A stretch of DNA of 64,000 nt from a virus (taxonomy: Duplodnaviria > Caudoviricetes), in IMG/VR virus record IMGVR_UViG_3300033066_002365, positions 2,543 through 66,542 of that record; one strand, given 5' to 3'. The notes below the pieces were generated by a model. That model had not been told where the DNA came from. It saw only the letters and a program-made list of their open reading frames with translations, and did not search any database. Shown here one piece after another: positions 1-64,000 of this stretch; within the stretch, counting starts at the first letter, position 1; each line of letters begins with the position of its first letter. Made by a program: the position numbers and the translations under genes.

Positions 1-2
1 GA

Positions 3-176
3 AAAATAGAGTTTGACAACAATGTTGAACCAGATTACGTTCCAGGTAGCGGAAAAACAGCAAGTTTCCATGTTGATGAAGAAAACCCAACCATGGATCC
101 AGATGCTAGACGTATTCATTGGCACGGATATGGAAACCGTGGCGACAAACAAAAAATGGTTCCTACAACTTATTAA
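3..176 (+). CDS. Hypothetical protein, 3' end only (truncated by window start)
   Basis: Open frame from position 3 (KIEFDNNVEP...KMVPTTY) to TAA at 174-176, convergent with the next gene. Read manually; not in the ORF track. Confidence 0.5.
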   Translation, partial: KIEFDNNVEPDYVPGSGKTASFHVDEENPTMDPDARRIHWHGYGNRGDKQKMVPTTY

Positions 177-958
177 TCTTGATTTTTAATCAAGTTGTAA
201 ACCTTTGCCACACGAACTGGTACTTTCGGATCATACTTTGGATTATGAACTGAAGTGTAGTTCACCAGCACTTTATTCAAGTTCGCCATCTTAATCCCAC
301 ACAAAGAACACTTCGCCCACATCCACATATCTTCAGCCATTGGAAACATGTTGTCATAGAGCCCAACAGCTTGTGTTATTGATGTTTCAAACATGACACT
401 TGGGTGTCCAATTGGATTTTGTCCAAAGGAAAGCCATTTTTCCATGTCTTCATGAGAAGTTGGATAGTTGGTTTTGCCGGTTGGTGTAAAGTTATTGTCC
501 GGCAAAACCAGATTCATCTGAGTTCCAAGAACTTTTACGTCCTGGTTTTCATCAAGAAATTTTATTTGGTTTTCAAGTTTTTCTGGCAACCACTCATCAT
601 CATCATCAATTCTTGCTATCCAGTTGCGAGTGTTTCTGTTATAGCTTCCAACAAGCATTGAATTTATAGAATCAGCGTACTTAACTCCTTTGTTTAAACC
701 AGAAACAATACCAGAAATATCTGTTTCAATAATTTTTGTGTGAACAAATTCATCTAAATTGGAACGATCAAGAATTGTTCTTTGTTTTCTTTTTTCAATT
801 TCATCTTGTTCATTCAAACAAACAAACAAAGAAATTAAAACTTCGTGGTTGTTCATAATTGTTTGATTTGCAATAGAAGCAACTGCTCTACGAATCCAAG
901 GAATTTTTGGTCTGTAAGTTGGAAGAACTACAGAAATTTGATGTTTTATTTCGGTCAT
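173..958 (-). CDS. Glycosyltransferase family 2 (GT-A fold)
   Basis: ISVVLPTYRP start, GLNKG, ARIDDDD (DxD), IGHPSVMF and AEDMWMW match GT2 motifs. Confidence 0.9.
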   Translation of the reverse strand: MTEIKHQISVVLPTYRPKIPWIRRAVASIANQTIMNNHEVLISLFVCLNEQDEIEKRKQRTILDRSNLDEFVHTKIIETDISGIVSGLNKGVKYADSINSMLVGSYNRNTRNWIARIDDDDEWLPEKLENQIKFLDENQDVKVLGTQMNLVLPDNNFTPTGKTNYPTSHEDMEKWLSFGQNPIGHPSVMFETSITQAVGLYDNMFPMAEDMWMWAKCSLCGIKMANLNKVLVNYTSVHNPKYDPKVPVRVAKVYNLIKNQD

Positions 959-1926
959 TATTTTGTTTCTTTGAGATATGATTCAAACGTTTGTTTAAGT
1001 TTTTGTTTTCTATTTTTTGGTTTTATGTTTTGAAGAGGTTTTACAACCTCTACAAAAAATGGATCATAATCATTGGCTTCATACTTTGCTGTTTTGACAT
1101 CACCTTGATATCCAGAAACTTCAATCATGAGATTTTTTAGTTCTTCTAGAGAGATTGAGTCACCACAACCAACATCTTCGGTTGAACTAAAAGTTTTTGT
1201 TAAAGCTTTTGCAATTGACTCACAAACATCTCCAACATAAATGTAATCACGAGAAGGATTACCATTAACTCTTAATTCTACTGCCTGGGTGTTGTTTTTA
1301 ATTGCATACGCTAAAATCTTGCTCCAACTTACAACAACTCCATGTTTTTGTCTTTCTCCAAAAACATTAAAAAATCTTAAGCACGAAATTCCGTTCTTGA
1401 AATTTTTACCAGAAAGAACACACATTTTTTCACCAATTTCTTTTTGTAGACCATATTGAGAAATTGGATCCAAAACAACATCTTCAATTGGAAATGAAGG
1501 CCCATTGTTTCCATATACAGCGCAAGAAGAGGCAAACACAAATTTGTTTACTTTTTTTGAAGAGCAAGCGTGCAACAGTTTTTGTGTGTTTAAACAATTG
1601 TTGTAAAAACTAGAAACTGGGTCTTCTTCGCACTGTTTAATGTTTGCTGTTGCGGCAAGATGAACTATGTTTTGATACTTCCCTTCAGAAATATCAAGCA
1701 ACAAATTCGGATCTGTGAAATCTCCAAGAATTAAATTGACTTCTTTAAGATCTCTAATGTTTCTATAATCTCCTGTTGAAAAATTATCAACAACAGTTAT
1801 TTTATACTTGTCTTGTTTTAACAAATAATTGACCAAGTGATGCCCAATAAAACCACCACCGCCAGTTATTAAAATACTTGATTTTTCTTTCATTTTATTG
1901 TTTTTTGAACTGTAGATTGTAGTCAA
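958..1926 (-). CDS. NAD-dependent nucleotide-sugar epimerase/dehydratase (extended SDR)
   Basis: ITGGGGFIG Rossmann motif, HLAA, FASSCAVYG, YGLQK (YxxxK), RFFNVFG. Confidence 0.92.
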   Translation of the reverse strand: MTTIYSSKNNKMKEKSSILITGGGGFIGHHLVNYLLKQDKYKITVVDNFSTGDYRNIRDLKEVNLILGDFTDPNLLLDISEGKYQNIVHLAATANIKQCEEDPVSSFYNNCLNTQKLLHACSSKKVNKFVFASSCAVYGNNGPSFPIEDVVLDPISQYGLQKEIGEKMCVLSGKNFKNGISCLRFFNVFGERQKHGVVVSWSKILAYAIKNNTQAVELRVNGNPSRDYIYVGDVCESIAKALTKTFSSTEDVGCGDSISLEELKNLMIEVSGYQGDVKTAKYEANDYDPFFVEVVKPLQNIKPKNRKQKLKQTFESYLKETK

Positions 1927-2860
1927 TGTGTGGTGAGTGATTTAATATGTTTTGTAATGGAGCAATATCAATCACTTCTCCATTCATGAACTTTTCTTGA
2001 CAAACATCAATTGGCAAAGTAAGAACAAAACGATTTGTCTTAACTTCTTCTTGGACCATGTTTGCTGGTATATTAACAAGAACACTATTGTCTTTGTAGA
2101 AAGCAACAAGTGGTTTTTCATTACCAAAGCACTGCATTGCAAAACTGGCCAAAAATCCTTCTAAACTATTTGGATTTTTGTAGTTTAACGTGGACAAAAG
2201 TGGATAGATGTCATTTGTTCTAAAAACGTTTCCATCTAAAGACATTGGATAACCCCAATCATTTGTGGTATTTTGAGTCCAGTCAACCAAACCAACTTCC
2301 TGATTTTCAAAATAAACTGTGCTGTAGTTTGGAACTGGATGTAATTGATGTGTTGGATAACAAAAATTGATTCCAGGATAAAGTCTCAAAGATGCAGTCA
2401 AAACTTTGTTTGAAGTTTTTAACGCTTTAAAAACTCCATCTTTTTCAAATGAAAACTTTTTCTTGAAAAGAATATCATCAACAAGAAACATTGTCATTTC
2501 TTGTTGAAGGTCCAAACAGGAAAGAAGCAAAATTCCAAAGTTATCGGTTGGTTGCTGTGGAATCCATTTTATATTTTTTTTATTCTTCAAAGAGAATTGA
2601 AGTTTTCTGTATCCTTGCCACATGTCACCATCAAAAGCAAAGATAACAGAAATTTTATGCTGGGAAAGATCGTCTTCACAATTTTCATAAAAAGATCTTA
2701 ACAGAGCCTCCAATTGTGCTGCTCTATTTTTACTAAAAATTACTATGTTCACAACTTTATCCAATCTTTCATTATTTTCGGGTGATATTCTTTGCCCAAA
2801 GTTATTCCAAGTGTTTGAATAGAATTTGAATCCCATGGTTTGTGAAACACATGGCCACAA
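1895..2860 (-). CDS. Putative glycosyltransferase (GT-A-like)
   Basis: VNIVIFSKNRAAQLEALLRS N-terminal strand-helix and MFLVDD acidic motif; lies in the GT operon. The true start may be downstream of the annotated one. Confidence 0.65.
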   Translation of the reverse strand: MWPCVSQTMGFKFYSNTWNNFGQRISPENNERLDKVVNIVIFSKNRAAQLEALLRSFYENCEDDLSQHKISVIFAFDGDMWQGYRKLQFSLKNKKNIKWIPQQPTDNFGILLLSCLDLQQEMTMFLVDDILFKKKFSFEKDGVFKALKTSNKVLTASLRLYPGINFCYPTHQLHPVPNYSTVYFENQEVGLVDWTQNTTNDWGYPMSLDGNVFRTNDIYPLLSTLNYKNPNSLEGFLASFAMQCFGNEKPLVAFYKDNSVLVNIPANMVQEEVKTNRFVLTLPIDVCQEKFMNGEVIDIAPLQNILNHSPHIDYNLQFKKQ

Positions 2861-3798
2861 GACAAACTTTCTAAAGCATCAGCTTTGGCGATAATCATTT
2901 CATCTGTAACGTGTTCCCAGCTTAAGTCAGGGAAAAATGGATTTGTATTTCTTGTTTCGTTGTAAAGACTCGGCCAGAAATCAGACCAAAACTCTCTGTA
3001 CTGTTTAATTTTTCTTTCAATATTAAACCAACTGTAGTGGTATATTGTTGGAAGTTCTTCAATTTTTTGTTTATAAACTTTTGAAAACAACTTTAAAGCT
3101 TTTTCATTATAAACAGCATTGTTTTGCAAGATCAATTCTTGCTGCGACATAAACCCAAAACAAGTAACAATTTCTCCTGAGTTTCTTGTCACATAATCGC
3201 AACCATCTGTTCCTGGTTTTGCATAAAGTAAACCAGAATTATCAAAAGTCCTGAGATGGTGTGGTACTCCGTGTGTTATGTTTGGGTGATTATTAGAAAC
3301 TCTCCATTTCCAGAAGTTGACATCTATTCTAACTTTTCCATCAGAGCCCCACCATTCAACAACTGGAAGTGCAGCAAGAAAAATAGTTGGATCATTAAAA
3401 TCTTTTAAATAATTTTTCCAAAGATCAACTTGAGATTCATGTACAACTTCATCAAGATCAAACTGAACCAATATCTCTCCAGAGCAACGTTGCCTTGACG
3501 AAGCTTTGCTTAAACCATCTAAAACTCCATGATTAGGAGTTTTCCAATCCCAATCTTCATGGAATACTTTTATCTTAGGATTTTCTTTGGAGAAAGAATG
3601 TAGTTTTTCTAAAGTGTTGTCATTTCCATCTGAAGTGTCAAAAACAACAACTTCATCAACAATGGATGACATTGAAGTCAAGGATTCCCAGACAGGAAAA
3701 TCCATTTTTAAAATATTTCTACTTGTCGTATAACCGGAAGTTTTCAACTGTTTATCATTCTTCTTCACTGTTGTCATTAGAAGAAACTTCCAATCCAT
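2749..3798 (-). CDS. Putative glycosyltransferase family 2
   Basis: SGYTTSRN, IVDEVVVFD..SD...DNTLEKL and QFDLDE (DxD) follow the GT2 pattern. Confidence 0.75.
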   Translation of the reverse strand: MDWKFLLMTTVKKNDKQLKTSGYTTSRNILKMDFPVWESLTSMSSIVDEVVVFDTSDGNDNTLEKLHSFSKENPKIKVFHEDWDWKTPNHGVLDGLSKASSRQRCSGEILVQFDLDEVVHESQVDLWKNYLKDFNDPTIFLAALPVVEWWGSDGKVRIDVNFWKWRVSNNHPNITHGVPHHLRTFDNSGLLYAKPGTDGCDYVTRNSGEIVTCFGFMSQQELILQNNAVYNEKALKLFSKVYKQKIEELPTIYHYSWFNIERKIKQYREFWSDFWPSLYNETRNTNPFFPDLSWEHVTDEMIIAKADALESLSCGHVFHKPWDSNSIQTLGITLGKEYHPKIMKDWIKL

Positions 3799-3922
3799 TC
3801 TTATCTTCTAAATCATCATTCATTTCTTGTTCTTGAGAAAGAAAGGTTGATAAATTGATTAACCAAGCTTCTATCACTTCTATTCTTTTTTCTAAGATTT
3901 TTATCTTTTTCTTATTTTTCAT
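3755..3922 (-). CDS. Small hypothetical protein (55 aa, basic N-terminus, acidic C-terminus)
   Basis: Read manually: MKNKKKIKILEKRIEVIEAW...NDNSEEE, TGA at 3755-3757. Fills the gap between flanking same-strand genes. Confidence 0.4.
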   Translation of the reverse strand: MKNKKKIKILEKRIEVIEAWLINLSTFLSQEQEMNDDLEDKNGLEVSSNDNSEEE

Positions 3923-3969
3923 TTTTTATCCTATTAAACAGTAACATTAAATCTTTTAACTTTATCATA

Positions 3970-4839
3970 TTAAGGACAATAGGTAGTTCCTTTGTATTCG
4001 CAATAGGTGCAACTATTTCTGTTTTTTTGATAAAGTTTCTTCTTGAAAGATCCAAGCATATTTCCAAGATTATCAAGAGCGTTTTGAATTGATTTTTCTC
4101 CAACTGAAACTGGAACCAACTCACATCTCTCTGTTGATTTTTTACTTGGTGTTCTTTTCAACAAAACAAAACCACAACGAATATCCTTTATATCAATTGA
4201 AAATTTCTTTGAAAAGAAGTGTTTATAGAATGCAAGTTGCATTGTTTTCTTTGGGTCTGTTTTCTTTTTCATGTCCCAACCCCAAGCACATGTTTTCCAA
4301 TCTAAAATCCAATATTCAAATTCATCTGGTTTTGCTCTTTTGAGTCTAGATGATTTTGGAACCTTGATGATACCATCAATAAAACCTTTAAAATATCGGT
4401 CTTCTTGAACACCAGCTTCTTCATACAAAGATTGTTCTGAAGCTACAAATTCCCAACCTTTAAACTTTTCATCTAAGAAAATTGGAACTTCTTTTAAAAT
4501 TGGATCAATCACATCATGAAAATCTTTACGTTCTACTTCTATGCCAAGTTTGTCAATTGCTTCTTGAAATTTAACTACAACTTCTTCTGAGGGGGGCATT
4601 GCTTTAGTTTTCAAGAACGTATCCAAAGCAGCATGGACTTCATGACCAAATTCTGTGTGTTCAGAACCTTTTGATAAGTTAATTAAATCTTTATATTTGA
4701 GCTTATGTTTCCAAGAACAATCAATCCAGGTTATCAACTCAGAATATGATGTGTGTTTTTTTTCTATGATTGGTAATTTTTCTATATTATTTTCATTGAT
4801 TACTTTCAAGTGAAAATTTTCATTTTTTATTTCATTCAT
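3970..4839 (-). CDS. Cas4/AddB-like PD-(D/E)XK exonuclease with probable Fe-S cysteines
   Basis: SYSEL..WIDCSWKH, GHEVH, GFIDG, ILDWKT, QLAFY and C-terminal CTYCEY....YCP give the 1+3 Cys pattern. Confidence 0.85.
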   Translation of the reverse strand: MNEIKNENFHLKVINENNIEKLPIIEKKHTSYSELITWIDCSWKHKLKYKDLINLSKGSEHTEFGHEVHAALDTFLKTKAMPPSEEVVVKFQEAIDKLGIEVERKDFHDVIDPILKEVPIFLDEKFKGWEFVASEQSLYEEAGVQEDRYFKGFIDGIIKVPKSSRLKRAKPDEFEYWILDWKTCAWGWDMKKKTDPKKTMQLAFYKHFFSKKFSIDIKDIRCGFVLLKRTPSKKSTERCELVPVSVGEKSIQNALDNLGNMLGSFKKKLYQKNRNSCTYCEYKGTTYCP

Positions 4840-4864
4840 TGTTTATTGAATCTTTTCATTTTTA

Positions 4865-5794
4865 TTATGAGATTAAAGAAAAACAATTGTTTTTCCAAAA
4901 CTCTTCTGGTCTAGTTTTTAGATAATTGATTGTGAAATTTAAATCATCTGTTTTAAACCACTCTTCTTCTTTGTGAAGAACATTATCATTTAACAATAGA
5001 TTTAATCCCAATAACTTTGCTTCAATTACTACTCTTGGACAAGTATCGTAATCAAGAGGAAAAAATGCAAAAGATTTGTAACAAGAAAGTTTAGTTAAAA
5101 AACTTTTGTAATCACGATCTTGCACTGTCTCAAAAGCAACCCCACGTTCTCTAAGATAATTTGCAGTTTCCTCAATTCCTTTTATCCAACTCCCTCCTCC
5201 CAGCATTGCAGCAACATCTCTTTTCAAAACTGCACTTTTTTCTCTCAAACTTGACAAATATTCAAGTGTTTCATTTGAAAACACTGAAGACAAGATGAAG
5301 TTGTTTTGATTTTCAAGGGACATTTTTTCGTGTACTATTTGTTTTTGTTTTTCACTCATCCAAACCAAAATGTTTGCTTGATTGAAAAACTCCTTTAAAA
5401 GTTCATTTGTACAATTACATAAAATCCCAGTTTCAATAAAATGTCGTTTTTCAGATCTAAACTTACAATATTTGAAATCGTATTCTATGATTCCATAAGC
5501 AACTTTTAAATCAATTATGGTTTTAATAGAATTTTCACAAAGTAGCGTAAAATTTCCAAAGATAAAAAATTTATCTTTGTTTTTTTGAATCATTTTAGGA
5601 GTTAAAGAAGTGGAGTGAATTTTTGCAATACTGCTAACAAAAGGACTTCTTTCTATTAGACTTTCTGTGGTAAGTTCTGCACCACCAGAAATATCTTTAA
5701 CAAAGAAATCGCATACAAAAACAATTTTAGATTTTGTTGGAATGAATAGTTCGGTTGGAATGTTAGAAAAACAATTTTGGAGTATTTGATTCAT
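4865..5794 (-). CDS. Putative GT-B (GT4-like) glycosyltransferase
   Basis: IVFVCDF....SGGAELT N-terminal motif; C-terminal DTCPRVVIEAKLLG resembles the GT4 E-x7-E region. Confidence 0.7.
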   Translation of the reverse strand: MNQILQNCFSNIPTELFIPTKSKIVFVCDFFVKDISGGAELTTESLIERSPFVSSIAKIHSTSLTPKMIQKNKDKFFIFGNFTLLCENSIKTIIDLKVAYGIIEYDFKYCKFRSEKRHFIETGILCNCTNELLKEFFNQANILVWMSEKQKQIVHEKMSLENQNNFILSSVFSNETLEYLSSLREKSAVLKRDVAAMLGGGSWIKGIEETANYLRERGVAFETVQDRDYKSFLTKLSCYKSFAFFPLDYDTCPRVVIEAKLLGLNLLLNDNVLHKEEEWFKTDDLNFTINYLKTRPEEFWKNNCFSLIS

Positions 5795-5835
5795 ACTCCT
5801 ATTTTGTCTTAGGAGTTATTCTGGTATAAAATAAA

Positions 5836-6021
5836 TTAACCAGACATTCCAGTTACAGTTGCAATTAAAACTGCGGTTGGAGGAATGGAGTTTTTAATGG
5901 TTGTAGAAATGATGTTGCCGTTATATTTGTAATAATAGGTTACAACACTGCTCAAAGCCCATTGACCAGCCGAAACTCTGGGATACACTAAAGAATATGT
6001 TGGTGCTGAAACGCTTATCAT
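5836..6021 (-). CDS. Small hypothetical protein
   Basis: 61-aa ORF abutting the upstream same-strand gene (1-nt gap). Confidence 0.45.
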   Translation of the reverse strand: MISVSAPTYSLVYPRVSAGQWALSSVVTYYYKYNGNIISTTIKNSIPPTAVLIATVTGMSG

Positions 6022-6022
6022 A

Positions 6023-6931
6023 TTAACTTGTTAAAGCTACTCCATCATTAGCAACAGTAATACCGCCAAAAGCAGCACGATTTAAAACTGCTCCGCTATC
6101 AATACCAACAATAGGATTGCGATAAGGTTGTAAAGCTCTAAAAATAGAAGAAACACCGTATATGACAGGAACAGAATTAGTCCATCTTACTTCATACTCA
6201 ATATCTTGCCCTGTTGGATCAGCAGTGCTATTGCCATTAACGCCACCAGGATTATCCATAACATTATTAGTTTTAAAACTTGCTCCGCTTAATCCTTTTG
6301 CATACCAACCTTGAACGTTTGCCATTATCGTATATGTTACTGTGTTGTTATTGTTAAATGCGGCTGCGCCCATGGCTGGGTCAGGATTTGCAGTCCATGG
6401 TCCAGGAGTATAGATGTCTAAAAATACTGCAAAACAACCATCGGTGTTGCCGCCAACGTTGGGCGTTCTACGACCCCAACAAGCAAAAGATCCGGTTACA
6501 TTGTTTACAACAGTATGAAGTTTAGTTGCCGTAACTCCAGAAGAAGGATAAATTTGTGCAGAATTAAGCCAAATTTTTGTTAGCGTAGCATCGCGATCTG
6601 GTGTGGTGCCATTTCCTCCAGCCATAGTTCCATCTGCCGTTGTATATTCAACAAGCCAAGTATTTGCAGCAGTTCTTTTGAGTGTAATCCATCTTCCATT
6701 TGTAGAAAATCTAACAACCCAATAACTGTTTGTTGCACTTAGGTCTGAAGCTGAAGCTGGGCCAGCACCAGCAACTCTTGTGGTGCCGTTGGACCAGGAA
6801 GAAGCTACATAACCATTGCTGGTCAATCTCAGCCATATTTCATATGCCGCATCTGCATCGGTTGAACAAGAAATATCTCTATAAACATTAACAGCCATAA
6901 TTCTAACTATAAACAACCGTTGCATTTCCAA
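6023..6931 (-). CDS. Probable virion/tail-associated beta-rich protein
   Basis: Rich in Gly, Thr, Asn, Ala and Trp; co-transcribed with fibre-like genes; no catalytic motif. Confidence 0.5.
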   Translation of the reverse strand: MEMQRLFIVRIMAVNVYRDISCSTDADAAYEIWLRLTSNGYVASSWSNGTTRVAGAGPASASDLSATNSYWVVRFSTNGRWITLKRTAANTWLVEYTTADGTMAGGNGTTPDRDATLTKIWLNSAQIYPSSGVTATKLHTVVNNVTGSFACWGRRTPNVGGNTDGCFAVFLDIYTPGPWTANPDPAMGAAAFNNNNTVTYTIMANVQGWYAKGLSGASFKTNNVMDNPGGVNGNSTADPTGQDIEYEVRWTNSVPVIYGVSSIFRALQPYRNPIVGIDSGAVLNRAAFGGITVANDGVALTS

Positions 6932-8261
6932 GTATTGTTGGAGTCAATGAACTTGAAGAATACATTTCAATTTGGTATACAGAACTTCCAGTAGACCAAT
7001 TTGTCGCACTTGAAAGATTCACTGATTCTATTTTTGTAGGAGTTGTTAAAGATGAAGAAAGAACAAAATTTGTTGATCCTCCTATTCCAACATATGAACC
7101 AGACGTAATGTTGTAAAGTTTTACATAAGCAAAATTTGAAGCTGTTACGGTACTTAAAATTGTTCTTAAAACAATAGAGCTTGTTGGAACTTCTGAAGGA
7201 ACAAAAGCAAATTGTCCAATGGCAACAGACGAAGTCATTATTGTTGTGTTGTAACTTGCAATAGTATGATAAACAATTCTGGCTGATCCACTTATATTTA
7301 TTGTTCCACCAACATCGTTTATTGTAATGTTTGGGCCGCCAACAAAGCTCAACGAACTGCTAACTGCAATAGCTCCGTTTGATTGAGTAGTAATCAAAGT
7401 GTAGTTTCCCGGAACAAAAGCAGGTGATCCATCCAGTAATCTTTGAATGGAACCAGAAATACCAGAATGAGCTTTTATTGTTCCTGAAACATTTAATCTT
7501 CCTTGAAAAACTGAAGTATTTGCTTCACTTCCAGAAACAAAAAAGTAAACATCGCTTCCAATTTGATTTGAATATCTTCCGCTTGTGTCAATGGAAATTG
7601 AACTTGTAGTTTTGGCATATGCTGCACTAACAGTAAAAATAGAACTAGAAAGAGACGAAATGACAATTGCTCCATTTGTTCCGCTTACAAAATTAATATT
7701 GTTTCCGGCTGTCAATCTACTGGAAATTATTAATTTATCTACTCCATTGTTAAACAATTCAATTCCAATACCACTTGCAATCAGTCTTGAGTTTGCAAGT
7801 GAAGCAGTTGCGGAAGTTAAAAGATAGTTTGCATTTGGATCTGCACCTGTACTTGACCCAGATATTGCTACTGCTCCATTTGGAATAAAATTTACTGTTA
7901 TGTTTGGACCGCCAACAAATGCCGGTGTTATGCCATCTGACAAATATTGATGAGATCCCGAAAATCCACCAAGAGAAGTTAAAGAAGAACTAAACTTTGT
8001 TTTTCCACCAAAAGAAACAACTTTTGTATTTGATCCATAAAAATGAACATATACATCTGAACCAAGACTGGAAGTAGAAAAACCCAACACAGGATTTTGA
8101 TTTATATTTCCTTGATTTGGAGGAGTTCCATCAACTTCAACAGGATAAATTAATAATCTGTTTGGAACAGCATCTTCTGTTGAAGAAGAAACAATCAACT
8201 TCCCAGTTTTTACTTGTTGCGCTCTAAAATCATATGAAGACATGTTAGAGTTAAATAACAA
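6903..8261 (-). CDS. Tail fibre/spike-like Ser-Gly-rich protein with internal repeats
   Basis: Repeats GSDVY, SGS...L.DG..PAFV, and FVGGPNIT twice; very Ser-rich. Confidence 0.55.
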   Translation of the reverse strand: MLFNSNMSSYDFRAQQVKTGKLIVSSSTEDAVPNRLLIYPVEVDGTPPNQGNINQNPVLGFSTSSLGSDVYVHFYGSNTKVVSFGGKTKFSSSLTSLGGFSGSHQYLSDGITPAFVGGPNITVNFIPNGAVAISGSSTGADPNANYLLTSATASLANSRLIASGIGIELFNNGVDKLIISSRLTAGNNINFVSGTNGAIVISSLSSSIFTVSAAYAKTTSSISIDTSGRYSNQIGSDVYFFVSGSEANTSVFQGRLNVSGTIKAHSGISGSIQRLLDGSPAFVPGNYTLITTQSNGAIAVSSSLSFVGGPNITINDVGGTINISGSARIVYHTIASYNTTIMTSSVAIGQFAFVPSEVPTSSIVLRTILSTVTASNFAYVKLYNITSGSYVGIGGSTNFVLSSSLTTPTKIESVNLSSATNWSTGSSVYQIEMYSSSSLTPTILGNATVVYS

Positions 8262-8264
8262 CTT

Positions 8265-8924
8265 TTACATAAATGCTATCAAATTTATTGAACTTGATGT
8301 TATTGGAGCAGAGAAAGAAGAAGTGAGTTGATTGCTGCCAGAAGAGATGTTGGTAAGATAAACGTCAACCTCATTCGTTCCAAACATGGTTGTAAAAACT
8401 GAAGTTGGAGTTGCGGACAATGCGGGAAAAGTAAAAGAAAACTCTGGTTGATAAAAATTTGAAACAAAGGAAGAAGTTGCAGTACACCAAATTGCGGTAG
8501 ATCCACTATTGACAAGAGTCGGATAAGAGTTGGCATAAACTGCTTTTATCCTAACAAAACCAAGAATAGGAGCAGACAAACCAACATCAACACTCGTTTC
8601 ACTGATGCTGGTAATGTAAGGAATAACGTTGTTTTCTTGAGAATTGTCAACACTGGCAACCACAATCGGAATGCCGCCAAAAGGTTCTGCAAATGAGAAA
8701 GATTTTAATGTTTCTCCAAGAGTAAAACTTAGTAAAAACTCTTCATAGACACCATAAACTAAAACATTTTCTTCATTGTTTCTATGAAAAAAACCAAAAG
8801 AATACTGTTTTTGATATTTGGCAGAATCAACATTACCAGCGTCCACAAATTGTTTTATCTGTGGACGTTGTTTGTGAGTTGGATAAATTTTTCTTACAGA
8901 TCCGTTGCGAGGGTTTAAAGACAT
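8265..8924 (-). CDS. Probable structural protein with two related beta modules
   Basis: FSFAEPF..IPIVVAS...YITSIS...LSAP and FSFTFP...TPTSVFTT...YLTNIS...FSAP are two similar modules of the kind found at fibre tips. Confidence 0.45.
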   Translation of the reverse strand: MSLNPRNGSVRKIYPTHKQRPQIKQFVDAGNVDSAKYQKQYSFGFFHRNNEENVLVYGVYEEFLLSFTLGETLKSFSFAEPFGGIPIVVASVDNSQENNVIPYITSISETSVDVGLSAPILGFVRIKAVYANSYPTLVNSGSTAIWCTATSSFVSNFYQPEFSFTFPALSATPTSVFTTMFGTNEVDVYLTNISSGSNQLTSSFSAPITSSSINLIAFM

Positions 8925-8947
8925 TTAATTGTCTTTAAATAGGAATG

Positions 8948-10375
8948 TTATAGAATTGAAGCGGCAAGTGAGGCAAGTTCTGATCTTTCACCTTTTATCA
9001 AAGTTACGTGACCAGAAAGTTTTGTGGTTTTAAATCTTTCAACTGCAACAGTTAATCCGTTTGAGGTGCTGTCTACAGAAAGATTGTCAATCTGTTCAAT
9101 GTCTCCGGTTAGAACAATTTTTGTTCCTTCACCAACTCTGGTAATAATTGTCTTAAGTTCTGCGGCGGACAAGTTTTGTGCTTCATCAATAATCATAAAA
9201 GCATTTGCAATGCTTCTGCCACGAATGTATGTTAAAGCTTCAACTTCAATTGTTCCACGTTCAAATAGAATGTCAAGAGTTGACTCGCCAGCTTTTGTTT
9301 TTTTACCGTCAGATAAAAGAAAACGAAGATTGTCTTTTATCGGAGCTAACCATGGTTCCATTTTTTCTGAAATAGTTCCTGGCAAAAAACCGATATCTGC
9401 ACCCATTGGTTGAACTGGTCTTGAAACCACCAAACTGTTATATGTTGCTTGTTTGGAGCCCAGTGAAGTCTGTTCCAATCCGGCAGCAATTGCAAGTAAA
9501 GTTTTACCAGTTCCGGCCATTCCAACCAAAGAAACAAGTTTTACTTTTGGATCCAACAAAAGATCTAGAGCAAATTTTTGTTCTTGGTTTTTGGCTGTCA
9601 GCTTTCCAACTCCAGCAGGTTTTCCAACAACTTTCAAAGGAAGTTCATCTGAGAGATATCTTAAGAGAATACTTTGACTTTCTCCACTTTTTACAGTTAA
9701 AAACATGTTTGGATACCAGTTGAACTCTTTTTGTTCATCTGTCAAATAAGTTAAAAACAAATCTCTCGTCATACCACCAGCATAAGCAAGAGCAAAGTTG
9801 AAGTTTGGAATTTCACAAAATGACTCAACTCCCGTGTAAATTGTTGAAGAATCTCTTGTGACTTGCATCTTTTTATATGTTTCACAACATATTCCAAGTG
9901 CTTTTGCCTTAACCATTAACAAAGTGTCTCTTGTTACAAGAATAACGTTGTCTTTGTGTGTGGTGTGTTTGTGCTGCACACCTCTACAAAATCTCAAAAT
10001 TTGATTGTCACCGGACTTAAGTTCCAACTCTGCTGAAATTGCAGGAACAACTGTTGATGTTGAAACATCTTCAATTGAATAAAGAAATAACTTTCCACCA
10101 CCAGGAGTGTCAATCCCAGATTTGGTAAGCTTTTCTTCTTGTGAAAGAAGGTCTCTTAATTTTCTTGCAACTTCTCTTGCTTCACGTCCAACGTCATCTT
10201 GCCGGTCCTTGTGTCTGTCAAGTTCTTCCAAAACAATTAATGGAATTAAGACATCGTGTTCTTCAAATGAAAACATTGCATTTGAATCACAAAGAAGGAC
10301 GTTCGTGTCAAGAACATAGAATTTTTTTTCTTTTTTTTGCTTCATGTCTATTTTACTAACTGTGAGGGTAGTCAA
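8948..10375 (-). CDS. phoH: PIN-domain PhoH family ATPase
   Basis: FYVLDTNVLL (PIN), ELDRHK, DNQIL, ILVTRD, GMAGTGKT (Walker A), IIDEAQN, KIVLTGD.EQID. Likely ATG start near 10345. Confidence 0.93.
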   Translation of the reverse strand: MTTLTVSKIDMKQKKEKKFYVLDTNVLLCDSNAMFSFEEHDVLIPLIVLEELDRHKDRQDDVGREAREVARKLRDLLSQEEKLTKSGIDTPGGGKLFLYSIEDVSTSTVVPAISAELELKSGDNQILRFCRGVQHKHTTHKDNVILVTRDTLLMVKAKALGICCETYKKMQVTRDSSTIYTGVESFCEIPNFNFALAYAGGMTRDLFLTYLTDEQKEFNWYPNMFLTVKSGESQSILLRYLSDELPLKVVGKPAGVGKLTAKNQEQKFALDLLLDPKVKLVSLVGMAGTGKTLLAIAAGLEQTSLGSKQATYNSLVVSRPVQPMGADIGFLPGTISEKMEPWLAPIKDNLRFLLSDGKKTKAGESTLDILFERGTIEVEALTYIRGRSIANAFMIIDEAQNLSAAELKTIITRVGEGTKIVLTGDIEQIDNLSVDSTSNGLTVAVERFKTTKLSGHVTLIKGERSELASLAASIL

Positions 10376-10397
10376 ACTAGATTATGTTGGCTAAACG

Positions 10398-10433
10398 AAG
10401 AAAGGGCAAGATGAATTCATCTTGCCCTTTCTT
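10398..10433. terminator. Perfect 36-bp palindrome, likely intrinsic terminator of the Hc1-like gene
   Basis: AAGAAAGGGCAAGATGAATTCATCTTGCCCTTTCTT equals its own reverse complement and lies 33 nt past the stop at 10467. Confidence 0.75.
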
Positions 10434-10466
10434 TTTGTAGTTCTTGTTAACTAGCAGTCAAAAAAA

Positions 10467-10733
10467 TCAAGCAGTTGGCGCCGTAGCTACTACAGCTTTT
10501 GCTGGACGAGTTGAAGCTCTTGTTGCTTTTGTTGCCTTGTCTGCCGCCTTTGAAGCAGCAACTAAAAGCTTGCAAAGTTTAACAACGTCACGAGCTCCGT
10601 GACGTACTCTCACACCTGCGGAGCAATTGTGCTTTTCAGATGTCTTTGAAACATCTTTTTCAAGTTCATCAACTGTTTTCTTTGTTTGTTCCCAAAGTTC
10701 TTTAACTGTTAGTGTTGATTGTTCTGTTGTCAT
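10467..10733 (-). CDS. Histone H1-like protein, Hc1 family
   Basis: VDELEKDVSKTSEKHNCSAGVRVRHGARDV matches the Hc1 pattern (D..K...GNK.AG.R.R); Ala/Lys/Thr-rich tail. Confidence 0.7.
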   Translation of the reverse strand: MTTEQSTLTVKELWEQTKKTVDELEKDVSKTSEKHNCSAGVRVRHGARDVVKLCKLLVAASKAADKATKATRASTRPAKAVVATAPTA

Positions 10734-10830
10734 TGTTATTTTCCTATTTCTTTTCTTGTTAAAAGGGAATTTATCTGAAGTGTCCCTTGATTGTTAATTA
10801 TGGCTCAAGGAACAAGTTTGTATAACAAAA

Positions 10831-11304
10831 TCAATGTCTGGTGATAGATTCCCAAACAATTTTACCAAAGCTTCCAACCAAAGAAGCTAACAATAACCAG
10901 AAAAGTTTATCAAAGTTTTTTCTAAACTTGAGCAAAGAATTTAAATCTTCAAGAGATTTACCGCCAGAAATTTCTTCTAGTTTTTTGATTGAATCTAAAT
11001 TTTTGGAAACAGTTTTAATATCTTCTTCTATTTTTTGAAGATTTTCATTTATTTGTTTGTTTTCTTCCAAATCTTCTTGTATGTGTTCTTTTAAATCTTT
11101 ATCAAACTGTTCTGTAGATAAAGAAATTCTATGCATTTTTGCATATGTTCCTGTTTCTGGATCATATAATCTATCAATTTTTTCTTTGATTTCTTTAACG
11201 TCAGCGGTTAATCTTGTAAAACCACCATTCATTGCTGGAGACTCTTTGAGCCTTTGATTAATATCTTCCAGTAGTTTTATTGAGTTGTCATTACTATTAG
11301 GCAT
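10831..11304 (-). CDS. Coiled-coil protein with a C-terminal transmembrane segment (possible holin-like membrane protein)
   Basis: Heptad-like charged body followed by LFWLLLASLVGSFGKIVW. Confidence 0.45.
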   Translation of the reverse strand: MPNSNDNSIKLLEDINQRLKESPAMNGGFTRLTADVKEIKEKIDRLYDPETGTYAKMHRISLSTEQFDKDLKEHIQEDLEENKQINENLQKIEEDIKTVSKNLDSIKKLEEISGGKSLEDLNSLLKFRKNFDKLFWLLLASLVGSFGKIVWESITRH

Positions 11305-11333
11305 TTGCTATTATGTAGCTTAAATATTAATTT

Positions 11334-12707
11334 GTGAAGAACTGCTCAGAAACAGAAATTTTTTCAAATGAAAGAATCTATAAAAATGATTTAAATGACC
11401 TGTTGTCACATATAAAAAAAGTTGTGGTAGATAACTTTTTTTTTAACAGTGCTTGGTCAAATCAATTTGGCTATTATGAAAAGAGTTCTTTTCATTTTCT
11501 ATTTGATTTTTTCAAACAAGAAATAGAAAATGAAAAGAACCAGAACAAAAAAACACTTCTGTTATTAATTTTTGAAATGATTAAAAAAGCTGATTTTGAA
11601 AGTTGTGGTTCAGGATTTTTATCTCTTGTTCTATTGTGTAATTTATTTGAAAATGAAAACAAACAAGAATTTTTGAAACTTCAAAACCAAATAATTTCTC
11701 TTTCAAAACCATTTTCTCTTATAGAACTTGAACTTTTGATTAATGAAATATGTGGAAATACGTCAAACAATCTTAAAGAAACCCTTCTTAAGACTTTTGA
11801 AGTTTCTGGGATTGATGGAATCATACAAGTTGAAAGTCACAATAGTTTGAGTGAGAAAAACTTTTACTCAATTGAAAAAATGCCAAGTGGTTGTAGATTC
11901 AAGTTGAATATACCGGAATTCTTTCTTTCTGGCAAAACAAAACTTTGGAAGAAAAACGAAGTCAAAATTTTACTTGTTGATGGTCGTCTTGAAAAGGTTT
12001 CAGAACTTGACAATCTTCTTTCTTTGTGCAATCAACAGAAAAGATCTATGGTGATAGTTTCAGCAGGATTTTCAGAAGAAATTATTGGAACTTTAAAAGT
12101 TAATTTTGATAGTGGAAAACTTGATGTAATTCCAATGACAATAAATCCAAATCTTGATGGTTTAAATGTTTTAAATGACATCGCGGCAGCATCAAACGGA
12201 GACGTGGTAAACTCTCTTAAAGGAGAAATGCTTGTTTTTAAAAAATTTGATCAAATACAAGAAGTTGATTTTGTTTCAGTTTCAAATGATGGTTGGTTGG
12301 TAATATCAGACAAAAAAGCAAAAGAATCAATTAGATTAAAGATAAATGAACTTACAGAAAAAAGATCTAAATCAACTGAAGTACAAGATTTGACCAATCT
12401 TTATAACAAAAGAATACAATCACTCATTAGCAATTTAATCATAATTAAATTTCCGTCAAATTTATCAAAACAACAACTTCTTTCAGAGAAAGTTAAAACT
12501 GATTTGGTTTTAAGAAGTTTGAAAAATTTTACTAGATATGGTTTTTTAAAACAGAGCGAATTTTTAACTCTTTTTGGAATAAACACAGCAGAGAAAAATA
12601 AAATTGTTTCTACTTTCTCTGCTGTTATCTCAGTTAAAAATGTTTTGAGTTTAATTGATCAGTTGAAAAGTGTTGGTGGGATGGTTCTGGTTTCTGAAGA
12701 AACTTAA
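11334..12707 (+). CDS. Divergent GroEL/Cpn60 paralog lacking the ATP-binding motifs
   Basis: Colinear with the GroEL at 28499-30178: LSKP, SGIDGIIQVE, KILLVDG, SMVIVS, LNDIAAASNGDV, KRIQSL...IIIK. AGDGTTT is replaced by SCGSGFL. Confidence 0.8.
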   Translation: MKNCSETEIFSNERIYKNDLNDLLSHIKKVVVDNFFFNSAWSNQFGYYEKSSFHFLFDFFKQEIENEKNQNKKTLLLLIFEMIKKADFESCGSGFLSLVLLCNLFENENKQEFLKLQNQIISLSKPFSLIELELLINEICGNTSNNLKETLLKTFEVSGIDGIIQVESHNSLSEKNFYSIEKMPSGCRFKLNIPEFFLSGKTKLWKKNEVKILLVDGRLEKVSELDNLLSLCNQQKRSMVIVSAGFSEEIIGTLKVNFDSGKLDVIPMTINPNLDGLNVLNDIAAASNGDVVNSLKGEMLVFKKFDQIQEVDFVSVSNDGWLVISDKKAKESIRLKINELTEKRSKSTEVQDLTNLYNKRIQSLISNLIIIKFPSNLSKQQLLSEKVKTDLVLRSLKNFTRYGFLKQSEFLTLFGINTAEKNKIVSTFSAVISVKNVLSLIDQLKSVGGMVLVSEET

Positions 12708-14368
12708 CCGTGACTTCCCATTAATTGTTTGAAGGCTTCTTCTGCACTAAGCTCTTGTGGGCTTGATGGTGTACTGGCGGCTGCTGCTGATGGTGTCTGT
12801 GTTTCTGCTGGAGTTGCTGCTGGCGCAACGGCTGCTGGTTCATCTGTTGGTGGTGTTTGGGCCTTTGCTGGTCTGCCTCTTTTTTTGCTAACTGCTGGTG
12901 TTTGAGATTCTGGTGCAGCAGGTGATTCTGTTGTTGGAGGAGTTGTTGGTTGTGTTGTTGGAGGGGTGGTGATGGTTTGAGATTCTGATGGAGCAGTTGA
13001 AGAACCATCCATTTTTTCTGCCCATTTTTGCAACACATTCCAAATATTTCCACCTTTTCCTGACATTCTAACAAATTTGCCAAGCATGTCATCTGGAATT
13101 GTTGTTCCATCGGGCAATTTTATTTCACTTGCAGCCATTAAAGGATTGTCTGGATATTTTGTCTTTAGTTCTGCTACTTGTTTTTGAGTAGCTCCAGGAG
13201 TTGTATTTGCTGGTTGTCCATTCTCAGAATTGCCCAACAATCCATTGTCCTTTAAAGCTTCTGCACTTTGTTTTTCAACTTGCGCAGGAGGTGGTAAGCC
13301 AGCTCCTTCTTTTGACAAAGATTGTAGTTGTTGAAATGTGAATGTGGCCAAATCTCTTGCAAATGAATCAACATTTATAACTGAAGAAATATTTGGTTTT
13401 GTGCCACCTGTCAAATATCTCATTATATTTGACCAGTGAGTAGGTTGTAATCTAGCAGCAAAAAGTTTTTCAACTTTAATTGAATCAACGTTTCCAAGAA
13501 CAGCGTTTATTGGTTGATCTGGTCTTTGTTTTGCATTTTCAAGTTCTGCCATGTCTATAATGACTGGAAGATCTTGAACAAAAAACTCAAACATTGCATC
13601 GTATAACACGTTTGCTCTTGTTATTGTCTTTTGAGCTTCCATGTTGCCGCCAGACAAAATTCCTTTGTTGGAAACCACATTAGTAAGATTTGCTCTTAGT
13701 TCTTTGATGGCCTGTGAAAGAGTACCGAGATTTTTGTACTTGTTTGCTACACCTTGTAGTTTTTCAATTGCTGCTTGAATTTCTCTTAAAGTGTTTGCAT
13801 CAACTTTTAATTCATTTAAAAATTTATAGCTTTCCGACAAAGAAACTGGATGTTTTACATTCTTTCCAAGCAAGAAAATCTTTGCTGCAACTTCTGGTGT
13901 CATCAATTTTTCAACTTCTTCTTGAAGTTCAGTGCTCCAGATCAACGGTTCTACAACTTCAAACAAAAAAGAATTATCATTTTTTGACTTGTTTTCTTTT
14001 ACAAGAAAAACATCTCTATTCATAACTTTGCGAGCTTGTCTTACAAGCATTGAATAGATGCCAATTCCGTTCATCAACTTTTCTTTAAGAATCAAAGCAT
14101 CTTGCTGGTCGGAAGTTTTAATAGACTCTGAAATGATTTCATTCCAGGCAGTTTCAGCTATTTTGGAAAATTTGTAAAACTTGTTTTCCTTTACAACTTT
14201 ATCAAGATTTTCTAATGATTTTATCAGTTGTTCTTTTTTGAAATCGTCAGCTTCAATCTCTTCAAAAGCGATAAATCTTTTGTTAAAATTTGCTTCTGTT
14301 AAAGCTTGTTGGTTGTTTTTGTGTTCGTTTAACTCTTGTTGCTTCTGCCACAGTTGTTTTAGCGTCAT
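12704..14368 (-). CDS. Hypothetical helical protein with Pro/Thr/Ala-rich disordered C-terminus (possible head-internal protein)
   Basis: 554-aa ORF; L-x-E motifs (QELNE, SLSES, FLNE); TTPPTTQPTTPPTT tail. Confidence 0.6.
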   Translation of the reverse strand: MTLKQLWQKQQELNEHKNNQQALTEANFNKRFIAFEEIEADDFKKEQLIKSLENLDKVVKENKFYKFSKIAETAWNEIISESIKTSDQQDALILKEKLMNGIGIYSMLVRQARKVMNRDVFLVKENKSKNDNSFLFEVVEPLIWSTELQEEVEKLMTPEVAAKIFLLGKNVKHPVSLSESYKFLNELKVDANTLREIQAAIEKLQGVANKYKNLGTLSQAIKELRANLTNVVSNKGILSGGNMEAQKTITRANVLYDAMFEFFVQDLPVIIDMAELENAKQRPDQPINAVLGNVDSIKVEKLFAARLQPTHWSNIMRYLTGGTKPNISSVINVDSFARDLATFTFQQLQSLSKEGAGLPPPAQVEKQSAEALKDNGLLGNSENGQPANTTPGATQKQVAELKTKYPDNPLMAASEIKLPDGTTIPDDMLGKFVRMSGKGGNIWNVLQKWAEKMDGSSTAPSESQTITTPPTTQPTTPPTTESPAAPESQTPAVSKKRGRPAKAQTPPTDEPAAVAPAATPAETQTPSAAAASTPSSPQELSAEEAFKQLMGSHG

Positions 14369-14398
14369 GATATGTTTTTCCTAAAATCAATTCTAAGT

Positions 14399-15067
14399 AT
14401 GCAATTCAAGACAGGTAGAACAATCCCGGCCAAAGAATCTGAGACACAATCTCAAACCAACCAGGATAATGTGCAGTTTAGTGTAAAGGGTGAGCATGTA
14501 ACATCTAGTGTTGATGAAGAGATCGCCCGTCAGAAAAAAGATAAGTTTTATCTCCCTGTCTTGAGAATAAATAGTCCTGACGAATGGCCGAGTCAACCAA
14601 AAGAAAAAAGAATTAAATTTACGGATGAGGTAGGAACTAAAACTTGTCTTGGTAACTGTTGCGGTATAGATGGTTTAAAAGCCGGTTGTTGTAAAATTGA
14701 TCCTGACGATTTAGAGCACGTTCTTGGGCCAGTAGATGAAGAGTGGATAAAAGAAACTTTAAAGTGGTTTAAAACGAAAAACATGCCTCTAAAACGTGAA
14801 GACCTCGTGATAGATTTTGAAGAAGGCATACTAATTGGAGAAAGGCTGTTCAACAGCCATCCAGTTTTTAAATCTCCAACAACTTATCCCATTCTTAGAA
14901 TGCAAGTAAATGGTCCACGTTATTCTTGTAAATTCTTGTCACCAGAGACAGGTTTTTGTACAATTTATCCAATACGTCCAAAAATGTGTAGAGAATATTA
15001 CTGTGAGTATGTGAAAGCCAATTTTTTGGTTAAAACAACACAGCATCGTTATGAAAAAATGAGATAA
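14399..15067 (+). CDS. YkgJ-family cysteine-cluster (Zn/Fe-S) protein
   Basis: CLGNCC...AGCC and CKFL...GFCTIYPIRPKMCREYYC. Second Met (14399) chosen as start. Confidence 0.8.
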   Translation: MQFKTGRTIPAKESETQSQTNQDNVQFSVKGEHVTSSVDEEIARQKKDKFYLPVLRINSPDEWPSQPKEKRIKFTDEVGTKTCLGNCCGIDGLKAGCCKIDPDDLEHVLGPVDEEWIKETLKWFKTKNMPLKREDLVIDFEEGILIGERLFNSHPVFKSPTTYPILRMQVNGPRYSCKFLSPETGFCTIYPIRPKMCREYYCEYVKANFLVKTTQHRYEKMR

Positions 15068-15075
15068 TAAACAAT

Positions 15076-15624
15076 ATGAGTAAGCGTCAAAAACAAACAA
15101 CAGATTTATCGGCACCCTCAGAGAAAGCACCTGAAGCAGAAAAGGTGACAATGTGGATTGATCCTGAAGGCAGAAAGGTTAATGAAGAAAGTCTTGCTTC
15201 TTTAATTAAAGACTACAGACAAAAAGATCCTTTTGCAACGGTGGAACTCATTGTCGGAACTGACTCTCAGATGAACAAGCGTTCGTTTAAGTTCATTACT
15301 GTTGTTTGTTTGTTGAGAAAAGGCAAGGGTGGTTATTATTGGTACAAGCTTGATCACCACAACAGGCTAACATACAAAGGAAATCAAAAACTAAGAATGT
15401 TTCAAGAGGTTGACAAATCAATTGAAGTGGCTTCTTGGTTAACATCAGTTTCTACCTTGACTCCTTCAATTCACATTGATGCTTCTCCAAAAGAAAAAGC
15501 TGAATTCACTTCTGCCTTCTCAGATGAGTTGAAGGGTTATGTAACCGCAAGTGGTTTTGAGTGCATGTTAAAACCAGAAGCTTTCGTAGCTTCTGTGGTT
15601 GCAGATAAACATTCAAGAAAATAG
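15076..15624 (+). CDS. RNase H-like YkuK family protein
   Basis: IVGTDSQ, RMFQEV.KS, IHIDA, and KPEAFVAS.VADKH match the YkuK pattern. Confidence 0.8.
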   Translation: MSKRQKQTTDLSAPSEKAPEAEKVTMWIDPEGRKVNEESLASLIKDYRQKDPFATVELIVGTDSQMNKRSFKFITVVCLLRKGKGGYYWYKLDHHNRLTYKGNQKLRMFQEVDKSIEVASWLTSVSTLTPSIHIDASPKEKAEFTSAFSDELKGYVTASGFECMLKPEAFVASVVADKHSRK

Positions 15625-15642
15625 AGTTTAAAATAAACGCAT

Positions 15643-15918
15643 ATGTCCCTAGAACAAAAAAAGCAAAAACTAGAAACCGTCATTGAACAAAAAACTCACA
15701 AGCTTGTAAACCATATAGCTGAACATGTGTATGATTTTGTACACTTGTACACTCGCAGACAGCAAATGCTTCAATCTCCCGAAGAACAAGCTGCAATGGA
15801 GCAAGTTCTCGGAGTTGTAAAGCTTGCAATCTCTGACGGATTTATGACCAAGGTTGATCTTTATCAAAAAGACATCTCTGCAAGTCTTGAAGATTTTTTA
15901 ACACAGCCTGCAAAGTAA
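15643..15918 (+). CDS. Hypothetical protein
   Basis: 91-aa ORF in an operon-like arrangement. Confidence 0.65.
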   Translation: MSLEQKKQKLETVIEQKTHKLVNHIAEHVYDFVHLYTRRQQMLQSPEEQAAMEQVLGVVKLAISDGFMTKVDLYQKDISASLEDFLTQPAK

Positions 15919-15921
15919 ATG

Positions 15922-15980
15922 GTTGGTTTTATTCTGAACAACCAAAATCTGTCACTGTCAAGAATAAAGCCAACTTTTCT
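15922..15980 (+). terminator. Stem-loop with long loop and T-run
   Basis: GTTGGTTTTATTCT (15922-15935) pairs with AGAATAAAGCCAAC (15961-15974), followed by TTTTCT, directly after the stop at 15918. Confidence 0.5.
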
Positions 15981-16032
15981 ATTCAATTTATCTCAACAAT
16001 AAAAAAAATCATAATGTGTTTTATAATTCTTG

Positions 16033-16061
16033 TTCCATTGCTTAAAAACTAATGGTATAAT
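16033..16061 (+). promoter_or_regulatory. Sigma70-like promoter (extended -10)
   Basis: TTCCAT-N17-TATAAT with TG one base upstream of the -10; ATG at 16066 follows closely, suggesting a possibly leaderless mRNA. Confidence 0.45.
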
Positions 16062-16065
16062 AGTA

Positions 16066-16533
16066 ATGAAAAAAACCTATGTAAAACACATCGTTGAATG
16101 CAACTGTGTCCTTCCTCAGTTTCAAAACCGACATCCAGTAATCTTCCATAAATTTGTAGTGTTTTCTGTGATAGAAGAAGATAAATTTCTTCCATCGTTT
16201 GCTCAGTGCAATAACTGCTCTGGTGTTCATCATGTCACCGAAGTAAACGAGTCAAGACTTGTGGCAAAAGAAAATACAAGAAACTTGCCAGATGAAGAAG
16301 AAATTAAAGCTTCTTTGCCAACACGTTTGGTTGGGTTAATTGAAAAATACAAACCAGAGCTTCCAACTCTTCAAGAGATTGCTTTTATTTTCCAAGAAGA
16401 AATGTGGGGAAGTATAGTTGTTCTGTCTAAAGAAAAAGAAGGAAACACAGTGTTTGGTAAAACACTAATGATCGCTGGTCCAGAACTATTCAAGATTGAT
16501 TCATTCTCAGAAGAAATAGTGACAACAATATGA
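16066..16533 (+). CDS. Hypothetical Cys/His (Zn-binding?) protein
   Basis: HIVECNC and QCNNC..VH motifs; ATG at 16066 preferred over the TTG at 16030. Confidence 0.65.
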   Translation: MKKTYVKHIVECNCVLPQFQNRHPVIFHKFVVFSVIEEDKFLPSFAQCNNCSGVHHVTEVNESRLVAKENTRNLPDEEEIKASLPTRLVGLIEKYKPELPTLQEIAFIFQEEMWGSIVVLSKEKEGNTVFGKTLMIAGPELFKIDSFSEEIVTTI

Positions 16534-16829
16534 CTGAACAACAAGATCTTTCCACAAGTAAAAAACAAGTTGTTTATGATATGGTTCAAGCCATAAAAGA
16601 ATATGGAATCAACCAGAAACAACTATTGTTTCTTATTAAAAACTTAGTGCTGAGAATAGAAAATGTTGAGCTTGCTCAAAAGTTGTCAGAAATTATTTCC
16701 TTAGAAAACAATCAGCCAAAAACAGAAGAACTACCAAAGTCTTCTGAGTTAATTGAAAAGCCAAAGAAAAAATCAATTATAGTTGGAAAAAGCGAAGATA
16801 AAAAGAAATCTTTAATCTTGACAGATTAA
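16530..16829 (+). CDS. Hypothetical protein
   Basis: ATGA-overlap coupling with the upstream gene. Confidence 0.6.
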   Translation: MTEQQDLSTSKKQVVYDMVQAIKEYGINQKQLLFLIKNLVLRIENVELAQKLSEIISLENNQPKTEELPKSSELIEKPKKKSIIVGKSEDKKKSLILTD

Positions 16830-17530
16830 GATACGATCAAGTTAAAGAGAACATTTATGTCGTCGGTTCCATAAAGCTCTTTTGCTTTGTTCTTTGAAAC
16901 TGGCCCCCAAGAACCATCATGATCAACACCAATTTTGGTTTGAATCAAAATAATCTGAGCTCTTTTACAAATACTCTTAAAGTCTTCGCAAGACTTGTCT
17001 GGATTTGCCTGTGTTACTGGACCCTTGTAGCCAGCCAAACACAGTTCGCGAAACCATGTGTCCTTTTCAAGCCAGAAATCAAGACCAGTTTTATGATAAC
17101 GATGTCCGGTGTCTGAAACCTTTGGAACAAATCTCTCCACCCATTCTTTAGAAAATTTTTGTCTTGGTTCAAAGCCTCTATAATAAACAACTGGTTCATC
17201 ACTGCTTGCTACGTGTCCTTCAGCTTGCCACCACCAAGGTTCTTCTCCATTGTGTTCTCTCTTGTAAGAAGTAACATAGTCTTTGGTTATTTTCCAACCA
17301 CCAAAGTTATTTCCTCTCCAAGTTTTACCCCAGCCAGTTTCGGAAATCATGTTTGACAAAATCCAAAGCTTTTGTCTTGGTGTCAATCCAACATTGATGT
17401 TTTTCAAGTCTTCAAGTACAAAACAAATAAACGCACTTGCTTTGTCTTTGTTACTGAGAGATGAAAAAGATTCTGGTTGATCTGGATGTTTTATTTCTTT
17501 TTCTGGATTTAACCATGATGGTATTGTCAT
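16826..17530 (-). CDS. GH73-like (glucosaminidase/FlgJ-type) peptidoglycan hydrolase with C-terminal PG-binding repeat
   Basis: LSNMISETGWGK (catalytic Glu), NNFGGWK, LAGY, and QTKIGVDHDGSWGP (DG..G PG-binding motif). Confidence 0.75.
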   Translation of the reverse strand: MTIPSWLNPEKEIKHPDQPESFSSLSNKDKASAFICFVLEDLKNINVGLTPRQKLWILSNMISETGWGKTWRGNNFGGWKITKDYVTSYKREHNGEEPWWWQAEGHVASSDEPVVYYRGFEPRQKFSKEWVERFVPKVSDTGHRYHKTGLDFWLEKDTWFRELCLAGYKGPVTQANPDKSCEDFKSICKRAQIILIQTKIGVDHDGSWGPVSKNKAKELYGTDDINVLFNLIVS

Positions 17531-17814
17531 ATTTGTTGTGGTCCTCTAACCGCAATTAATCTGTGTGAAATTCCATTTGAATCTCTAAATTCAGCCTCAC
17601 CAGCAACAGAGTGTTCATGTGCTGCGCCCTCGCGGTAAATTCCGCCAGGAATTCTCTTTTCAAGTTTTTGATTTGAAGAACCGTTCGTTGAATCACTGTA
17701 AACTAACCAATGTTCTATCACTTCCTGATAGTAACCATCAGTTCTTAAAAGAAAATTTTTTGTGATTTTTGTTGTAACGTTTATAGACATGTCTGTTATT
17801 GGAAGTATTATCAT
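17527..17814 (-). CDS. Hypothetical protein between the two lysins
   Basis: 95-aa ORF overlapping both neighbours by 4 nt. Confidence 0.6.
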   Translation of the reverse strand: MIILPITDMSINVTTKITKNFLLRTDGYYQEVIEHWLVYSDSTNGSSNQKLEKRIPGGIYREGAAHEHSVAGEAEFRDSNGISHRLIAVRGPQQI

Positions 17815-18611
17815 GCTTGAACGATTAGTTCATCTGCTGGTCTGGAGATCCATAGTCCAAACTTATTTTTACCAGAGTTTTTGATGGCTTCTATTGTTGA
17901 TCTTCCTGGGAGACCGTCAGCAACAAGACCCAAAGATCTCTGACGATCTTTCCATGTTTTCAGATCTTCTTCTGCATCATAGTCAAAAGTTTCATAACCA
18001 GCGTTTCTCAAAGCCCAGAACAAGTGATCTCCTGGATCTCCTGCACCTCTGTTTGTTGTTTGGTTACGGTGTCCATAAATTCCTACAACATCAGTTCCGG
18101 CATCATCAGAAATTCTTTTTATGACTCCCCTCACTGGTTTATCATGCTTTTTATCCCATGGAATTTGTCTTTGAATTCCAAGTAAAGCTGTCAAGGCGTC
18201 AATAAAAAGAACTGCCTTTTCAATTTGACCTTCGTACAGATCTCCGGCATCAGTTTGAACCATTTCAAAACCGCAAGTAATTGGATTCACGCTTGTTGCT
18301 TGCCAAGAATAGTGAACAAGTGGATCATTTTGAATCAACCAGTCGCCGTTCATATCTTCGGTAAAATCCCATGAAACTTGACGATCGGTACTTGTCTGAT
18401 AGCGGGCTTGTCTCGTGTCAATATCTGTGTTTGGTCCAAAACCAGGAAGTAATTTTCCTTCTTTTCCATGAATCGTATGTGCGACAATTGCTCTCAACCA
18501 CTTTTGTCTTGAATTTTTATCAGTAATATACTTTATTGAAGGATCATCAAGCCAACAAGTTGTGTTAAGGCCGGGAACTTTCCACTTTACATTATTCAAA
18601 ATAATAGTCAT
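17811..18611 (-). CDS. N-acetylmuramoyl-L-alanine amidase (Amidase_2) endolysin with PG-binding repeat
   Basis: AIVAHT (Zn His), HYSWQA, GFEM (Glu), YGH and DPG (Zn ligands), RQRSLGLVADGLPG. Start placed at ATG 18611. Confidence 0.85.
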   Translation of the reverse strand: MTIILNNVKWKVPGLNTTCWLDDPSIKYITDKNSRQKWLRAIVAHTIHGKEGKLLPGFGPNTDIDTRQARYQTSTDRQVSWDFTEDMNGDWLIQNDPLVHYSWQATSVNPITCGFEMVQTDAGDLYEGQIEKAVLFIDALTALLGIQRQIPWDKKHDKPVRGVIKRISDDAGTDVVGIYGHRNQTTNRGAGDPGDHLFWALRNAGYETFDYDAEEDLKTWKDRQRSLGLVADGLPGRSTIEAIKNSGKNKFGLWISRPADELIVQA

Positions 18612-18630
18612 AATATCTTTAATTAGAAGT

Positions 18631-19224
18631 ATGGCAAAAAGTTCAAAGAAAAGAAAAATTCTTGGTGCTAATAAAAAAACCAAAAAGAAAAAAAGAGTGA
18701 GATATCATACTGGCATTCATGAAAGCGTAAAAATAACTAACGGCGGAAGGATGAAGTATCGTTCCGGCTGGGAGCAAGAAGTTGCAATTTTTCTTGACAA
18801 CAATGAAAAAGTTTTGTCGTATTATTACGAAGGATTAATCATCCCATATATTTCCAATATTAAAACTGGTAAGAAAAGGAATTACTTTCCTGATTTCCTG
18901 GTTAAACTATCTGATGGAACAGAACTCTTGATTGAAGTTAAAAGGGGAGATAAAGTCGCTTCTCCTATTGTGATTAAAAAAAGTCAAGCAGCAAGAGCTT
19001 GGTGTGACTATCAAGAAAGAGTCAATTCAAGAAAAATAACATTCGTACTATGGACAAATCAAATAATAGAACAAATAAAAAAAATAAACCTAACGAATCA
19101 ACAAAACAAGTTGAAGAACAAGTTGTGGCTAGTGAACAACAATCAACATCAGGAAATATTGGAACCAACATTACTACAGGATCGGGAACAAACAATTCAA
19201 GAATTGTTGCAGATCTTGGGTTAG
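18631..19224 (+). CDS. T4 gp4-like head completion nuclease (TnsA N-terminal PD-(D/E)XK fold)
   Basis: YRSGWE...FLDNN...YYYE...IPY...YFPDFLV...IEVK. Start placed at ATG 18631. Confidence 0.8.
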   Translation: MAKSSKKRKILGANKKTKKKKRVRYHTGIHESVKITNGGRMKYRSGWEQEVAIFLDNNEKVLSYYYEGLIIPYISNIKTGKKRNYFPDFLVKLSDGTELLIEVKRGDKVASPIVIKKSQAARAWCDYQERVNSRKITFVLWTNQIIEQIKKINLTNQQNKLKNKLWLVNNNQHQEILEPTLLQDREQTIQELLQILG

Positions 19225-19739
19225 ACATTTCAACTTCAGTAACAGCACTTTGTGTTCTTGGTGAGGATCATAAAATGCTGGAGCTCATTCCAATAAAACT
19301 TGCTACAAAGTTTGATAATCTTTGGGATAAGGCAAATGAAGTTAAAAGAGTTTTTCAAGAGTCGGTAGAACCAAAATATTTAATTAAAAGAATATTTGTT
19401 GAAGAAAACGCAAAAAGATTTTCTCAAGGTTTTACCAGTGCAGACACAATTCTAACCTTGGCAAAAATGAATGGAATTGTAAGCTATATTGCAAAATGCA
19501 TGTTTACTGGCTCACAAGTCTGCGATGTAAATGTTAGATCAGCAAGAGCAAAGCTTGGAATCAAGGTTTCAGGCAAAAATCAAAAAGATCAAGTATATGA
19601 ACATGTGCTAAAGAATCACCCAGACTTTCCATGGGCAACTCACATTGTTAAGGGCCAGATAGTTTACAATGCTTATAATAAAGATATGAGTGATGCTTAT
19701 GTTATTTGTAGAGCAGGACAAATAATTTTTTCTTCATAA
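19050..19739 (+). CDS. ruvC: RuvC-like Holliday junction resolvase
   Basis: LGLDISTS (Asp), IFVEE (Glu), ARAKLG, KDQV and DMSDAYVI give the RuvC acidic tetrad. Confidence 0.85.
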   Translation: MDKSNNRTNKKNKPNESTKQVEEQVVASEQQSTSGNIGTNITTGSGTNNSRIVADLGLDISTSVTALCVLGEDHKMLELIPIKLATKFDNLWDKANEVKRVFQESVEPKYLIKRIFVEENAKRFSQGFTSADTILTLAKMNGIVSYIAKCMFTGSQVCDVNVRSARAKLGIKVSGKNQKDQVYEHVLKNHPDFPWATHIVKGQIVYNAYNKDMSDAYVICRAGQIIFSS

Positions 19740-19747
19740 GGACAAAA

Positions 19748-20035
19748 ATGTTAAAACCGATTACAGAAAAAGAAAAACTAGAATATACCTTAGCAGTTCA
19801 AGCAGAAAAAGGAACTGATGAACTGTTAGCAGAACTCTTAGAACAAAAGTTTGATGGCTATGTTGATATTTGGCCAGTTGTGAAGAAATCAAAAAACAAA
19901 ATTGTTCTAGAGCTTTTAACAAAAAAGGTTCTTTCTGCAACTGACAAGATTTCAAATAAAAATGCAACAAGATGGCATGTTTCCCAAGCCAAGTATGGTG
20001 TGCGTTGCATCGGATCAATAACCGATAACAAGTAG
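19748..20035 (+). CDS. Hypothetical protein
   Basis: 95-aa ORF in the replication/recombination operon. Confidence 0.6.
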   Translation: MLKPITEKEKLEYTLAVQAEKGTDELLAELLEQKFDGYVDIWPVVKKSKNKIVLELLTKKVLSATDKISNKNATRWHVSQAKYGVRCIGSITDNK

Positions 20036-20050
20036 TCCAGAGTTCCTTGG

Positions 20051-21157
20051 ATGCACACTCAGGGTCAAACTATTGAATTTCTTGAAAAAGTTTTCAAGCA
20101 GTCAGGAAAGAAAAGCAATGGCGGATTAAACATTGCTTTTGTTTGTCCCTGGTGTAAAGAAAAAGATTCCTTTCTTGAAAAACAAAAACTTGTAATAAGA
20201 ACAGATAACTTTTTAACTCATTGTTGGGTTTGCGGTTACAAGTCAAGATCAATATTTCATGTTTTAAAAAACTTCTATCAAGATCATATTGATGAATTTT
20301 TTAACAGTTTTGCTGACGATGACTTTATAAATTCTTACAATAAAAACAATGAAGATGACAATGACAATAATTCTTTGTTTGAAAACAATTCTTTAAACAT
20401 AGAAAACATCAAAAATGTTATTAGTAATCCAGAGTTAGAACATTACAAAATTGTAACCGCAAACAATCCTCAAATAACAATTCCAGACAGTTTTAGAATG
20501 CTTGTTGATCTGATAGAATTTCCACATCTATCAAGTCAGACAAATGTTGCTTTGAGTTACTTGTACAAAAAAAGAAACATAACAAAAGAAGACCTCTGGT
20601 TTTTTAAAATAGGAATTGTTTTAAATCAACAAGACGTCAACTGGAAAGGCCGAGTTGTTTTTCCTTCTTTTGATTTGAATGGAAATTTAAATCACTTGGT
20701 TGGAAGATCATATATTTCAGGTATCAAAAAATATTATATTCCATCCATACCTAAAAAACCTATAATCTTCAATGAAATTAACATAGATTGGAAAAAAGAA
20801 CTCACCTTAGTTGAAGGAGTGTTTGATTTGGTGAAAATCAAAAACACAAATTCAACGTGTTTACTTGGATCAGAGATTGACAACAGTTATTTACTCTATC
20901 AAAAAATAGTTGAAAACAAAACTCCTGTTCTACTTGCTCTTGATCCAGACGTGTTTGTAAAACAAATAAAAATAGCAGAAAATCTTCTTGAAGAAGACAT
21001 TGAAGTAAAAATATGTGACCTTTCTAACGACCTTGGAAAAGATATTGGCTCAATGACTCAAGAAGAAATTGGTTGGTTCAAAGCCAACAAAACTTCTCAA
21101 ATTAGAAACAGAAATGATCTTTTGAGATTAAAACTCAGGATGAATTTTAAAAAATGA
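20051..21157 (+). CDS. dnaG: DNA primase (Zn finger plus TOPRIM)
   Basis: CPWC...HCWVC zinc finger, YLYKKR, GRVVFP, GRSY, LVEGVFD, LLGS, LALDPD and KDIG. Confidence 0.9.
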   Translation: MHTQGQTIEFLEKVFKQSGKKSNGGLNIAFVCPWCKEKDSFLEKQKLVIRTDNFLTHCWVCGYKSRSIFHVLKNFYQDHIDEFFNSFADDDFINSYNKNNEDDNDNNSLFENNSLNIENIKNVISNPELEHYKIVTANNPQITIPDSFRMLVDLIEFPHLSSQTNVALSYLYKKRNITKEDLWFFKIGIVLNQQDVNWKGRVVFPSFDLNGNLNHLVGRSYISGIKKYYIPSIPKKPIIFNEINIDWKKELTLVEGVFDLVKIKNTNSTCLLGSEIDNSYLLYQKIVENKTPVLLALDPDVFVKQIKIAENLLEEDIEVKICDLSNDLGKDIGSMTQEEIGWFKANKTSQIRNRNDLLRLKLRMNFKK

Positions 21158-24100
21158 AAATAGCACACATTTCAGACATACATTTCAGAGGAACACAGCG
21201 ACATGACGAATATGTTGCAGCTACAAAAAGACTTGTAAATCAACTTGAAAACGAAGACAAACCAGACATCATTGTTTGTACAGGAGATATCTGGCACACA
21301 AAAACCAACAACATAACTCCAGAAGGAATTGATGTGTTGGTTTGGTTTTTTAGAACACTGGCAAACGTTGCTCCACTGCACATGATTCTTGGAAACCATG
21401 ATGGTAATCTTGCAAATGAAACAAGACAAGACGTAATTTCTCCAATTGTTGAAGCAATGAATGATCCAAGGATAAAGCTCTACAAGAAAAGTGGAGTTTA
21501 TCAGGTAAGAACGAGTGACGACCCACTGGTGTTGAATCTTTGTGTAATGAGTTGTTTTGACAAAGAAAATTGGAATTTGGCGGAAGCTCCAAAGAGAAGT
21601 TCATTAAACGAAGTCACAGTTGCTCTTTACCACGGATCAATCACGGGATGTATAACAGATTCAGATTGGGTTATGTCTGAAGGAGAAGAGTCATTGGACA
21701 TCTTCAACTTATATGATTTTGCAATGTTGGGAGACATTCACAAAAGACAGTATTTAAGACAAAAATACTGTCCAGACACAGGAAAGATGGAAGCGGTTAT
21801 TGCCTATCCTGGCTCAATGATTCAACAAAACTTTGGGGAAGAAGAATCAAAAGGTTATTTGGTCTGGGACATAAGATCAGCAAACAACTGGAGTGTTGAT
21901 TACAAAGAAATTTATAACGCAACACCGTTCATCACTATTCCTTGGGTTGGTTCATTTACAGACACCATTGAAACTGTAAAGAAAATAAGAAATACAAACA
22001 CTCCTTTTCTTCCAGGTTCAAGAGTTAGAGTTGTTTCAGACGTAGAAATAACTCCACCAGAAATAAAGCAACTTCAATCTTTGAAACAAAAAATGCAACT
22101 AGCAGAAATTGCATTTAAAATTGATACATCAAGAGCAAAGAATAAAGTAGTTCAAACAAGTTCTGTTACTGTTACAAAGAACGGACTTAGAAATAACCAA
22201 GAAGCTCTTGGAGATTTGTTTAGAGAGTACATTAAAACTTATTCTTCTGGTAAAAACCAATACATTCTGGAAGATGAAGAAAAGTTAAAAGTTTGCGACT
22301 CGCTTATCAAGAAATACTTTGCAAAATTCAAAGAACTAAATGAAGAATCTGCCAAAGATGTTATCTGGTCTGTTGACTCTCTTGAGTTTTCAAACCTGTT
22401 TAGATATGGAGATAACAACAAGATCAACTTCAAGAGTTTGAATGGTTTGGTTGGAATATTTGGACCAAACAAAATAGGAAAGAGCTCGTTGCCAGGGGCT
22501 TTGATGTATGGTTTGTTTAATACTACAAGCAATGAAGTTGGTAAGGCCGTTGGACATCTTATCAACAGAAGAAAAACAAGTGCTTCAGCCAAAGTAAACA
22601 TAAACATTGGAGGAAATCACTACCAGATCAACAGAAGTGTTTCTCTGAAATCTGCTGGAAAAGCTGAATCTGAATCATCTTCCGACGAAGACATGGCAAC
22701 TGTTACTTCTCTATCTTTGAACAAAATTGAAGAAGATGGCTCTTTGATTCCTATGGGAAACCAAAATGACATCACAAGAAACGACACAGACAAACTAATA
22801 AGAAACCTTATTGGAACTCCTGGAGATTTTCGTCTTTCTGCTTATTCATCTCAGGACAATGTCGGTAGATTTGTACAACAAGGAGCAACGCAAAGAAAAG
22901 CAATTCTTAACAGATTTCTTGATCTGGATATATTTGGTCAGTTGTTTGATTTTGCAAATGCAGATAAAGCAGAACTTGCCACAAAAACAAAAACAGGGTC
23001 CACACAAGTTGACTGGAAAGAGTTAATAACGAAATGCGAACTTGGCATCAAACACGCCAATGAAAGCATAGAGCAACTAAACCAAAAAGAATATGACCTT
23101 CGTTCCGAAATGGCAGACCTACAAGTTTGGATTGGAAAAAATGAAGTTTCTCTTGATGCTACCGAATACACAAAATTGGCAGAGAAAAAAATCAAGATTC
23201 AAAATGATCTTGACAAAGCAAAATTATCCAAACAAAAACTACAACAAAAATTTGAAGATCTTTCCTTTGAAAAACAAACACTTCGTTTTAGTTTGAATGA
23301 ACTTCAAGACAAAGTGAAAGATGTTAAACAACAACTTAAAAATATTTCCAACGTTGAAGAACTTGAAAGAAGTTTGTCTGAGCTAATTTCACTGAGAGAA
23401 ACTCTTAAAAACTCTGTAAATGAAATATCAAAAGAAACTTCTGTTCTTGATTCCCAAAAGAAGAACGTTAAAAAACTTGAGACAATCCCTTGCGGAGATC
23501 AATTTCCAACATGTAGATTTGTCAAAGACAGTCACGAAGACAAGTTGAAAATTGCAGACCAACAAGCGCAAGTAACAAATTTGACAAAACAGAAAGAAAT
23601 TTTAGAAACTAGGATTGGTGAACTTTCTGCCTTGAATGTTGAAGGGATGATGAAAAAAAAGACTCAGCTTGAAAATGAGTTGTTTGAACTTGAGAATAGA
23701 AAAATGCAAAATGTTTTGAACTCTCAAGAAAAAAACAAAAATCAGCTTGAGAGTAATATTTCTGATTTAACTTCTCTTGAAGAAAAAGAGAAAGAACTTG
23801 CTGAAACTTTTGAGTTTGTTCTTTCAGAACTGGCAAAGTTTGATTCTGATTCAATTGAAGCAAATAAAAAAATATTGCAAGCAAACAAAGACAGATTGAC
23901 AAACATCGCAAAAGAAATTTCAATTCTCTCTTCAAGAGTTGCTTGCCTTTATACAGATCTTGGTGAATATTCAGCTAAGATTAAACAGTACACAAAAGAG
24001 AAGAAAGAAACTGAAGACAACATTGAAAAGATAAAAATTCTTGAAGCAGTTATGGAAGCTTTTGGAAAAAATGGCATTCCTGCCATGATTCTAAAAACTC

Positions 24101-24516
24101 AACTTCCAATCATCAATGAAGAACTTGCTAAGATATTGGCTCCTGTTTCAAACTTTAAAGTTACTTTAAAAACTGAAGTTAGCTCCAATGCTCTTGACGT
24201 GTACATTGAGGATGAAGGTTCAAGAAGAATCTTGGAATTGGGTTCTGGAATGGAAACAATGATAGCAGGACTGGCCATAAGAGTTGCTCTGTTGAACGTG
24301 AGTTCAATCCCACATCCAGATTTCTTAATCATTGATGAAGGTTTGTCGGTTCTTGACCAGGACAATATGCCAAAATGCTTACAACTCTTGCAAGGTCTTA
24401 AATCATACTTTAAAACAATATTGATTGTCAGTCACATTCCTGCTGTTCAAGAGATTGTAGACTCTGTCTTGGAAATCACAAATAATGGCTTTGAATCAAA
24501 GATTAACTTTGAATAA
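21154..24516 (+). CDS. Fused SbcD-SbcC (Mre11-Rad50; T4 gp47-gp46-like) nuclease-ATPase
   Basis: N-terminus: HISDIH, GDIWH, GNHD, YHG, GDIH, YPGS. C-terminus: GPNKIGKS (Walker A), SQD Q-loop, long coiled coil with CGDQFPTC, LGSGME signature, IIDEG, VSH. One uninterrupted 1120-aa frame. Confidence 0.93.
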   Translation: MKIAHISDIHFRGTQRHDEYVAATKRLVNQLENEDKPDIIVCTGDIWHTKTNNITPEGIDVLVWFFRTLANVAPLHMILGNHDGNLANETRQDVISPIVEAMNDPRIKLYKKSGVYQVRTSDDPLVLNLCVMSCFDKENWNLAEAPKRSSLNEVTVALYHGSITGCITDSDWVMSEGEESLDIFNLYDFAMLGDIHKRQYLRQKYCPDTGKMEAVIAYPGSMIQQNFGEEESKGYLVWDIRSANNWSVDYKEIYNATPFITIPWVGSFTDTIETVKKIRNTNTPFLPGSRVRVVSDVEITPPEIKQLQSLKQKMQLAEIAFKIDTSRAKNKVVQTSSVTVTKNGLRNNQEALGDLFREYIKTYSSGKNQYILEDEEKLKVCDSLIKKYFAKFKELNEESAKDVIWSVDSLEFSNLFRYGDNNKINFKSLNGLVGIFGPNKIGKSSLPGALMYGLFNTTSNEVGKAVGHLINRRKTSASAKVNINIGGNHYQINRSVSLKSAGKAESESSSDEDMATVTSLSLNKIEEDGSLIPMGNQNDITRNDTDKLIRNLIGTPGDFRLSAYSSQDNVGRFVQQGATQRKAILNRFLDLDIFGQLFDFANADKAELATKTKTGSTQVDWKELITKCELGIKHANESIEQLNQKEYDLRSEMADLQVWIGKNEVSLDATEYTKLAEKKIKIQNDLDKAKLSKQKLQQKFEDLSFEKQTLRFSLNELQDKVKDVKQQLKNISNVEELERSLSELISLRETLKNSVNEISKETSVLDSQKKNVKKLETIPCGDQFPTCRFVKDSHEDKLKIADQQAQVTNLTKQKEILETRIGELSALNVEGMMKKKTQLENELFELENRKMQNVLNSQEKNKNQLESNISDLTSLEEKEKELAETFEFVLSELAKFDSDSIEANKKILQANKDRLTNIAKEISILSSRVACLYTDLGEYSAKIKQYTKEKKETEDNIEKIKILEAVMEAFGKNGIPAMILKTQLPIINEELAKILAPVSNFKVTLKTEVSSNALDVYIEDEGSRRILELGSGMETMIAGLAIRVALLNVSSIPHPDFLIIDEGLSVLDQDNMPKCLQLLQGLKSYFKTILIVSHIPAVQEIVDSVLEITNNGFESKINFE

Positions 24517-24590
24517 TCCCATAACAGAACTTGTATTGTTGGTTTGCCCCGAAGATGGGGAGTGAGTAAACAATCTAACCCAAAGACCAA

Positions 24591-24893
24591 ATGAAGAAGA
24601 AACTAGAAAATATGACAAATTCAACTCTGAGCTTTTCCACCGTACCAAATCGTGAACTCTTGGCAAATGTGGAAGAGTTCGTTCAGACAGTTGAAACGTT
24701 GTCAATACTGGACAATCCACGCAACCAAGCAACCGCCGTTGCGGCATTTCAAAGATTGTCGCCAATGTTAACCCATAACGAATATCGCACAGTTACTTCG
24801 GCGTTCTCATCTGTTGTGCAGGATCCAGAAACGATTGACGTTTTCTACCTCGCAGTTGAGGATATTCAAGACAGAGCAAGAAACGGTTCTTAA
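24591..24893 (+). CDS. Hypothetical protein
   Basis: 100-aa ORF, co-oriented with the operon. Confidence 0.55.
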   Translation: MKKKLENMTNSTLSFSTVPNRELLANVEEFVQTVETLSILDNPRNQATAVAAFQRLSPMLTHNEYRTVTSAFSSVVQDPETIDVFYLAVEDIQDRARNGS

Positions 24894-24941
24894 ACAACAA
24901 ATATTATCCTTAGTTCCCTGTAGAGATGAAACTACAGGGAA

Positions 24942-25274
24942 ATGACAACATTACCTTATCTCTTTATTGATCATAACAAAAAAAACGGGAAGATCTTGCA
25001 GTCCACAAACGAGACGGATTTGCAAGATCTTCCCGTTCCTATTTTCTGCCCCATGTGTTCTTTTGCCATGTCTTCCGTAGAAGATATCTTAACTTTTAAA
25101 TCTGCAAAAAACATAAATCTGGCTGTGTGTGAACAGTGCGATCTGCATTGGTGCCACGGATTAAACAGACAAAAAGTAGAACAAGGACTGCTTCCCAAGA
25201 GCTTTGAAAACAAAAAATGGGAAGAATACATGAAAATGAGAGTCAATAAAAAAACTCCATTCATCTTTTGTTGA
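24942..25274 (+). CDS. Small zinc-finger protein
   Basis: CPMC...CEQC; a TTCCCTGTAG/CTACAGGGAA hairpin lies immediately 5' of the ATG. Confidence 0.6.
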   Translation: MTTLPYLFIDHNKKNGKILQSTNETDLQDLPVPIFCPMCSFAMSSVEDILTFKSAKNINLAVCEQCDLHWCHGLNRQKVEQGLLPKSFENKKWEEYMKMRVNKKTPFIFC

Positions 25275-25711
25275 TATTTAACAAAAACATGGACAATCCA
25301 TCATCATCAGTTAAATTTCTTGCCTCAGTTGTTCAAAAGACCTTCGGCAACTCTTCACACATCCACAACAACCAATACATTTCTTTTCGGACAGATGATA
25401 AAAACCAAACTATAAAAGTTCTTGTGAACAGCTTGGTTTCTGTCAATATGAAAGAAAATCTCTCTGAAACAATGAAGAAATTCAGAGAAGAAGCATTAGA
25501 AATTCTTGCTAAAAATTTAAAAAAACTTCAAGAATCTTACAAAGAACAACGCGAACTCTGTTTGGATTCTGAAGTGAAAAAGAGTGTTTCTTTCAAGGTT
25601 GATCAAAAGTCAATACTTGAAGACATGGAATACACACAGACAACCATGCACAGTCATCTTAAAAAAGGTATCTACAAGATGAATTTGCTTGTAGAAGTCA
25701 GTTTTAAATAG
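25268..25711 (+). CDS. Hypothetical protein upstream of the terminase
   Basis: 147-aa ORF. Confidence 0.6.
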   Translation: MLIFNKNMDNPSSSVKFLASVVQKTFGNSSHIHNNQYISFRTDDKNQTIKVLVNSLVSVNMKENLSETMKKFREEALEILAKNLKKLQESYKEQRELCLDSEVKKSVSFKVDQKSILEDMEYTQTTMHSHLKKGIYKMNLLVEVSFK

Positions 25712-25735
25712 ATCTATAATTAGACATGATATTTC

Positions 25736-27406
25736 ATGTCAAAAGTTATAAAAACTAAACAAGAACAAATTGAAGAAATCAGAAAATGTGCCAGGGAGCC
25801 AATTTATTTTATTAAAAACTACCTGGAAATTCAACATCCAGTAAAAGGGCGTCTTCCTTTTAATCTTTATCCTTTTCAGGAAGAGGTTATTAATAATCTC
25901 TGCGACCACCGATACAACATTGTTCTCAAATCAAGACAGTTAGGACTTTCAACTGTAATGTCTGCGTATTGTCTTTGGTTGGCCGTCTTCTTCCGAGACA
26001 AAAATGTTCTATTAATTGCTGACAACTTTCGTGGTAGTAAAAACATGTTAGCCAAAATCAAGGTTGCATGGAGAGCTCTACCAAAATGGATGTTGTCTGT
26101 TTTAGAGATAACCGATCTTTCAGTAGACTCTTCTACCGTTCTTGGTTTTGCTAATGGTTCTAAAATTGAAGCATTTCCAACAACAGAAGACACGGCAAGA
26201 GGTCAGGCCGCAAGTTTAGTTGTTGTAGACGAAGCTGCAATTAACAAAAAACTTGAAGAAGGCTGGAAATCAATCTACTCTACAACTTCAACCGGAGGAG
26301 ACATCATTGTGTTCTCAACTCCAAGAGGAGCGAACGGTCTTTTTTATGAACTATGGCAAAATGCCAAGAAAAAAGAAAATTCTTTTAACACCCTTGAACT
26401 TCCATGGTATGTACATCCAGAACACGACCAAAAATGGTTTGAAGCAGAAACAAAAAACATGGACAAGAAGCAAATCGCACAAGAAATGTTGTGCGACTTT
26501 ACAACTTCTGGAAACACTTTTTTTGATTCTGGAGCTATTGAAGAATTAAGACAAGGATGTTCAAATCCAATTGCTTATGATGGACCTTCAGAAAGCAAAA
26601 TGACAGACCTCTGGATATGGAAGTTTCCAGAATCCGGTCATGATTATCTTCTCACAGCAGACGTAGCTCGTGGAGACGCAGACGACTACAGTGCCTTTCA
26701 CGTAATAGACATGACAACCTGGGAACAAGTAGCAGAGTTTTGTGGAAAAATAGCAACAGATCGTTATGCTGACTACATGGTAAAAATTGGTTATCAGTAC
26801 AACACAGCATTTATTGTTCAAGAAAAAAACGCAGTTGGCATCGCAACTGCCATTAAACTTCGTGACTTAAAATATCCGTTTCTTTACTGGGAAAAAGCAA
26901 CTCCTGAAGAGATGGAATACATGACTGATGAAGAAAAACAAGACATGGTTCCAGGCTTTACAACCAAGACAGGAAATCAACCAGGAAACAGAGATGCGAT
27001 ATTGGCAGCCTTAGAAGAAATCGTAAGAAACAAAAAACTAAAGTTTAACTCACTAAGATTTATAGAGCAAATGACCAAGTTTAACTGGAATGGAAAACGT
27101 GGACAGGCTGCTCGCGGAAATTCCGACGATCTTATTATGGCTTTAGCAATTGGTTGTTTTTTAAGACCACCACAAGGCTATAGCAATCTAAAAACTTCAA
27201 ACGGAGAACTTAGTGACTGGCACAAAGCGTTTCTCGCCACGGTCGGGAAACATCCAAACAACACTAATCTCAACCAGAGACAAGCCCAAGGTTTGAGCGA
27301 GATGCAGCGTGCTCAAAAACAGACTGGTTTTCCCGCTGGAGTTAACAAGGATAATGTGCAGTTTAGCAGAATGGTAGATAGGATGTTCGGGTGGGTGCGA
27401 GACTAA
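25736..27406 (+). CDS. terL: Terminase large subunit (T4 gp17-like)
   Basis: HPVKG..PFNLYPFQ, LKSRQLGLST, VVDEAA, STPRG, ADVARG, EKN, DDLIMALAI. Confidence 0.95.
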   Translation: MSKVIKTKQEQIEEIRKCAREPIYFIKNYLEIQHPVKGRLPFNLYPFQEEVINNLCDHRYNIVLKSRQLGLSTVMSAYCLWLAVFFRDKNVLLIADNFRGSKNMLAKIKVAWRALPKWMLSVLEITDLSVDSSTVLGFANGSKIEAFPTTEDTARGQAASLVVVDEAAINKKLEEGWKSIYSTTSTGGDIIVFSTPRGANGLFYELWQNAKKKENSFNTLELPWYVHPEHDQKWFEAETKNMDKKQIAQEMLCDFTTSGNTFFDSGAIEELRQGCSNPIAYDGPSESKMTDLWIWKFPESGHDYLLTADVARGDADDYSAFHVIDMTTWEQVAEFCGKIATDRYADYMVKIGYQYNTAFIVQEKNAVGIATAIKLRDLKYPFLYWEKATPEEMEYMTDEEKQDMVPGFTTKTGNQPGNRDAILAALEEIVRNKKLKFNSLRFIEQMTKFNWNGKRGQAARGNSDDLIMALAIGCFLRPPQGYSNLKTSNGELSDWHKAFLATVGKHPNNTNLNQRQAQGLSEMQRAQKQTGFPAGVNKDNVQFSRMVDRMFGWVRD

Positions 27407-27409
27407 GAG

Positions 27410-27423
27410 AAAAGTGCAGTTTA
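27410..27423 (-). repeat. Copy 1 of the TAAACTGCACTTT near-palindromic element
   Basis: Minus strand reads TAAACTGCACTTTT (its TAA is the stop of 27421-27876), then CTCTTAGTCTCGCACCCACCC. Confidence 0.7.
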
Positions 27424-27876
27424 TCCTAGACCGTGTGTTCCGGGAGTGCCATCAATGTTTGGAGCCCCATAACCAAATCCAATAGAACTTGAGAAAGGTG
27501 GCAGAACTCCCGGAGCAGAACTGCCAGTTAAAACTGGCATTGAATTTCTTTCAATCATTGTTAATCCTGCAACTAATTCAAAATTACAACTAGCAGCACC
27601 AACAGAGAGAAGAAACAAATCTCTTATTCTTAATTGTTCTGTGAAAACTCCGCTTGGAGCGAGGGTGAATCTATCTCCGCCCTTTACGCCATTTTCAGTA
27701 AATCCAACAGCAAGATAAGCCGTTCCGGTATTTCTAACAGAAATGAATTTTGTTACATATGGAATTTGAATGTGGTATGGAACAGTAGATGACTGAACGA
27801 TTGAACTTGTGGCAAAAGGTAAGCCAGAAACTTGATATTCTGCTGCGTTACCTAGACCTGCTTTTGGTTGTTGCAT
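27421..27876 (-). CDS. Probable virion structural protein
   Basis: Gly/Ser beta-rich composition (YQVSGLPFATSS, ISVRNTG, LTGSS). Confidence 0.5.
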   Translation of the reverse strand: MQQPKAGLGNAAEYQVSGLPFATSSIVQSSTVPYHIQIPYVTKFISVRNTGTAYLAVGFTENGVKGGDRFTLAPSGVFTEQLRIRDLFLLSVGAASCNFELVAGLTMIERNSMPVLTGSSAPGVLPPFSSSIGFGYGAPNIDGTPGTHGLG

Positions 27877-27887
27877 TCACTTAGATA

Positions 27888-28250
27888 TCAGTAAGATGGT
27901 TTTTGTTCTAAAGCTGGATCGCTTCCGGTTACAGCAAAGTGATCTTGACTAATCCAAGCCACTTTTTTATAATGTTCCCAATAAACAGGAAACAACATAA
28001 CATAATCATTTCCTATGTTGTGGCCTTTTTCGTAACCCTTCAAACAACTTCTAACGGCTTTGCATGGATGTCCATCAATTTTACCAACTGAGCCGGGTTT
28101 TACTCCACCAATAAACTTTGGATCAACACAGCCATCAGCATTTACAACATACTGATTATTTTCCGAATGAACAGCAACAAAGTAAATTGGAATTGGTGTG
28201 GTTTGATCACCAAAAAATCCAGTAGAAGCTTTCACTACATCGCCTTGCAT
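27888..28250 (-). CDS. Hypothetical protein
   Basis: 120-aa ORF in the groEL operon. Confidence 0.6.
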   Translation of the reverse strand: MQGDVVKASTGFFGDQTTPIPIYFVAVHSENNQYVVNADGCVDPKFIGGVKPGSVGKIDGHPCKAVRSCLKGYEKGHNIGNDYVMLFPVYWEHYKKVAWISQDHFAVTGSDPALEQKPSY

Positions 28251-28253
28251 ATT

Positions 28254-28502
28254 TTAAACCTCTTCTTCTTTTGTTTCAACAGACAGTTTTCCTTCTTGTA
28301 ACACAAAAGATACCTTTAAACTCTTGTCTCCAACTGTTTTAATTTTATTCTTTTCAAGAGAAAGATCGGAAACAACAGAAATTTCTTCTTCCGCACATAA
28401 GTTTATCTTTTTTACTTGTTCTTTTAAAAAATCTTCAAATTTGTAACCTGTGAAGTGTCTTAGATCACTTTCAAGTTGAGGGTGCATTTTCAATATCATC
28501 AT
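28254..28502 (-). CDS. Hypothetical protein
   Basis: 82-aa ORF overlapping the groEL stop; no GroES motif. Confidence 0.55.
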   Translation of the reverse strand: MMILKMHPQLESDLRHFTGYKFEDFLKEQVKKINLCAEEEISVVSDLSLEKNKIKTVGDKSLKVSFVLQEGKLSVETKEEEV

Positions 28503-30178
28503 GATGTCTTATTTTCTCCTATGTCACTTACCACAATTGCATTACAAGACAACATCAAACTAACCACACTTGTTGCGTGTTCAATGGCAAATCTTGGAAC
28601 TTTAACAGGATCTATAATCCCGGCTTCAACTAAATTTTTATATTCATTTTTATGCGCATCATAACCAATTTTTTGATCGTTGAAAGAAAGAAGTTTGTCA
28701 AGAATAACTTCCCAGCTTTTGCCAGAATTTCTAACAATTGTTTTAATTGGTTCTTCGCAAGCATCCAGAACAATTTTAATTCCTGTCATTTCATCTTCAT
28801 CAAATTGTGATTCAAACTCTGTTTTAAGTTTTGCTCTTATATTTTTTGAAGCATAATATAGACCAGTACCACCACCAGAGATAACCCCTTCTTGAACCGC
28901 TGCCAAAGTTGCGTTCAGGGCATCTTCTACTCTATCCTTTTTTTCAAATATTTCAACTTCAGTTGCTCCACCAACTTTAATCACCGCAACACCGCCGCCA
29001 AGTTTTGCAAGTCTTTTCTTGAGATTGTGTCTGCGAAGGTCATCAAGTAAATTATCTTCTTTTAAAGCTGTTCTCATTTCAACTATTCTGTCATTTATTT
29101 TTGACTTTTGTTCTTCTGAGATTCCATCTGTTACAATGGTCATGGAATTTCTTGAAATGATTACTTTGGAACAAGTGCCAAGTTGTTCAAGATTAACATT
29201 TTCCAAATTTTGCCCGGAACTTGCATCAAAAACTGTTGAATTTGTCACTGTTGCCAAATCTTGTAAAATATTTGTTCTGTTTTCTCCGTAACTTGGAGCT
29301 TTTACAGCAACAACATTTAAAACTCCATTCATCTTGTTTACAATTAATGTATGTAAAGCTTCGCCTTCAATTTCATCTGCTACTATAACAAGACTTTTAT
29401 TGTTATTTGCAGTTTCTTCTAGAATTGGTAAAATTTCTGACAGTGTTGAAATTTTTTTGTTTGTTATTAAAAACAAAGGATTTTGTAGTTCTGCTGTATT
29501 TTTTTCATTGTTTGTAACGAAATATGGAGAACAGAAACCTGATTCAATTTGAATTCCTTCAACAATTTCCAAAGAAGTATTAAAACTCTTACCAACTTCA
29601 ATTGTAATAATTCCGTCCTGGCCAACTTTAGAAATTGCATCCGAAAGCAGAGAACCAATTTGCCTGTCTCCGTTTGCAGAAATTGTTCCAATTGAAATAA
29701 TGTCTTCAAGGTCCGTAACTGGTTTTGAAAACTTTTTCAATTCCTCCACAACAGCCTTGCAGCCAATTTCCATTCCATGTTTGATTTTAACTGGTTGATG
29801 ACCAGTTGTAAGCATTTTAAAACCTTTTTCCAAAAGTGCATAAGCAAGCACTGTGGCGGTTGTGGTTCCGTCACCGGCTTGTTCATTTGTGACAGCGGCA
29901 ACTTCTTTAATAAGTTCAACTCCAATGGACTGAACCGGATGGGAAGAATTAATTGCTTTTGCAACGGTAACACCATCTTTTGTAATAAATGGAGGATTTT
30001 TTGAACCTTTTTTACTTATAATTACTGTTTGTCCTGCTGGACCCATAGTAACTTTTACCGCTTCTGCCAAGATAGAAGCGCCACGTAAAATTTCTTCGTG
30101 AGCCTCCATTCCAAACATAACCCCGGTATTTTCAAAGGAAGAATTTAAATCTGCTGCCTTGTTATTTTTTTCGTTCAT
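28499..30178 (-). CDS. groEL: Chaperonin GroEL (Cpn60)
   Basis: TMGPAG, ITKDGVTVA, AGDGTTTATV, KAPSYG, KLGGGVAVIKVGGATE, RVEDALNAT, SGGG, IDPVKV. No GGM tail. Confidence 0.97.
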   Translation of the reverse strand: MNEKNNKAADLNSSFENTGVMFGMEAHEEILRGASILAEAVKVTMGPAGQTVIISKKGSKNPPFITKDGVTVAKAINSSHPVQSIGVELIKEVAAVTNEQAGDGTTTATVLAYALLEKGFKMLTTGHQPVKIKHGMEIGCKAVVEELKKFSKPVTDLEDIISIGTISANGDRQIGSLLSDAISKVGQDGIITIEVGKSFNTSLEIVEGIQIESGFCSPYFVTNNEKNTAELQNPLFLITNKKISTLSEILPILEETANNNKSLVIVADEIEGEALHTLIVNKMNGVLNVVAVKAPSYGENRTNILQDLATVTNSTVFDASSGQNLENVNLEQLGTCSKVIISRNSMTIVTDGISEEQKSKINDRIVEMRTALKEDNLLDDLRRHNLKKRLAKLGGGVAVIKVGGATEVEIFEKKDRVEDALNATLAAVQEGVISGGGTGLYYASKNIRAKLKTEFESQFDEDEMTGIKIVLDACEEPIKTIVRNSGKSWEVILDKLLSFNDQKIGYDAHKNEYKNLVEAGIIDPVKVPRFAIEHATSVVSLMLSCNAIVVSDIGENKTS

Positions 30179-30187
30179 TGTTTTTGA

Positions 30188-30724
30188 TCAATTATCGTTT
30201 GTTGTGACAGGAACTTCTTGTCCGTTAGGAAGTTTTACTACGATTCCAGTTTCTTCAGATGTTGTTTGATGTTGTTGACCATAATCATTTTCATCAAGAA
30301 ACAATCCATCCAAAGGATCAGGAGTTCTTCCCACATTTTCACTTTTTAGTTCATTTTGTATAAATTGTTCATTTGAATCCAACATCAAAGATGGCAAAGA
30401 CAAGTCTTTTCCATACCATTTCATGCTCCAGTCACTTGCTTTCTGAACTGACTGTGAAATGGTGGTTTCAAGTTTTTGTCTTAGATGCGCTTCAACTTCT
30501 TGAAGAGAAGAAAAAACATTATCAGACAATGAATCAAGATTCATTGTTGTTTTATTTTTATCTCCTCCAACTACAACAACATAAGAAACTTGAACACCTT
30601 CTTTGGTTCTTTTTACAGTTTCTTCTGTAACAAGAGCAGGGACAACAGCTTGTAGTTTCTTGTGGATAAAAAAAACTACCTGACCAATTTCTACGTTTTG
30701 TGGAATTGCATTAGTTTTGTTCAT
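30188..30724 (-). CDS. Hypothetical protein
   Basis: 178-aa ORF; N-terminal IGQVVFF beta-barrel-like segment. Confidence 0.6.
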   Translation of the reverse strand: MNKTNAIPQNVEIGQVVFFIHKKLQAVVPALVTEETVKRTKEGVQVSYVVVVGGDKNKTTMNLDSLSDNVFSSLQEVEAHLRQKLETTISQSVQKASDWSMKWYGKDLSLPSLMLDSNEQFIQNELKSENVGRTPDPLDGLFLDENDYGQQHQTTSEETGIVVKLPNGQEVPVTTNDN

Positions 30725-31119
30725 TGAACTCCTTGTAAGGTTTTAATGTATTGTTCTGTTAAGACAAGAAGTGTAATCCCAGATGTAGTGTGGTATGGAG
30801 TAAAATCTAAATTCTTCAAACCGTTTACAAGCTTTGTTTCCATGGAATGACCGGAAAATGATTTATAGATTTCAACAATCTTCATAATTGAACCTCCATA
30901 AAAGCACATTGTTATAATGTTTCCAATTGGAAGTCTTCTTTCGGTTGCTTCCTTAAGCATCACATCTGTTTCAACAAGAACACTTTCACCTTCTTGTTTT
31001 GAATAAATTGATAAACGCATATTTTGCAATGCGTTCAACAATCTTTTTTCTTGATCGTAACCACCCTCATTTGCAAAAATAAGAAGAAGTTTATCAATAA
31101 CGGTTGGGTGTAATTTCAT
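30721..31119 (-). CDS. Hypothetical protein with two related halves
   Basis: LLIFANEGGYDQEKRLLNALQNMRL and IVEIYKSFSGHSMETKLVNGLKNLDF are similar. Confidence 0.6.
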   Translation of the reverse strand: MKLHPTVIDKLLLIFANEGGYDQEKRLLNALQNMRLSIYSKQEGESVLVETDVMLKEATERRLPIGNIITMCFYGGSIMKIVEIYKSFSGHSMETKLVNGLKNLDFTPYHTTSGITLLVLTEQYIKTLQGVQ

Positions 31120-31604
31120 TATTTTGCTACCTTTCTTGATTCCTTTTTCTTGTCTCTTTTTTCTTGAGCTTTTTGAACTGTTTTTAGTTCTAAAATTCTT
31201 TCTGGTTGTGTTTTTTCAAGAACATCCCGAAGATCTTGTTCTTTTGCTTGAACTTTATCTAAAACGCTCTCGCCAGCTTTCTTTGCTTCTGATAAAGGTT
31301 TTAGCCCAAGTTCTGAACGAATTGTATCTGCGAGAGATGGGTCAACTCTTCCAAGTAAGAATTGCAAGTCAAAATACTGATGTGGAATCTGATCAACAAT
31401 TTCTAGTCTTTTTCCTCTCTCACCTATTTCAAACTCCCCAGTTCTTTTATATTCAAAAATATAAAGAAGTGCTGGCATTGCTTTGTCTTGTGGAACATCA
31501 ATATAAGGAATAGGGTTTGCTGGATAATTTGGTCCTGGTGGTGCTTCGTATAGAATTTCAGGAATAGTTTTCCAAATATATTCTTGTGGAATAGGTTTTG
31601 CCAT
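31119..31604 (-). CDS. Hypothetical protein
   Basis: 161-aa ORF, stop/start coupled. Confidence 0.65.
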   Translation of the reverse strand: MAKPIPQEYIWKTIPEILYEAPPGPNYPANPIPYIDVPQDKAMPALLYIFEYKRTGEFEIGERGKRLEIVDQIPHQYFDLQFLLGRVDPSLADTIRSELGLKPLSEAKKAGESVLDKVQAKEQDLRDVLEKTQPERILELKTVQKAQEKRDKKKESRKVAK

Positions 31605-31609
31605 TTGAA

Positions 31610-31897
31610 TTACAGTCCAATTCTTTCAAGAACTTCAACCATATTGTCAAACGAATCTTTGTGTTCAACCTTGGTTTTAATCTCAACAGACTTCATTGCA
31701 AATTTGAGAGTTTTTGTATCAAGTTTTGAAGAAAATTCAGCAACAAGAGCTTTTTCGTCTTCCTTAAGAAGCTCTTGCTCTTGCTTTACTTGATTGTATC
31801 TTTTAAGAAACTCTTCAACAATTGGCTGAAGTTCGGTGATGGAGGTTGGTTGTGAATTTGCTACATCTTCTGATGCTTGTTGTTTTTTTCTAGCCAT
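31610..31897 (-). CDS. T4 DsbA/GapR-like small dsDNA-binding protein
   Basis: IVEEFLKRYNQVKQEQELLKEDEKALVAEFSSKLDTKTLKFAMK follows the DsbA/GapR helical pattern (L..D.K....E....D.K). Confidence 0.55.
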   Translation of the reverse strand: MARKKQQASEDVANSQPTSITELQPIVEEFLKRYNQVKQEQELLKEDEKALVAEFSSKLDTKTLKFAMKSVEIKTKVEHKDSFDNMVEVLERIGL

Positions 31898-31941
31898 AAT
31901 ATCACAAGTTAAGTGATGCTATGCCAAGGTGTACAAATAAA

Positions 31942-32973
31942 CTATTTTGTTGTCAACAAAGCTTCAATTTTTTTAATTGTTGTTTCAATTTCACTAGATG
32001 CGTCTGGAACCAACTTTTTTAGTTCTTCAAGTTGTTTCAAGTAATGTTGAACATATTCTTTTTTAAAAACAGAAAGTAAATTTTGTTTGATTGGTTCAAC
32101 ATCTTTCAAAGTAATTTTCTTCTGTTGAAATGCTTGATTTAAGTTTGATTGAACCTTTTGTCCAACTGCGCCAAACTTTGTTGGAATATCATCAAAGCTG
32201 TTCAATTCCGAGAGAAAATCTGAAACTTGTTCGTAATAGGAATCAAGAACAGATTTTCTCACTATTTGTAATTGCTGGTTTAGTTCTGGGTTTTCTTGAA
32301 AAGCTTTCTTGACAGTTTCTTGATCTGGTTCTGGTTGATCAAAATCTTCAAACAATAATTTTTGCATGTTTGGCAACACCGACTCATGTTGACGGTGGTG
32401 ACTGTGAGTCCCGTCTGATTTACCAAACCCAATCAATTCAATGATTTCTTTTGTTAATTCTGGACTGTGTTGAACCAATTTTGCGCCAAGCATCAAACTT
32501 GGATCCATCATGAAAGCCATTCCCCAAAGATCGTGATCACTGAGATATTCCATGTTTCTTTTAAGAACTTCAGCGTATTCCCCTTTGATGGTTGCAAATT
32601 TGGCCTTCCTTCTTTTTACAGTTTCAGAATAATCTTCTTGTTTAAAGAACGGAACCATTGCTCTTGGTAAATTGTGCAAAACTTGTCTGACAAGTTGTTG
32701 AGCACCAGCAGTTAACATTTTTAATCCATACAAAGCTGTTTTAAAAATATCAGTAAAAGGAGTTACAAAAGTGTTCAATAAGTCGTTTCTATAATCGCCT
32801 CCACCCATACCTCCACCCATAGAATCATAATAGTCGTCATAAATTCCACTTGGGTATCCACCGCCTTCATCGCCACCATCATCTTCTTTCAAAAATAAGA
32901 AAGAAAGAAACTTCTCTTTCTTATTTGATTTTAACTGGATATTTTCTGACATGATCTTTCCATCTTTTTTCAT
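31942..32973 (-). CDS. Hypothetical protein with L-x-E motifs (possible head-internal protein)
   Basis: FLFLKEDD and KLLFEDF; Gly/Asp-rich segment. Confidence 0.6.
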   Translation of the reverse strand: MKKDGKIMSENIQLKSNKKEKFLSFLFLKEDDGGDEGGGYPSGIYDDYYDSMGGGMGGGDYRNDLLNTFVTPFTDIFKTALYGLKMLTAGAQQLVRQVLHNLPRAMVPFFKQEDYSETVKRRKAKFATIKGEYAEVLKRNMEYLSDHDLWGMAFMMDPSLMLGAKLVQHSPELTKEIIELIGFGKSDGTHSHHRQHESVLPNMQKLLFEDFDQPEPDQETVKKAFQENPELNQQLQIVRKSVLDSYYEQVSDFLSELNSFDDIPTKFGAVGQKVQSNLNQAFQQKKITLKDVEPIKQNLLSVFKKEYVQHYLKQLEELKKLVPDASSEIETTIKKIEALLTTK

Positions 32974-33319
32974 TTGCTTCTCTTACTGCCCAACCATGAC
33001 TTTTATGAGTCCACTCATCTGATCTGTGCAATCTTTCTTCATTTATATACAATGTTTTACCTGTTAAAGATTCAATGTATTTAATTACCAACAGATCATA
33101 GTCAGATATAAAAAGTTTCTTTGTTGATTTGTGTCTTTTTGAAAACTTTTTTCTCTCTTCATTTGAAATCATGTAAAATATAGCATTTTTAATTTCAAAC
33201 CAGTCATTTTGATTTGTCATTAAAGTTGTCAGAAGTTTTAGTTTTTCTTTCATGTAGTCAGAAAGTGGAAAAATGTTCTCTTCTTCCATTTCATCATTTT
33301 TCATTAATTTCTTGTTCAT
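32921..33319 (-). CDS. Hypothetical protein
   Basis: Start placed at ATG 33319 (MNKKLM); the longer ORF-track version overlaps the portal gene. Confidence 0.6.
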   Translation of the reverse strand: MNKKLMKNDEMEEENIFPLSDYMKEKLKLLTTLMTNQNDWFEIKNAIFYMISNEERKKFSKRHKSTKKLFISDYDLLVIKYIESLTGKTLYINEERLHRSDEWTHKSHGWAVREANEKRWKDHVRKYPVKIK

Positions 33320-33350
33320 AAATATAAATTTTGTATAACTTAATGGAAAA

Positions 33351-33356
33351 TAGTTA
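33351..33356 (+). promoter_or_regulatory. Candidate late-promoter core TANTTA upstream of the portal
   Basis: TAGTTA 6 nt before ATG 33363; the same motif recurs before many structural genes. Confidence 0.35.
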
Positions 33357-33362
33357 AAAGAA

Positions 33363-35462
33363 ATGCCTCCAACAACAACTTTCGGAAACAGACAAAGAAA
33401 AGAAACAAATTTCTTCAGTAGACTGGGAAGGATTTTTAGATCTGGTCCTGCCATTAGAAGATTGGTAAAAAATCAAGAATTTAGACCAGATCTCATTCAA
33501 CAACAAGCGCCCAACAACATCAATGGTTTTTTTGGTGGCAAGCAAAGCTATCAAACCATGGGAATGCTGGGTGCTTATGGAGTGTTGAACAGAGAGGTTC
33601 GTTACCAAGAATTTGCTGAAATGGAATACCAAAGCGAAATTTCAACCGCTCTGGATCTTTATGCTGACGAGGCTTGTTCCGGCGATCAAAATGGAAGATG
33701 TTTTCATATTTTCAGCGATAATCCAGACATTCAAAGAGCGTTAGAAGAATTATTTTATGATGTTTGTAACGTAGATTTTGAGTTGAGAAGATGGATAAGA
33801 AATCTTGTTAAATTTGGAGATACTCTACTTCACGTTGAAGTACAACCTGACTACGGTGTTACAGCAGTTCAAAACATCAAGGTAAATGAAATTGAAAGAG
33901 AAGAGAATTTTGATCCACAAGATCCTTACGCAGTTCGCTTCAAAATCATGTACGGAGCAGGAAACAAGTATCTTGAAAACTGGCAAGTAATTCATTTCAG
34001 AATTGTTTCAAACGACATTTTCCTTCCTTATGGAACCTCCTTCTTAGAAACGGCAAGAAAAGTCTGGAGACAACTTGTCATGATGGAAGACGCAATGTTG
34101 GTTTACCGCATTGTAAGAAGTCCAGAGAGAAGAGTGTTTTACATTGACACTACTGGAATTGACCCAAACACAATCCCAACCTATCTTGAACAAGTAAAGC
34201 AAGCAATGCGTTCAAGAGAGTCCGTGGATCGTATGACAGGAAGAATTGACGAAAGATTCAATCCACCAGATCCTTTAGAGGATTATTTTCTTCCAACTAA
34301 ATTAAATTCTCAAACAAAGATTGAGACCTTAGCTGGCGGTCAACACGTTTCTGCCGTAGAAGACGTTGAGTATTTTAACAAGAAACTTACAGCAGCACTT
34401 AAAGTGCCAAGAGCTTATCTGAATTATGAAGATGGACTTGGTTCAAAAGCAACTCTTTCACAAGAAGACATAAGGTTCTCAAGAACAATAACAAATCTTC
34501 AAAAAATTATTATTGCTGAGTTGAATCAACTTGCGGTTCTTCATTTGTTTGCAAAAGGTTTTGAAGGAGAAGATCTACAAGACTTTGAGTTGAAGCTTTC
34601 AAATCCTTCAACAACTGCCTTGATGCAAAAGCTTAATCTCTGGAGTCAAAAATTTGATCTGGCAGACAAGGCAAAAAGTACAGAACTTGTTTCTGAGGAA
34701 TGGATCAAGAAAGAAATTCTAGAACTAAGAGCAGACGTGATCATTAAGAACGATCTTCAAATAGAAAAAGAAGTTCTAAGAAAGAAAGTTCTAGAAGAAT
34801 TACAGCCACCAAAGAACTCATCTGGAAATTCTCAAATGGATTCATTTGTTGATCCATTTGATCCATCAAACTATCAAATCCCAGTTTCTCCAAAAACAGG
34901 TGGTGCAGGAAAAACAACTGTTGTTCCCCCCAACAACAATCAAACAACAACCACCAAACAAACAGACAACAGTTTGATGACTGGTTCATCTTCTACTGTT
35001 GGAAATTACAAAATTTTACCAATTTCTCCAAACACAAACGTAACCAAAAATTCTAACAAGAACAATGAACTGCCAAAATCTAAAAACGTTTTTGACGTAG
35101 ATGATTTTAATGACTTAATTTCAAACAATCAACAAAACAACAATCTTGACATTAAGTGGATGTTGTTTGGAAGCGAAAAACAAAACAACAAGGTTAAGTT
35201 TCAAGCAGAAAGTTTTGTTCATGAAGAGGTAAAAAGTGGAAATGGTTGGATTGAACACATTCCATTGCACCTGAGAAACAAGCTTATAAAAATGAAAGAA
35301 AGTTGGAAAAAAGTTAACAATGGAATGATAAAGGACTCTGTTGAAGTAAACAATAATGACTCAACAGAACTAATTTTGGAAGTTGACGATAGTGTAGAGC
35401 AGGAAACCAGTGAAGAATTGTTTGAGAGAAATTTGGCCAAAATCCTAGAAATGGATTTCTAA
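33363..35462 (+). CDS. Portal protein (T4 gp20-like) with long C-terminal extension
   Basis: EDAMLVYRIVRSPERRVFYID, EDYFLP, TKIETLAGGQ, LKVPRAYL, EDIRFSR. Confidence 0.93.
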   Translation: MPPTTTFGNRQRKETNFFSRLGRIFRSGPAIRRLVKNQEFRPDLIQQQAPNNINGFFGGKQSYQTMGMLGAYGVLNREVRYQEFAEMEYQSEISTALDLYADEACSGDQNGRCFHIFSDNPDIQRALEELFYDVCNVDFELRRWIRNLVKFGDTLLHVEVQPDYGVTAVQNIKVNEIEREENFDPQDPYAVRFKIMYGAGNKYLENWQVIHFRIVSNDIFLPYGTSFLETARKVWRQLVMMEDAMLVYRIVRSPERRVFYIDTTGIDPNTIPTYLEQVKQAMRSRESVDRMTGRIDERFNPPDPLEDYFLPTKLNSQTKIETLAGGQHVSAVEDVEYFNKKLTAALKVPRAYLNYEDGLGSKATLSQEDIRFSRTITNLQKIIIAELNQLAVLHLFAKGFEGEDLQDFELKLSNPSTTALMQKLNLWSQKFDLADKAKSTELVSEEWIKKEILELRADVIIKNDLQIEKEVLRKKVLEELQPPKNSSGNSQMDSFVDPFDPSNYQIPVSPKTGGAGKTTVVPPNNNQTTTTKQTDNSLMTGSSSTVGNYKILPISPNTNVTKNSNKNNELPKSKNVFDVDDFNDLISNNQQNNNLDIKWMLFGSEKQNNKVKFQAESFVHEEVKSGNGWIEHIPLHLRNKLIKMKESWKKVNNGMIKDSVEVNNNDSTELILEVDDSVEQETSEELFERNLAKILEMDF

Positions 35463-35496
35463 CCAAAACAAAACATATTTAAAACCATATTAACAA

Positions 35497-36411
35497 ATGA
35501 TTAAAAAAGAACTAAACCCAGCAGTTCTGTACAAAGTTTCAATTCAAATCTTGGCAGATCTCTTGGTTGAAAAAAAACAAGAACAATATTCACAACTAAA
35601 CAAAGTTGTCAAAGAAAGCTTTTCTCTGAACAACAATTTTGGTAAAGTGGCAAGAATGATTAAAAACGTAGAAGTTATGAAGAGTTCTGCCTTGCTTGAA
35701 AACTACAAGAATAACTTAATCAATCAATCACTTCTTGACCAAACGGTTTTAAATGAAAATGCCTTAAAAAATGGAGCGATCAGCTTCCTTAAAAAAGTTG
35801 ATCCAAAAGTGGTTAAAAGGTTCGGAACTAGCATTGCCTCTCATGACTCCTCTCTTGAAGATACTGCTTTAAACTTGTTTTTTGTTTGGGGAAAGTTTAA
35901 AAACTCAACTCTAACAGAAGCAACATCCGAGTGTCGGAGCCTAGAGAAAAAACTGCAAATTATTTTAGAAAACTGCACAAATAAAGAAACTCCCGACAAC
36001 AAAGAGATGTTGGTAAACTCTCTGAAAAAAGATCTTGTTGAAAACAAAAGCAACAAAGTTGTGACATTGATGCTTGAAAAAAAACTTAAAGAAAAGTATC
36101 ACAACAAACTAAACAACGAACAGAAAACAATTCTTGATTACTTTTGCGAAAACAAACAAGATCACTTAACAAAACATCTTGATTCGCTTAGAGAAAACAC
36201 TCTTGATCTTATCAACAAAAATGAAAAGTTTTTCGTTGCTGACAAAGAAGTGTTTCAAAAGCTTCAAGACCTGAAGTCAAAACTGTTGGATCCACAGAGT
36301 TTTCTCACAGAGTCAAACATACTTCCATTCTATCTTGTTATCTCAAAACTCAAAGAAGAATTTGAAAACGAACAACAAGAAACACTAGAAGAAAATAAAG
36401 ATAGTATTTAA
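35497..36411 (+). CDS. Head morphogenesis-region protein (possible core protein)
   Basis: Lies between portal and protease; many L-x-E motifs (LLEN, VLNE, LTEA, FLTES). Confidence 0.6.
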   Translation: MIKKELNPAVLYKVSIQILADLLVEKKQEQYSQLNKVVKESFSLNNNFGKVARMIKNVEVMKSSALLENYKNNLINQSLLDQTVLNENALKNGAISFLKKVDPKVVKRFGTSIASHDSSLEDTALNLFFVWGKFKNSTLTEATSECRSLEKKLQIILENCTNKETPDNKEMLVNSLKKDLVENKSNKVVTLMLEKKLKEKYHNKLNNEQKTILDYFCENKQDHLTKHLDSLRENTLDLINKNEKFFVADKEVFQKLQDLKSKLLDPQSFLTESNILPFYLVISKLKEEFENEQQETLEENKDSI

Positions 36412-36432
36412 CAACAAGTAAGAAGACCACAA

Positions 36433-37026
36433 ATGACACTGTTGTTAAAAGAATACAAAGCCTTTGAGTATGATCCAGAAAAGACAGTCATAGAAAATGA
36501 CTCTATGATTGTAACTGGAATTTTACAAAGAGCAGATGCAGAGAACCAAAACGGAAGAGTTTATCCTTATGAAATTTTGGTTAAAGAAATTGAGAACTAC
36601 AAAAAATTAATCAAAGAGAAACGTGCTTTTGGCGAAGTAGACCACGATGACTCGCCAATTGTTAACGTTAAAAATGCTTCTCATAGAATCATTGATATAT
36701 GGATGGAAGATAAAACTGTCTATGGAAAAGTTCTTGTAATGCCACACCCTACTTCTGGAGGGATTATACAAACAATTATCAAAACTGGTGGAGTTCCTGG
36801 TATTTCCTCAAGAGCTCTTGGAAGTGTAGAAAAAAGAAATGGTGTGAACGTTGTTCAAGATGACCTTCAGATCATCTGTTGGGACTTTGTTTCTGAACCA
36901 TCTACACACGGAGCCTTTATGAAATTAAGTGAAGCAAAGGAAGTAGATCCTAAACTTGTAAGAAAAGTATTCACAAAGTCAGACAGAGTGAATCGTATTT
37001 TGAATGAAATAACAGGAATACTATGA
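36433..37026 (+). CDS. Prohead core protease (T4 gp21-like)
   Basis: GILQRAD..NQNGRVYP, FGEVDH, NASHRI, GISSRALGS, DFVSEPS. Confidence 0.93.
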   Translation: MTLLLKEYKAFEYDPEKTVIENDSMIVTGILQRADAENQNGRVYPYEILVKEIENYKKLIKEKRAFGEVDHDDSPIVNVKNASHRIIDIWMEDKTVYGKVLVMPHPTSGGIIQTIIKTGGVPGISSRALGSVEKRNGVNVVQDDLQIICWDFVSEPSTHGAFMKLSEAKEVDPKLVRKVFTKSDRVNRILNEITGIL

Positions 37027-37415
37027 AAACAACAAAACAAGAATTAAAGTCAATTATTAAGGAATGCATAAAAGAAGTTCTCAAGGAAGAAAGAGTTGTT
37101 GAAGCTTTGTCGGAAGCTGTTGTGAAGAAGGTTGGTAGAACAGTCCAACAATCAAAAACACAACCACAACCATCTGTTGCATTAAATGAGCAAGTTGAGT
37201 CAAAGGTAAGACAAATTTCTCAACAGGTTGGTGGAAAAAATTCTGGAGCTATTGAAAAACTTCTCAGAGATACCTTGATGGAAAAAATGTCTGGAGAAGA
37301 TAATGAAGATTCTTTGCTAGAAAATGCGCTCCAAGAAAATGTTAGCTCATCAAACAACCGTTGGGCAGAACTTGCTTTTAACACGCAAGCCAGAATGTTG
37401 CCCGATTTAACATAA
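37023..37415 (+). CDS. Prohead core-like protein
   Basis: N-terminal KQELKSIIKECIKEVLKEE; ALNE and LLEN motifs. Confidence 0.6.
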   Translation: MKTTKQELKSIIKECIKEVLKEERVVEALSEAVVKKVGRTVQQSKTQPQPSVALNEQVESKVRQISQQVGGKNSGAIEKLLRDTLMEKMSGEDNEDSLLENALQENVSSSNNRWAELAFNTQARMLPDLT

Positions 37416-37462
37416 ATCAAATTTCTTCTGCTATTTAACATTTAAGAATAGCAGAAGAATAA

Positions 37463-37954
37463 ATGCCTACAACACATCAATTACTCACTGAAGTCCCAAG
37501 TCACACTTTCGGAAAAGGAGCAAGCGACACTCCTGCTCAACGTCTTTCTTTTGCATCATCACCACTATATGATGGAACACTTGGTGATGCTCAGGTCAGA
37601 AACTCATTTCAAAATCCGCCAGAATTGGTAGATGGAATTATGAGCGACGGAGGTTATGCTTTTGGTAGTGTTGAAAGATACTATCAAAGCTCACCAGATC
37701 TTTCAACTGTTGAAGTTGGTGGTGGTGGTAGACCAGGATCTCCATACGCTCCAAACATTGCGTCTCCAGGTGAAGGTAACGGAGACAATGCAGCGGCAAT
37801 TCCAGCAACAGGCGTAGCAGCAACTCAAGCACAGAGAGGTGCCGGTGGTGCTTGGCCAGGAAACGGTCTTGAATCTCCAAGCGTTTCATCTCGTCGTTTG
37901 TTTCCAAGAACTTTAGGTGAAAGCCTGACACTTGGTAGATCTACACGTATCTAA
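37463..37954 (+). CDS. Gly/Pro/Ser-rich head-region protein
   Basis: 163-aa ORF between protease and scaffold. Confidence 0.6.
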   Translation: MPTTHQLLTEVPSHTFGKGASDTPAQRLSFASSPLYDGTLGDAQVRNSFQNPPELVDGIMSDGGYAFGSVERYYQSSPDLSTVEVGGGGRPGSPYAPNIASPGEGNGDNAAAIPATGVAATQAQRGAGGAWPGNGLESPSVSSRRLFPRTLGESLTLGRSTRI

Positions 37955-37965
37955 GAAGTGAGAAA

Positions 37966-40065
37966 TTGCAAATGAAAACAAACACAGAAAAAGCAAAAAC
38001 ATCATCCCTTTACGAAGAAGTAATACAGGATGTAGCTGCCTATAAACAAGCAGCTTTGGAAGAAGCAAAGAAGTCTGTCATTTCAAATTTAATCCCAGTT
38101 CTTGAAAAAGAAATTGAGAGATCTTTAAATGAAGAATTTTTAAAGGAAGCTGATAATGATGGCTTGAATCTTGATGCACCACCGGCTCCATCAACAGATT
38201 TGCCACCATCACCAACAGATCCAGCAACAACTACACCTCCTTTGCCTGCTGATCCAACAATGGCAGCACCAGAAGCACCACTCCCTGCTACGCCACCAGC
38301 AACACCAAACGTTCCTGCAATGCCACCAGCATTAACGACTCCACCAACAGGAGCTCCAATAGCACCACCAGCAGGTTCAGTTCTCGGTCAGGTTCCACTT
38401 CCAGGACCAGACGGAATGATAACTGTCAATCTATCTGCATTGTACAACTCAACATCTCCAGAAAATCCAACTGTTGATTTGACTGGTGGTCCAGCTTTGG
38501 CAGGAGCCCCAGAGGGTGCTTCCACAGACCAAGTTGATCCAGCAACAAATCTTGGTGGATTTCCTACAGACGGCGACATGACACCAGAAGAGTCACTGCC
38601 AACTCCAACAGAGAATCCTTTTGGTGAAAGTTACAATTTTGCTTCGTTCAAAGAATCAATGGATGAACTTGAGGCAAGAGTTGGTATGTTGTCAGAAATA
38701 AAACAGCCAACAACTTTGCAAAATAAGTTTTTGCAAACTTTTTCGGGTTTGAAGTTTTTGACGACAAAAGGCGCTGTTTCGGCAAAGATTTCTTCTTTGT
38801 ATGAAAACAAATTAGAAACATTGTATAGTGAATTAGAAGAAAACATAAATACTTACAACAGTATTCAGGAAAATCAAGGAAACAAAATGAGCAGAGTTAC
38901 AAGAGAACTACTAAAGATTTTATCAGAAAACAGCGAAGCTAAAGGGCACGCTGGATTTGGAGACGGCGAGTCCGCTCCAAAAGGAAAAACAGAACTTGAT
39001 CCAGGTAACGCGAGCGGAAAACATGCAATGAAAACTTCTGATTCGGATCCAAAAGATCCAGGAAAGCAAGATTCATTGAAAACAGGAGCCGCTGCCGGAT
39101 ATTTGGAAGAAGAGGCTGAAGCACTTGAGCTTGAAGCCGCTTTGAAAGAAATGTTTGGCGATGAAGACGCTGGTTCAGAACCAATGGAAGAAGCCGCAGA
39201 AGTAGTTGGTGACAAAGTTTCAGCAAAAATGCCTGCCGTAAAACCAGGAAAAGCAGTGAACACAAACACTGTTGCTGTCATGGAAGCAAAGAAGAAAATT
39301 AAGGAAAAGCTGAAGAATCTCAAGAAAGAATCGGCTCAACTTGCAAAAGCTATCCAAGAGTGCAATCAAAGCATGATGGCAGATGAAGCACCAGTGATGG
39401 GAGATTCATCAGTTGTTGACACAGGAAAAGGCGTGACTGTAACCATTAATATTTCTGGTCCAGGAATTGATGGCGCCAGCGTTGGTGATGGTATGGACGC
39501 AGTTCATTCAGAACCAGATGGCGACGAAGATTTTGACTTTGGCGGAGTATCAGATGGCGACGAAGATGATGATTCATCTTTTGAAATAACTGACGATGAT
39601 GATGACTCATCGTCAGATCTTCCAGTTGATTCCGACGAATCATCTTCTGATGATGATGATGACGATGACTCAGTACCACCAATGGGAGAATCTGCTCTTA
39701 AGAAAGAAAATGCTCGTCTGAAAGAATCGGTTGCTGAAATGCAACTTCTTGCAGCACGCAGTCTTTATCTGAATAAGTTGATGGCTCTTGAAGGTGTGTC
39801 TGTTTCACAGAAGCGCAAAATGGCCGGTTACATGGACAATGTAAAGACCATCGCAGAAGCAAAAGAAACTTACTTCAAGATCAAAGAAGTTCTTGACGAA
39901 AATCTTGCAACAAGAAAAGCAAGTACAGTTCGTGGTTCTTCATCTTCAGCAACAACAAAACCATCATCATCTTTGGTGAAGGAAAGCAAAGAAACTGCTG
40001 AAGGGTCAACAGAGTCTAACCCAATTAGAGATCGTTGGATGATTTTGGCAGGAATTACGAAATAA
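37966..40065 (+). CDS. Prohead scaffold protein (T4 gp22-like position)
   Basis: Directly upstream of the MCP; acidic coiled coils, Pro-rich and poly-Asp linkers, C-terminal RWMILAGI. Confidence 0.75.
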   Translation: MQMKTNTEKAKTSSLYEEVIQDVAAYKQAALEEAKKSVISNLIPVLEKEIERSLNEEFLKEADNDGLNLDAPPAPSTDLPPSPTDPATTTPPLPADPTMAAPEAPLPATPPATPNVPAMPPALTTPPTGAPIAPPAGSVLGQVPLPGPDGMITVNLSALYNSTSPENPTVDLTGGPALAGAPEGASTDQVDPATNLGGFPTDGDMTPEESLPTPTENPFGESYNFASFKESMDELEARVGMLSEIKQPTTLQNKFLQTFSGLKFLTTKGAVSAKISSLYENKLETLYSELEENINTYNSIQENQGNKMSRVTRELLKILSENSEAKGHAGFGDGESAPKGKTELDPGNASGKHAMKTSDSDPKDPGKQDSLKTGAAAGYLEEEAEALELEAALKEMFGDEDAGSEPMEEAAEVVGDKVSAKMPAVKPGKAVNTNTVAVMEAKKKIKEKLKNLKKESAQLAKAIQECNQSMMADEAPVMGDSSVVDTGKGVTVTINISGPGIDGASVGDGMDAVHSEPDGDEDFDFGGVSDGDEDDDSSFEITDDDDDSSSDLPVDSDESSSDDDDDDDSVPPMGESALKKENARLKESVAEMQLLAARSLYLNKLMALEGVSVSQKRKMAGYMDNVKTIAEAKETYFKIKEVLDENLATRKASTVRGSSSSATTKPSSSLVKESKETAEGSTESNPIRDRWMILAGITK

Positions 40066-40071
40066 CGTCAA

Positions 40072-40077
40072 TAGTTA
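40072..40077 (+). promoter_or_regulatory. Candidate late-promoter core TANTTA upstream of the MCP
   Basis: TAGTTA 28 nt before ATG 40106; AAGGA SD-like site also present. Confidence 0.4.
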
Positions 40078-40105
40078 AAAACAACGAGACTTACAAGGAT
40101 TACAA

Positions 40106-42052
40106 ATGGCAAAACAGACATTCACATTTCAACAACTGGCAGAGGGCGCACGTCGTGTCGGGCTCGGTGCCGAGTTAACAAAGAAAACCGCACGCTGGGC
40201 AGAAACCGGCCTACTTGAAGGATTGAGTGGACAGAACCGTGAAAAAATGGTTCGTTTGCTTGAAAACCAAGCACAGGAAGTTTTCTTTGGCAAAACAGCA
40301 TCTCAAGTGCTTACCGAAGCAAACGCTATCTCAACAGGTGGTGCCGGTCTTGCTTCAAGCGGACAAATTGCAGGTTTTACTAACGTAGCCTTCCCAATTG
40401 TCAGAAAAGTATTCGCAGGATTGATTGCAAACGAAGTTGTATCCGTACAACCAATGAGTTTGCCATCAGGACTTTTGTTCTTCCTGGACTACACATACGG
40501 TTCAAACGTAGGTGGAGACGCAGGACTTTCACTGTCAAATTCTTCAGCAAACGAAACATATACAAGAGGACAGTCAATTTATAACTTGCCAACAGGCGCA
40601 GCAATCCGTTCGGGTTCAACTGCAACTGGTGGACAATATGGTTTGATTGGAACTGGTTATTCAAGAGTTCAGAAGCAAGCTTTGAACGTTTCTTGTGGTA
40701 CTGACTCTGTTGGTTACTGGTTGTCAGGTTCTACCTGGACCACAACAGGAACACCAACTGTAAAGACAACAGCAGACTTTGTTGGTTTTAACGCAAGATT
40801 TGTGGGCTATGATCCACAGGTTGAAGTAGACGTTGCCAACAACTTGCTTGACTATACCTTCTTGCACATTTCAGCTTCAGAACTTGCATCAAAGATTGCT
40901 GGTATTGACCTTGGATCCTTGGATCAAATTGCAATTACTGGTCTTGGTGGAACTCCTGGTGGCGCAACTGCTTGGGGAGCAAACTACCAAGGTGGTACAG
41001 GCGTTCTAAACTTGAGAACAAAAACAAAGAGAGGTAACTTTGATCCAATCAACGGAACCTTTACTGTTGACGCTCTTGGTGGATCGCACGTACAGTTTGT
41101 TGTAGCTGTGTCAAACACAGGTGCAGCACCAACTCTAGGTGGAACAGCAACAACTTTCGTAACAGCATCTTCAGTAATTTCAGATGCGCTTTCAGTGAAC
41201 GGTGACGGTAGCACACTTGTGATCCCATCATTTGAAACTGACTTTGCACTTGATGCATCACCAAAGATTCCAGAAGTTGACATCAAGATTGAATCAGTGG
41301 CCGTGGTAGCAACTTCTCGTAAGTTGAGAGCACGTTGGTCTCCTGAAATGGCACAAGACATCACAGCATTCTACTCAATTGACATTGAAGCAGAATTGAC
41401 AAACCTCTTGTCGCAAATGATTACTCTGGACATTGACAGAGAAATCTTGATGGATCTTCTAACACAAGCTTCAGCAGCAAACCTTTACTGGTCACGCGCA
41501 GTTGGTAAGTTTGTTAACAAGTACACTGGAACAGAAGGAACCCGCGCTGGTACACTTTCTCCAGGACCATCGTTCACTGGCGACATTCAACAGTGGTATC
41601 AAGGTCTGCTTGAGACAGTAACAGATGCAGCAAACACAATTCACAAGAAGACACTTCGCGGAAGTGGTAACTTCATTGTGACTTCACCAGAAGTTTGCAC
41701 AATCCTTGAACACGTAAGTTCATATCGTACAATGTACAAGATGGACGGAGACGGTCAAGTTAAAGAAGGAATGTCAATCGGAGCCGAAGCTGCCGGTACT
41801 TTGAACAACAGATATGTTGTGTACAAGGATCCATACTTCCCATCAAACAAGATCTTGATCGGTCTTAAGGGAAATACCTTCCTTGAATCAGGATATATCT
41901 ACGCTCCATACGTACCACTTATCTTGACTCCAGTGATCTACGCACAAGATGACTTTACTCCACGTAAGGGAATCATGACACGTTACGGTAAGAAGATGGT
42001 TCGCGCTGACTTCTACGCAACAGTTACAGTGCTAGACATGAGCATCATATAG
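40106..42052 (+). CDS. Major capsid protein (T4 gp23-like) with large insertion
   Basis: LLENQ, VLTEAN, FPIVRKVF..LIANEVVSVQPM..PSGLLFFLDY, SRKLRARWS.E.AQD, IDREIL, YAPYVPL, TPRKGIMTRYG. Confidence 0.96.
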   Translation: MAKQTFTFQQLAEGARRVGLGAELTKKTARWAETGLLEGLSGQNREKMVRLLENQAQEVFFGKTASQVLTEANAISTGGAGLASSGQIAGFTNVAFPIVRKVFAGLIANEVVSVQPMSLPSGLLFFLDYTYGSNVGGDAGLSLSNSSANETYTRGQSIYNLPTGAAIRSGSTATGGQYGLIGTGYSRVQKQALNVSCGTDSVGYWLSGSTWTTTGTPTVKTTADFVGFNARFVGYDPQVEVDVANNLLDYTFLHISASELASKIAGIDLGSLDQIAITGLGGTPGGATAWGANYQGGTGVLNLRTKTKRGNFDPINGTFTVDALGGSHVQFVVAVSNTGAAPTLGGTATTFVTASSVISDALSVNGDGSTLVIPSFETDFALDASPKIPEVDIKIESVAVVATSRKLRARWSPEMAQDITAFYSIDIEAELTNLLSQMITLDIDREILMDLLTQASAANLYWSRAVGKFVNKYTGTEGTRAGTLSPGPSFTGDIQQWYQGLLETVTDAANTIHKKTLRGSGNFIVTSPEVCTILEHVSSYRTMYKMDGDGQVKEGMSIGAEAAGTLNNRYVVYKDPYFPSNKILIGLKGNTFLESGYIYAPYVPLILTPVIYAQDDFTPRKGIMTRYGKKMVRADFYATVTVLDMSII

Positions 42053-42072
42053 CCCAAAAATAAGGCAGAAAT

Positions 42073-42105
42073 AAAAAGGAGTGTTGAAAGACGCTCCTTT
42101 TTTTT
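42073..42105 (+). terminator. Rho-independent terminator after the MCP
   Basis: AAAAGGAGTGTT-GAAA-GACGCTCCTTTT followed by a T-run. Confidence 0.85.
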
Positions 42106-42114
42106 ATTGAAATA

Positions 42115-42768
42115 ATGTACAAAAATAGTGTAGATGGTGGAATTTACAAAATTGTTAACAAAATTAATAACAGAATTTATATTGGTTCCACTAAATCTTT
42201 TAAAACAAGATTCAAAAATCATTATAATACTTTAACATCTAATAAGCATCACAACAAATTTATGCAAAATGACTTCAATAAAACATTTTGTGAAAATAAT
42301 TTTTTATTTGAAGTAATTGAAATAGAAAATGATAAAAATAAAAGATTTGAAAAAGAGCAGCATTATATTGATAAACACTATGACAATCAAAAACAATGTT
42401 ATAATTTATCAAAGAATGCAAATCTAAGTCGTGAAGGTTTAAAAAACAAAAAAACTCCAAATGTTTCAATAGACAAAAGATGTAAATCTCCAAGTGCAGA
42501 AATTTTAAACAAAAGAACGGCAAAAATTAGAGAAGTTAGAGGAACAACTGAATCAAGTGAAAAATCAAAAGTAAGTGCTAAAAATCAATGGGCAAAATAT
42601 AGCGCAAACATTTCAGTAATAAATTGCACAACTCAAGAAATAGTTCTGATAACGGGAACAGTTAGACAATTTTGTTTATTTCATAATTTATCATACAAAT
42701 CTTTTAATCAACTTGTCAACAAAAAAATCAAAACATCGGGTGGCTGGAGACTGCTAGAAAACTCATAG
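42115..42768 (+). CDS. Free-standing GIY-YIG homing endonuclease
   Basis: GIYKIVNKINNRIYIGST..FKTRF..H, FEVIE, EQHYID, YN; C-terminal NUMOD-like KKIKTSGGW. Confidence 0.92.
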   Translation: MYKNSVDGGIYKIVNKINNRIYIGSTKSFKTRFKNHYNTLTSNKHHNKFMQNDFNKTFCENNFLFEVIEIENDKNKRFEKEQHYIDKHYDNQKQCYNLSKNANLSREGLKNKKTPNVSIDKRCKSPSAEILNKRTAKIREVRGTTESSEKSKVSAKNQWAKYSANISVINCTTQEIVLITGTVRQFCLFHNLSYKSFNQLVNKKIKTSGGWRLLENS

Positions 42769-42785
42769 TAGTTTCTTAAAAAATG

Positions 42786-42820
42786 AAGCCTTGGTAAGAA
42801 ATTACCAAGGCTTTGTTGTT
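42786..42820 (+). terminator. Rho-independent terminator after GIY-YIG
   Basis: AAGCCTTGGTAA-GAAA-TTACCAAGGCTT followed by TGTTGTTTT. Confidence 0.8.
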
Positions 42821-42837
42821 TTCTTATACTTGTGTTC

Positions 42838-43005
42838 ATGGATAATTTAGAAGAAATTATTGCGAAACAAATTCGGGATGAAGTTGACAGAGATATAATA
42901 TCAACTTTAATCAAATACGGACAAGAAATTGACAATTTAGTTAAAACAGGAATGACAAGAGAAGAAGCAATCCAATACGCTTTTGGAAAAAAACATGAAA
43001 ACTAA
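42838..43005 (+). CDS. Small protein (55 aa), missed by the ORF track
   Basis: Read manually: MDNLEEIIAKQIRDEVDRDIISTLIKYGQEIDNLVKTGMTREEAIQYAFGKKHEN; TATACT 7 nt upstream. Confidence 0.6.
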   Translation: MDNLEEIIAKQIRDEVDRDIISTLIKYGQEIDNLVKTGMTREEAIQYAFGKKHEN

Positions 43006-43237
43006 CGAAGAAATAATGATAGATTTTCGCTCAACGACAGATCAAAACGAACAACAAAAGCTGTTAAATCAACTTGATGAAGAGTTTGTTTTTAAAGAAT
43101 TTTATGGTCTTGATTACAGAAAAGAAAAAGAAACCATTGAAAAAGAAATGAAATTTCTTAAATTTTTAACCAAAGCCGGAATGTCTTTTGAAGAAGCTAT
43201 TGAGGTTGTTGAGCAAAAAAGAAAATTGTCTGTATAA
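42983..43237 (+). CDS. Hypothetical protein
   Basis: Likely ATG at 42995; ends with KAGMSFEEAIE, similar to the preceding ORF. Confidence 0.6.
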   Translation: MEKNMKTNEEIMIDFRSTTDQNEQQKLLNQLDEEFVFKEFYGLDYRKEKETIEKEMKFLKFLTKAGMSFEEAIEVVEQKRKLSV

Positions 43238-43238
43238 T
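43209..43238 (+). promoter_or_regulatory. Sigma70-like promoter
   Basis: TTGAGC-N18-TATAAT, 10 nt before ATG 43249. Confidence 0.4.
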
Positions 43239-43248
43239 AAAATTTATT

Positions 43249-43590
43249 ATGATAAAAAGATTTTTATCTGCAAATCAACTAAAACCAGTTGATTTTGTAA
43301 CTGGTCAAAACTTAACCCCATATAAAGGAAAAGATTTTCAACATAAAGATAATGTTTGTCAATTGATTTATGAAGCAAGATGTTTTCTTAGTCAGAAAAA
43401 AATTTGCAACACAACATTTTACATTGGAAAAGATGTTCATAGTTTTCTAAACAAACATCCAGATTATCACTACAACGAAATGCTTGGTTGCTTAAGAATA
43501 GGAAAAGATATAAAATTAATCTGCGATGGAAAAACTCCAAAGAACATGATAAGATTCAATGAATACGAAATTGAGGTAAAAAATCTGTGA
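43249..43590 (+). CDS. Hypothetical protein
   Basis: 113-aa ORF. Confidence 0.6.
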   Translation: MIKRFLSANQLKPVDFVTGQNLTPYKGKDFQHKDNVCQLIYEARCFLSQKKICNTTFYIGKDVHSFLNKHPDYHYNEMLGCLRIGKDIKLICDGKTPKNMIRFNEYEIEVKNL

Positions 43591-44102
43591 CCACAAACAA
43601 AAGACATTTACAATCTTGTCTGGTTCCAAGAAACATAGCTGAAACTTACACTGGATTGAAATTCAAACAGCAAGAAACTCATATCATAAGAGAATTAGAG
43701 TATTCAAATGAAGTTCTTTGGTTCAAAAATCTAATCAGACTCACGGCAGACATCAACAAGAAAATTTGGAAACAAAGTAAAGTTACTATAATCGTTGATG
43801 ATTACTTACTAAATCTTTTCAAGCAAATAAGTTCTTTTTCCAAAGATGGTTCTCATGATGAACACTTCCCAGAGATTGCTTTCAAAAAAGAAAAGTCAAA
43901 GAATGATAAAAGAAAGTTCTTAAAACTTGTTTCTCATCAAATAACAATAAACAATAAGTTATTCATAACAATCTTTGATCCTTTTGAAATGAGAGAATGT
44001 TCTGTAGATAAAGTAATAACAAAACAATCAATTAAAAAAGATTCTTACTACCCTTCTTTAATAGAACTTTATCAAATTAATCAACTTCTTAACAAAGAAT
44101 AA
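43587..44102 (+). CDS. Hypothetical protein
   Basis: 171-aa ORF, GTGA-coupled to the previous gene. Confidence 0.6.
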   Translation: MTTNKRHLQSCLVPRNIAETYTGLKFKQQETHIIRELEYSNEVLWFKNLIRLTADINKKIWKQSKVTIIVDDYLLNLFKQISSFSKDGSHDEHFPEIAFKKEKSKNDKRKFLKLVSHQITINNKLFITIFDPFEMRECSVDKVITKQSIKKDSYYPSLIELYQINQLLNKE

Positions 44103-44125
44103 TAATCTACTTATTCTTTGTTAAA

Positions 44126-44920
44126 ATGATCAAAACCAAACCTATCTTCAAATTCTCTTCATTCCTTAAAGAAGAATTCTCAGAAAAAGACAATATCTCT
44201 CAGATACTTCTTGATAAAGTAATGGATATTCTTTCCAACAACAACATTGCAATTAAAAGAAAAAGAATAAATTTTCAAGGTTTTACTATCAATGCTTCCC
44301 AGGTAAACAATGATCCTCCAGCCAATCCTTACCTTTGGAATGTTGAATTTATTTTTGATCCCACAAAAAACATGTCAAAAATCGGTTTAGTGTGCCATGA
44401 TTGGATGAAAATAGAAAGAGAAAAACAAATACTTGTTAATTCAAACAACTTAGATTCATTTGAAGATGAAGTTCAGATGCTTATAAGAGAAATTGAACAT
44501 GACAAACAACTCTTGAGAGAACATGATTTTATTCTTCCAGTTCAGGAGATAATAAATGACATTATAATACAAGAGCCATCACACAGTTTTCTTGGAAAGA
44601 AAACTTGGCAAGTAGATTACAAGTTGATGCCAAATTCTACAATGCATTGTTATGTCTTAGAAAATGGCAACAGAGTTATTTTTGATATCTTTGTAACTCA
44701 TGTATTGGTTATACAAAGTTTGCAAGAAACTTTTGAAGAAAGTTCTAGTGAAGACTCTGAAGATTGGGAACAAGATTTTATGGATGAAGAAACCGCTGGT
44801 ATTTTTGTTTCAGACGAAACACCTAGAAGATTTCGCGAGGTCTTAAGTGATTATTTTACAAACATGCAAAGAGAGTTTGTTGCTGGCAGAGTTTCTCAAG
44901 CAGACCTTGGGATCTCTTAA
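44126..44920 (+). CDS. Hypothetical two-domain protein with L-x-E motifs (possible head cargo)
   Basis: KFSSFLKEEF at the N-terminus and internal QLLREH; TACTTA upstream. Confidence 0.6.
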   Translation: MIKTKPIFKFSSFLKEEFSEKDNISQILLDKVMDILSNNNIAIKRKRINFQGFTINASQVNNDPPANPYLWNVEFIFDPTKNMSKIGLVCHDWMKIEREKQILVNSNNLDSFEDEVQMLIREIEHDKQLLREHDFILPVQEIINDIIIQEPSHSFLGKKTWQVDYKLMPNSTMHCYVLENGNRVIFDIFVTHVLVIQSLQETFEESSSEDSEDWEQDFMDEETAGIFVSDETPRRFREVLSDYFTNMQREFVAGRVSQADLGIS

Positions 44921-44980
44921 AATAAACTGCACTTTATTCTTTCCTAATCTCCCCACACTTTCCCACCCAACTTCTTCTAG
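44921..44980 (+). repeat. Copy 2 of the near-palindrome plus C-rich tract
   Basis: AATAAACTGCACTTTATT (44921-44938), then CTTTCCTAATCTCCCCACACTTTCCCACCCAACTTCTTCTAG. Confidence 0.75.
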
Positions 44981-44984
44981 TTAA

Positions 44985-46808
44985 TTGCAGATTAATTTCG
45001 CAATGATAACAACCATCAAAGAAACCGAAGAACATCAACGTCAACTTGGTTACTCCGGCAAACCAAACAAAAAGACAGCAAGAGAAATTTTATATGCTTA
45101 TGTTTCAAAAGGAAAAACTTACTTTTCCTACGATCCAGATGCTCTGACAAAAAACTTCGGTAAAGATCGTGGATTGTTTAATGTAGAAAGAGTAAGACAA
45201 GTTTCTCGTTCAAAGATATTTCTTGATTTTACTAAGAGAACAATATATGTTGCTTTTGCATTCTTAAAAGATTCTTCTGCTTATATTCAACTTGAAGGAA
45301 TATTGGAAGTGTTTCCTGAGTTTGGTGGATTTGAAGTTGTGGAGCAAAAGTACGAAGGATCTTACGATGAAAAGTACAAGAAACTTGGAACGTTATTTTC
45401 TCTTGTTTCAGGAGCAAAGGAAGTTTCTGGAGAGTCAGAAGAGTATCTTCCCGGTGAGAAGCGTGAAATCAAAGCTCCAACCTACAACCGTTACCAGTTT
45501 AAAATCATTGAAGATGTTCAGGCTACGGATTGGTATCACGTCACTAGAAGAAGATTTTACAACGCAATTAAAAGAGCAGGTTTAATTCCTTCAAAAGAGT
45601 TTCAAAACCCACAGGATCACGGATGGACTCAGTGGAACTTTAATCTTCAAAATGCTGTTTACCTTACTCATGACGTTGACAGAGCTAGAAAGATAGCAAA
45701 AGCAGTAAGTGACAAATACGGTGAAGATGCAGTTATCTTAATGGTTGATGGCTCTGGTCTAGAAGACAGAAAAAAAATTGTTATTGACGAAGACGCAATT
45801 CATGAATATGAAGCTGATGTTGGAATGGGAAAACCAGACTACATTCACTCCATTGTTGGTGCACCGTTTTCAATTGGATATAAAGGAATTATTCCTTCAA
45901 GATTTATTCAGTTCTTTGAAAAACATGAACTTGAACAACCAGAATCACCATATGAAGTATCGGAAGACGGTACAGAAATTATCAAATACGGTGAACACTG
46001 GACAGATGAACCCACCATTGCAAAAATAGTTAAACCAACAATGAAACCAAAACAAAACGTGATTGAGTCATTTATATTTGAAAGTTTGAACTTAAGACAA
46101 ATCCTGCCAGATTTAGAAGGTAAAATGCAAGATCTTCTAAAAAATAATCTTCCATATTATTTCGTTCAAAACGAATGGGACGTGTCAGAGTTTTTAAACT
46201 CCATTATTTTCAACAACAATGAAGATGGTGGATCCTGGTGGACTTTTGACCTTGAAATTACACCAGACGACATTCTTAGATTACAAACTTCTTCTCAAGA
46301 TGTTTTTATTATTTATTTGCAATCAGAAATGCCTTGTAATGAGGAGAATTATTTGGAAGTCTTGGAAACATGTTTTGATGATTTGGTTTCAAAACTTAAA
46401 ATTGAAAAAAATAGAAGAAATGAGCCAGAAGTGTTTCTTCCAATGGATCAGTTGGACAATTTAGTAATTGGTCAAAACTATGGAAAGATAACAAACTGGA
46501 AACGTACTTCTTTGCTTAAAAGCAAAGAACAAAATTGTTATGCAATCCGCTATGAAGGAACAAAAGCAAATCAACCAGTTAAGATAGACATTATTATTTA
46601 TGATCGTGTAATGTGGTTGAGATTTCCTGGCACAACAGTTGAACCTGTTTCACAATCTTACAGTGACAGAAGAAATCTTGAGCAAAACAGTGAAAACGTA
46701 GATGTTATTCGCAGCAGAAACCAACAAGTTGTGGAAGCTTTTAAAGATTTGTTGGTGCAAGGTGAAAAGACAATGAAATGGATTGGGGTTCCAATCCGTG
46801 CTATTTAG
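44985..46808 (+). CDS. Multidomain protein with a central ADP-ribosyltransferase (Tpt1/KptA-like) fold
   Basis: WYHVT......IKRAGLIP, AVYLTHD..RA..IA, VILMVD..GL, IDED, IGYKGIIP. Likely ATG at 45003. Confidence 0.7.
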   Translation: MQINFAMITTIKETEEHQRQLGYSGKPNKKTAREILYAYVSKGKTYFSYDPDALTKNFGKDRGLFNVERVRQVSRSKIFLDFTKRTIYVAFAFLKDSSAYIQLEGILEVFPEFGGFEVVEQKYEGSYDEKYKKLGTLFSLVSGAKEVSGESEEYLPGEKREIKAPTYNRYQFKIIEDVQATDWYHVTRRRFYNAIKRAGLIPSKEFQNPQDHGWTQWNFNLQNAVYLTHDVDRARKIAKAVSDKYGEDAVILMVDGSGLEDRKKIVIDEDAIHEYEADVGMGKPDYIHSIVGAPFSIGYKGIIPSRFIQFFEKHELEQPESPYEVSEDGTEIIKYGEHWTDEPTIAKIVKPTMKPKQNVIESFIFESLNLRQILPDLEGKMQDLLKNNLPYYFVQNEWDVSEFLNSIIFNNNEDGGSWWTFDLEITPDDILRLQTSSQDVFIIYLQSEMPCNEENYLEVLETCFDDLVSKLKIEKNRRNEPEVFLPMDQLDNLVIGQNYGKITNWKRTSLLKSKEQNCYAIRYEGTKANQPVKIDIIIYDRVMWLRFPGTTVEPVSQSYSDRRNLEQNSENVDVIRSRNQQVVEAFKDLLVQGEKTMKWIGVPIRAI

Positions 46809-46813
46809 AAGAA

Positions 46814-47896
46814 ATGTCTAAGTTAATTAAAGAATTTTTAGATTCCTTGAAAGAATACGAAACTCCAAAACCACCAAAGTTTGAACTTGAAACAAAGATT
46901 CAAATGATGGCAAGACTTGCAGTAGTTTCTGCCGTGCCTCAATCTGTCCAAGTGTCAGATGTTTTTTCTGGTCGCGAATCTCCAAACCTCAAAGTTACTT
47001 TTCGTGATTCAAAGTTGAGTTTAAACGGATGGTTTGCCTTCAAGGTTCTACCAACTCAAGAAGTTGAGATAGTTTGCGAAATTATGAAAAGAGAACCAGA
47101 GCAAGGTTTGAAAACGGACAGTCAGAAAATTCTCGTAAAGTTTGAAAGAATGGATATTCCTTTTGTAAAACAACTATTGTCTCATACAATTTCAGAGCTT
47201 TACACAAAAACTTTGCACAATGTTTTAGGAACAAACAACATGAAACAAAAAATGAAACCATCACTTTCTGTTACTGGAGAAGCAAAAAACAACAAATTTT
47301 CTTCGGTTCTTTTTGAAAATGACTCTATAGAAAATAAGCAATATCAAAAACTGTTTGACACAGCTTTAGAAGGAACTCAATGGATTGCTACAAGTTTTCA
47401 AAATCCTTGGAAAAACTACTGGACAGCCAATATTGAACCATCTCACGAAGTAAAAAATCACAGAGATTTTAAAGTTAAATCTGCGGAGTGGAGCAACTAC
47501 GACGAAACAGATTCAACACCAACGTCAGATGATCTTTATCATGATGACAAGTCTGTTCGCGGAAGAATTGAACTAATGAAACAAAAAGACGGTTCTTATA
47601 CCTTGGATTTTTATCCGGGTTTCAAACAAACAGTTACAGTTTCATCCCCAGAAGAAATCGTTTTAGCAATCAGAAAACATCTGGATCTTTTGAAGAATGG
47701 CAAGATGGCGCAAGTATCCGAAGCATCTGTAATGCCAACAGATGACTATTCTTCTCCAAACGATCAGTATGTTGCTCATAAAGAAAAACAGAAAAACAAA
47801 AGAGAAGGCGAACAAGGTTACGATCACACTTCAGATTTTCTAAATTCTTTGTCAACACCAAACAGAATTACAACCAATCCTGGCAGAAGATTCTAA
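46814..47896 (+). CDS. Hypothetical multidomain protein with L-x-E motifs
   Basis: MSKLIKEFLDSLKEY and internal SVLFEND; TATTTA upstream. Start placed at ATG 46814. Confidence 0.6.
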   Translation: MSKLIKEFLDSLKEYETPKPPKFELETKIQMMARLAVVSAVPQSVQVSDVFSGRESPNLKVTFRDSKLSLNGWFAFKVLPTQEVEIVCEIMKREPEQGLKTDSQKILVKFERMDIPFVKQLLSHTISELYTKTLHNVLGTNNMKQKMKPSLSVTGEAKNNKFSSVLFENDSIENKQYQKLFDTALEGTQWIATSFQNPWKNYWTANIEPSHEVKNHRDFKVKSAEWSNYDETDSTPTSDDLYHDDKSVRGRIELMKQKDGSYTLDFYPGFKQTVTVSSPEEIVLAIRKHLDLLKNGKMAQVSEASVMPTDDYSSPNDQYVAHKEKQKNKREGEQGYDHTSDFLNSLSTPNRITTNPGRRF

Positions 47897-47921
47897 ACTG
47901 AGATTAAAAGGATTTATTTAA

Positions 47922-48650
47922 ATGGAATACAAAGATGACGGAGCTTGGGTAAACAAATTTCAAGCCCTCAGACAACAAAATCAAAACAAGAGAACTGGAA
48001 GAAACGTTGTGACCGAAAGACCAGAATCTCCAAATCAACGTTTGGCACAACAGGGAATTGTTCCACCTGTGCCACCCGGAGGTATGCCTGCAATTAGAAG
48101 CTTTAACACTCAAGCTCTAGAAAATGCTGGACAAATGATGGCAATGCAAGCACAACAATATGGAAACATGCCTGACGATGGTGGTTATCCAATGCCAATG
48201 ATGATGCCACAACAGCAACCACAAGTTCAACAACCACAACAACAAGCTCCTGTTCGTCTAAGACTTGGAAATCCCATGTTTCAAAAGCTAAAGTTGAACG
48301 GGTTTGCTGAAGGTGGGCCAGTGATGCTCTGTAGACAGTCAGGTCAAATTCCACAAGGAATGGAACAACAAGAGTTTGTGATTCGTGGAGTAAGAAATTG
48401 TTATGTGGTTCCACTTAACGAGACAAGAATTGATCTTCAGGTTATCAACAACTCTTCTCACCTCTGGACACAGTTGGTTGAGGTTGTAAATGGCTTTGGT
48501 CAACCGTACCTTGTGCCACAACAAGCTTTGTACAGAGTTTCTGGACAACAAGGAGGAAATGGTCCTCAAGTAATGTCTGATTCAAGAATGAACAATGGCA
48601 ACAGACAACAGCCTGCTTCATCATTCGGCAAGAATGTACTTTTCGGATAA
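47922..48650 (+). CDS. Gln/Pro/Gly/Asn-rich low-complexity protein
   Basis: MPDDGGYPMPMMMPQQQPQVQQPQQQAP; QQGGNGPQ tail flanking a folded core. Confidence 0.7.
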   Translation: MEYKDDGAWVNKFQALRQQNQNKRTGRNVVTERPESPNQRLAQQGIVPPVPPGGMPAIRSFNTQALENAGQMMAMQAQQYGNMPDDGGYPMPMMMPQQQPQVQQPQQQAPVRLRLGNPMFQKLKLNGFAEGGPVMLCRQSGQIPQGMEQQEFVIRGVRNCYVVPLNETRIDLQVINNSSHLWTQLVEVVNGFGQPYLVPQQALYRVSGQQGGNGPQVMSDSRMNNGNRQQPASSFGKNVLFG

Positions 48651-48689
48651 TGAAGTGTTGGAGAGTCGGTGGAAACCGTAGAAATGAAA

Positions 48690-48720
48690 AAATTCCTGAA
48701 AGAAACCCTGTCAGGAATTT
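48690..48720. terminator. Hairpin between convergent genes
   Basis: AAATTCCTGA-N11-TCAGGAATTT. Confidence 0.5.
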
Positions 48721-49004
48721 GAGACGCTAGAAGATGTTGAAAATACGCCTGCTAAACTTTTTTGACCAAACGCAATAAAAGTTACAAGATTCATTGCCTG
48801 TGTGAATGGTCCAAGATAACTTTTAAAACCACCCACTTCTTTTAAAGACAAAAATCCAAAAATCATCACAGCAACATTGATAAGCAAAGCAAGGATAAAG
48901 CCTTTTCGTGCGTCTATTTGCCATCTGTTTACAAACATTTTGTAACTAAAAACCAATGCCACGAAACAGAACAAAACAAACAACATGTTGAAGATTAACA
49001 TCAT
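48711..49004 (-). CDS. Small membrane protein (2-3 TM)
   Basis: Hydrophobic stretches LIFNMLFVLFCFVALVF and FILALLINVAVMIFGF. Confidence 0.6.
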   Translation of the reverse strand: MMLIFNMLFVLFCFVALVFSYKMFVNRWQIDARKGFILALLINVAVMIFGFLSLKEVGGFKSYLGPFTQAMNLVTFIAFGQKSLAGVFSTSSSVSNS

Positions 49005-49039
49005 ATTATTTGTATGTATGTAGGTTGTTGTGGTTTCTA

Positions 49040-49576
49040 CTAGACTGATTCGTTAAAAGAAGTAAACAGACCAGAGTGTTTGTAACTCCACACTTCAAAA
49101 ACTTTATTTGTTGTGGGATTTTTTAAAGAAAGAATAACCTGTCCCCATCTTCCGGCTTTCTTCACGTGAGAGACAACTTCAAACACACCAACAAATTCTT
49201 TATTTTTTGAATCAATTGAAACTTTTTTTGGAGGATTGGTTTTAGAGAACATTTCTTTGATTTTTAAATGCATGTCCATGTTCTGCGCTGCTGGCGCAGA
49301 CGAGTTTTCTATTTCGCTCAAAGACCCAAAAAAATCTCCGTTTAGTTTTATGCTACAAATACTCTTGTTATCTTTTGTGGAAAGTTTCATTTGATTGTTG
49401 TTTTCAACGTTTTGAAGCGTTGCAACTAAACACATTCCATTTTTACCACGTCCAGTAACAACTTCTAGAACCTTGTAAGTACCGGAAGCAGCACCAGCCA
49501 CAGAAACACAATTCAACTCAAGAGAATCACCCGATTTAGCTGCTTTTAATACGTTTCTTAGTTGTTCTTTTTCCAT
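49040..49576 (-). CDS. Hypothetical protein with two related beta domains
   Basis: GTYKVLEVVTGRGKNG...LQN and GVFEVVSHVKKAGRWG...LKN are similar. Confidence 0.65.
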   Translation of the reverse strand: MEKEQLRNVLKAAKSGDSLELNCVSVAGAASGTYKVLEVVTGRGKNGMCLVATLQNVENNNQMKLSTKDNKSICSIKLNGDFFGSLSEIENSSAPAAQNMDMHLKIKEMFSKTNPPKKVSIDSKNKEFVGVFEVVSHVKKAGRWGQVILSLKNPTTNKVFEVWSYKHSGLFTSFNESV

Positions 49577-49604
49577 ACGTTTTCGTTATATCATCTCCTG
49601 TTCC

Positions 49605-49775
49605 TTATTCGTTTATCTGTCTCTTAATAAAAGTTAGAAGTTCTTCAATGGAAGTAACCATAACAAAATCTTCTTTTCCTTTCATTACTAATTTGCCGTT
49701 GATTGCTAAGTTAATTTTGTTGTCGGACACCCAAATTGAAACTTTGCTTTTATCGTCAAACTTTTCTATGTTCAT
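49605..49775 (-). CDS. Small hypothetical protein (56 aa), missed by the ORF track
   Basis: Read manually: MNIEKFDDKSKVSIWVSDNK...LLTFIKRQINE. Fits the local minus-strand gene order better than the + ORF 49648-49875. Confidence 0.5.
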   Translation of the reverse strand: MNIEKFDDKSKVSIWVSDNKINLAINGKLVMKGKEDFVMVTSIEELLTFIKRQINE

Positions 49776-49872
49776 CTTGATTTCTTTTCTTAAAGATAAA
49801 ATAGAGAGACAAAACCGAGTTCTGTTGAACAGAGTGCATCACGTTGGGAGAAAAGTCAACCTGTACCTTAAA

Positions 49873-49944
49873 TAAAGTGCAGTTTACTTCTGGGTTGGGA
49901 GTGTGGGAATGTTGTTGGAGTGAGTTTGGATAAAGTGCAGTTTA
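49873..49944 (-). repeat. Copies 3 and 4 of the near-palindrome flanking a C-rich tract
   Basis: Minus strand: TAAACTGCACTTTA-TCCAAACTCACTCCAACAACATTCCCACACTCCCAACCCAGAAG-TAAACTGCACTTTA. Confidence 0.8.
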
Positions 49945-49967
49945 ATCTGAAAAGACTAAATTAGATG

Positions 49968-50357
49968 TTAGTCACGAGTTGAGTGGAAGCCTTCGCCCGG
50001 TTCCTGATTGACAAACTCTCTAAAGACTCCTGGGGTTAGGTGAGAGATATAGAAAGCAACGTCACTAGGAACAACTCCATCTTTCAAGGCTTTGATAATT
50101 GTATCTTTATTGCCTGAAAGTATTTCTTCTTTGGTTCTATTCAAATTTGTGTAATCTGTTCCAATATAATCAGCAACTTTTCTTATTTGGTTTCCAAGTT
50201 CGCCTTCATCTACTTCGTTATCATTTTGATCTGAACCTTGAAAGTAAGAAAGTTCCTGAGCATCTGCTGGATCATTTGTTTCTGGTTCATCCATTCCAAA
50301 ATCAAGCAGTGCACTGTCAACAAATTTTTCTAAAAGTATATTAATTTTCATTGTAAT
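49968..50357 (-). CDS. Acidic hypothetical protein
   Basis: Start placed at MKINILLEKF, 7 nt after the tube stop. Confidence 0.55.
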   Translation of the reverse strand: MTMKINILLEKFVDSALLDFGMDEPETNDPADAQELSYFQGSDQNDNEVDEGELGNQIRKVADYIGTDYTNLNRTKEEILSGNKDTIIKALKDGVVPSDVAFYISHLTPGVFREFVNQEPGEGFHSTRD

Positions 50358-50364
50358 AAACCTA

Positions 50365-50853
50365 TTAGTATTGTAGAACGAAGTTATCAAAGCGAATTGT
50401 TAGTGAAATTTCAATCATGTCTGAACCTTCACTTGTAAGATCACCAAAATTTGCTTCTGTTACGAAAGCACCTTTAATGTCCCAAAGTTCCACCTGAGTT
50501 CCAACTGGATCCAGAACTCTAATCTGTACGTCTCTCTTATAGAAGTCTGCATAGCCAGCGCGTCCAGAAACAGATTCATAACAAAGTCTCAACCACTCCA
50601 TAACCTGTTGACTTCCTGAAGGCGAGATTGGATCGTGAAGTGTTACTGCCATTGTTCCAAAAGTTGTTTTTCCTGCCACGTATCTTGTTGTATTGATCCA
50701 GTTGATTGCAACTTCTTCTGTGGTTACTTGTGGTCTTGCTGCTGATTTAACAAGAAAACTGTCAATTCCTTCAATTGCCAAGACATACTGTCTTTTGGCT
50801 TTTGGTTGGAACTTAACAGGATTCATGTCTTCTACGGGTAAGGTTCTTGCCAT
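50365..50853 (-). CDS. Tail tube protein (T4 gp19-like)
   Basis: PKAKRQY, RYVAGK, TLHDPI, VMEW, FYKRD, LDPVG...ELW...GAF...NFGDL, TIRFDN. Confidence 0.9.
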   Translation of the reverse strand: MARTLPVEDMNPVKFQPKAKRQYVLAIEGIDSFLVKSAARPQVTTEEVAINWINTTRYVAGKTTFGTMAVTLHDPISPSGSQQVMEWLRLCYESVSGRAGYADFYKRDVQIRVLDPVGTQVELWDIKGAFVTEANFGDLTSEGSDMIEISLTIRFDNFVLQY

Positions 50854-50888
50854 ATTGTTTTAACTCTTTTTGATAGATATTTCTTGTT

Positions 50889-50932
50889 TTTAGTTCTTGT
50901 ACAAATAAAACAATCTTTGTACAAGAACTAAA
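50889..50932. terminator. Long stem-loop, terminator of 50975-51457
   Basis: TTTAGTTCTTGTACAAA-N10-TTTGTACAAGAACTAAA. Confidence 0.65.
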
Positions 50933-50974
50933 TCAATAATTTAAGTTTGTTGGGGATTGGAAAGAAAGGAAAGA

Positions 50975-51457
50975 TTATTTTTGAGCTAGAGCTTCTTTGG
51001 CAACTTCAAGAATTGAATCATCTTTTGATGAATACCATTCTTTAAGAAGTTCTTCTGTTTTTTGAAAGTCTGCTTCTGTTAGTTCTGCAACAGACTTGTA
51101 TTTTTCAAGATCTTTCACAGAAACATCTTTCTTTTCGGTAAGGACTTTTGCAAACTTAACTGCAAGTTCTTGTCTGTCAGTTAGTTGTACAGAAGGTGTT
51201 GCTGATTCTGTTACGACAGTTTGTTCTTGTTTTTGTGACTTTGAATATCCCAAGTCTTCACAAATTGCTGCTTTGGCAGGAACTCTAGAAATTTTATTCA
51301 TTTCTTGAAGTTTTGACTCAACAATACTACGAACTTTTTCTTTAAGTTCTTTACTCGTAATCTTGATGGTGCCCTTGCTGCTGTTGTTTTTCTTTTCAGA
51401 AGCTTCTTTTACTATCTTCTGAAATTGTTTCTTTGTAACTTTAATTGTCTTTGTCAT
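50975..51457 (-). CDS. Basic protein with repeated head-targeting-like N-terminal motif
   Basis: TIKVTKKQFQKIVKEA and TIKITSKELKEKVRSIVE..LQE; VVTES, VLTE. Confidence 0.65.
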   Translation of the reverse strand: MTKTIKVTKKQFQKIVKEASEKKNNSSKGTIKITSKELKEKVRSIVESKLQEMNKISRVPAKAAICEDLGYSKSQKQEQTVVTESATPSVQLTDRQELAVKFAKVLTEKKDVSVKDLEKYKSVAELTEADFQKTEELLKEWYSSKDDSILEVAKEALAQK

Positions 51458-51489
51458 GTTTCAATCTTTCTGTAGAGTTAATTATTTGA

Positions 51490-54400
51490 TTAACCTACTT
51501 GAGCTCCTACGTTGTTGTTCAAAACGAAGTCAAGAGATACGAATTCTAGAGTCTTGGTTGGTGCAACCCAAATTTTGCCTCTAATTGTCTTGTTTTGGAT
51601 ATCTGCTTCTGTGGTTGTCGTTGTGTCAATATCAACCTGAAAGTTATCCACGCCTTTTTGAGTCTTGATTTCACGAAGAATTGGAGTTACCAAATCCTTG
51701 AATTGTTGAAGAGTTGCTTCTCTGTTTTGTTGAAACAAAACTCTGAGCGCAACTTTTCTAACTCTTCTTCTCAATTCAATCAAGAGACGACGAACGTTAA
51801 TTCTATCAAATGCTGATGATTTTGCAAGAAGTGTTTTCTGTCCCCAAACCACAGGACCACGACCAGGGAAAGTTGTTAGAGAATTGATTGACACACTGTA
51901 CAACGAGTCAAGATTTTCTTGATTCAACTGAACAGCCACACTATCTGTAGTTCCAAGAGCACCTCTTGAGAAACCTGCTGGAGCGTACCATGGGTGAGCC
52001 AGGGCATCGTTCTTTCCAAATGCACCAAGAACAGCAACAGATGGAGGAACTTGAACCAAGCTTCTGTTGACAGTATCTCTCAAAATAACGTCTGGGAAGT
52101 AAGCTGCCGCATAACTTGAGTTAAGACCACGATTTCTAAATCCCGAAACTGTGTTTTTGACGCTAATTTGTTGGGAGTCTGTTGTAACTTTTGAGTTGAT
52201 GTAATCTCTCTGTTCAATGTCCATGACAAACAAAGCATCAAAACGATTTTCTACCATGTTTGTAGCCAAGTCTGTAAGATATGGAACACGAATATCAGGC
52301 ATTGCCAGAAGTTGAATTGAGGTTTCTGAAATGTCGCTTAGAATGTCAAGAGCTTTTGTGTAACTCTTGACAGTTGGTCCGTTTGTTAATCCTCTGTTTG
52401 CGTATTCCATCTCTTGAGTGACGGCAGCATTGGAAAAAGTTGTGCAATCTTCATCAAACACACGAACTCCGTCAAAACCACCTTCAGCAAACAAGGTAAA
52501 CTTTGCCACGTTTCTTACTGATGGTTCTGTGAGATCTGAAACTCTGAGTGCTCTTGTTAGATCAGATGTGTTTGTTGGAATTGAACCAGTTCTCACATAT
52601 GTCCAATTTTCAAGTTGAGTTACATCTGGAAGAGAGGTGTTTGAGTTGTAGATAACCTGTACTTTTTCAAGAGAGAATGCGTTGTTGCAGAACAAAGATG
52701 CATCCAGCACACCATTTTCAGGAGTTGAAGCAGTTCCTTCATTGTCTCTCACAACAACATTCATCCAAGTTGTTTGAAAGTTTGGATAATACTTGTTGAA
52801 TGATTCAATTGAATCATTGAAGATCAAAGAGTTGTTGGGTGTTCTTGGATCAACAACGGTTTCAAACTGTACACCCCAGTACAAATTTCTATCTGCTCTA
52901 ACCGAACTTCGTCCACCTTTGGTTAAGTTTTTTCTAAATGGAACTGGTGGCTGAATTATCTTCTGTGTTGGGTTTGAACCTTGAAGATAGTTTGTGTCAA
53001 CCAGGGCAGGAAACACAGCAGTACCAGAAGTAACCAAGTGTTGATGACCACCAAAAGCAACTGGAAGTGCAGTTGGATTCATCTCTTCGTTTTTTACCAA
53101 GTCAGAAATTTCAACACGAATAAAGTTTGAATTGTTGGAATATTCTCCAGTTGTTACAAGACGTTGCTTACCTTCAGAAGTGTCAAAGTTAAAATAAGTG
53201 TGATTGTCACCAATTATTTTTCCAATATAGTTTGATGAATTTGGATCAAGATTTAATCCTCTCCACTGTTCTAGAATTACTTTTGCATTGTCATTGTCAT
53301 AGAAATCTCTAACAACAACATCAAATGTTCCAAATTGATAAGTGTCGGTTGTTGATGGGGCAATGTTTTCAATTGAAAATTTGGCTTTTGTATTTGAGGC
53401 TGAACCGTCATCCAACATCCAAATTTTAAATAGATTTTGCTGAATTCCACCAAAATTTTGTGATTTTATCCATGGAGTGCTTGCTGCTCTAAATCTGTCT
53501 TGAAAATTTTCAAAATTTGGTACAGTTGTTGATCCACTGTTTCTTGAAACTGAACTTGTAAGCAAAAAAGCGATGTTTTCAAGACCATTTCCTAGTTGCG
53601 CTGCTCCTGAAACGGCGTTTACAAAACTAGATCCAGTAACATAAGCTTGCTTTGGTTGAATGTCAAAACTTGAATAAAGAACGTAACCAGCTTCTTCCAT
53701 TTTCAGTGGATCACGGTTGAAAACGTTTCCAAAATAATTTGCAGCATTCAAGTCAAATGAAGCTGTTAAACATCTTGGATAGGTTGCAGTTTGTTTGTGT
53801 CCGTTAAGCAACATAACAAACTCCTGTTTCCCAGAAGAAAGATTAACGCTCCCTGAATGAAAACCAAAGAGAGCCCCAGATTGAGCGACGTTGTCTGAAG
53901 TTAAACCGCTATCAACATTTGATGCTGAAAGAGTTAAAATAACACCAGAAGCAGCAAACAGAATTCCTCTGGTGATAACCGCCTGTGATCCAAGACCAGC
54001 TTCAGAAAAAAATGTTGAACTATAATCTGAATTTTCTGTCATTGCAGCAGCCAGGAAGAATGTTCTTCCTGGACTTCCAAACAAAGAAGGAATTCCAGAA
54101 GTTTTAGCAAAAGTGTTGTGTCCAAGAGCGCCAGACAAAGTTACTTGTGGTTGTTGGTCTCCAACAAGAAATCCTGCGCCGTCAACTTGTCCAGTGTTTG
54201 TTCCGCTTTGATTTCTTCTTGTTCCTTGACCTGCTCCCAAAACTCTTAATTGCAAAAATGATTGTTGTGTAGACAACCATTCTTTTGCGGCAAGAGCTCC
54301 AAATTTTGCTCCTTCAACTGGATTTCCAAAGACTGTGGTGTAGTCAGGGAAAGTTGGAACGGTAGTTGGTACAAATGCTGGACCTTTTTGTGTTGGAGAA

Positions 54401-54495
54401 ATTACAGCAGCAGGAACACCAACAGGTGAGTTACTTGTTGGCCCTGTGTTGTCAATTTCTCTTGATCTTACGTTTGGGCTTGTTGTTTCAGACAT
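51490..54495 (-). CDS. Contractile tail sheath protein 1 (T4 gp18-like, 1001 aa)
   Basis: SPNVRSREID, GPAFVPT, HPWYAPAG.SRG, FDRINVRRLL, PTKTLEFVSLDF. Confidence 0.93.
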   Translation of the reverse strand: MSETTSPNVRSREIDNTGPTSNSPVGVPAAVISPTQKGPAFVPTTVPTFPDYTTVFGNPVEGAKFGALAAKEWLSTQQSFLQLRVLGAGQGTRRNQSGTNTGQVDGAGFLVGDQQPQVTLSGALGHNTFAKTSGIPSLFGSPGRTFFLAAAMTENSDYSSTFFSEAGLGSQAVITRGILFAASGVILTLSASNVDSGLTSDNVAQSGALFGFHSGSVNLSSGKQEFVMLLNGHKQTATYPRCLTASFDLNAANYFGNVFNRDPLKMEEAGYVLYSSFDIQPKQAYVTGSSFVNAVSGAAQLGNGLENIAFLLTSSVSRNSGSTTVPNFENFQDRFRAASTPWIKSQNFGGIQQNLFKIWMLDDGSASNTKAKFSIENIAPSTTDTYQFGTFDVVVRDFYDNDNAKVILEQWRGLNLDPNSSNYIGKIIGDNHTYFNFDTSEGKQRLVTTGEYSNNSNFIRVEISDLVKNEEMNPTALPVAFGGHQHLVTSGTAVFPALVDTNYLQGSNPTQKIIQPPVPFRKNLTKGGRSSVRADRNLYWGVQFETVVDPRTPNNSLIFNDSIESFNKYYPNFQTTWMNVVVRDNEGTASTPENGVLDASLFCNNAFSLEKVQVIYNSNTSLPDVTQLENWTYVRTGSIPTNTSDLTRALRVSDLTEPSVRNVAKFTLFAEGGFDGVRVFDEDCTTFSNAAVTQEMEYANRGLTNGPTVKSYTKALDILSDISETSIQLLAMPDIRVPYLTDLATNMVENRFDALFVMDIEQRDYINSKVTTDSQQISVKNTVSGFRNRGLNSSYAAAYFPDVILRDTVNRSLVQVPPSVAVLGAFGKNDALAHPWYAPAGFSRGALGTTDSVAVQLNQENLDSLYSVSINSLTTFPGRGPVVWGQKTLLAKSSAFDRINVRRLLIELRRRVRKVALRVLFQQNREATLQQFKDLVTPILREIKTQKGVDNFQVDIDTTTTTEADIQNKTIRGKIWVAPTKTLEFVSLDFVLNNNVGAQVG

Positions 54496-54526
54496 CTTTT
54501 TATTCTACTCTGGTTAATAGATAGTT

Positions 54527-57500
54527 TTAACTTCCGAAGCTCACACCAGAAGGTGTAACAAAGAAGTCAATAAAAATGAATTCAACAGAACGAGTTGGTT
54601 TAAACTCAATTCTTCCGTTGATTCTGTTTGCGTTCACGTCGTTTTCGGTATTGTTGGTTCCGTCACAAACAACATTGAATCTTTCAATTCCTTGTTTTAC
54701 TTGAACTGAAGCCATCAAAGATTTGATGTTAGAATTCAAGAGATCGTACAAGTCTTGAGTAATGTTTTCAAAGACAATGTTTTGGGCAGCGGCTACAACC
54801 ATTGATTTAACTTCAAGAACCATTCTTTTCACGTTGATAGTTTCAAGAGCAGATCTACCAAGTTTTGCAGTTCTTTGCGAGAAAATGACATAACCTTCTC
54901 CTGGCAACTTGATGATTGGATTGATTCTTGCTTCATTCAACAAGTTTTGATCTGGTTGGTTTAATCTTACCTGAGTAAGTTTTACACTGTCCAAACTTGC
55001 TCTGTTCAAACCTGCTGGTGCCCACCACGGATACGAAACTTTGTCTGTATAACTCAAAGCCGTTAAAGCCGGAACAGAAGCAGGAAGTGTAACTCTTTTT
55101 CTATTTGAGTCTTCCATGACAACGTTTGGAAAATAAAAGCCAGTTGCGTCGTTGTCAATGTTTCTTGCAGTGAAAGTAAATGCTGTATTTTCTGCATCAA
55201 TTGTTGTTGTTTCAGAATCAAAAATTCTTGTTGCGTTGTCATCATATGCTGGCGCCTCTGAAACAAAGAAGGCCAGTTGGTTTTTATTTTTCACAAGATC
55301 TGCAACGTAGTCAACAACAAGTGGTTCACGAATTCCTGGGAAGGCGAAAACATTTGCATTGGTGATTCTTGGATCTGTTGCAATGTCTGCTGCTGTCTTG
55401 AAAGACTGAACCGAAGCATTTGCGTTTGAAATACCAGAATAGTTGATAGTAGCTCCAGGAGATGTATATGAATTTGAAGCACCGCCATTTCTGGTTGCGC
55501 TTGACTCCGTACTTGTGGCTACGTCGTTTAGTTGGTTTGTTTCAAAGATGTTTGTACCATCCCAGCCACCATACATTAGTGTTGTAAATTTTGTAAAATC
55601 TGCAAATTTGTTAAACAGAGAAATTACATCTGTATCGCTGTAGTTCTTAAAATTAACAACCGAAGCCAGAGTAACTCTTGTTGATGAACCATCCAACACA
55701 GTATAATTTTGTGATTCTGGTGTTCCATTTCTAATGTATGCCGCGCCCTTCATGACAGTTTCAGAAGAAACATTCAACAGATCTCCAACGGATGAATAAG
55801 CTGGATCAAAAGAAATTTTTGCAAGTGTGAATTTGTTGTTGTTGAACTGGTCACAGAAAGAACCAGAAACAAGAACATCCAGTTTTTCAATTCCCTGAAA
55901 TTTACTATAAGCTTCAACAATTGGATTTGGAAGTGAAACGATGTTTGGATTTGTTACATTTGTGTTTCTTTCAAATTTAACTCCCCAAAACAAACGATGA
56001 TCAACAATTTCACTTGAACCAGGATCTCCAGAGAAAGTTGGAGAATCCGAAACTGCGCCTCTTGTAATTTTAAAACGAAAAGGTAGAGGAGGAACAATGC
56101 TGCTTGAAACAACAGATGCCGAACCAGAACCGGCCAATCTTGCTGACAATGCAACATTTCCCGTGTCTGTCAAAGAGGAATTTGTGTTGATGACAGGAAC
56201 GCCTCTAAAGCCGAAAGGAAGAGACTGCGGTGGAACATTTTTGCGTTTAACGGCATCAGAGACAGAAATACGAATAAATTTTGACTTGTTTCCAAACTGT
56301 CCAACTTGAATCAATCTTTTGTCGTCTTCATTTTCAACATCAAAATTATAGAATACTTTCTTATCTCCTATTACTTTTGCGATATAGTTTTCTGATTCTG
56401 GATTGATTGAAAGTCCATTGAACTGTTCAAGAATTTTTTGATCAAAATCTGTGTCGTTGATATCACGAACAATCAAAGAGAAGGTTCCAAAAGGATTTTT
56501 TGGATCTGAACTTAGTTTCAGGGAACCGATTGAAATTTTAAACTTACCAGAACCAGCAAATCCATCGTCAAGTGCCTCAACAGAAAACAAATCATGTTCA
56601 GTTGAACCAAATGGTTGTGAAATGAATGAAGGAGTTTTGGCTGTTGTAAATCTTGTGTCAAAACGACCAAAAGCTTCTCTCATTCCAATAATAAGCCCAG
56701 AATTGGCGCTTTGTAAATCTGATCCAGACAAAATCATTACAGAACCATTGTTTCCTGACCCTGATGCAACAGATGCCAACTCAGCATCTACGGCAAAATC
56801 AAGATACAACAAGTGTTTTTCAGCTTCAAATCTTGTTGGATCAGTATTCAGAATTTTTCCAATGTAAGAGTTATCACTTGGATTAAAAGAAGCAGTAAAA
56901 ATTTTAATGCCTGCAAATCCATCAGTTTTTGCAAAAGTTGAACCAGCAGAAGTTGACAGAACAAGCTTGAAGTTTCTGTATGTTGGATTTGCAGGAGTGT
57001 TGTCAATTGTTGCGGCGTCATCAATTGATGGAGCAAAAGTTTCGTTTGTGTCCATCACCATAAAACGACTGTCGTAAGCCGTAAACAAAGCTGCTCTAAC
57101 AAGTCTCGCCGCATCTGAGGGTAGAGCAAAACTGCTGTTGTCTGAAAACATTGGAAACCCAACAGCTTCAGAGCTAGAAACAATGTGTTTTGCGGCAAGA
57201 AATTGAACATACCCCTTGTGACGGTTATCTCCGTTGCCAACAACAGAGCCAATAACCTTCATGCCAGCATTTTTAACAATTCCCGCTGTTCTTGTTGCTT
57301 CAATTTCGGTAGAATTCTGAGAAGCGCCCGCACCGAGAACTCTTGTGAAAGTTACTGCACGGCCATTTTGCAAAACTTCTTTTGCGGCGAACAAAGATGG
57401 GTTTTTTTGATTTGCTTCTCCAAACAGTGCTACCAAGTCTGAGTAGGAACCGACTGTCATTGGTGTGAAAGCTCTGCCTTTTGTTGAAGAACCAACGATT

Positions 57501-57595
57501 GCATATGGCGTTCCGGTTGGAGCTACAACCTTTTGAGAAAGGTCAATTTCACGATCGTAGTATCCTGGTGACTGATTTATTGTTTGTTGTGACAT
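54527..57595 (-). CDS. Contractile tail sheath protein 2 (T4 gp18-like, 1022 aa)
   Basis: SPGYYDREID, GRAFTP, YPWWAPAG.NR, INVKRMV, PTRSVEFIFIDF. Confidence 0.93.
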   Translation of the reverse strand: MSQQTINQSPGYYDREIDLSQKVVAPTGTPYAIVGSSTKGRAFTPMTVGSYSDLVALFGEANQKNPSLFAAKEVLQNGRAVTFTRVLGAGASQNSTEIEATRTAGIVKNAGMKVIGSVVGNGDNRHKGYVQFLAAKHIVSSSEAVGFPMFSDNSSFALPSDAARLVRAALFTAYDSRFMVMDTNETFAPSIDDAATIDNTPANPTYRNFKLVLSTSAGSTFAKTDGFAGIKIFTASFNPSDNSYIGKILNTDPTRFEAEKHLLYLDFAVDAELASVASGSGNNGSVMILSGSDLQSANSGLIIGMREAFGRFDTRFTTAKTPSFISQPFGSTEHDLFSVEALDDGFAGSGKFKISIGSLKLSSDPKNPFGTFSLIVRDINDTDFDQKILEQFNGLSINPESENYIAKVIGDKKVFYNFDVENEDDKRLIQVGQFGNKSKFIRISVSDAVKRKNVPPQSLPFGFRGVPVINTNSSLTDTGNVALSARLAGSGSASVVSSSIVPPLPFRFKITRGAVSDSPTFSGDPGSSEIVDHRLFWGVKFERNTNVTNPNIVSLPNPIVEAYSKFQGIEKLDVLVSGSFCDQFNNNKFTLAKISFDPAYSSVGDLLNVSSETVMKGAAYIRNGTPESQNYTVLDGSSTRVTLASVVNFKNYSDTDVISLFNKFADFTKFTTLMYGGWDGTNIFETNQLNDVATSTESSATRNGGASNSYTSPGATINYSGISNANASVQSFKTAADIATDPRITNANVFAFPGIREPLVVDYVADLVKNKNQLAFFVSEAPAYDDNATRIFDSETTTIDAENTAFTFTARNIDNDATGFYFPNVVMEDSNRKRVTLPASVPALTALSYTDKVSYPWWAPAGLNRASLDSVKLTQVRLNQPDQNLLNEARINPIIKLPGEGYVIFSQRTAKLGRSALETINVKRMVLEVKSMVVAAAQNIVFENITQDLYDLLNSNIKSLMASVQVKQGIERFNVVCDGTNNTENDVNANRINGRIEFKPTRSVEFIFIDFFVTPSGVSFGS

Positions 57596-57658
57596 TATCT
57601 TGATCTACCTTTTAAAAAATTTGAGTTAAACATAATTAGCCGCTCTCATTTCTGAATG

Positions 57659-58918
57659 CTAATTTCTTTTGTCTTTCAGAGACAACACAAAAGAATCAAG
57701 ACTGTTAAATTTGGGCGTTGAATAAACAGATTCACCAAATTTTCCTGTTGTTTCTCTGGATGAAAATGGAACGTATTTTTCTATAGTTTTTCCTGTTGTG
57801 TTGTCTTTTTCTTGTTTTAGTTCTGCGTAGTTTTCATCTGTTGTTCTAACTTGTTCTTCGGATTCGTTTGTCTGTATTTCAGAAAGAAGAAACTTAGAAT
57901 CTGTCTCATCAACCACTCTGTTCAAATTTTTTCTTGCTTGAATATCACTTCCTTTTGAAGAAACGATATCAAATGCTATTTTTGGAGAAGAAACATAGCG
58001 AGTAAATGGCGATGGTTGACCAGGAAGGTTTGATGCTGCAAAAAAATATGCCTGAACTGTTAGAGGAAAAGAATATCTGACAATTCTTTTGTCTTCTGTC
58101 CAGTCATCTTCATTTCCATCATTGGTTATTTCTTCTCCAACATCAGCTAAAAACCAATAACCTTTTGTTGTGGTAATTTTAAGTCCTCTTCTTTGTGGAA
58201 GAAAAGAGTTGAACAACGTTTCAATCATATAGTTCATGTGTTGATGATGAATTGTCCAAAACACAACTTCATAGCTTGCAGTGTAAAATTGTGGAGAAGG
58301 AACAGAAATCACTTCAAAAATGTTGTTTCCAAGAGAATCTTCCAAGACAACATTGTATTTGTTTGTAATGTTATCTTCTTGAGACAATGAAGAGTTGCTG
58401 TCTTGTGAGTTTTTGGTGTTTTTTAATCTTTGTTTGTTAAGCCAAGTTTGGTAGAATGGATCTTGTGCATCAATTCTTCTTTTGATAACGATTGGTCCAG
58501 CATTTTGACTGATGCCTCTTCCGTTTATATCTTCATCTGTTTGTTGTAGTCCTGTTCTTCTAATTGAAATGGCGGGAAGAATAAGAGCGCCATTTTTATC
58601 TCTAATTGGTCTTAATCTTTTTACGTTGGCAAATCTTTCACCAGCAGCAAATACAACAACAGGTTTTGTAATGGAAAGATCTCCTTGTTTTGTTTGTATT
58701 TGTTTTGTGTTAAAGCCAAGTTCGTCTTTGAAAAGATTAAAAACACCAACATCAACATCTTCAAGTCCGCACGATGCAACAGGCAATCCTTGATTGTTTA
58801 TTGTTGGATCATAGACATTATCTGAATCAAAACTTGTGTCAAAGCCTTGTTTTAAATCAGTTGGTTGATTGTTTTGGAGTTCTTGTGGAATGTTGGTTCT
58901 TGTGGTCACGACAACCAT
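57659..58918 (-). CDS. Tail completion/sheath stabiliser (gp15-like)
   Basis: Position between neck and sheath genes; LILPAISIRRT and PSPQFYTASYEVVFW....MNYMIE. Confidence 0.6.
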   Translation of the reverse strand: MVVVTTRTNIPQELQNNQPTDLKQGFDTSFDSDNVYDPTINNQGLPVASCGLEDVDVGVFNLFKDELGFNTKQIQTKQGDLSITKPVVVFAAGERFANVKRLRPIRDKNGALILPAISIRRTGLQQTDEDINGRGISQNAGPIVIKRRIDAQDPFYQTWLNKQRLKNTKNSQDSNSSLSQEDNITNKYNVVLEDSLGNNIFEVISVPSPQFYTASYEVVFWTIHHQHMNYMIETLFNSFLPQRRGLKITTTKGYWFLADVGEEITNDGNEDDWTEDKRIVRYSFPLTVQAYFFAASNLPGQPSPFTRYVSSPKIAFDIVSSKGSDIQARKNLNRVVDETDSKFLLSEIQTNESEEQVRTTDENYAELKQEKDNTTGKTIEKYVPFSSRETTGKFGESVYSTPKFNSLDSFVLSLKDKRN

Positions 58919-58933
58919 AAGAACAACTGTGAG

Positions 58934-59806
58934 CTAGGTTTTGTTGAAACAATCTAAGATTTTCTTAAAAGAATTTGCAAATTCTTTGTTGTTCGCCATG
59001 CTCTGAACGTATCCTGAACCCACAGAGAGTAAAGTGCAAATTATTTTAAACAGTCTCCAACACATGACAAGTCTGTGAAAAAGACCGAGAGTCACAGAGC
59101 GCGCTTGGTCCTTGTCACTGGTGAATTCTTGTTCAGAAAAAAAGTATTTTGTTGGTTGAAAGCCGCCTTCATTCCACATGAAAGTGTAAATCTTAAAGGA
59201 TACATCATCTGATGGTTGCCATTCATTGTATGATTCGCCAGAATTAATTTTGTTTATCAACTGTTGTAGTTGTTCAACGGATTCATTGTACTGTTTTTGT
59301 TGAACTGAAATTGTTTTTCCAACCTCAGATAAAACCTTTAGAACAACAGGAACAGAACTTTTAAATAAACCAAGAACAAAACTTGCAGTTGTTGTTATTG
59401 TAATGTTCTCTGTGTAAAGTTTGTTGTTTTTTAGAGTTGTAACCAAAGACTGTTGTGAGTATGTCTGATACTCAGGCAAAACACTGTTTTTTATCTTTGA
59501 AGTTAGCTCCATTAACTCTTGAAAAGAAGGAGTAGTGCTTAAACCACTTTCAATAATCAAGTCTTTAAATCTGCTTCCAAGAACATCCAAACTTGTTGTT
59601 GAAGAAGAGAACTGTTGATGAAGATGATTTGTTCTGTTTAAAATTCCTGTAACTTGTAGTTCTGTAGTTGGTTCTACAGAGGCATTCATGTAAGAACGAA
59701 CAAAGTTAAGAACTCCAAAATCACCGTTTTCAGCAATTTCTTCTTTCAAAACTTGATCAACCAAATTTTCAAGTATTTGTTCTTTCTTTTTGTTTGCTCT
59801 TGTCAT
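58934..59806 (-). CDS. Hypothetical helical protein with L-x-E N-terminus
   Basis: QILENLVDQVLKEE. Confidence 0.6.
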   Translation of the reverse strand: MTRANKKKEQILENLVDQVLKEEIAENGDFGVLNFVRSYMNASVEPTTELQVTGILNRTNHLHQQFSSSTTSLDVLGSRFKDLIIESGLSTTPSFQELMELTSKIKNSVLPEYQTYSQQSLVTTLKNNKLYTENITITTTASFVLGLFKSSVPVVLKVLSEVGKTISVQQKQYNESVEQLQQLINKINSGESYNEWQPSDDVSFKIYTFMWNEGGFQPTKYFFSEQEFTSDKDQARSVTLGLFHRLVMCWRLFKIICTLLSVGSGYVQSMANNKEFANSFKKILDCFNKT

Positions 59807-60504
59807 TATTGTTGTGGTTTTAAATAGCCAGTATTAACATCATAGTTTTTATTATAAGCTGCTGTTGATAAACCACTGTCAAGCCAAACAATATTCCCAT
59901 CCGGGGTCAGTCCCCAATGATCAACCTTTAACATGTCTGTTAAAAATGGTGATTCTTCTGTTTCTGTTTTAAGAATCTTAACAATTTCTATCAACTGATT
60001 CCAGTTCAAAAAAGCTTTGTATTCTGGATTGGAATTTTTTAGTTTGTTCAAGGTTTCAATAGATTTGTAAGGGTTTGGAACCAAAAGAAAATTCTTTAAC
60101 ATTTTGAATGCAAAGCCTGTCTTTTCTTTGAATTCTTCTTCTGATTTTAGTTCTCTTACAAGTTCTGCAATTAACCAATCTCCATCAGGATGTGCTGCAA
60201 AAACTTTCGTAACAAGTCCTGGAAATAGTTTTGCATTTTTTGCCTCTTCTTGATTTTGTTCTTTTCCGGCTGAAATGCCAGGAATAGGTAATTTTAAAAC
60301 TTTCTTTGAACTCATTGCCCAAGCTAGCCTTGATGAACCTTGTCCAAGAAACATCAAAGTATCATCAGCATAACTTAGTTGTGCATATCCGGGTTCAATT
60401 GTTTTAAATGCTTGAAAGTCAAAATGTTTTCCAATTTTTTCAAAGATGAAGTTTTCAAGAAGTGACATGTTATTACTTTTGTAAGTAGAATTTAATTTAG
60501 TCAT
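59806..60504 (-). CDS. Protein-kinase-fold protein
   Basis: FLGQGSSRLAW (Gly loop), KVLK (Lys), QNQEE (helix C Glu), TDMLKVDHWG (variant catalytic loop), IVWLDSG (DFG-like). Confidence 0.6.
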   Translation of the reverse strand: MTKLNSTYKSNNMSLLENFIFEKIGKHFDFQAFKTIEPGYAQLSYADDTLMFLGQGSSRLAWAMSSKKVLKLPIPGISAGKEQNQEEAKNAKLFPGLVTKVFAAHPDGDWLIAELVRELKSEEEFKEKTGFAFKMLKNFLLVPNPYKSIETLNKLKNSNPEYKAFLNWNQLIEIVKILKTETEESPFLTDMLKVDHWGLTPDGNIVWLDSGLSTAAYNKNYDVNTGYLKPQQ

Positions 60505-61189
60505 CGTACAAGAATCCTGTTGTCAAGCCTTTGTCTGGATCTGGTTTGATCTTTGCCGGTTTTTCTCCAAGAACATTTGGTGTAACATCATCTCCCATTC
60601 TTTCTCTTACATGACGAATATCACCAGTTTCATTTCCCTGGCTATCTTCTGGATTTCCTCTTTGTTGCTCAAATTCAGACTGAACGAAGTCGCCTTTGTT
60701 TGACAAGTTTCCATCAACATCTTTTGATGGACGGAAAAAGTCTTTTGGATTAAATTCACCTGGACGGGCAAGTTTTCCAATCAACTTAAAAGCGGAGTCA
60801 TACTCTTCTTGCCCATAAATGTTGTTCAAGTTAACAAAAGAAACAATTTCATATGACGCATCTCCATACGTAAAATAATCTCCTTCGTTCGGACTGATGT
60901 GTTTGTCAATAAGATCTCTTGCTTGTACCAATATTTCTATTGTGGCAGTTTGTTCTTTTCCAAAGATATCCATCTTTGATTCCCACGCTGGCTGTCCAGC
61001 GATCACGTCAAGCATGATGGGTTTTTCAAATATTTTTGATAGTGATTCACCATACACTTCATGAACCTTAGATTTCATCACAGAAATGGCATAGTAATAT
61101 ATCTTCTGTCCTACAACGTCCTTGACAAGTTCTTTCACTACGTCATTCATGAAATCAATATCTTTTGGAGAAACAAATAACCTAGCCAT
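60497..61189 (-). CDS. Neck/head-closure protein (gp14-like)
   Basis: ELVKDVVGQKIYYY, VYGES, PNEGDYF.Y; lies directly after the gp13-like gene. Confidence 0.65.
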   Translation of the reverse strand: MARLFVSPKDIDFMNDVVKELVKDVVGQKIYYYAISVMKSKVHEVYGESLSKIFEKPIMLDVIAGQPAWESKMDIFGKEQTATIEILVQARDLIDKHISPNEGDYFTYGDASYEIVSFVNLNNIYGQEEYDSAFKLIGKLARPGEFNPKDFFRPSKDVDGNLSNKGDFVQSEFEQQRGNPEDSQGNETGDIRHVRERMGDDVTPNVLGEKPAKIKPDPDKGLTTGFLYDD

Positions 61190-61195
61190 TGTTTA

Positions 61196-62476
61196 TTACC
61201 CCATTAAGAAGACGCCTTTGGGAGGAATTGGAACCATCCCAAGAACTTTTGCCATCTGTTCTGCTCTGTTTGCTTCTTGCTCGGCAAGTTTGTCATAAGT
61301 TAAACTTTCAAGCTTTTCTTTCAAGCCTGTCATGAGTTTTTCTTTATCTTCTCTTGCTTGTTGAACCAAGTCATCACCATTCATAGTAACATCACGATCA
61401 CCGGCTGGAATGTTTTTAAACTTTCCTCTAATGCTGCCAAGAAGTTCTTTTGACAAAGCAAGAGTATATTGTGCAATCCAATTCCTTGCCCAAGGGTTTA
61501 GAGAGCTATACTGCATTGTTCCAAATGGAATGTTCGCGGGATTTGAAGCTCCGTAAATTGAGTCATCTGCAAAAGTTCCAGGAGCAGCATGTCCTGGCGT
61601 TATGTTTGTTGTTCCAGAAACCAACAAAGTGTCTGCCAAAGTTGGCAAAGCAGTCTGTTTGTAACCAATTCTCATCCAAAGCTTGTCATTTACTCCTGGA
61701 ACAATGTTTGTTGGAATTGGTAAAATTCTTATGTTCTTGCCAGAAATCTTATAAGAATAATGACTTCTTCTTACTTTCTGAGACATTTTAAGTTCCCCAC
61801 CACGAAGAACATCCTCAAACACAGGAAGAACTTGATAGTAACCACTGGCGCCCGCAGCAGCCGAAGCACCCAGGCCAACAAGTTCAGAATTTAACATTCC
61901 TGCTGTAACTTGAGCAGAGAAGAGATAGTTGATTGGACTGACTTGAAACACGTCATAGATTTGCATCTTTCCAACGGAACCACTTGGCTGTAAGTTAAAC
62001 AAAGGAATTCCTTGATCGTTTACAAGCTCTGTATAGATATTGTAATCTTGTCTACCTTGAGTGATTGTAATTGAACCAGAATAACTGTCCTGTATTCCTC
62101 CAACTCCAATATACCCAGCATATACTTCACTCATTCTGTCCATGAAGTCAAGAGACTGTCTCACGTACATGTTGGTAAGATTTATGTTGTTTGGACTAAG
62201 GGGATTGTTTGCGTTGAAGCTGCCTGTTGGCATACCAAGAAGAGAAGCCAAATTACTCTTTGCCTGGTATTCAATAATTAAACCTTGAAACTCTCTGGTT
62301 GAACTCTCAAAGAAGTTCCAGATGATTTTCTTGTTTGGAAGCTCAACACCAAGAACGTCTTCACCAAGAGAGCGAAGAACAAAAGTGATCATTCTCTCTG
62401 CATCCCACTGGAATAATGGATCAGAATCCCAGAAACCAAAGCTGGTTGGATTTTTTGTTTCAAGAAAAGAAGCCAT
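61196..62476 (-). CDS. Neck/head-tail adaptor protein (gp13-like)
   Basis: LG..VLGVEL, GRQDYNI, WIAQYTLALSKELLG.IRGKF..IP, MNG..L. Confidence 0.75.
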   Translation of the reverse strand: MASFLETKNPTSFGFWDSDPLFQWDAERMITFVLRSLGEDVLGVELPNKKIIWNFFESSTREFQGLIIEYQAKSNLASLLGMPTGSFNANNPLSPNNINLTNMYVRQSLDFMDRMSEVYAGYIGVGGIQDSYSGSITITQGRQDYNIYTELVNDQGIPLFNLQPSGSVGKMQIYDVFQVSPINYLFSAQVTAGMLNSELVGLGASAAAGASGYYQVLPVFEDVLRGGELKMSQKVRRSHYSYKISGKNIRILPIPTNIVPGVNDKLWMRIGYKQTALPTLADTLLVSGTTNITPGHAAPGTFADDSIYGASNPANIPFGTMQYSSLNPWARNWIAQYTLALSKELLGSIRGKFKNIPAGDRDVTMNGDDLVQQAREDKEKLMTGLKEKLESLTYDKLAEQEANRAEQMAKVLGMVPIPPKGVFLMG

Positions 62477-62508
62477 GTGTTATATGCTTCTTAAATACGG
62501 ACAGTAAT

Positions 62509-62787
62509 TTATTCTAGTGTGTTTTCTTGATGATGAGCTCTTTTTTGTTCGCGTTCCTCTGGACTTAAAGTAAGTTCATCTTCTATAGATTCGTCGCGGT
62601 TCACAGATCCTTCTTCATTTCCTTGAAGCATTTTTTCTCTAACTGGATTATGTCGTGTATAGCTGGTAAACAAGTGATCTGCTCCCATGCCAAGATGAGT
62701 CATGTCTGGTCCGTTTGTCATGCTTTGTTCCTGATCACCGACCATCATAAATTCTTTAACAAGCCACTCAGTTAGTTTTATAGTCAT
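62509..62787 (-). CDS. Hypothetical protein
   Basis: 92-aa ORF beginning IKLTEWLVKE. Confidence 0.55.
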   Translation of the reverse strand: MTIKLTEWLVKEFMMVGDQEQSMTNGPDMTHLGMGADHLFTSYTRHNPVREKMLQGNEEGSVNRDESIEDELTLSPEEREQKRAHHQENTLE

Positions 62788-62865
62788 GTTATTAATATAT
62801 AGAATTCTTCAATGAAGAAATATAGTTACAATAGACTTATACAATTAAGGAAAGATCAATAACAC

Positions 62866-63333
62866 ATGGCAATCGGAACAAGAATTGGCGATCAAGGCCC
62901 AGTAAGCACTGCAACAGGTGCCGGATTTCAAGTAGCAAGAAACACAGAAAACTCAGGATTCTTACCATACAAGGTAGATGACACCCTAAAGTTTATTTCT
63001 AACTTTACAATGTCAGCAGGAGACATGGGTCTTGTAACCCTGTCTGGCTCTGCAACAGCTTTAACAGGAACTTTGCCAGTAGCGGCAGCTTGCCCAGGTG
63101 CAATGTTTAGTGTTAAAAATCTAAATGCTGTATTGGGTCATCAACTAACAAGTTCACAAGACGCTTCAGGATATCCAATTACAGACGGTTACACAAAAGG
63201 TTCAAAACTTTCAATGTCTCCAACTGGATCTGTTGTCATGTTTTGTGACGGAACAAACTTCATGATCATTGGTGGAACATCAGGATCATTTGCTGCTGGC
63301 GCTGCCGGTAGTTGGTACACAATCTCAAGATAA
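62866..63333 (+). CDS. Probable virion decoration/fibre-type beta protein
   Basis: TGTLP.AA..PG..F.VKN and SVVMFCDGTNF pattern; TAGTTA and AAGGA upstream. Confidence 0.5.
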   Translation: MAIGTRIGDQGPVSTATGAGFQVARNTENSGFLPYKVDDTLKFISNFTMSAGDMGLVTLSGSATALTGTLPVAAACPGAMFSVKNLNAVLGHQLTSSQDASGYPITDGYTKGSKLSMSPTGSVVMFCDGTNFMIIGGTSGSFAAGAAGSWYTISR

Positions 63334-63390
63334 TCCCTCCAATAAACTCATATTTTTCACTGTAAAATTTTAGAGAAGAACAGTGAAAAT

Positions 63391-63714
63391 ATGAGAAAAC
63401 AACAATCAAAAAATTCCCTCTTAACAAGAATCGTAAAAAGACTCGGATCCATGCTTTCTCCTTTCAAGAGAAATGAACATGATCCAATTGATCCTGACGA
63501 AGCAATGGAAATCTTAGATGATGTTTGTGGGTATTTCATACCGGAAAAGTATGAACTAGAAATTCACGAAGATGAAAACGAAGACAATTTCTTGATTGTC
63601 AGAGCATTGGGTCAAGCGTATGCCTGGAATCTCTCAGAACCGGACTTGGACGAAACTTTACTTTACTTGGACGCCCATTCCTTCTGTGCTTGGGTAATTC
63701 GTCAAGAGAAGTAA
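63391..63714 (+). CDS. Acidic hypothetical protein
   Basis: 107-aa ORF followed by a terminator. Confidence 0.6.
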   Translation: MRKQQSKNSLLTRIVKRLGSMLSPFKRNEHDPIDPDEAMEILDDVCGYFIPEKYELEIHEDENEDNFLIVRALGQAYAWNLSEPDLDETLLYLDAHSFCAWVIRQEK

Positions 63715-63741
63715 CAAGCAACAACAAATCAATAAAATGTT

Positions 63742-63773
63742 AAAAGCCGGGAAATTCAATCCCGGCTTTTTTA
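63742..63773. terminator. Bidirectional intrinsic terminator
   Basis: AAAAGCCGGG-N9-CCCGGCTTTT between convergent genes. Confidence 0.85.
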
Positions 63774-63775
63774 AT

Positions 63776-63958
63776 TTAAACACTCAAAAACACTATCATT
63801 TTTGAAATCATCCAACCTATAAAACTTTTTTCCACACAAGAATTTTTTTCGTTTAGAAAAAATATAATTTCTTCTGCTCCTATCGTTGTTGTGTGCCAAT
63901 AATTTTCTGGCGTTTTGTACCGCGCCCAAAATGCTCTTTTTGATCTATAAATTTTCAT
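63776..63958 (-). CDS. Small hypothetical protein
   Basis: MKIYRSKRAFW...; ATG at 63958 overlaps the TAG of an upstream truncated frame. Confidence 0.45.
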   Translation of the reverse strand: MKIYRSKRAFWARYKTPENYWHTTTIGAEEIIFFLNEKNSCVEKSFIGWMISKMIVFLSV

Positions 63959-64000
63959 TTTTAACAAACCATTTGTCAAACTGATCTGATGATATTAAAA

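Follow-up and report, generated by a model that had tools for sequence, protein, structure and literature searches.

A GroEL descendant without ATP-site residues, kept by selection alongside a canonical GroEL in a lineage of jumbo phages

Introduction

GroEL is among the most thoroughly studied molecular machines, and it is assumed to work through ring movements powered by ATP. Large phages can encode GroELs of their own, as do Pseudomonas phage EL (gp146) and Bacillus phage AR9 (10.1101/2020.02.24.962803, PMC9598537). The protein analyzed here, a short GroEL relative, is likewise encoded by a large phage, and the AR9 GroEL is also a match in BFVD; the known phage chaperonins, however, are active ATPases. 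With canonical GroEL/Cpn60 the short protein shares the three-domain subunit fold, with homology over GroEL residues 4–412 and the C-terminal helix and strand, but it has no ATP site, lacks approximately 60–75 equatorial residues including the inter-ring contacts, and is charged at the positions of L234 and V263.

Chlamydiae also maintain additional GroELs next to a canonical one: GroEL2 and GroEL3 have divergent ATP-binding/hydrolysis and GroES-binding regions, and only GroEL1 complements a GroEL defect (PMC1892554). These paralogues are full-length, cellular and retain recognizable parts of the nucleotide site, whereas the phage family is truncated, is found only in viruses, has lost the site entirely and forms its own clade. 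CCT/TRiC and chloroplast Cpn60 alpha/beta similarly comprise several paralogous subunits per genome, with a possible division of labor in substrate recognition, but in those rings every subunit retains its nucleotide site and has an equatorial domain of full size. Engineered GroEL apical minichaperones (e.g. PDB 1kid, 1fya and 3vz6) demonstrate that this domain is stable by itself and can bind independently of nucleotide, and they align with residues 156–368 of our model at 1.8–3.4 Å; they were made in the laboratory and have the hydrophobic groove of native GroEL, whereas the phage protein is natural, has intermediate and reduced equatorial domains, and carries a partly charged groove.

Further from GroEL, BBS12, BBS10 and MKKS/BBS6 of vertebrates are characterized as diverged chaperonin-fold proteins that keep the core and are unlikely to form a standard ring, with an ATP-hydrolysis motif that is unrecognizable in BBS12 (PMC2846930). 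In contrast to the phage family they are group II, eukaryotic proteins that have gained insertions instead of undergoing a deletion, and the ATP-binding Gly-Pro dipeptide, which is deleted in the phage family, is still present in them. Seo et al. reportedly found in 2010 that they act with CCT as assembly factors dedicated to a single complex, the BBSome. A BBS-type assembly factor is the analogy that we favor for what the short protein may do.

Results

A highly diverged GroEL homologue with a three-domain fold

The gene for the short protein lies in a stretch of phage DNA of 64,000 nucleotides, which we refer to in its entirety as the window. In the ORF list it runs uninterrupted from a GTG start, immediately preceded by an in-frame TAA, and a database protein with 99% identity to its product has the identical length. 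The features discussed below, with the evidence for each, are as follows.

11334–12707, + strand: whole gene, ATP-site-less GroEL-like protein of 457 aa (ORF list, homology, fold, family, selection)
11334–11699, + strand: residues 1–122, N-terminal equatorial segment, with N-terminal strand and stem-loop hairpin kept (residue map, alignment, DSSP)
11700–11885, + strand: residues 123–184, first intermediate segment, GroEL 134–190 (residue map, alignment)
11886–12437, + strand: residues 185–368, apical domain, where conservation within the family is highest (structure alignment, conservation by domain, residue map)
12438–12536, + strand: residues 369–401, second intermediate segment (helix M), with L391 in place of the catalytic D398 (residue map, alignment)
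12537–12704, + strand: residues 402–457, remnant of the C-terminal equatorial half, with last helix and C-terminal strand kept (residue map, alignment, DSSP)
28499–30178, − strand: canonical phage GroEL of 559 aa, with complete ATP site and hydrophobic apical groove (PF00118, phrog_5725, residue map, co-occurrence)

The two proteins of the window are detectably related, with a BLASTP E value of 2e-8 (24% identity over 259 residues) and an hhalign probability of 99.2%. Comparison of the short protein with the PDB GroEL 5da8 by phmmer yielded E = 1.2e-12, and a profile built from 106 family members matched PDB GroELs with E = 1.3e-42, covering GroEL residues 4–412. A search of PF00118 with the 457-residue protein gave no match at E ≤ 1, and a PHROG search gave no chaperonin match. 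NCBIfam GroEL models scored it at 31–55 bits, below all of the curated thresholds (352–582 bits), with a weak match to the GroEL3_Chlamy model (E = 3e-9). The product is a true but highly diverged GroEL homologue; it falls below the curated cut-offs and lacks both the nucleotide-site residues and the complete equatorial domain of a functional GroEL chaperonin.

The AlphaFold2 model (pLDDT 93.6, pTM 0.85) matched GroEL chains in Foldseek with E = 1e-23, and VIA aligned 428–437 residues (Z 22–25), relating model residues 6–457 to GroEL 2–526 across all three domains. By all three methods the equatorial-intermediate-apical subunit fold is present. The apical domain superimposes on GroEL apical-domain crystal structures at 1.8–2.0 Å over 177–180 residues (Z 24–25), and the model as a whole is nearest to the raised, GroES-bound subunit conformation (TMq 0.64–0.65 vs 0.48–0.52 for apo rings). 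DSSP assigned strands to residues 6–12, 39–41 and 47–49, and at the C-terminal end a helix (427–445) and a strand (449–455), so that the terminal strands and the stem-loop hairpin are retained as secondary structure. In the intermediate domain, P137 of GroEL is kept as P126, while I150, S151 and N153 are not conserved; the hinge glycine G192 (G186 here) is invariant in 106/106 members and G410 (G403) is kept in 103/106, but G375 is not kept.

The nucleotide site and the ring-to-ring contact region are lost

We then mapped the window protein and the 106-member family residue by residue, numbered on GroEL, and compared them with seven co-resident phage GroELs. All nucleotide-site positions (T30–G35, K51/D52, G86–T91, D398, G414–G416, N479–A481 and D495) are lost or deleted in the window protein and the family, and kept in all seven GroELs. 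In the window protein and across the family, the T30–G35 loop is deleted and D87 is replaced by G; T89–T91 are substituted by G/S, an aromatic residue and an aliphatic one, I, V, L or N stands in place of D398, the GGG motif at G414–G416 is gone, and the nucleotide contacts of N479–D495 are deleted. The GDGTTT site reads C-G-S-G-F-L in the window copy, against a family consensus of S-A-G-S-G.

The equatorial domain is also smaller. GroEL residues ~428–495, corresponding to approximately 60–75 residues of the C-terminal equatorial half, are deleted throughout the family, and with them several of the inter-ring contact positions that we considered (K105/A109, E434, R452 and E461–V464), namely E434, R452 and E461–V464; E434 and R452 are absent in 103–104 of the 106 members. 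The window copy alone has a further deletion of ~16 residues (GroEL 108–123). Within the equatorial domain, conservation of the two terminal strands and the stem-loop does not exceed that of the remainder.

Together, the homology E values, the fold and the residue map bear out the original prediction of a GroEL-derived protein without an ATP site, and the structural comparison with GroEL that it had proposed, of the HHpred/Foldseek type, gave the hhalign and Foldseek matches reported above. Each of its motif pairs falls in the same columns of a MAFFT alignment with E. coli GroEL. The motif losses that it listed were correct, but it overlooked the family-wide C-terminal equatorial deletion, and the window-specific deletion, the charged groove residues and the size of the family were likewise absent from it. 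It was right that the apical and intermediate domains are retained; a reduced equatorial domain, with terminal strands and stem-loop hairpin, is kept as well.

Sequence constraint is concentrated on a remodeled apical domain

Mean pairwise identity within the family is 0.37 for the apical domain compared to 0.17–0.18 for the equatorial segments; canonical GroELs, unlike the short family, show even conservation across domains. Helices H and I and segment 283–310 are as conserved as in GroEL despite the far greater overall divergence of the family, and the signature VSE(I/L)D...L and GFSEE..(A/G)TL..N lies in these two helices. Among the groove positions Y199, Y203, F204, L234, L237, L259, V263 and V264, four are hydrophobic (F, L, L, I/V/L), with Y203, F204, L237 and L259 remaining hydrophobic in the family, and three are replaced: L234 by D, H or E in 100/106 members (D in the window copy), V263 by K in 52/106 (K in the window copy as well) and Y199 by P in 65/106. 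Constraint is thus concentrated on an apical domain that is charged at two classic hydrophobic groove positions. Mutagenesis of GroEL by Fenton et al. (1994) reportedly showed that binding of polypeptide and of GroES is abolished when these groove residues are changed to polar or charged ones. A generic ATP-independent holdase, which had been among the functions first suggested for this protein, is weakened as an option because L234 and V263 are charged in the family (D/H/E and K).

The family is found only in viral contigs and is under purifying selection

At E ≤ 1e-10 the family comprises at least 617 cluster representatives (50% identity clusters), found only in viral contigs; its members are about 400–500 aa long, and the best 150 of these 617 all lie between 167 and 509 aa. 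In a tree the family is monophyletic on a branch of ~3.6 changes per column, apart from the phage and bacterial GroELs, and a duplicate of the phage GroEL is one possible origin. No Pfam or PHROG model exists for the family, and its nearest clusters in ESM Atlas bear the label 'hypothetical protein'. Searching 50,697 GenBank phage records by tblastn with the window protein and member P0031 returned no family member, only weak matches to ordinary GroELs, BFVD contained no family member but only full-length viral GroELs and thermosome-like proteins, and none turned up when 185,579 prokaryote species genomes were scanned by pattern. Likewise, a full-text literature search, with most subscription journals outside its coverage, found no account of a phage-encoded GroEL relative that lacks the ATP site.

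The absence of every catalytic residue, the large deletion and the lack of a Pfam match for the 457-residue protein would fit a decaying, functionless relic of a duplicated GroEL. This explanation has virtually no chance of being correct: the frames are open at 61/61 related loci, dN/dS is 0.05–0.16 in the 17 pairs with unsaturated dS, hundreds of diverged clusters maintain a constant length, and the fold is compact and confidently modeled. We reject the pseudogene reading on the frames, the dN/dS values and the constant-length clusters, in agreement with the earlier argument from the uninterrupted frame, and the dN/dS analysis suggested at that stage indicates purifying selection. Two stops do occur within the match in one distant record (G016). 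The phages in which selection maintains the family are uncultured jumbo phages of one large, distantly T4-like lineage.

The conserved gene neighborhood does not point to protein folding

Neither GroEL nor the structural genes lie next to the short-form gene. The neighbors that are conserved encode a PIN-PhoH protein (58/62 loci), an RNaseH-like protein (39), an Hc1-like DNA-binding protein (35) and a small coiled-coil membrane protein, and do not point to protein folding. This synteny would be consistent with a new, non-folding role, with the GroEL fold recruited as a scaffold, either as a poisoning or decoy subunit directed against host GroEL or for a task in the nucleic-acid-related gene block; the charged residues at generic substrate-binding positions and the very long branch between the family and all GroELs argue in the same direction. 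We nevertheless consider such a role quite improbable, given that the syntenic block is simply conserved throughout the phage lineage, that half of the groove is still hydrophobic, that the association with phage GroEL recurs, and that the family pI (4.9–9.4, median 6.0) reveals no consistent basic surface. The idea of nucleic-acid binding, taken from the neighborhood, was dropped, as the variable pI gives no signal. Elsewhere, the window encodes very large structural proteins, e.g. sheath-size ORFs of 1001 and 1022 aa. The two sheath-size proteins are encoded within 51490–57595, and the phage also has a capsid protein (ORF 40106–42052) and a portal candidate.

A canonical GroEL is co-inherited with the short form

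The canonical GroEL of the window scores 223 bits against PF00118 and matches phrog_5725 with E = 3e-143; it keeps all nucleotide-site residues in the residue map, and the phage GroEL also keeps all GroES-binding residues. Every carrier record contains a single copy of the short form, and one short form and one canonical GroEL are present together in 8/22 of them. Considering the seven carrier records that are at least 45% complete, five encode the canonical GroEL, including the three most complete (81, 70 and 66%), and the two without it are 45–51% complete. When large records were picked via a more distant GroEL, two of three also carried the short form. Across 21 genome pairs the dN ratio of the two genes is 1.6–2.4 (about 1.9), and their tree topologies agree. 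The genes are 16 kb apart in the window and 23–98 kb apart in relatives, in different gene blocks. The pairing of an ATP-site-less protein with an intact GroEL, as originally predicted for this phage, therefore recurs in relatives, and the co-occurrence check put forward with it found the two genes recurring together and diverging in step. That two genes are inherited together within a single phage lineage is not proof that their products interact.

It is somewhat unlikely, in our assessment, that the short protein and the phage GroEL build one machine, whether as inactive specificity subunits in an ATPase ring or with a GroEL-derived single-ring lid. If they did, this would be the first known virus-encoded two-paralogue chaperonin, serving to fold capsid and sheath proteins that would not fit inside the ordinary GroEL/GroES cage.

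In the first arrangement, the short protein would be an inactive subunit co-assembled with the canonical phage GroEL, resembling CCT or chloroplast Cpn60 alpha/beta, in which adjacent ATPase subunits drive the domain movements and the short protein adds a distinct substrate-recognition face. The strict one-plus-one gene content and co-inheritance at a constant rate ratio are compatible with such a ring, as are the persistence of the N- and C-terminal strands and the stem-loop, from which GroEL builds the sheet between its subunits, the hinge glycines G192 and G410, kept although no nucleotide can drive the hinge here, and the resemblance of the model to the raised conformation. However, the genes lie in separate blocks 16–98 kb apart, the equatorial domain is 60–75 residues smaller and shows the lowest conservation within the family, hinge G375 is lost, and the interface strands show no special conservation, and we judge a mixed ring unlikely.

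In the second arrangement, a single ring of the short protein would dock apical-to-apical on a phage GroEL ring and replace or supplement GroES, enclosing a larger chamber in which the oversized capsid and sheath proteins could fold. With the helices for inter-ring contact deleted, any ring that formed would be expected to be single; conservation centers on the apical face, 9/10 carrier records searched yielded no Cpn10, and the very large structural proteins of the window would be candidate clients. Yet the reasoning is purely structural and without precedent, carrier record G007 (81% complete) encodes a Cpn10 8 kb from its GroEL, and the phage GroEL keeps its GroES-binding residues, so that host or phage GroES can serve. 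We regard a lid as very unlikely.

A putative nucleotide-independent binding module

The reading that we prefer, at close to but slightly short of even likelihood, is that of a 'pseudo-chaperonin': a GroEL descendant with the three-domain fold but without ATP-site residues or the ring-to-ring contact region, present in phages that each also carry a canonical GroEL, and serving as a binding module, likely a specialized holdase or assembly adaptor. It would act without nucleotide through its apical domain, which is strongly conserved and in which the helix H/I groove appears to have shifted from generically hydrophobic to partly charged. Because of this charge it may be selective for a single partner or a small number of them, for example a structural protein of the phage or some other component of a chaperone, instead of binding unfolded proteins at large. 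The reduced equatorial domain would be the scaffold. As the strands and stem-loop hairpin that knit GroEL subunits together are kept in the model, a single ring or other oligomer is plausible. The pseudo-chaperonin would most probably operate in the phage folding or assembly pathway alongside the phage GroEL, not necessarily bound to it. Several observations count against this proposal: the ring-interface strands are not specially conserved, two carrier records (45–51% complete) have no GroEL, the gene neighborhood does not point to protein folding, and shared descent alone predicts parallel divergence of two genes in one lineage.

The family amounts to a natural experiment on a chaperonin subunit without nucleotide, in which the ATP site and ring-to-ring interface were discarded and the fold and apical face selected, and a family profile would annotate hundreds of phage genes. 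Should the short protein cooperate with the co-inherited phage GroEL, it would constitute a viral counterpart of BBS/CCT or of Cpn60 alpha/beta and could explain the folding of very large jumbo-phage structural proteins. Both the short-form and the GroEL genes are ordinary soluble-protein genes.

GroEL homology and loss of the ATP site

Two GroEL-related genes of the window are considered here:
11334-12707 (+), pseudo-GroEL (the short form), 457 codons, GTG start, frame without interruption
28499-30178 (-), window GroEL, 559 aa, canonical, ATP site complete

Pseudo-GroEL is a GroEL relative. BLASTP aligned it to the window GroEL over 259 residues (E 2e-8), a phmmer search of all PDB sequences returned only GroEL/Hsp60 chains (top E 1.2e-12), and a profile of 106 family members matched PDB GroELs at E 1.3e-42, spanning GroEL residues 4-412. 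Pfam gave no match at E<=1, PHROGs held no matching model, and NCBIfam GroEL models reached 55 bits at most against a cut-off of 352. The descent from GroEL posited in the original prediction was borne out by hhalign against the window GroEL (99.2% probability) and by Foldseek, which retrieved GroEL chains at E 1e-23 with a very confident AlphaFold2 model built from the family alignment (mean pLDDT 93.6, pTM 0.85). A second structural aligner placed model residues 6-457 onto GroEL 2-526 (Z 22-25) and superposed the apical domain on crystal structures of GroEL apical domains, at 1.8-2.0 A across ~180 residues.

To map individual residues, we aligned E. coli groL (standard numbering) with the 106 family members and with seven canonical GroELs from phages that carry the short form. 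Throughout the family, the window protein included, the T30-G35 loop is missing, D87 is replaced by G, T89-T91 by G/S, an aromatic and an aliphatic residue, and the catalytic D398 by I/V/L/N; G414-G416 are absent, and a deletion of GroEL ~428-495 takes away both the contacts to nucleotide (N479-D495) and those between rings (E434, R452 and E461-V464). In the apical groove, Y203, F204, L237 and L259 are still hydrophobic in the family, while L234 has become D/H/E in 100/106 members, V263 has become K in 52/106 and Y199 has become P in 65/106. The seven co-resident phage GroELs possess all of the listed residues. Judged by this map, pseudo-GroEL is a GroEL-derived protein that lacks the ring-ring interface and cannot bind or hydrolyse ATP as GroEL does.

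DSSP of the model, with the termini structurally aligned, showed that the secondary structure of the N-terminal strand, stem-loop hairpin, last helix and C-terminal strand is retained; the ring-forming strands show no special conservation in the family. Hinge glycines G192 (106/106) and G410 (103/106) are kept, and G375 is not. The invariant hinge glycines lend some support to a mixed ring in which pseudo-GroEL would be an inactive subunit, as does the closer fit of the model to the raised, GroES-bound conformation (TMq 0.64-0.65 vs 0.48-0.52), although this fit may be mere predictor habit; we regard such a ring as unlikely.

The window protein and family member P0020 lack ~16-18 residues (GroEL 108-123, end of helix D; window residues ~108-112) whose equivalent is present in most members. 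The terminal branch that leads to the window protein is unusually long, at 2.0 changes per column.

A virus-specific family under selection

The 66.5-kb IMG/VR contig containing the window is 26% complete (CheckV), implying a genome of ~250 kb. Its large terminase is nearest to those of Flavobacterium phage vB_FspM_immuto, Microcystis phage Mel-JY01 and T4-like cyanophages (33-39% identity), which marks the source as an uncultured, distantly T4-like jumbo phage. An in-frame TAA lies immediately 5' of the pseudo-GroEL start, and a database protein of equal length is 99% identical.

A search of 90% clusters gave 20 relatives, 434-481 aa long. Exhaustive searching of 50%-identity representatives yielded 972 at E<=1e-3, of which 617 reached E<=1e-10 and 80 reached E<=1e-30. 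The top 150 all measured 167-509 aa, most of them 400-500. Because canonical GroELs score much worse, essentially all of the 617 belong to the short family. We retrieved 59 IMG/VR loci and examined 61 for frame integrity. The original prediction had argued from the uninterrupted frame against a decaying pseudogene, and this possibility is now ruled out by open frames in 61/61 loci, dN/dS of 0.05-0.16 (Nei-Gojobori; members at 73-92% identity) and the many relatives. The gene is maintained by selection.

The most distant short-form copy (carrier record G016, loci L059/L060, 114709-115959, -) may be an exception: its match to the family profile comes in two parts and contains a TAG and a TAA, and the gene could be split, frameshifted or recoded. 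Two samples have identical frames of 414 aa.

As far as seen in the databases searched, the family is confined to viruses. In the ESM Atlas, its neighbours are clusters labelled "hypothetical protein" with 94-100% viral content, and no member was found in 50,697 GenBank phage records, in BFVD or in a pattern scan of 185,579 prokaryotic species genomes. We describe it as a virus-specific pseudo-chaperonin family.

Gene neighbourhood

Neighbours were counted over 62 loci:
8948-10375 (-), PIN-PhoH fusion, 475 aa; most constant neighbour, 58/62 loci
10467-10733 (-), Hc1-like (chlamydial histone H1-like) protein, 88 aa; PF07432, E 4e-7; 35/62 loci
10831-11304 (-), small coiled-coil protein, 157 aa, C-terminal membrane helix; directly adjacent and divergent, 41/62 loci
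12704-14368 (-), 554-aa protein, convergent with pseudo-GroEL, overlapping its stop codon by 4 nt
RNaseH-like protein, 39/62 loci
CxxCxxCC protein, 29/62 loci

Only 29 bp separate pseudo-GroEL from the coiled-coil gene, whose product has a weak PHROG "hemolysin" (XhlA-like) match (E 2e-4). The 554-aa protein matched no family; its C-terminal third is of low complexity, rich in Pro/Thr/Ala/Gln, and includes an AT-hook-like motif. The gene at this position encodes 455 aa in related locus L002 and 198 aa in L003. The Hc1-like protein is DNA-compacting, which is unusual in a phage.

The neighbours with a locus count make up a backbone block that is conserved in the phage lineage and carries no folding-related hint. 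A new, non-folding role for pseudo-GroEL appears rather improbable; the variable pI of the family gives no sign of a nucleic-acid-binding surface.

Co-inheritance with the canonical phage GroEL

Each carrier record holds exactly one short-form copy. A canonical GroEL is present in 8/22 carrier records, rising to 5/7 of those at least 45% complete and to all three at 66-81%; its absence from the remainder says little, since these are fragments (5-51% complete). In the reverse direction, a distant GroEL (43% identical to the window GroEL) led to three large records, two of which, 60% and 84% complete, encode short forms of 404-405 aa. The two genes are never adjacent, lying 16 kb apart in the window and 23-98 kb elsewhere. 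Across 21 genome pairs holding both, the dN of the short gene was 1.6-2.4 times that of GroEL, and the branching orders of the two trees were concordant, which together show joint inheritance predating the divergence of these phages, with the short gene evolving about twice as fast. Pseudo-GroEL is thus co-inherited with the canonical phage GroEL. The original observation of a GroEL-derived ORF lacking the ATP site beside an intact GroEL is confirmed and extended, and a two-component system is a plausible reading. The family is monophyletic in the tree (support 100), its stem branch measures ~3.6 changes per column, and no attachment point within the GroEL tree was recovered.

Cpn10/GroES was found in 1/10 carrier records (G007, IMGVR_UViG_3300026078_000017, 143360-143599, -), 8 kb from the GroEL of that record; the remaining nine fragments, the window's contig among them, gave none. 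That pseudo-GroEL itself might be a GroEL-derived lid seems very unlikely.

In carrier record G003 (IMGVR_UViG_3300020577_008610; locus L070:187-2973, +), the canonical GroEL is a 928-aa open frame with a ~340-residue insert bearing LAGLIDADG/Hom_end homing-endonuclease domains, between Pfam Cpn60 positions 62 and 63 and near the GDGTTT phosphate loop. An intein within the phage GroEL is the most likely identity of this insert.

Constraint on the apical domain and possible function

Mean pairwise identity within the family is highest in the apical domain (0.37) and lowest in the two equatorial segments (0.17-0.18); the domains of canonical GroELs are nearly equal in conservation. In helices H and I and in segment 283-310, conservation is on a par with that in GroEL, despite the far greater overall divergence of the family. 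The apical domain may accordingly be the acting surface, with binding that would be nucleotide-independent and, because charged residues occupy two of the classic hydrophobic positions in the groove, probably specific. Charged groove positions in E. coli GroEL mutants reportedly abolish general substrate and GroES binding (work attributed to Fenton et al., 1994). The most likely reading, which we hold tentatively, is that pseudo-GroEL acts as a specialised holdase or assembly adaptor beside the phage GroEL.

Among cellular proteins, the chlamydial paralogues GroEL2 and GroEL3 come closest as analogues: their ATP and GroES regions have diverged, and complementation is achieved by GroEL1 only (PMC1892554). 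Vertebrate chaperonin-like proteins are other close analogues; BBS12 is described as having lost a recognisable hydrolysis motif and a standard ring is judged unlikely for these proteins (PMC2846930). Within the literature covered, which is incomplete, we found no description of a truncated, ATP-site-less GroEL relative in phages. The known phage chaperonins, EL gp146 and that of AR9 (10.1101/2020.02.24.962803, PMC9598537; the AR9 GroEL was also matched in BFVD), are full-length active ATPases, whereas pseudo-GroEL is truncated and lacks the ATP site.
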